A stretch of DNA of 26,968 nt from Nannocystis sp. (GTDB lineage: Bacteria > Myxococcota_A > Polyangia > Nannocystales > Nannocystaceae): positions 1 to 26,968 of the forward strand of contig JAYUXQ010000575.1 in NCBI GenBank assembly GCA_043752905.1, in the 5' to 3' direction. Positions within the stretch are counted from its first letter, which is position 1, and every line of letters starts with the position of its first letter. A program made the position numbers and the translations under genes. The notes below the pieces were generated by a model that saw nothing but the letters and a program-made list of their open reading frames with translations, was not told the origin of the DNA and made no database searches. Shown piece by piece: positions 1-26,968 of the stretch.

Positions 1-1014
1 GGCGGGCGCGGGCCAAGGGGCCGCGGCCGGCAGGGCGGGCATCGTGACGCTGGCCGGCGCCAGCGCAGGGGTCTGGCCGGCGATGAAGCGCGGGGCGTCG
101 GGGCGCACGCCGTGCGGGACCTCGACGCGCTCACCGACGGTCACCAGCTCGCCGTAGCGCAGCACGTTGACCCGCGCGAGCAGGTCGGCAAACTCCCAGG
201 TGACCTCCATGTTCTTGGCGGCCGGGAACTCGACCTTGCCGTCCTTGTCGGGGGTCGGGAGGACGCCGGTGAGGGGCCTGGTCGGCGGGCCATAGGTCCT
301 GGTGAGGGCGGCGACGGCGTCGTTGAAGTCGGTCAACGCGGCCACGTGGTCGCGGTGGGTGCGTTGATACGAGGCGTGGCGCAGGGGGTAGGGCGCGTCG
401 TCGAAGATGTAGAGCAGGCGGCCAGTCGACGGCGGGCGCGTGCGGTCGACGAGCTGGTCGCTGGTGGTCTTGGGGCAGCTAAAGCGAAGCTGGGGGTTGG
501 CCTCCCGCTTGCTTCGCTTGTTGACCCACGACGCGGCGGTCACGGCGTCCTCGCCACGGGCCCTGGCGTCCTCGACCTTGGCGCGCTCGCTCTCACGGCG
601 ACGGTCCATCATGGCGCGCACGGAGGTGTCGGCGCAGTGGAGGTCGAGCTGGCGCACGTACGCTTCGACCTCGGGGAACATCGTGGTGCCGAGCGTCGCG
701 CCGAAAGCGACGGCGCTCGGGGCCCGCGGGCCCGCGGGCGGGTCCGCGAATTCGAGGACCCACGGCTTGATCGGCTTGCTGCCGCCGACCAGGCTGGCGA
801 GGCCACGCAGGCCCTTCGCGGCGGCGCTGTCGGCACTGTCGGCACTGGCCGCGGCACTGTAGGCCGCGGCGGGCGTCTCGTCGGGCATCTCGTCGGGCAT
901 CGGGGTCGCGGGCGTCGAGCCGTTGCATGCAGCGAGCGTTGCGAGCGTTGCGAGCGTTGCGAGCGTTGCGAGCGTTGCGAGCGTTGCGAGCGTTGCGAGC
1001 GTTGCGACCGTCAT
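1..1014 (-). CDS. Lipoprotein of unknown function; the C-terminus lies beyond the window start. The signal peptide is M-T-V-(A-T-L)x8-A-A-C with lipobox LAA|C.
   Basis: The minus-strand reading from the ATG at 1014..1012 gives MTVATLATL...LAACNGSTPATPMPDEMPDETPAAAYSAAASADSA, followed by a globular region. Minus-frame third-position GC is near 100%, versus mixed for the + ORF 112..1107, so that + ORF is the antisense shadow. The lipobox sits directly after the repeat-encoded hydrophobic stretch. No stop codon occurs before position 1. Confidence 0.5.
   Translation of the reverse strand, partial: MTVATLATLATLATLATLATLATLATLAACNGSTPATPMPDEMPDETPAAAYSAAASADSADSAAAKGLRGLASLVGGSKPIKPWVLEFADPPAGPRAPSAVAFGATLGTTMFPEVEAYVRQLDLHCADTSVRAMMDRRRESERAKVEDARARGEDAVTAASWVNKRSKREANPQLRFSCPKTTSDQLVDRTRPPSTGRLLYIFDDAPYPLRHASYQRTHRDHVAALTDFNDAVAALTRTYGPPTRPLTGVLPTPDKDGKVEFPAAKNMEVTWEFADLLARVNVLRYGELVTVGERVEVPHGVRPDAPRFIAGQTPALAPASVTMPALPAAAPWPAPA
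937..1008 (-). repeat. Perfect 9-bp tandem repeat (gagcgttgc on +, gcaacgctc on -) x8. It lies in frame inside the signal-peptide coding region of the 1..1014 lipoprotein and encodes (Ala-Thr-Leu)x8.
   Basis: Eight identical 9-mers counted directly in the sequence. A 9-bp unit preserves the reading frame. The array is flanked by the ATG and by the lipobox codons gct-gca-tgc. Confidence 0.9.
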
Positions 1015-1171
1015 GGCGGTGACGAGGGCGCGACGCGAGGCGACCGGGAGGACGCGACTGTGGAAGCGAGGCGAGGAAGGCAGGGCCACGGGGGGAAAGC
1101 TACCTAAAGGAAGGGGGAACGGGAAGCGCCGCCGCCGGCAGGACCGGACGGCGGCGCGCGGGACGGCTCGA

Positions 1172-2200
1172 TCAGCCGCACATCTCGGGATCGACGGTGA
1201 CGATCATCGGGCAAAGCGGCCCGAGAGCGCCCAGGATCGCGTTCTGCTCGGTCATCGGGACCGCGTAGTTGTTGAGCGCGGTGACGAGGTGACCGACGAG
1301 CGCGTCGAAGTCGGCCTTCTCGATGCCGACGCCCATGCTGTCCTTGAGGTCCTTGTGGGAGCTGAGCATGTCCTTGCACTTGTTGTCAGTGGCGACGCCC
1401 GGATCGGCCGGCGCGGGGGCGGTGACCTCCTTGCCGTAGATCTGCGGGCCGGAGGTCGCCATGGTGACCTGACGGACGAGGCAGGTCTTGAGGCGGTCGA
1501 GGTCCGAGCTGGCGAAGAACGTGACGATCGAGGTGTCGCCGGCGACCAGCGCGATGAAGCTCTTGGGGTCGCTCGGGCCGCCGATGACGGCGTTGATGCC
1601 GGGCTTGCGGCCGAGCTTCTGGTAGGTCGTCACGTTGTTCTTGGCGTCCTCGACGATGTCGGGCGCCATGCCGCCGAGCACGCCGAGGACGGCGTCCTTG
1701 TCGGCCTGGGTCAGCGTCGGGGTATTGGCCTGATGGGCGTCCATCGCCTTGCTGAAGTCCTCGGCGAGGTCGCCGAAGTCCGCCATGGAGATGCCCATGC
1801 CGGCGTGCACGGTCTTCATGTCGCCACAGGTGTAGGTGATGCCGGCGCAGCCGGTCGCGTTGCCGACCTGCTCCTCGAGGCAGGTCGTCAGCTTGCCGCC
1901 GTCGACGTCGGTGGTCAGGAAGTACGCGTTGATGCGCTCGTCGATCAGGACGCGACCGACGAAGTCGCCGACGACGGTCTTGATGCCGGCGTAGCCGCCG
2001 AAGTCGGCGCACAGCTGAGCATCCTCGCCGCCGGTGTCGGCACCGGAGGTGGTCGGCGTGGTCGTGGTGGGATTATCGGTCGCGGCGGAGGTCGCGGACG
2101 TGTCGGCGTCGCCGTCACTGTCGCCACCGTTGATGGTGCAGGCGGACAGCGTGCCGAGGGCGCCGACGAGGGCGATATTTTTGAGGTCACGAAGGTTCAT
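1172..2200 (-). CDS. Lipoprotein with two tandem group-I truncated-hemoglobin (2/2 Hb, trHbN-like) domains.
   Basis: The N-terminus MNLRDLKNIALVGALGTLSAC carries the lipobox LSA|C, followed by a Thr/Pro/Asp-rich linker. Domain 1 (...FGGYAGIKTVVGDFVGRVLIDERINAYF...MKTVHAGMGISMADFGDLAEDFSKAMD...LGVLGGMAPDIV) aligns with Mycobacterium trHbN (IGG..AIEVVVEDFYVRVL...[26 protein letters not shown]...ILGVIAPLAVDV) and keeps the proximal His. Domain 2 repeats the pattern (SMGVGIEKADFDALVGHLVTAL...ILGALGPLCPMIV) but has Ser at the proximal-His position. An AGGAGA ribosome-binding site lies 6 nt upstream of the ATG. GC3 is high on the minus strand. Confidence 0.6.
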   Translation of the reverse strand: MNLRDLKNIALVGALGTLSACTINGGDSDGDADTSATSAATDNPTTTTPTTSGADTGGEDAQLCADFGGYAGIKTVVGDFVGRVLIDERINAYFLTTDVDGGKLTTCLEEQVGNATGCAGITYTCGDMKTVHAGMGISMADFGDLAEDFSKAMDAHQANTPTLTQADKDAVLGVLGGMAPDIVEDAKNNVTTYQKLGRKPGINAVIGGPSDPKSFIALVAGDTSIVTFFASSDLDRLKTCLVRQVTMATSGPQIYGKEVTAPAPADPGVATDNKCKDMLSSHKDLKDSMGVGIEKADFDALVGHLVTALNNYAVPMTEQNAILGALGPLCPMIVTVDPEMCG

Positions 2201-2680
2201 GAGTATTCAACTTCTCCTGGTTATCAGGCCCAGGGGGCCTGCGAGGTCCGTGACGACCCGGCCCCGGAAGCGGGACAGGGGCGGCATTGCTTGGGCCGGG
2301 TTCTACGCGCAGCTCGAGTCGAGGAGCAGAGTGCGAGGGCCGAAGTGTGGCACGGGTTTGCAGGCGGTTGCACGAGCCGTGTGTCACAAATTCGTGATCG
2401 CGGTGATGAACATGCTCGACGTGATCGACGCGTCCGGTATGCAACGCAGCGACGCGATGACCGGAACCGATCGACGAGCGCTCTCGTGCGCCCCCGCGGA
2501 GCCACCACGGTCCGCGTACAACGGCCGTGTGCAAGCGGATGCACGGCGTGTCTCGCGGAGGCTTCGTGGTCACGATGGTCATCGGCGTGTGCGGAAGCTG
2601 CGGTACGCACCAGGATCGGCGACGGATCGACCGCTGCCTGCGATCGACCGTGTGTAGTCGGGATGGCCGTGGCGGGCGTC

Positions 2681-3184
2681 TCAGCTGCGGCCCAGCATGA
2701 TCCGCGCGCCGGCTATGATCTGCTTGAGCTCGGGATCGGTGACAGCGTCGAGCGCCTCGCGGGTCGCGGCATCGGGCTCCGCGGACAGGCGCGGGGGGGG
2801 CAAAGGAGCCGGTCTCGGGGTCTCCGGGAGCACGCGGCCGGCGACCGGCGGGACGTCACCCAGGCGGAGCTTGAGGGTTCGCAAGCGGGACAGGGGTGCG
2901 AGCGTGGCGAGCTTGCGCAGCAGGTCCTGGCGCATGTACGTCAGTTCGTGTAGCCACTGGCTGTCATGCACGTGCACGACCAGGGTGTCGCCCGCGATGG
3001 CCGCCGGCCAGGTGTGGGCCTCGAGCCCTGCACCGGCGATGCGCGGCCAGACCAGGCGGACCTGCATGAGCCGGATCGTTTCGTCGCCGATGTGGCGACG
3101 CACGAGATCCCACAGCGTCGCGGCGAGCGGCGAGGGATCCGGGACGCGGGCGCGGGCGCGGGCCATGTCCGGCGAATCTGCCAC
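2681..3184 (-). CDS. DciA/DUF721-like protein with a Pro-rich C-terminal extension.
   Basis: The motif W-P-R-I-A-G-...-HTWPAAIAGDTLVVHVHDSQWLHELTYMRQDLLRKL matches the DUF721 core (W..G..l..hT.P..i..g.L.V.V.s.W..EL......l..kL). The minus-strand ORF has natural composition. The + ORF 2697..3473 is a Ser/Arg-rich shadow. Confidence 0.45.
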   Translation of the reverse strand: MADSPDMARARARVPDPSPLAATLWDLVRRHIGDETIRLMQVRLVWPRIAGAGLEAHTWPAAIAGDTLVVHVHDSQWLHELTYMRQDLLRKLATLAPLSRLRTLKLRLGDVPPVAGRVLPETPRPAPLPPPRLSAEPDAATREALDAVTDPELKQIIAGARIMLGRS

Positions 3185-3630
3185 ATCCTGGCCACGCTCG
3201 CGCTGGCGAGCCCGGGGGCCTGCACGAGCCAGGTGGGGTGGCAGCGGGACGCTCGGCGGGCGTGCACGCCAGCGGACCCGCCACGCGTGTGCCTGCTCGC
3301 CGGGCCTGACGCGCAGCAGGTGGTCCGCGTCGGCGGCGCGACGCTCGTGCCCGGCGAATGCGCCAGGGGACCCGATGCGCGGGGCGGACGGGTCGAGGTC
3401 GAGGTCCGCGACGGACGTAGCGGTCGGGACAGCGTGCGCAGGGTCCGCGTGCGGCCGGGGCAGACGGCGATGATCTCCGCGGTCGACGGGGACGTCGTCA
3501 TGCAGGAGCGGCGCAGCTGCGCGCGCGAAGGCGCGTGAGCTGCACGCGTAGCTGCCTGTACGAGGGGACAGGTCCGATCGGACAGGGCCCCGGGGGCATG
3601 TGCGAACGGTCAGGTCGGGTCCGACGATCG

Positions 3631-3755
3631 CGGGTCGATCACGGCGGGTGGATCATTGCGGGTGGATCATCGCGGGTGGTTCATCGCGGGTGGTTCATCG
3701 CGGGTGGATCATCGCGGGTGGTTCATTGCGGGTGGTTCATTGCGGGTGGTCATCG
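3631..3755. repeat. Tandem array of about 9 copies of a 14-bp unit (cgggtggWtcatYg). It begins at the stop codon of the 3750..5249 gene and extends into that gene's 3' flank.
   Basis: Units at 3645, 3659, 3673, 3687, 3701, 3715, 3729 and 3743, with a 13-nt last copy and a degenerate copy at 3631. The TGA stop of the minus gene (tca at 3750..3752 on +) lies inside the last unit. Period 14 is not a multiple of 3, and the + ORFs 3600..3914 and 3656..3841 simply translate the repeat. Confidence 0.9.
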
Positions 3756-5249
3756 CGGCAGCAGGCGGGCGTCGCGGGCCGCGAGGGCGAAGGCGCGGCG
3801 GATGGCGTCGTCGCCGATCGGCGGGCGCCCGGTGGCGGTGACCCGCAGGCGCAGGGTTGCGAGACTCTCGTCGTCGACGCGGGCCAGCAGGTCCTGCAAG
3901 AGACCGACGCGTAGGGCCTGGCCCTGGCCGGGGTCGGCGCCAGCGAGCTCGCGACGCAGGAGGGTCCGCGCGGCGTCGGGGCGGTCGCGTAGCAGCAGCG
4001 CGGCGCGGGCGAGCGCGTGCTTGCGGGTCAGGCCCTCGTGGGCGACGGCGGTGGCGAGCCAGCCGGCGGCCAGGGTGGCGACGGCCTGGTCTTCAGGCCA
4101 GGTCAGGGGGACCCGCGGGGGCAGGCTGCGGGCGCCCTGTTCGGGCGGTGGAGGCGTGAGCGCGCGGGTCTCGTCGACGCGGCGCTCGAGCAGTGCGGCG
4201 TACTCGAGCAGGTCGCCGTCGGCGAGGCGGGCCCGGAGGAGCTCGGCGACCGGGGCGACGCCGAAGCCGCCGGGCTGCTCGCCGGCGAGAAACAGGGCGC
4301 GTTGAAAGGTGAGCTCGACGAAGCGGTGCTCGAGCAGGCGGTCGAATTCGTGGAGGAGGGGCAGGAGGTCGGCGGGGGTCCCGGTCGCGCCGGCGCGGGC
4401 GAGGCGTTCGGCGACGCCGCTGCCTTGCAGGTGCCTGCGGGTGCGCTGGTGTTCGACGGCGAGCAAGGCGTCGTCGGCGAGGTGAGGGCTGCGCTCGAGG
4501 GCGATGACGGTGCGCAGGAGCTGGGCCTCGGTGCTGGCGAACAGGCCCTCGAGTCCGGTGACGCGGCGTTGCCAGTACATGCGACACAGCTCGCGACCGA
4601 AGTGCAGGAAGCGACCGGCGAGCACGCGCGCGAACGGGGGGAGTGGTTCCTGGCCGGGCGTGGTCGCGAGGCCGAGCTGGAGCAGGGCCTCGTGGTGCAC
4701 GCGCGCGAGGTAGGCGGCCGCACGGGTGCGCTGGTCCTGCGAGACGCCGCTGGCGGTCAGCTGCACGATCGCCAGCTGCACGCTGGCGAGCACGGCGTCG
4801 GTGACCGGGCTGACGGTGGCGGTGACCGGGTCGGGGAGCTCGGGCGGGGCGGGGGACTGCGCGCGCTCGATCGCCACGAGGCGCGCGAGGCCGGCGAGAT
4901 CGGGGAGATCGGGGGAGGCGGCGAGGCGCGGGAGCAGGGCCGCGGCTGCGGCCGGGGAGTCGGCCATCAGCAGGGCGTGGCGCAGCACGGCCGGGCTGGC
5001 GGCGGTCTCGGGGCACAGCTCGAGCAGGACCGCGGCGTCCGGCGGGTGCACGGCGGCGGCGGTGGCGAGTTGATCGCAGGTCTCGATCACGGACGGCGAG
5101 GCGGCGGTGGTCGGCGCCGCGGCGGGCTCGGGCGCGGCGGCCTGATGTTTGGCGAGCGGCTCGGGCAGGCCGGTCGGATCGGGCTCGCCGCCGCAGCCGT
5201 GCAGGCAGGCGAGGGCGAGGGCGAGGCGAGGGAGGCGGTGCATGGGCAT
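3750..5249 (-). CDS. Secreted protein, probably a lipoprotein, of unknown function; Ala/Leu-rich and helical in character.
   Basis: From the ATG at 5249 the protein reads MPMHRLPRLALALACLHGCGG, a signal peptide with a lipobox-like LHG|C (alternatively ALA|C). The track's GTG at 5261 is followed by a rare ATA codon. Composition is natural on the minus strand, and the + ORF 4017..5519 is a Gly/Glu/Ala shadow. The last sense codon lies 11 nt upstream of the PilZ gene stop, so the two may be co-transcribed. Confidence 0.55.
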   Translation of the reverse strand: MPMHRLPRLALALACLHGCGGEPDPTGLPEPLAKHQAAAPEPAAAPTTAASPSVIETCDQLATAAAVHPPDAAVLLELCPETAASPAVLRHALLMADSPAAAAALLPRLAASPDLPDLAGLARLVAIERAQSPAPPELPDPVTATVSPVTDAVLASVQLAIVQLTASGVSQDQRTRAAAYLARVHHEALLQLGLATTPGQEPLPPFARVLAGRFLHFGRELCRMYWQRRVTGLEGLFASTEAQLLRTVIALERSPHLADDALLAVEHQRTRRHLQGSGVAERLARAGATGTPADLLPLLHEFDRLLEHRFVELTFQRALFLAGEQPGGFGVAPVAELLRARLADGDLLEYAALLERRVDETRALTPPPPEQGARSLPPRVPLTWPEDQAVATLAAGWLATAVAHEGLTRKHALARAALLLRDRPDAARTLLRRELAGADPGQGQALRVGLLQDLLARVDDESLATLRLRVTATGRPPIGDDAIRRAFALAARDARLLPR

Positions 5250-5257
5250 ACCGAGTA

Positions 5258-6022
5258 TCACTCGTCGACGAGCCGACGGATGAGCTCACGCAGGCGGGTG
5301 ACGCCGCCGATGTCACGGGCGATGAACTCGAGGCCGACGCCGTCGATGTGGTCGGTGTTGCGGACCATCCCCTGGACCTGCAGCGGGCGGCTGCTGCCGG
5401 GCGAGGTGATCTCGACGATGACCTCCTCGCCGACGGCGAGGCGGGTCGGGGTGAGCAGGAGGGCGCCGACCTCGGAGATCTCGGTGACGGTGGCGGGCCC
5501 GAACTCCGACTCACCCTGACGACGCCAGCAGATCTCGACGAGCACGGGCTGACGGGTGTAGCGGCGGCGCTGCTCGAAGGTGGCGAGGCCGACGGCGACG
5601 TTGCGCAGGAAGGCGAGCTTGCGCCACTCACTGCCGACGCAGCGCAGGACCCCGCCGGCGCGCACGCGCAGGCGCGGCCGGGCATGATGCCACTTCCTGC
5701 CGATCGCCCGGACCATCAGCTTGCCGTCGAGGCCGGGAAAGTATACCTCGCACAGCAGCTCCTCGCCCGGGTGGAAGCGCTCGTTGGTGTAGACCTGCAG
5801 GCCCTGCTCCGCGGTGGGCTGCAGGGCGGCGACGAAGGCCGCCCCGGACGGGTAGTGACAGTGGATTCGTCGCAACGCTCGCGCGCCAGGGTACCAGCTG
5901 AGGGCTCGCGCTCGCAAGCGCAGCGGGGCCTCGACGGGCCCCGGAGGCGCCCCGGAGAGGTCCGCGAGTCCCCACCAAACCCCGGGAGACGCCGAGTCGC
6001 ACGCGGGTCCGAACGCGCGCAC
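5258..6022 (-). CDS. PilZ-domain protein, a c-di-GMP-binding family. The start is uncertain; GTG at 6022 is chosen, and the TTG codons at 5917 and 5875 are alternatives.
   Basis: The C-terminal domain carries the PilZ RxxxR motif (EQRRRYTRQ) and a (D/N)xSxGG-like TEISEVGA motif, followed by beta-strand-like segments. An upstream region (RIHCHYPSG...LCEVYFPGLDGKLMVRAIGRKW) resembles a second, degenerate PilZ/YcgR-N-like domain. The N-terminal 120 residues of the track ORF (start 6388) are low-complexity and overlap the divergent GT2 gene, so I treat them as non-coding. Confidence 0.5.
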   Translation of the reverse strand: MRAFGPACDSASPGVWWGLADLSGAPPGPVEAPLRLRARALSWYPGARALRRIHCHYPSGAAFVAALQPTAEQGLQVYTNERFHPGEELLCEVYFPGLDGKLMVRAIGRKWHHARPRLRVRAGGVLRCVGSEWRKLAFLRNVAVGLATFEQRRRYTRQPVLVEICWRRQGESEFGPATVTEISEVGALLLTPTRLAVGEEVIVEITSPGSSRPLQVQGMVRNTDHIDGVGLEFIARDIGGVTRLRELIRRLVDE

Positions 6023-6038
6023 TTGCGACGCGGCGAGG

Positions 6039-6830
6039 GTGCTGCCAAGGTTTCGCCGCGTGTCCGCGACGAGCCATGAGCGAGGGAGTGACGGGGCCGC
6101 GAGCGGGCGAGATCCCCGTCCGCTGGTCCTGATCCCGACATACAACGAACGGGAGAACGTCGCGGCGATCGTCGCGGCGACGCTCGTTGCGCTGCCGACG
6201 GCGCGCGTGCTGGTGATCGACGACGCGAGCCCGGACGGCACGGGCGCGCTGGCGGACGGGCTGGCGCACGCGGACATGCGGGTGTCGGTGCTGCACCGCG
6301 CGGGCAAGCAGGGGCTCGGGCGCGCGTACGTCGACGGGTTTCGCCAGGGACTCGCGGCCTCGCCGGCGCCGACGCACTTCATCAGCATGGACGCCGACTT
6401 CTCGCACGACCCGGGCTATCTCGTCGGTCTGGTCGAGGCGTGTCACGCGGGGCCGGGTGGGGCCGACGTGGTGATCGGTTCGCGCTACGTGCGTGGTGGG
6501 GGCACGCGCGACTGGTCGTTCGCTCGCCGCATGATCTCGCGGGGGGGGGGGCTGTACGCGCGGGCGGTGCTCGGGCTGCCGGTCTGCGATCCGACGGCGG
6601 GCTTCGTCTGCTACGCGCGCCACGTGATCGCCGACCTCGACCTCGCGGCGGTGTCCGCCAGCGGCTACGCGTTCCAGATCGAGATGAAGCACCGCGCGCA
6701 CCGCCGCGGCTTCGTGCTGCGCGAGCGGCCGATCGTGTTCCCCGACCGCACGCGCGGCGCCTCCAAGATGACCCCGGCGATCGCCGCCGAGGCCGTGACC
6801 CTGGTGTGGCGCCTGCGCAAGATCGTCTGA
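6039..6830 (+). CDS. GT2-family polyprenol-phosphate mannosyltransferase (Dpm1/Ppm1-like). GTG start.
   Basis: Hallmark motifs LVLIPTYNERENV, VIDDASPDGT, GKQGLGRAYVDGF, ISMDADFSHDP, DVVIGSRYV, GFVCY, GYAFQIEM and TRGASKM. High GC3. Confidence 0.75.
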   Translation: MLPRFRRVSATSHERGSDGAASGRDPRPLVLIPTYNERENVAAIVAATLVALPTARVLVIDDASPDGTGALADGLAHADMRVSVLHRAGKQGLGRAYVDGFRQGLAASPAPTHFISMDADFSHDPGYLVGLVEACHAGPGGADVVIGSRYVRGGGTRDWSFARRMISRGGGLYARAVLGLPVCDPTAGFVCYARHVIADLDLAAVSASGYAFQIEMKHRAHRRGFVLRERPIVFPDRTRGASKMTPAIAAEAVTLVWRLRKIV

Positions 6831-6858
6831 GTAAATCGTCGAACCAGGAGCAGCGAGC

Positions 6859-7749
6859 TTGCCGACCAAAGTCTATCTGTCCACCGCCGGCCGTCCCCTC
6901 GATCCCGGGGAGGCGACCGTCAGCGTGTTCGACCGCGGGTTCCTGTACGGCGACAGCGTCTACGAGACGATGCGCACCGCCGGCGGTCACGCGGTCGAGA
7001 TGACGCGCCACCTCGCTCGCCTGCGCCGCAGCGGCATCGGCATCGGCCTCGAGATCCCGTTCGCGGACGCGCAGCTGCGCGCCGCGGTCGCCGAGACGCA
7101 CGCGGCGAGCGGGAACCCCGACAGCTACGTCCGGGTGATCGTGACGCGCGGCGCGGGGCCGCTGCAGCTCGATCCGCGGGTGGTCGCCTCGCCGTTGCTG
7201 GTCGTGCTGGTCCAGGAGTTGAAGCTGCCGGCGCCGGCGCTGTACGAGACGGGGCTGTCGGTGCGCGTCGTCGATATCCACAAGACCAGCGCGCGCTCGC
7301 TCGACCCGACGCTCAAGACCGGCAATTATCTCAACAGCATCCAGGCGCTGCGCCAGGCGGCCGAGAGCGCGGCCGAGGATGCCATCATGTGCAACGCCGC
7401 CGGGCACGTCGCCGAGGGGGCCACGAGCAACGTGTTCATGGTCAAGGACGGCCGGGTGGTGACGCCGTCGCTGGCGACCGGGTTGCTCGAGGGCATCACG
7501 CGCGCGCTGGTGATGCGCCTCGCCGGGGACCTGGGGGTCGCGTGCGGGGAAGGGATCGTGTGGCCCGACGAGCTGCGCGCGGCCGACGAGCTGTTCCTGA
7601 CTTCATCGGTGCGCGGGTTGATGCCGGTGACGACGCTCGACGGCGAGGCGCTGGGGGCAGGGCCGGGGCCGGTCACGCGGCGGCTGATGGCGCGGTATCA
7701 GGAATACATCGACGCGGTCGCGGCCGGTGGCCCCGAGCTGCTCGTCTGA
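6859..7749 (+). CDS. Class IV PLP-dependent aminotransferase (D-amino-acid aminotransferase, aminodeoxychorismate lyase or branched-chain aminotransferase family). TTG start.
   Basis: Motifs VSVFDRGFLYGDSVYETMR, VTRGAG, KTGNYLNS, EGATSNVFMVKDGRVVTPSL and LEGITR. An AGGAG ribosome-binding site lies 8 nt upstream of the TTG at 6859. Confidence 0.8.
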   Translation: MPTKVYLSTAGRPLDPGEATVSVFDRGFLYGDSVYETMRTAGGHAVEMTRHLARLRRSGIGIGLEIPFADAQLRAAVAETHAASGNPDSYVRVIVTRGAGPLQLDPRVVASPLLVVLVQELKLPAPALYETGLSVRVVDIHKTSARSLDPTLKTGNYLNSIQALRQAAESAAEDAIMCNAAGHVAEGATSNVFMVKDGRVVTPSLATGLLEGITRALVMRLAGDLGVACGEGIVWPDELRAADELFLTSSVRGLMPVTTLDGEALGAGPGPVTRRLMARYQEYIDAVAAGGPELLV

Positions 7750-7768
7750 TCGGAGGGCCTGTCGTGGG

Positions 7769-9355
7769 TCATGGCGCGTACTTGGTGAGCCACACGGTCG
7801 CGAACTGACCGGCGACGTACTCGCTGCCGGCGACGTGGACGTTGCCGGTCGGATCGATGGCGACGGCGTGGGCGACGTCGTTGCCGGCACCGTCGCCGTC
7901 GTGGACCTGCGTCCACAGCTCGGCGCCCATCGGGCCGTACTTGCGGGTCCAGGTGCGGGTGAAGTCGTTGGCGGTGTACTCCGAGCCGACCGCGACGAAG
8001 TTTCCGGCCCCGTCGAAGGCGACGCCCTGGCCGCGGTCGTTGTCGCCACCGTCGCTGTCCTGGATCTGCGACCAGGTCTCGTAGCCGGCGCTGCTGTACC
8101 TCGCGGTGAAGATCGCGGCGAGGCCGGCGACCTCGTAGACCTCGCCGGTCAGGGCGATGTCACCGGCCGGGTTGACGGCGACGCCATGCCACTCGTCGTT
8201 GCCCTTCATGTGATCGGCGGTGCGGGTCCACAGCTGCTTGCCGGCGGCGGAATACTTGCGCAGCCACAGGTCGGAGAGGCCGATCGGGACGTAGATGTGA
8301 CCGGCGACGATGACGTCGCCCCCGGGCGTGAAGGCGATCGCGTTGCCACCGTCGTTGCCGGCGTTGGCGTCGACGACGTCGGTCCACAGCGGGACGCCAT
8401 CCTGATCCATGACCCGCGTGAACACGTCGTCGAGGCCGACCAGCTTGTACTCGGTGCCGGTGACGGCGATGTTGCCGGCGGGGTCGACGGCGACGCCGAG
8501 GGCGCGGTCGCCCTGGCCGTTGGGGCTGGTATAAGTCAGCTGCCAGACCGGCTTGCTGTCGGGGCCGAGCTTGAAGAAGAACATGTCGGCGCCCTCGCCT
8601 TGCACGAAGGTCTCGCCGACGATCACGAGGTCGCCGTCCGGCGTGAGCGCGACAGCGTGGGCGATGTCGTCGCCGTTGCTGTCGCCTTGCCAGGTGTACG
8701 TCCACAGCTCGTCGCCGGCGGGGTCGTACTTGCGGGCCCAGACGTCGGCGTTTTGTCCGACGACGAACTCCTCGCCGACGATGATCACGTTGCCGTCGAG
8801 GTCGACGACGGCCCCGCGAGCGCGCGCATTGCCGGCGTCCTCGCCGGTGTACCCGCGGGTCCACAGCTCCGAGCCCGAGATGACGCAGTCGATGTTGCAG
8901 CCGTCGGCGTCGACGGCGTTGCCGTCGTCACAGGGCTCGGGGCCGTTGACCTCGCCGTCACCGCAGCGCGGGCCGAGAGCGCCGCAGTCGGCAGCGCAAC
9001 CGCCGTAGGCGCCGTCGTTGGTGCCGTCGTCACAGACCTCGGCGCCGCCGAGCATGCCGTCGCCGCACACCGACGCCGGGCACATGCACGGGCCGTAGCC
9101 CGGGCCGTCCGCGCAGGTCTGGGTCCCTACCTGTCCATCGGGACAGGTGCAGTCCTGCTGGGCGCCGGGCTGGCAAGTCTGGCCATCGGTGGCGCCGCTG
9201 GTGGTCGGCGTGACGTCGGTGGTGGGGGTCGTCGTGGCGGCGTCGCCGGTGCTGGAGCCGCCGGAGTCGGTGGCGGAGGCGGAGCCGGCGCTGTCGTCCC
9301 CGCAGGCGGCGACGAGGACGGTGATCACGGCGAGGACGTGCAGGCGCGCGGACAT
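7769..9355 (-). CDS. Lipoprotein with Myxococcales cysteine-rich repeats followed by SBBP beta-propeller repeats.
   Basis: The real start is the ATG at 9355, giving MSARLHVLAVITVLVAACGDD with lipobox VAA|C. The track's 138 upstream codons are Cys/Ser/Arg junk. Cysteine-rich repeats follow (CGDG..GEVCDDGN..DGC.IDC), then repeated ELWTxxY...GNDxAHAVAVDP.GN..V.G units typical of PF06739 (SBBP). Confidence 0.7.
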   Translation of the reverse strand: MSARLHVLAVITVLVAACGDDSAGSASATDSGGSSTGDAATTTPTTDVTPTTSGATDGQTCQPGAQQDCTCPDGQVGTQTCADGPGYGPCMCPASVCGDGMLGGAEVCDDGTNDGAYGGCAADCGALGPRCGDGEVNGPEPCDDGNAVDADGCNIDCVISGSELWTRGYTGEDAGNARARGAVVDLDGNVIIVGEEFVVGQNADVWARKYDPAGDELWTYTWQGDSNGDDIAHAVALTPDGDLVIVGETFVQGEGADMFFFKLGPDSKPVWQLTYTSPNGQGDRALGVAVDPAGNIAVTGTEYKLVGLDDVFTRVMDQDGVPLWTDVVDANAGNDGGNAIAFTPGGDVIVAGHIYVPIGLSDLWLRKYSAAGKQLWTRTADHMKGNDEWHGVAVNPAGDIALTGEVYEVAGLAAIFTARYSSAGYETWSQIQDSDGGDNDRGQGVAFDGAGNFVAVGSEYTANDFTRTWTRKYGPMGAELWTQVHDGDGAGNDVAHAVAIDPTGNVHVAGSEYVAGQFATVWLTKYAP

Positions 9356-9368
9356 GGCCGCGAGCCTA

Positions 9369-11849
9369 TCACGCAGGCGCGACCGGGGACCCGGCGTTGG
9401 GGGCAGGCGTGGCCTCCGGCGCGGGCGGGGTGAGCACGAGCGGACGCGCGCGACCGATCTCGAGGTTGTCGCTGGCGAGCTCGTCGTAGGCGACCGGGCT
9501 GGCCTCCTTGAGCGCGCCGCCGGGCCTGTCCGCGGTGCCGACGAGGGCCGCGACGCCGCGCGCGGACCCGTAGTAGTTGCTGTTGGCGTGGTCGACGTCG
9601 TCGATGCAGCGGCGGACCAGCGAGCGCGACAGCCGGGGCAGGCGCAGCATGTCGAGCGCCTGCTCCCAGAGACCATCGAGCAGGTTCGGGTCGGCCGGGA
9701 ACTCGAGCAGGCCGGCGAGCAGCAGCAGCAGGCCCGCGCGCTGGCCCGCGAGGGTGTCGAGCGGGGCTTCACCGAGGTAGCCGAGGTCGAGCGCGCGCCA
9801 GTAGGCGTCGGCGGCGATCAGCAGGCGCTTGAGCTCCTGGGCGCTGTGGCTGAGCCAGGCGTGCATCATGACCTCGGCGGTCAGGCCATCCTTGCTCGCG
9901 GGGTCCTCGATGTAGCGCACGACGGCGGGCGCGTGGCCGAGGTCGACGGGTGGGGCCGCCCCGGGCCCGGAGGGCCGTGAAGCTGTGCCTGACAGGACAT
10001 CGCGTGGGGGGTCGGCGGGGGTGTAGAAGCCGGCGGCGCGGAACAGATAGAAGTCCTCGGTCTGGCCCGGGAAGCTGTCCCAAAGTTCAGAGTACTGGGT
10101 GACGCGGTTGAGGCTGCCGGCGGCCCAGTCGAGGCCGTGCGCCGCGGCGCCGCCGATCTGCGAGGCGGCGACGCCGGGGTCGCGCGCGATGGCCGAGTCG
10201 CGGATGGCCTCGGCGATCTCGACGACGCGAAAGTCGAGGAAGCCATCGTAATAGTCGGCCTTGCCGTCGCGGTTGATGTCCTCGTAGCGGCTGACGACGA
10301 GCGGGTGCGCGGGGCCGATGAACTGCACGAAGCCGGGGGTGCGGTCCTGCGGGTGGTGCCAGTCGGCCTTGCGGATCCGGGCGTCGATCGCCGCGAAGTC
10401 CTCGCCCGCGGCCATGCCGGCGAGGATCGCCATGAAGCAGTCGATGCCCTCGGAGGCGACGATGACGTCGTCGGGGCCGGTGCTGAAGTAGGTCGAGTCC
10501 CACGAGGAGTAGATGTCGGCGTCGGGGAACATCCGCGAGATGGCGAAGCGCGTGGTCAGGCCGGCGCACTGACAGTTCATCATCAGCTTGTAGCCGGCCT
10601 GTTGCACCTGCACGGTCGCGGCCTTCATGTCGAAGGCGCCGAGGTTGGCGTGGCGGCTGATGATGACGCCGGTGAAGTAGGCGGCGGCCATCTCGGCGTT
10701 CTCGTCGTGCGGGGAGGCGGAGCGCGCGAAGACCAGGATGTCCTGGCCCGCGGGGCCCTGGAACGGGGCCTTGAACACCTGATACTGCTGCCAGGTGCCG
10801 ACGGGGCGCGGGGCGTCGGCGGGGGCGTCGATCTTCGTGAACTTGAACTGGGTCTCGAGGATCTTGATCTCGCCGGGGAAGAACTCGGAGCCCGAGTTGA
10901 GGACGAAGCGCCAGGGGCCGGTCAGCTCGGCGTACGGTGGCGCGGCGCGACGCAGGCTGCGAAGGAGCGCGCCGGTGCGTGCGGCATCGGTGGGGGTGAG
11001 GGCCGGGCCGCGCATCGAGAGCAGCAGGATCGCGTGGGCGCGCAGCTCGGCGCGCGCGTCGGGGCCGGTCTCGGCGTCGATGAGCCTGAAGATGCGGGCC
11101 GCCGCCTGGTCGGCGATCTCGCGGTAGGCCGGATCGTGGATCACGGTGGCGAGCATGTGCGAGAGGACCGTCAGCGCCGCGGATCGGAGCTGGGCGGCGT
11201 CGATCGGGTCGGGGACGACGGTCCCGACGGTCGCGGCGGTGAGGACGGCGTCGAGCTGCGCGAGCAGGTTCTGGGCCTGCGCCGGGTGCAGTCGCTCGGG
11301 GCGCAGCGGCTCCTCGGGGTGGAACGGGCTCGCGGGGAACAGGCACTCGAAGGTGGTGCTGCGCCGGGTCGAGACCCAGCGCGCGGCCGTGACGAGCACC
11401 GGCAAGGCGTCGAGGCCACGCGGGGCCGGGCCCTCGGCGCTGGCGGACAGGGTGCCGTCGGCGAGCAGGAACAGCGGCGGGGCGCCGAACACGGCGGTCG
11501 TCAGGTCGAGGACCTTGAGCGGGGCGGAGGTCAGTGTGGAGGTCGGTGCGGCGTCCTGGCCGGAGACGGCGGAGAGCGTGCGCCGTACGGCGGTGGTGCG
11601 GCCGGCGAAGTGCAGCAGCAACTTCTCGCCGACCTGGGCCGTGAAGCCGACGCGCGCCTCCGCGGACGGTGAGGTCAGCACCACGTGGTAGTCGCGCTCG
11701 CCGACGAGCAGCAAGTGTGTGCCTGCCGTCGCCCGCGCGGCGGTGAAGCTGGTCCGGGCCTGGTCGCCGATGGCGACGAGCTCGGCGGGGAAGGGAAGGT
11801 CGATGCCGCGGAGCCTCACGTCGAGCTGCTTCATCTCTGGCCTGGTCAT
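9369..11849 (-). CDS. Large (826 aa) cytoplasmic-type hypothetical protein of unrecognised fold. It contains a Cys/His/Asp-containing central region and one EF-hand/dockerin-like DxNxDGxxD loop.
   Basis: Long minus-strand ORF with natural composition and high GC3. No signal peptide is apparent. The segment ...ARSASPHDENAEMAAAYFTGVIISRHANLGAFD...MMNCQCAGL...EGIDCFMAILAGM... looks like a conserved core, and DINRDGKADYYD forms the calcium-binding-like loop. The stop lies 13 bp upstream of the 7769..9355 lipoprotein start, suggesting co-transcription. Start is the ATG at 11849 (GAGG 6-9 nt upstream); the alternative is 11876. Confidence 0.6.
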   Translation of the reverse strand: MTRPEMKQLDVRLRGIDLPFPAELVAIGDQARTSFTAARATAGTHLLLVGERDYHVVLTSPSAEARVGFTAQVGEKLLLHFAGRTTAVRRTLSAVSGQDAAPTSTLTSAPLKVLDLTTAVFGAPPLFLLADGTLSASAEGPAPRGLDALPVLVTAARWVSTRRSTTFECLFPASPFHPEEPLRPERLHPAQAQNLLAQLDAVLTAATVGTVVPDPIDAAQLRSAALTVLSHMLATVIHDPAYREIADQAAARIFRLIDAETGPDARAELRAHAILLLSMRGPALTPTDAARTGALLRSLRRAAPPYAELTGPWRFVLNSGSEFFPGEIKILETQFKFTKIDAPADAPRPVGTWQQYQVFKAPFQGPAGQDILVFARSASPHDENAEMAAAYFTGVIISRHANLGAFDMKAATVQVQQAGYKLMMNCQCAGLTTRFAISRMFPDADIYSSWDSTYFSTGPDDVIVASEGIDCFMAILAGMAAGEDFAAIDARIRKADWHHPQDRTPGFVQFIGPAHPLVVSRYEDINRDGKADYYDGFLDFRVVEIAEAIRDSAIARDPGVAASQIGGAAAHGLDWAAGSLNRVTQYSELWDSFPGQTEDFYLFRAAGFYTPADPPRDVLSGTASRPSGPGAAPPVDLGHAPAVVRYIEDPASKDGLTAEVMMHAWLSHSAQELKRLLIAADAYWRALDLGYLGEAPLDTLAGQRAGLLLLLAGLLEFPADPNLLDGLWEQALDMLRLPRLSRSLVRRCIDDVDHANSNYYGSARGVAALVGTADRPGGALKEASPVAYDELASDNLEIGRARPLVLTPPAPEATPAPNAGSPVAPA

Positions 11850-11914
11850 GGCGCCTCGCTGGTTTTGGGCGGGCATCGTAACACGCGGCGGGTCCGTGAT
11901 ACCGTGCCCGGCGC

Positions 11915-12958
11915 ATGCGCTACAAACTGCTCGGACACAGCGGCCTTCGCGTCTCGGAGATCTGTCTCGGGACGATGACCTTTGGCAACACCTGGGGCGA
12001 CATGGGGGCGGAGCAGGACGTCTGCCGCGCGATCTACGACGCTTATCGGGCGCGCGGCGGTAACTTCCTCGACACCGCGAACAAGTACACGGAGGGCACG
12101 AGCGAGCGCATCGTCGGCGAGCTGATCGGACGCGAGCGCGACCGCATCGTGCTGGCGACCAAGTACACGCTGAGCACGACGGGTGATGACCCCAACGCGT
12201 CGGGCAACCACCGCAAGAACATGGTTCAAGCGGTGGAGAAGAGCCTCAAGCGGCTCGGCACGGACTACATCGACCTGTACTGGGTGCACGCCTGGGACTT
12301 CATGACGCCGACGGAGGAGGTGATGCGGGGCCTCGACGACCTCGTACGCGCCGGCAAGATCCTCTACATCGGGGTCTCGGACACGCCGGCGTGGGTGGTC
12401 TCGCGCGCCAACACGATGGCGGAGCTGCGCGGCTGGAGCCGCTTCATCGGCCTCCAGATCGAATACAACCTGATCGAGCGCACGGTGGAGCGCGAGCTGC
12501 TGCCGATGGCCGCGGCGCTCGATATCGCGGTCACTGCCTGGTCGCCGCTCGCGGCGGGCGTGCTGTCGGGCAAGCACACGCAGGGCGGGGCGGTCGACAC
12601 CGGCCGCGCGCAGATGGCCAGCGCGCGCCTCGACGAGCGCAGCCGTGCGATCGTCGAGGTGCTCACCGGGCTGGCGCTCGAGCTCGGCAGGACGCCCGCG
12701 CAGGTGGCCCTGAATTGGCTGCGTCAGGGCACGTACCCGGTGATCCCGATCGTCGGCGCGCGCAAGCTCGAGCAGGTGGTCGACAACCTCGGCTGCCTCG
12801 ACTTCACGCTCGACGCGGCGGCCCTGGCCCGGCTCGACGCGGCGTCCAGCGTGAAGCTCGGGTTCCCGCACGACTTCATCCACAGCGAGTGGGTGCGCAA
12901 GGTGATCCTCGGCAACGAGCCCGACCGCATCGACCCGCGGCGCGGCGGCGGGGTGTGA
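11915..12958 (+). CDS. Aldo/keto reductase family oxidoreductase (Tas/YajO-like).
   Basis: MRYKLLGHSGLRVSEICLGTMTFG...FLDTANKY..G.SE...G...IVLATK...YIDLYWVHAWD...L..L...GKILYIGVSD is a canonical AKR signature. Confidence 0.85.
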   Translation: MRYKLLGHSGLRVSEICLGTMTFGNTWGDMGAEQDVCRAIYDAYRARGGNFLDTANKYTEGTSERIVGELIGRERDRIVLATKYTLSTTGDDPNASGNHRKNMVQAVEKSLKRLGTDYIDLYWVHAWDFMTPTEEVMRGLDDLVRAGKILYIGVSDTPAWVVSRANTMAELRGWSRFIGLQIEYNLIERTVERELLPMAAALDIAVTAWSPLAAGVLSGKHTQGGAVDTGRAQMASARLDERSRAIVEVLTGLALELGRTPAQVALNWLRQGTYPVIPIVGARKLEQVVDNLGCLDFTLDAAALARLDAASSVKLGFPHDFIHSEWVRKVILGNEPDRIDPRRGGGV

Positions 12959-12964
12959 GCGGGC

Positions 12965-13987
12965 TCAGGCGCCGGACGTGTCCGAAGGGACATGTCCGGA
13001 GGGACCTGGCACTTCGCGCAGGTCGGTGAGCAGGTCGGTGAGAAGGTGTTCGAGCCAGCCGGCGAACCCGGGATCGACGAAGAGGCGGTGGAGGTGGTGC
13101 TCCATCTCCGTCGTCAACGGGGCGCGCCAGGCGTCGGCGAGGCCGGTGCCGGCGAGCAGCGCACCGACGGTGGTCTGCTGCAGCTCGTCGACGAGGCTCT
13201 GCAGGACGACGGTGGCCTCGACGGGGAGGCGGTCCCAGCGGGCGACGGCGGTCGCGGCGGCGTGGAGGTCGGCGACGAGGTGGTGCGGGTCGAGCTTGCG
13301 ACGCTCGGCGAGGAACACGGACTCGGGCAGGCCGAGGATCGAGCCGACGGCGTCGCCGCGCCACGAGGCCATGTCGCTGGCGAAGCGGGGGTCGGAGGCC
13401 CGCTCGACGATCATGTCGATCGCGCGGCCGAGCGCGCCGTCGACGAAGCTGCGCACGCGGTCCTCGAGCTGGCGCTCGACCTCGGCGCCGACGGCCGAGG
13501 CGACGCCCTTGGCGACGCCCATGAGCTTCGAGCGGATGCCGGCGCCGGGGATCCAGGCGGTGTCGGGCATGGCGGATCGCAGGCGCGTCGAGAAGTCGAG
13601 GAGGGTGGTGTGGAGGACCGTCCTGACCAGGGTGCGCATGGCGACGTGGTCGACCGCGGCGCGCACGATCTCGCGGCCGGGGGTGAAGGGCCGACGCAGC
13701 GCGGTCTGCAGGACCCGCACGAGCTCGGGCGGGAGGCGCTCGGCCAGAGGACCGGGGCGGGCGGTCGCGCGGCGCTGTCGCTCGGACACCATGGCGGCGA
13801 CGCGATCGGGCGCGGCCGCGAGCACGCTGGCGCGTAGACCGGCCACGAACGCGGGCACGATGCGGGTCGGGTCGATGAACTCGCGGACGGGCGTGGCGAG
13901 GACGAGGTCGAGGAGGACCTGCGCGAGCGCGGTCGCGTGCTCGGGCTGGTCGCGCAGGCGCACGAGGACGGCGGTGGCGGTCGGCAC
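12965..13987 (-). CDS. Hypothetical protein of about 340 aa with no recognised domain.
   Basis: Minus-strand ORF with natural composition; the + ORFs 12978..14000 and 12992..13837 are Ser/Arg- or Gly/Glu-rich shadows. The first codons of the track ORF include rare TAT and AGG, so I place the start at the GTG at 13987, preceded by AGGG with a 5-nt spacer. The gene is convergent with the AKR gene, with stops 6 bp apart. Confidence 0.5.
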   Translation of the reverse strand: MPTATAVLVRLRDQPEHATALAQVLLDLVLATPVREFIDPTRIVPAFVAGLRASVLAAAPDRVAAMVSERQRRATARPGPLAERLPPELVRVLQTALRRPFTPGREIVRAAVDHVAMRTLVRTVLHTTLLDFSTRLRSAMPDTAWIPGAGIRSKLMGVAKGVASAVGAEVERQLEDRVRSFVDGALGRAIDMIVERASDPRFASDMASWRGDAVGSILGLPESVFLAERRKLDPHHLVADLHAAATAVARWDRLPVEATVVLQSLVDELQQTTVGALLAGTGLADAWRAPLTTEMEHHLHRLFVDPGFAGWLEHLLTDLLTDLREVPGPSGHVPSDTSGA

Positions 13988-14091
13988 GGGCACCCTATAG
14001 CAGCATTGCGGAGGGGGAGATACGCTGGACGGACGCACGCGCCTCGTGCCCCGAGATCCCGGGGCTGCTCCACGCGTTCGCGGCCGCCGCC

Positions 14092-14910
14092 ATGCGAGAC
14101 AGCAACCTCCCGATCGCCAGCCCCTGCCACGAGTCCTGGGACGCCATGAACGGCGACGAGGCGCGCCGCTTCTGCGGCATCTGCCAAAAGGACGTGCACA
14201 ACCTCTCGGCGATGGCGCATGCCGAGGCGCAGGCGTTGCTGCGCGAGAAGCCGGGCGAGCACCTGTGCGTGCGCTACAGCAGCGAGTCGGACGGGACCCT
14301 GCGCTTTCGTGATCTGGTGCCGCGGGTGAGCCTGACGCGCAAGGTCGTGCGGGCCGCGTTCGCGGCGTCGATGCTGGCCGCCTGCACGCCGCACGGCGAC
14401 CCGGTCGACCTCGGAGGCGAGATCATCGAGTCGATCCGCGAGGCGACGGTGCCGACCGCCGACGGCGGCTGCGACTACACGAGCGGCCCGTTCACGACCT
14501 TTCATTTGCCGCCGGGGCACGTGCTGTGCCGCGACAGCGGGCTGCGCGGCATCGAGGACGCGAGGTCTGTGCCGCCCCCCCCGCCGATGGCGACGATGGG
14601 GGAGCCGAGGATCGTCGAGCCGACGCCGCCGCCTTCGGTCGTCGATCCGGTGGTGCGTCCGCGGATGGGTGAGGCGATGGCGGTGCCGGATCCGGTCGAG
14701 CCCTTCGTGCCTTGCGACCCGAAGCCGGGCTTCACCCCGCCGCCCCCGGACGTCGAGGCGCCGTCGATGCGCATGGGTGACATCGCCGCGGAGCCGCCGG
14801 ATCCGGTCAAGCCGCCAAAGCACCAGCCGTTGATGGGCGACATCCACGAGCCCCCGAGCGAGGAGCCGGTGCAGGAGAAAATGGGCAGGATCGCGGCGCC
14901 GATCGACTGA
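14092..14910 (+). CDS. Paralogue A of a tandemly duplicated family. It has an N-terminal Cys/His domain (C-H-x15-C-x2-C-x4-H), an internal lipoprotein-signal-like segment (RKVVRAAFAASMLAAC) and a Pro-rich C-terminus with repeated x-M-G-(D/E) motifs.
   Basis: It shares about 85% nucleotide identity over its first 300 nt with 14952..15776, and the differences are mostly synonymous, which indicates a translated domain. Conserved residues: IASPCHESW.AM......RRFCG.CQKDVH.LSAMA.AEAQALL...G..LCVRY...SDGTLRFRDLVPR.SLTRK.V.AAFAASMLAACTP....GPFTTFHLPPGH. The tail contains MGE, MGE, MGD, MGD and MGR motifs. Confidence 0.6.
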   Translation: MRDSNLPIASPCHESWDAMNGDEARRFCGICQKDVHNLSAMAHAEAQALLREKPGEHLCVRYSSESDGTLRFRDLVPRVSLTRKVVRAAFAASMLAACTPHGDPVDLGGEIIESIREATVPTADGGCDYTSGPFTTFHLPPGHVLCRDSGLRGIEDARSVPPPPPMATMGEPRIVEPTPPPSVVDPVVRPRMGEAMAVPDPVEPFVPCDPKPGFTPPPPDVEAPSMRMGDIAAEPPDPVKPPKHQPLMGDIHEPPSEEPVQEKMGRIAAPID

Positions 14911-14951
14911 GCGTTAGATCGTTCGTCCACCCTCACGCGTAGGTCACCGTC

Positions 14952-15776
14952 ATGCGTAGCCGCAACCTCGAGATCGCCAGCCCGTGTCACGAGTCCTGGG
15001 AAGCGATGGCGGGGGCGGGGGCGCGGCGCTTTTGCGGGGTCTGTCAAAAGGACGTGCACGACCTTTCGGCGATGGCGCAGGCCGAGGCGCAGGCGCTGCT
15101 GGCCGAACAGAGCGGGGCGTCGCTGTGCGTGCGCTACACGGCCGAGTCCGACGGCACGCTGCGCTTTCGTGACCTGGTGCCGCGCGCGAGCCTCACGCGC
15201 AAGATCGTGCAGGCCGCGTTCGCGGCGTCGATGCTGGCGGCCTGCACCCCGCTGGCGGACGGCCCGGTGGTCCAGGACCTCGGCGCATCGATCCTCGAGT
15301 CGATCCGCGAGGACACGGTGCCGACGCCCGACGGCGGCTGTGACTACACGACCGGGCCGTTCACGACCTTTCATTTGCCGCCTGGCCACGCGTTCTGCAC
15401 GGACACCGGCCATGTGACGCCGACGGTGGTTCCGGTCTCGTTCGGGACGCTCGGCGCCGGCGAGGAGGAGCCGCCGCCGGACCCGCCGTTGGATCCGGTG
15501 CCGTGGATCGATCCCGACGCGGTGCCGCCGACGATGGGTCAGGCGATGGCCATGCCCGAGCCCGTGGACCCCTTCGTGCCGGTCGTGCCAGTCGAGCCGG
15601 TCGTGCCCTGCGACGGCGGGCCCGCCCTCGACCCGCGGCCCCCTGCGGTCGACCCCGAGCCGAACGCGACGCCGGTCAAGGGTCGGCTCAAGGTCCGCCC
15701 TGACAAGGTGAAGCACCCGCCCGAGCCGAAGCCCATGCGCACGATGGGCGTGATAATACCCGTAGACGACCTGTAG
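14952..15776 (+). CDS. Paralogue B of the same family (Cys/His N-domain, internal LAAC segment, Pro-rich tail).
   Basis: See paralogue A. The tail contains TMGQ and TMGV motifs. The last codons (GTA GAC GAC CTG TAG) already match the downstream 14-bp repeat unit. Confidence 0.6.
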   Translation: MRSRNLEIASPCHESWEAMAGAGARRFCGVCQKDVHDLSAMAQAEAQALLAEQSGASLCVRYTAESDGTLRFRDLVPRASLTRKIVQAAFAASMLAACTPLADGPVVQDLGASILESIREDTVPTPDGGCDYTTGPFTTFHLPPGHAFCTDTGHVTPTVVPVSFGTLGAGEEEPPPDPPLDPVPWIDPDAVPPTMGQAMAMPEPVDPFVPVVPVEPVVPCDGGPALDPRPPAVDPEPNATPVKGRLKVRPDKVKHPPEPKPMRTMGVIIPVDDL

Positions 15777-15897
15777 GCGCGGGTCGCGGGCGACCTGTTC
15801 TAAACGACCTGTCCCGGGCGACCTGTCCCGGGCGACCTGTCCTAAACGACCTGTCCTAAACGACCTGTCCCGGACGACCTGTCGCCCGGGACAGGTG
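15767..15897. repeat. Tandem array of about 8 copies of a 14-bp unit in two alternating variants (cgacctgtcccggg and cgacctgtcctaaa). It begins at the stop codon of paralogue B and ends in a hairpin (cctgt-cgcccggg-acagg).
   Basis: Units at 15791, 15805, 15819, 15833, 15847 and 15861, with a terminal partial unit at 15875. A degenerate copy (cgacctgtag) at 15767..15776 contains the TAG stop codon. The array fills the gap between the convergent genes 14952..15776 (+) and 15909..16808 (-). Each ccc-ggg unit is an internal palindrome. Confidence 0.9.
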
Positions 15898-15908
15898 AGC
15901 CCTTGCGC

Positions 15909-26968: not shown

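Follow-up and report, generated by a model that had tools for sequence, protein, structure and literature searches.

Introduction

Several classes of short repeats have been described in bacterial genomes. The intergenic VNTRs of MLVA schemes consist of short, non-coding head-to-tail units, vary in copy number and unit order, and change by slipped-strand mispairing. CRISPR arrays are composed of repeats of 23–50 bp, which are split by unique spacers of similar length. Mycobacterial interspersed repetitive units (MIRU), reportedly described by Supply et al. in 1997, occur at many loci inside operons and have units of about 40–100 bp with in-frame ORFs, and in Mycobacterium these small ORFs overlap the flanking stop and start codons. 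REPs are imperfect palindromes of 20–40 nt, often of alternating orientation and linked to RAYT transposases, and are said to lie close to stop codons (an observation of 2015 ascribed to Liang, Rudd and Deutscher). REP/BIME sequences lie outside genes in large numbers, both inside operons and at the 3′ ends of genes (PMC2817692). The closest report that we found concerns the G-rich heptamers GGGNATC of Xanthomonas and Nostoc, which occur genome-wide in variable unit number and are over-represented between aligned ORFs, where they prefer sites at most 50 bp away from a stop codon (Rehm et al. 2015, PMC4692102).

Here we analyse a whole MAG contig of 26,968 bp and about 72% GC (in the following, the window), whose protein homologues are annotated as Nannocystis or Nannocystaceae. 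An initial annotation of this DNA had pointed out two arrays with a period of 14 bp that abut stop codons, and both are real. Array 1 (3627..3758, − strand) is, by all sequence comparisons made here, a young, species-specific minisatellite at a single locus. Array 2 (15769..15896, + strand) is instead an ordinary member of an old, dispersed and positionally conserved family with the core GAC(C/A)TGTCC.

Like the VNTRs of MLVA, array 1 has short non-coding units in head-to-tail order, and their number and order vary; it differs from them in that its unit includes the stop codon and the last codons of the upstream gene, and in being in register with a conserved periodic element. The family is MIRU-like in being dispersed, intergenic and gene-oriented, in overlapping flanking stop and start codons, and in its variable copy number. 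In contrast to MIRU, its units have 14 nt, which is not a multiple of 3, and are made of a conserved core of 8–9 nt and a free spacer. Array 1 itself shares only an ATGA overlap with MIRU, as it lies in a convergent gap and its unit has 14 bp and occurs at no other locus examined. A likeness to REP/BIME is seen in the abundance of the family, in its placement at 3′ ends of genes and in the palindromic GGACATGTCC-N4 variant of the family, in which adjacent units form hairpins (at 12972–13012 and at the end of array 2) and which is concentrated in convergent gaps. The family repeats are nevertheless direct and strictly 14-nt periodic and their common core ACCTGTCC is not palindromic, while array 1 is no REP/BIME element, with neither a palindrome nor a stable fold of its sense RNA (z = +0.65). 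The GGGNATC heptamers have 7-nt units, are G-rich in the sense strand and form G4, whereas the Nannocystis arrays, with their 14-nt units and a C-rich sense strand, start base-exact on the stop codon. As in rut sites, array 1 is C-rich, G-poor and unstructured for at least about 80 nt past the stop codon and is followed by hairpins; known rut sites differ in that they lack a defined core and an exact tandem structure, and Rho dependence is putative here. To our knowledge, no known bacterial repeat class (REP, MIRU, ERIC, G4 heptamers) combines the features of the family, namely purifying selection on the core, a place kept across species, gene orientation and base-exact phasing to the stop codon.

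Genomic context of the arrays

Array 1 follows a gene for a protein of 499 aa (3750..5249, − strand) with a lipoprotein-like N-terminus (LALALACLHGCGG) and the C-terminus ...LLPR*, which is kept in the orthologues. About 460 bp from the array lies dciA (2681..3166, − strand), assigned by the PF05258 (DUF721/DciA) match of the identical product in the same-species contigs L001/L254. The array does separate these two genes, as had been proposed, but a small ORF on the + strand (3287..3538) also intervenes, as indicated by frame plot, gene call and tblastn. This ORF shows the right codon-position GC pattern and is conserved at the protein level in relatives (tblastn 2e-39 and 3e-29); its product has 83 aa as called in L001, and the corresponding gene in L264–L267 encodes 116–138 aa. 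Since the small ORF lies between array 1 and dciA, the array occupies a convergent gap of 211 bp, in which it lies about 90 nt from the stop codon of the small ORF and 0 nt from that of the 499-aa gene. Array 2 likewise sits in a convergent gap. An inverted repeat (GCAGCTGCGCGCGC / GCACGCGTAGCTGC, 14 nt, 86% complementary) at 3513..3555 spans the stop codon of the small ORF and is a candidate hairpin or pause site.

The small ORF is conserved from the window MAG to Pseudenhygromyxa, although it was not called in some assemblies, and its orthologues (L264 11776–12162, L265 11574–11990) are arranged head-to-head with dciA. Pfam domains were absent from the 499-aa protein, the small ORF product and the paralogues A and B, which are 77% identical over 153 aa. 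The window contains further genes typical of myxobacteria, encoding a TPR Ser/Thr kinase, a PilZ protein, a DUF4215 protein and an MVP-like protein.

Array 1 starts within a stop codon

Array 1 had been described as about nine copies of a 14-bp unit, and TRF gave 9.5 copies with 89% matches, 0 indels and a score of 187 at period 14 (208 at period 42). The highest score among 30 dinucleotide-preserving shuffles of the window was 75. A listing of the units in register showed that the unit reads ACCACCCGCRATGA in gene sense (− strand), with the variants A(A/T)CCACCCGC(G/A)ATG, and GCGGGTGGWTCATY on the + strand. The TGA of the 499-aa gene (3750..3752; TCA on the + strand) lies within the gene-nearest unit, just as first reported. 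This unit, the first in gene sense, has 13 nt and is thus one base short, and the A of the TGA is also part of its core ACCACCCG. Nine of the 14 bases of the unit equal the end of the coding sequence, CCG CGA TGA. The units abut and spacers are absent, which rules out a CRISPR array and agrees with the earlier assignment as a minisatellite. Head-to-tail units beyond chance, together with a copy number that differs among close relatives in short-read data, place array 1 among VNTRs.

In gene sense, array 1 contains 44% C and 19.5% G over 123 nt (C/G ratio 2.25), and the predicted RNA folds no better than shuffled sequences (z = +0.65), that is, it is unstructured. C exceeding G over 80 nt or more of unstructured sequence downstream of the stop codon is a rut-like composition. 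RNA of the opposite (+) strand folds modestly better than shuffles (z = −2.5). Every unit contains an ATG that overlaps the preceding TGA (ATGA), which results in eight coupled mini-ORFs of 5 codons (MNHPR*, MIHPR*, ...), and this chain starts at the stop codon of the 499-aa gene itself. The unit contains no palindrome. Scans for sigma-70 promoters and U-tract terminators around the array detected none, and the window gave no Rfam match at the gathering threshold and no tRNA match. The unit was absent from the JGI metagenomes (0 matches) and from every other locus examined.

The unit also resembles the 3′ end of 16S rRNA (GCGGGTGGATCATC versus GCGGCTGGATCACC, 12/14, + strand) and the E. coli Chi site (GCGGGTGG versus GCTGGTGG, 7/8). 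Since these resemblances, and that to the DnaA box considered below, were found post hoc and are strand-inconsistent, we regard them as coincidence.

Array 1 varies within the species and is absent from sister species

By looking up the exact protein sequence of the aldo-keto reductase (AKR) we obtained eight contigs of the same species from other samples. Array 1 has nine units in the window and ten in L001 (= L254), with identical flanks, and the order of the A/T and G/A variants differs at the distal end. Two further contigs (L002, L004) break inside the array. Copy-number variation of array 1 is therefore likely, the comparison being one of two short-read assemblies of a repeat of 130–146 bp, to which assembly error may contribute. 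Copy-number variation of array 2 is solid: three haplotypes were found across 13 independent short-read assemblies, one with seven units (window, L262, L255), one with six units (L003, L213, L256–L260) and a third with linked SNPs in the flank (L006, L002).

Orthologous loci were fetched via homologues of the 826-aa and 499-aa proteins. The C-terminus ...LLPR* is identical in orthologues with and without array 1, and the protein is thus unchanged by the array. Array 1 is absent in L009/L010, L266–L268, L269, L011, L012, L263 and L264, where the stop codon is followed by a linker of 11–26 nt or by family units. A linker of this length occupies the array 1 site in five sister lineages with 81–85% protein identity; it has 11 nt in L009, L010 and L266–L268 (81–84% identity), 23 nt in L011 and 26 nt in L269 (85% identity), the last with a single unit-like GATCACCCACCCATCG. 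The absence from all other relatives examined argues for a young expansion in a fast-evolving linker.

A dispersed family of 14-nt repeats

Array 1 is followed by a different periodic element. At 3566..3615 (− strand) the units ACCTGACC / ACATGCCC / CCCTGTCC / ACCTGTCC with 6-nt spacers, and then a partial inverted core ACAGG, form a relic, which shares its 14-nt register with array 1 and has been retained by every Nannocystis relative examined. The same core is matched in the window by array 2, by 3566–3615 and by 12976–13011. At the last site (12972..13012, + strand) GGACGTGTCC / GGACATGTCC / GGACCTGGCA follow each other with a 14-nt period; the first two units form a 12-bp hairpin (fold z = −3.9) where the convergent AKR gene meets a 340-aa gene, in their gap and overlap.

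Array 2 starts from the end of paralogue B (14943/14952..15776, + strand, 277 aa), whose TAG precedes it. The initial annotation had placed the start of a second 14-bp array at this stop codon, and TRF confirmed the array at 15783/15791–15883 (6.6 copies, score 102–153). After the CDS end ACCTGTAG there are seven units of ACCTGTCC followed by CGGGCG or TAAACG, which can also be read as CGACCTGTCC followed by CGGG or TAAA. The first full unit begins 17 nt past the TAG, and the CDS end GACGACCTGTAG is already unit-like. The last unit and an inverted copy of it form a terminal hairpin at 15863–15896 with 16-nt arms of 94% complementarity, and its fold is strong (z = −6.4 and −5.1). The stop codon of the convergent 299-aa gene (15909..16808, − strand) follows 12 nt after the hairpin.

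In every Nannocystis relative the gap that harbours array 1 in the window contains a linker and then at least 4 units of AC(C/A)TG(N)CC plus 6 nt in a strict 14-nt period. Family units occupy the same gap in N. pusilla (L263) and L264, and L012 has about 8.5 of them, while the gap in Pseudenhygromyxa (L265) has no family units. In an alignment of six sequences the cores are nearly invariant and the linker is unconserved. Among four species, 2 of 32 core columns versus 12 of 24 spacer columns are variable (p = 3e-4). Because these loci were fetched by protein and not by motif, they provide unbiased evidence of constraint on the core.

To see the family outside this gap we used pattern scans. 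A loose scan of genome contigs (CCTGYCC-N7, three times) mostly listed (CCCCTGT)n heptamers from many phyla; three of the matches listed were Nannocystis loci (RBIL2, a MAG and N. exedens DSM 71), and in these the cores are conserved and the spacers differ. A scan of metagenomes for ACCTGTCC-N6, three times (a unit also written GACCUGUCC-N5), returned at least 120 loci, about fifty of them listed at 68% GC or more. These high-GC loci were mostly selected by motif, and taxonomy was checked for two: L213 is another allele of array 2, and the HisD from L195 shares 97% identity with a protein of Nannocystis sp. Genes at the metagenome loci were called with a simple codon-usage caller of our own, which reproduces the genes of the window.

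Among the matches listed, 30 arrays have a gene of the same strand ending just upstream and 9 lie within a called gene or antisense to one (binomial p = 0.001). The A of the TGA is the first base of the core (offset −1) in 9 of the 30 high-GC arrays listed (p = 1e-5 even when 5% per position is allowed), and 15 of these 30 start within −1..+3 nt of the stop codon. None of 13 low-GC control loci from the same scan started within 3 nt of a stop codon (Fisher p = 0.0013). The downstream neighbour of the high-GC arrays listed is co-directional in 19 cases and convergent in 9, and in several co-directional cases the next start lies in CCATG or ACATG, in register after the last unit. SD-like motifs precede 2 of 14 array-preceded genes and 70 of 240 others (p = 0.36).

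In 402 kb of high-GC sequence we found 28 further arrays (at least 2 cores) outside the pattern selection, where about 0.02 are expected by chance, and these include more −1 anchors. By our tally, convergent gaps harbour 10 of 11 arrays with the palindromic core GGACATGTCC and 9 of 28 arrays with ACCTGTCC (Fisher p = 0.0012). Adjacent palindromic cores can pair to a stem of 10–12 bp with a 4-nt loop, and such a stem-loop (10 + 4) offers a natural origin for the 14-nt period. The family pattern gave 0 matches in viral contigs and three composition-matched controls gave 1, 0 and 0, too few to gauge enrichment. A KOPS- or Chi-like, replication-oriented motif is rejected for the family arrays, since a single stretch of constant GC skew holds arrays on either strand and their orientation is that of the genes. 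In literature searches on the core strings, on tandem repeats of Nannocystis and on REPs of myxobacteria, no description of these elements came up, and GGACATGTCC surfaced only as a p53 half-site. The Nannocystis family is probably new and REP/MIRU-like.

The scans also returned repeats of other kinds. In low-GC contigs (33–60% GC) perfect 14-bp arrays with the core ACCTGTCC and other spacers occur without anchoring to stop codons, such as ACCTGTCCTGGGTC, which is present in at least 8 contigs, or ACCTGTCCCTGCGA, whose arrays reach 32 units. The heptamers (CCCCTGT)n and (CCCCTGC)n were found, among the matches listed, in cyanobacteria, Planctomycetota, Chloroflexota, Gemmatimonadota, Acidobacteriota and others. 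In N. pusilla (L013 19392–19636) 45-bp repeats, each with a CCTGTCCGCAGGGACAGG hairpin, lie inside a called ORF for a 1756-aa HEAT-repeat protein, and the family core may thus also occur within coding sequence.

Other tandem arrays at stop codons

The initial annotation had also raised the question of further arrays abutting stop codons, and many exist in this lineage. According to the gene caller, about 5 of 12 arrays that belong neither to the family nor to triplet repeats overlap a stop codon, compared to a rough expectation of 5–10% for uniform placement; array 1 itself is one of them. In L012 (6864–6980) an 11-bp unit is present ten times and is identical to the final 11 nt of the CDS, TGA included. 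The array (GTACTGA)n in L166 (981–1103, 7-bp period) and a 38-bp array of ten copies in L178 (372–761) also overlap a stop codon. For an 8-bp array in L155 the gene caller indicated an overlap, but by eye the stop codon lies about 13 nt upstream. Three more non-family arrays start within 10 nt of a stop codon. A duplication that spans the stop codon leaves the protein intact and is thus tolerated by selection; since the share of stop overlaps is above that of uniform placement, there may in addition be a hot spot of mutation where genes end. In this lineage, tandem arrays have a hot spot in the first bases past stop codons. As copy number varies and many other stop-anchored arrays exist, the view of array 1 as an invariant, unique product of chance, which the initial annotation had named as its own refutation, fails.

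In L269 (318–347) a 10-bp unit present three times reaches from 6 nt after a stop codon to the ATG of the next gene.

Origin and possible role of array 1

Our preferred reading, to which we assign a probability of roughly 0.6, is that array 1 was born by slippage and is a near-neutral VNTR, the only likely effect of which concerns the length of a Rho-friendly 3′ UTR. A 14-nt segment consisting of CCG CGA TGA and the next five bases would have been duplicated in tandem, and slipped-strand mispairing would then have expanded it into array 1, inside the short linker between the stop codon and the older, conserved 14-nt-periodic element. In the first copy, the coding end of the 499-aa gene and its stop codon are intact. 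Because the first unit keeps an intact stop codon, gain or loss of units never alters the protein, and this is how an array that reaches into a stop codon can survive. The register that array 1 shares with the adjacent relic is the simplest explanation for the common 14-bp period. The two arrays, for which a common mechanism or function had been suggested, are not equivalent, as array 2 belongs to an old family and array 1 is young. Of the functions suggested at the outset (iterated binding sites, terminator, slippage hot spot), slipped-strand variation agrees with the polymorphism, slippage as the origin being our interpretation, and a terminator-like hairpin is present at array 2 but not at array 1.

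We infer that array 1 has no sequence-specific function. Its units would do no more than lengthen or shorten the 3′ UTR, about 130 nt of C-rich, unstructured RNA that is free of ribosomes and lies upstream of hairpins. As a C-rich, G-poor and unstructured composition is what Rho loading requires, the array may aid in stopping transcription, and putative Rho loading would halt it short of an antisense run into dciA and the small convergent ORF. Such a Rho-loading role is possible, judged by base composition. Taken by itself, array 1 would be a handy hypervariable strain marker and little more.

Two observations stand against near-neutrality. Array 1 and the family share the 14-nt period, the A of the TGA in the first unit and a C-rich sense strand, and because of these three common features array 1 could be a functional variant rather than a by-product. 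Moreover, with about 5 of 12 non-family arrays overlapping a stop codon against 5–10% expected, slippage plus selection may not suffice. Array 1 might therefore be a newly evolved variant of the stop-anchored family that is kept by selection, a periodic RNA element that is read just past the translation stop with, for example, one unit per Rho protomer or RNA-binding domain. Rho covers roughly 13 nt per subunit. The same period, the same −1 anchoring (TGACC...), a C/G ratio of 2.25 that is near our rough estimate of about 2 for the family (from position frequencies), and the unstructured sense RNA fit this explanation, as do the constraint on the family cores and the preference for sense orientation (30 versus 9). 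Yet the core ACCACCCG agrees with the family core GAC(C/A)TG(T/C)CC in just 4 of 8 positions and does not share the phase of the relic cores, so that array 1 resembles a family member in period, in its first unit on the stop codon and in its C-rich sense strand, but not in core. Nor is its site conserved: it is absent in all sister species and relatives examined, where the adjacent relic is kept, and was not found elsewhere. The near-identity of its units is due to recent descent, and their conservation is uninformative. We consider selection for such a variant unlikely. Still less credit is due to a ribosome relay, in which re-initiation after the 499-aa gene would proceed through the eight successive ATGA-coupled mini-ORFs. 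The chain does begin on the gene's own stop codon, co-directional family arrays often run from a stop codon to a CCATG or ACATG start in register, and MIRU repeats in Mycobacterium carry small ORFs with comparable overlaps; but the chain runs out between convergent genes, where no downstream gene is available for coupling, the ATGA is an automatic outcome of duplicating CGATGA, the family units have no ATGA, and SD-like motifs are absent, with no SD contrast between array-preceded and other genes. A relay is accordingly very improbable.

About as little speaks for an action on the opposite strand, where GGGTGG in every 14 nt might fold into a long hairpin with G-U pairs or into two-tetrad quadruplexes, either on the template strand or within the 3′ UTR of the convergent small ORF. 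The + strand RNA has z = −2.5 versus shuffles, and G-rich short repeats near stop codons are known from Xanthomonas and Nostoc (PMC4692102), but this z-score is modest, the G runs have a length of just 2–3 with an 8-nt loop, and the array lies about 90 nt from the stop codon of the small ORF compared to 0 nt from that of the 499-aa gene, which leaves this explanation with very little weight. A cluster of DnaA boxes near dciA, acting as a datA-like titration site, is hardly credible. The unit holds TGATCCACC or TGAACCACC, which in our comparison match the DnaA box TTATCCACA at 7/9 or 6/9 positions, and a replication gene is 460 bp away. By our estimate, however, a match of such quality has a chance of about 4% in any 14-mer, most units carry the poorer TGAACC variant (6/9), the window shows no GC-skew switch, the convergent ORF lies between array and dciA, and sister species with the same gene order do not have array 1; a cluster of close TTATCCACA matches is not conserved among the relatives. 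Equally implausible is that the array or its variation arose as an artefact of assembly. Tandem repeats are prone to being broken or mis-sized by short-read assemblers, and the arrays are cut off at the ends of L002, L004 and six Logan contigs, but both arrays are present with identical flanks in independent NCBI, ENA, JGI and Logan assemblies, and each haplotype of array 2 is backed by two to seven independent contigs.

A wider reading concerns the family as a whole. It could be an undescribed dispersed cis-element that acts right after the translation stop, with array 1 as a newborn variant and not as junk. Its 14-nt units, with the core GAC(C/A)TGTCC and a free spacer of 5–6 nt, would occur in roughly one array per 10 kb; the arrays would start exactly on the stop codon, the A of the TGA being the first core base, and run in sense to the next start codon, which often would lie in a core-like CCATG or ACATG in register, or to a terminal inverted-core hairpin, and the palindromic core variant would predominate at converging genes. 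Candidate roles would be Rho loading, ribosome hand-over or protection of mRNA 3′ ends. Taken together, this picture is tentative and we would not rely on it. If the family is functional, it would provide a sequence-defined handle on termination, ribosome release and re-initiation in very GC-rich genomes.

Further repeats and genes

By a lenient test, about 29% of the confidently called genes at the high-GC loci have an SD-like 4-mer upstream of any candidate start, which suggests largely SD-independent initiation in these genomes.

Coding VNTRs are also common in this lineage, as seen from an in-frame 24-bp repeat that has 5.3 copies in L010 (2684–2810) and 2.3 copies in L009 (8817–8871), with products of 371 aa and 347 aa. 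Within the window, a 9-bp tandem repeat of 8.9 copies (932–1011, 98% matches) is part of a coding region on the − strand with its ATG at 1014..1012. The product starts with MTV(ATL)8AACNGS, a lipoprotein signal peptide, the hydrophobic core of which is the tandem repeat itself and ends in the lipobox LAAC.

At 22346–24886 (+ strand) the window encodes a eukaryote-like protein of 846 aa with major-vault-protein shoulder and vault-repeat domains and an SPFH/Band 7 match, and its synteny is conserved in L009 and L012.

Follow-up and report, generated by a model that had tools for sequence, protein, structure and literature searches.

The 14-bp tandem array that separates two convergent genes in Nannocystis sp., at first sight a local oddity, is one locus of a genome-wide, lineage-specific repeat family, apparently undescribed. 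It was studied in a window of 26,968 nucleotides, the whole stretch of DNA analysed here (contig JAYUXQ010000575.1 of GenBank assembly GCA_043752905.1), and its copy number differs by whole units between close relatives. The explanation that we put forward, and hold to be fairly probable as a whole, is that the array belongs to an extragenic family of Nannocystis and Nannocystaceae whose members change by slippage, whose core is recognised in trans and which, at this locus, has a hairpin end and a captured gene end. Whole units are gained and lost here, as expected from slipped-strand mispairing; the core would be kept through recognition by a candidate sequence-specific trans-acting factor; the inverted end, lying at a convergent junction, would form a stem-loop stopping or protecting the 3' ends of both transcripts; and a family unit would have donated the last codons and the stop codon of the upstream gene, called here paralogue B.

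Structure of the array and its flanking genes

Tandem Repeats Finder reports a period-14 array at 15791-15883 (6.6 copies, score 102) with super-periods of 28 and 42 bp, and direct reading of the sequence resolves the units listed in Table 1. A previous sequence-only reading of this DNA had described a 14-bp array with two linker variants in the order t, c, c, t, t, c, located between two convergent genes and carrying the stop codon of paralogue B inside a diverged unit; we recover all of these features. The gene end TAGACGACCTGT (15763-15774) is identical to the linker-plus-core sequence TAAACGACCTGT at 11 of 12 positions. When at most one mismatch is allowed, the core is present 14 times in the window, for 4.7 occurrences expected and a maximum of 11 in 100 shuffles.

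Table 1. Coordinates of the array, its flanking genes and the other family members in the window.
Feature	Position	Strand	Remarks
Paralogue A	14092-14910		
Paralogue B, 274 aa, N-terminal ASPCHESW...RFCGVCQKDVHDLS	14952-15776	+	last codons and stop in unit 0
Unit 0, TAGA-CGACCTGTAG	15763-15776	+	last codons GAC GAC CTG and TAG stop (15774-15776) of paralogue B
Degenerate unit GCGCGGGTCGCGGG, in register	15777-15790	+	65% copy at 14-bp spacing
Six full 14-bp units, core CGACCTGT[T/C]C	15791-15874	+	linkers in order TAAA, CGGG, CGGG, TAAA, TAAA, CGGA
Full unit CGACCTGTTCTAAA	starts 15791	+	direct reading of sequence
Full units CGACCTGTCCCGGG	start 15805 and 15819	+	direct reading of sequence
Full units CGACCTGTCCTAAA	start 15833 and 15847	+	direct reading of sequence
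Full unit CGACCTGTCCCGGA	starts 15861	+	direct reading of sequence
Truncated seventh unit CGACCTGTCG	15875-15884	+	direct reading of sequence
Inverted copy of CGGG-type unit, GTCGCCCGGGACAGGT on + strand	15881-15896	-	16 nt; 3' arm of alternative hairpins
Convergent gene, Cys-rich predicted lipoprotein, 299 aa	15909-16808	-	stop 15909-15911
Second family member, GGACGTGTCCGAAG, GGACATGTCCGGAG, GGACCTGGCACTTC, palindromic core type	12974-13015	.	inside C-terminal tail of gene 12965-~13990 (-)
Third family member, units GGCCCTGTCCGATC and GGACCTGTCCCCTC	3562-3589	-	register common with neighbouring array 3627-3758

Paralogue B is 77% identical to paralogue A over 153 aa, and no Pfam family was found for it. 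On the other side, the stop codon of the convergent gene is found 12 nt past the inverted copy, the two convergent genes being 132 nt apart. These gene calls were made from GC3 (at least 0.90 in both flanking ORFs, in a window of 71% G+C) and open frames alone. The window also encodes a vault-like protein, and one of the proteins that cluster with it at 90% identity or more carries the name [Nannocystis sp.].

Copy-number alleles between close relatives

Among ten independent contigs from metagenomes, about 99% identical to the window, four structural alleles are found, with differences that are always whole units. If T stands for the TTCTAAA unit, t for TAAA, c for CGGG and c' for CGGA, these alleles are T c c t t c' (the window and L051; spacer of 132 nt), T c c t c' (L056, L057, L058, and L060; 118 nt), T c c c t c' (L059 and L062; 132 nt), and c c c t c'' plus SNPs (L063; 118 nt). 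The allele-bearing contigs are 98.5-99.7% identical to the window over 2-4 kb; beyond the Logan contigs, eight contigs spanning the spacer were collected by a right-flank scan of metagenomes and from cluster members at least 90% identical. The copy-number-variable segment corresponds to 15791-15874, in which TAAA or CGGG units are gained or lost between alleles, and the structure of unit 0, of the truncated unit, and of the inverted copy is the same in all alleles, with one synonymous SNP in L063 as the sole change in unit 0.

As the four alleles differ by whole units, the array is a VNTR, and a fast one; the population comparison suggested in the sequence-only reading to look for length polymorphism, thus, turned out positive. 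An array of 100 bp might in principle be assembled wrongly from short metagenome reads, but the four alleles are each seen again in independent assemblies, and a 31-mer exclusive to the allele with one TAAA unit fewer is present in five Logan contigs. Nine Logan contigs encode a protein identical to the 299-aa convergent one, and most of these contigs break off inside the array; one Logan contig spans the array and is identical to the window. Since Logan contigs end inside it, arrays of this kind break short-read assemblies. With four alleles among strains about 1% apart, these loci are hypervariable and could serve as strain-typing markers.

A dispersed family of 14-bp repeats in Nannocystis

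Myxobacteria of the genus Nannocystis have genomes of 12-13 Mb and are of interest for their natural products. We searched 185,579 species genomes (one genome per species) for the exact pattern CGACCTGTCC-N4-CGACCTGTCC and obtained 43 loci, about 20 of which belong to Nannocystis or Nannocystaceae, with up to seven loci per assembly; at the matching loci, the core is constant and the 4-nt linker changes from locus to locus. The family can be described by a core [C/G]GAC[C/A]TGTCC repeated in a strict 14-bp register with a variable, A/T-enriched linker of 4 nt, and it is found at dozens of intergenic sites. The logo built from 167 units reads [C/G]-G-A-C-[C/A]-T-G-T-C-C followed by four variable positions, the two middle linker positions being 58-60% A/T as compared to 29% A+T for the genome.

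Our Nannocystis sample amounts to about 200 kb of loci, mostly chosen for containing an array. Once the ascertained arrays are masked, the distances between TGTC motifs in about 190 kb of Nannocystis DNA peak at 14, 28, 42, and 56 nt (25, 19, 12, and 4 counts, respectively, against a background of 0-6 at other spacings), a peak that is absent in 182 kb of non-Nannocystis loci. The palindromic core GACATGTC (RGACATGTCY), for which the scan did not select, has 29 sites where 1.25 would be expected, and further unselected arrays are present in the sample of about 200 kb, many with this core and A/T-rich linkers. If periods divisible by 3 are set aside, 14 is the dominant tandem-repeat period. The window itself has two other members (Table 1). 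At an orthologous unit in L052, an asymmetric core, GGACCTGTCC, is found in place of the palindromic GGACATGTCC, a swap indicating that the two core types are variants of one family.

These scans show that the family exists and that it is specific to Nannocystis/Nannocystaceae. Same-core 14-bp arrays are also found in Actinomycetota, Bacteroidota, and other groups, with no further phased arrays at those loci; they look like isolated arrays or a separate Bacteroidota family. The unit pair had 0 matches in viral contigs, hence no sign of a phage origin, in a set where composition-matched control scans would be uninformative as well. The sequence-only reading had considered that the unit might prove to be part of a known dispersed repeat family. 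It is dispersed over unrelated intergenic sites of Nannocystis; as for its being known, no published description was found in the literature searched, in which subscription journals were mostly out of scope, so that this is not proof of absence.

Position and orientation of the arrays

The density of cores in non-coding DNA is about 15 times that in coding DNA. Among the spacers of the 25 arrays with at least three units, 18 are co-directional, 6 convergent, and 1 divergent, and most family sites abut stop codons in co-directional or convergent spacers. Where co-directional spacers are clearly resolved, arrays start from -3 to +22 nt from the upstream stop, and many arrays finish 8-52 nt upstream of the next start codon; beginning at stops and ending close to the next start, they fill the intercistronic spacer. 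Stop codons are even located inside units in the window, L032, and L025. Relative to their flanking genes, about 7 asymmetric arrays are co-oriented and 6 anti-oriented, that is, with no strand preference. A promoter or operator role was considered and appears unlikely given these distances to the next start, the six convergent spacers, and the single divergent one.

Constraint on the core and putative recognition in trans

Within arrays, the mismatch is 0.23 at core positions not forced by the search versus 0.56 in linkers, and linkers are more diverse than cores in 24 of 27 arrays. The comparison of the orthologous four-unit arrays of N. sp. RBIL2 (L001) and N. bainbridge (L014), whose flanking genes are 87-88% identical, goes in the same direction, with differences at 5 of the 40 core positions as compared to 11 of the 16 linker positions (Fisher p = 7e-5). 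Slippage alone would copy the linkers too, and neutral decay would hit both parts equally; the core, thus, appears to be maintained, although part of this conservation could be due not to selection but to concerted evolution or to templated correction of quasi-palindromes.

What the members have in common across the family is a specific sequence in a fixed register and not an RNA hairpin, which suggests trans-acting recognition at the DNA level; since strand bias is lacking, the factor may be a DNA-binding protein or a REP-type enzyme. A conserved core, a free linker, a 14-bp register, and the absence of strand bias would together be the signature of such putative recognition. On the narrower proposal that a putative sequence-specific binder keeps the core, our opinion is about evenly divided.

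A bolder extension of this proposal, which we regard as rather unlikely, is that the phased cores are landing sites of a putative Nannocystaceae-specific DNA-binding protein or nucleoprotein filament that would mark gene 3' ends and intercistronic spacers genome-wide. One protomer would sit on each 14 bp, three units making 42 bp or four helical turns; the factor might insulate convergent transcription or organise the nucleoid, and copy-number slippage would tune its occupancy. If true, the repeat would not be inert but would form, together with its factor, a chromosomal cis-element system of a new class.

Hairpins and transcript ends

The inverted copy is 94% complementary to 15863-15878 and, over 21 nt, 90% complementary to 15821-15841, a CGGG unit further upstream. 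Minimum-free-energy folds of the array region compared to dinucleotide shuffles give z = -6.6 on the + strand and -4.8 on the - strand, and the terminal inversion results in GC-rich stems of about 16 bp on both strands. The terminal hairpin announced by the sequence-only reading is, thus, supported by both complementarity and folding, and the alternative hairpins that it announced are possible; their source, however, is not the CCCGGG palindromes that it had named but the inverted terminal copy, which pairs with any CGGG-type unit.

The most serious alternative to our explanation is that the RNA hairpin is itself the selected property, the array being a bidirectional terminator or an mRNA 3' stabiliser in which the tandem units are spare stem halves. 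The short spacer between the convergent genes and the folding scores agree with it, and the GC-rich stem-loop, with arms of 16-21 nt, is what is expected of an intrinsic terminator stem. It is also consistent with the strong folding on both strands of four of the six convergent-junction arrays (the window, L004, L013:5443, and L027:1992) and with the palindromic members, in which two adjacent units form a 10-bp stem with a 4-nt loop. However, no terminator-like site was called in 15000-16800 on either strand, and the stem is followed by no U-tract, the minus-strand transcript having only UUUA 3' of it; transcription termination at the array is, for these reasons, a conjecture. Moreover, in co-directional spacers, the folding of many direct arrays does not exceed that of shuffles, many arrays end shortly before the next start as if they were read through within operons, and the sequence itself, not just its pairing, is conserved across loci and species. 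We therefore consider this alternative possible but doubtful.

In the explanation by a core recognised in trans, hairpins look like an addition found at convergent junctions, a link drawn from 6 convergent and 18 co-directional arrays. We only tentatively propose, with rather less confidence than for the binder, that the inverted end of the present array acts as a putative two-way transcript-end barrier or stabiliser. The promoter scan found no sigma-70-like promoter on either strand. Searches against Rfam 15 returned no match in the window at gathering scores; with permissive thresholds, what came out was limited to generic families of hairpin shape (microRNA precursors, nrdJ, and other sRNAs), all far below their gathering scores.

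Possible REP-like spread or local origin, and the probable capture of the gene end

Could the array be a REP/REPIN-like element, maintained and spread by a RAYT (Y1 HUH transposase) recognising the core as a DNA hairpin? The extragenic location at gene 3' ends and the near absence from divergent spacers are those of REPs; cores are near-palindromic, inverted unit pairs exist in the window, L027, and L004, and look-alike arrays of Bacteroidota are flanked by GTAG/CTAC or GTAC, as REP heads are. The architecture, on the other hand, is not that of REPs: arrays repeat a non-palindromic core strictly head to tail every 14 bp, the direct unit CGACCTGTCC+N4 is not a palindrome able to form a hairpin, and only the terminal pair (15863-15896) and the GACATGTC members do. 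The linker logo has no conserved GTAG head, with no GTAG/GTGG consensus at linker positions 11-14 of the 167 units, and CTAC linkers are sporadic, in L014 and L038 only. Finally, tblastn with two RAYT-type queries (YafM and an ORF of L031) found no match in the loci searched and the window; the latter query, a RAYT-like ORF from an Omnitrophota locus, has no Pfam match and no relatives in the Nannocystis loci searched. A RAYT-borne element is, thus, improbable in our opinion.

Even less credit can be given to a local neutral minisatellite, in which slippage would have amplified the 3' end of paralogue B, with neither function nor relatives. Gain and loss of whole units between strains and the block-wise order of the linkers are expected under this reading, which is also favoured by the gene end being itself a unit and by the end of the paralogue A gene, ...ATCGACTGA, being already core-like. 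Against it, dozens of unrelated Nannocystis loci have an identical core in an identical register, linkers drift but cores stay conserved, and a related array persists at the orthologous site of a genome 78% identical at the protein level. The other loci could be viewed as recent copies of this one, but their different linkers and flanks argue against it. The dispersed family, thus, largely refutes a purely local origin, which we find very improbable.

The gene end has to be looked at in the same light, as the sequence-only reading had left the choice between an array that grew out of the gene and a gene end captured by the array. The latter fits better, the core and its register being found at many unrelated Nannocystis sites, and the former is less probable, although the core-like end of the paralogue A gene would agree with it. 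The -DDL* tail of paralogue B is common to L052 (an ortholog with 78% amino-acid identity), where a shorter, degenerate array with its own inverted end is located at the equivalent gene end, and it is absent from the array-less L053. Similarly, the array at 12974 is contained in a C-terminal tail of 14 codons, which is missing from the more distant ortholog in L053, and other family arrays likewise overlap stop codons or add C-terminal tails. Given the genome-wide spread of the family and a -DDL* tail restricted to the array-bearing clade, we favour capture: a family unit probably supplied the last codons and the stop of paralogue B, and not the reverse. Arrays that alter gene ends in this way, through stop codons and short C-terminal tails, matter for annotation.

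A Rho-utilisation (rut) site, in which C-rich, G-poor repeats would load Rho after the upstream gene, is scarcely credible: the CGACCTGTCC strand of many asymmetric arrays is indeed rich in C and poor in G, and several of these arrays have the orientation of the upstream gene, but the idea was dropped since asymmetric arrays as a whole prefer neither orientation, the palindromic members are free of C/G skew, and the CGGG units of the window are G-rich. CsrA-type and other RNA-sponge ideas were also discarded, again for lack of an orientation preference and because the GGA would fall in stems and not in loops.

Comparison with known repeat systems

The units of STRR (short tandemly repeated repetitive sequences) are uniform heptamers. 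These sequences were reportedly described in heterocystous cyanobacteria by Mazel et al. in J Bacteriol in 1990. The Nannocystis family is like them in being specific to one lineage, in whose genomes a short unit recurs in head-to-tail series at many intergenic loci, and in having no established function. It differs by a period of 14 bp instead of a uniform cyanobacterial heptamer, by a 10-nt core with a free linker, by the coexistence of palindromic and asymmetric cores, and by belonging to another phylum.

In MIRU, units of 40-100 bp can be read as small ORFs. The MIRU-VNTR of Mycobacterium tuberculosis are said to have been reported by Supply et al. in Mol Microbiol in 1997 and 2000. Here again, we find a multi-locus, intercistronic family of tandem repeats with ends overlapping stop or start codons and a copy number that varies by strain; the Nannocystis unit, however, is 14 bp long, which is not a multiple of 3, and is therefore not the 40-100-bp in-frame unit of MIRU.

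REPs are imperfect palindromes of 20-40 nt with a GTAG head, usually arranged in inverted pairs; REP/BIME can stabilise mRNA 3' ends, and their conservation across loci implies a trans-acting recogniser. REP, BIME, and REPIN, together with the RAYT transposases, are reportedly the subject of work by Nunvar et al. (2010), Ton-Hoang et al. (2012), and Bertels and Rainey (2011). The Nannocystis arrays share with REP/BIME their extragenic position downstream of genes, their rarity between divergent genes, the conservation of sequence from locus to locus, and a potential for hairpins, but most of them keep a fixed register in which a non-palindromic core is repeated directly, and the search for a RAYT gave none in the loci covered.

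Tandem operators are another point of comparison, whose members, such as the MetJ met-boxes (AGACGTCT, 2-5 copies) and the heptads of the pSM19035 omega protein, are bound cooperatively by small repressors. The short, partly palindromic and conserved boxes, their fixed register, and their flexible orientation recall the Nannocystis arrays; nevertheless, these operators are located in the promoters of specific regulons, whereas the Nannocystis arrays are found at gene ends and in intercistronic spacers genome-wide, and we know of no protein that binds them.

The Nannocystis family, thus, resembles the STRR, MIRU, and REP kinds but is a member of none of them, because of its 14-bp unit, its mostly direct and non-palindromic repeats, and the fact that neither a RAYT nor a GTAG head was found. 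The general phenomenon is a familiar one; what is unusual is the architecture, in which a core and a free linker are repeated in a fixed register.

Repeat arrays and genes elsewhere in the window

Members of the Nannocystaceae extragenic repeat family, with its 14-bp register, also occur within coding sequence: the minus-strand gene 12965..~13990 contains a three-unit array in its last ~14 codons (…EVPGPSGHVPSDTSGA, then the stop), and just upstream of these units a 12-bp repeat (13018-13047) codes for TDLLTDL. This C-terminal tail is common to the window and L052, an ortholog with a shorter degenerate array, and is missing in L053, a more distant ortholog lacking the main array, where the gene terminates in LLHD and a stop codon.

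Family units of the GACAGGTC type at 3567, 3581 and 3609 are in the same 14-bp register as the window's other 14-bp array, which may have branched off from this family and diverged. The last unit of that array takes in positions 3750-3752, where the minus-strand gene 3750-5261 has its stop codon. As a separate observation, the spacer of L053 (4925-4960) holds CCCGGTGGATCGTCGGCGGGGATCGCC, which is similar to the GGTGGATC/ATCGCGGG unit of this array.

Tandem repetition takes another form in the 9-bp array, whose minus-strand translation reads MTV(ATL)x8-AAC...; the array here supplies a lipoprotein signal peptide, made from a tandem repeat, with its hydrophobic core and its lipobox.

Paralogues A and B have a common Cys-containing N-terminal motif, ASPCHESW...RFCG[IV]CQKDVH[ND]LS, followed by divergent Pro-rich tails, and neither matched a Pfam family. 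Paralogue B has a 12-bp in-frame indel (codons PPLD) at 15483-15494, in its proline-rich region, that sets the window apart from L056, a metagenome contig which spans the main array and is 98.9% identical to the window. The vault-like gene also matches the SPFH/Band 7 domain.

Location of the features described in the window and in compared loci
Feature	Position	Detail
9-bp array, near-perfect	932-1011	unit GCGAGCGTT, 8.9 copies; minus strand, coding
Other 14-bp array	3627-3758	unit ATCGCGGGTGGATC, 9.5 copies
Minus-strand gene end holding a family array	12965-13050	
Tandem paralogues A, B	14092-14910, 14952-15776	77% identity across first 153 aa
Bacterial gene matching eukaryotic major vault protein domains	22346-24886	MVP_shoulder 3.6e-28, Vault_3
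Bacteroidota MAG loci	L018 6950-7040; L020 3175-3225; L022 7790-7830; L026 2435-2480 and ~2695-2715; L034 4265-4310	
Larger spacer repeats, Nannocystis sp. RBIL2 (L001)	1311-1693 and 2899-3117	

Repeats in other genomes

All five Bacteroidota loci, in MAGs of 33-42% G+C, contain direct units whose core and 14-bp period are those of the Nannocystis family, and four of the five have a GC-rich palindrome, GTAC/GTAG-GGACAGGTCG|CGACCTGTCC-GTAC/CTAC. These elements look like a separate REP-like family, and the core that they share with Nannocystis may be a coincidence.

Within Nannocystis, one RBIL2 spacer repeat is a 97-bp unit in four copies bearing a CCTGTCC-CGAA-GGACAG hairpin, and the other, adjoining a family array, is a C-rich 43-bp unit in five copies, where the corresponding spacer of the N. 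bainbridge ortholog (L014) is only 37 nt long. In a Nannocystaceae MAG (L027, 1837-2047), the spacer of a convergent gene pair holds two arrays of opposite orientation, GGACAGGTCGGATC in four copies and CGGCCTGTCTGATC in three, together with an inverted copy; some 100 bp separate the arrays, a layout like that of terminal inverted arrays.
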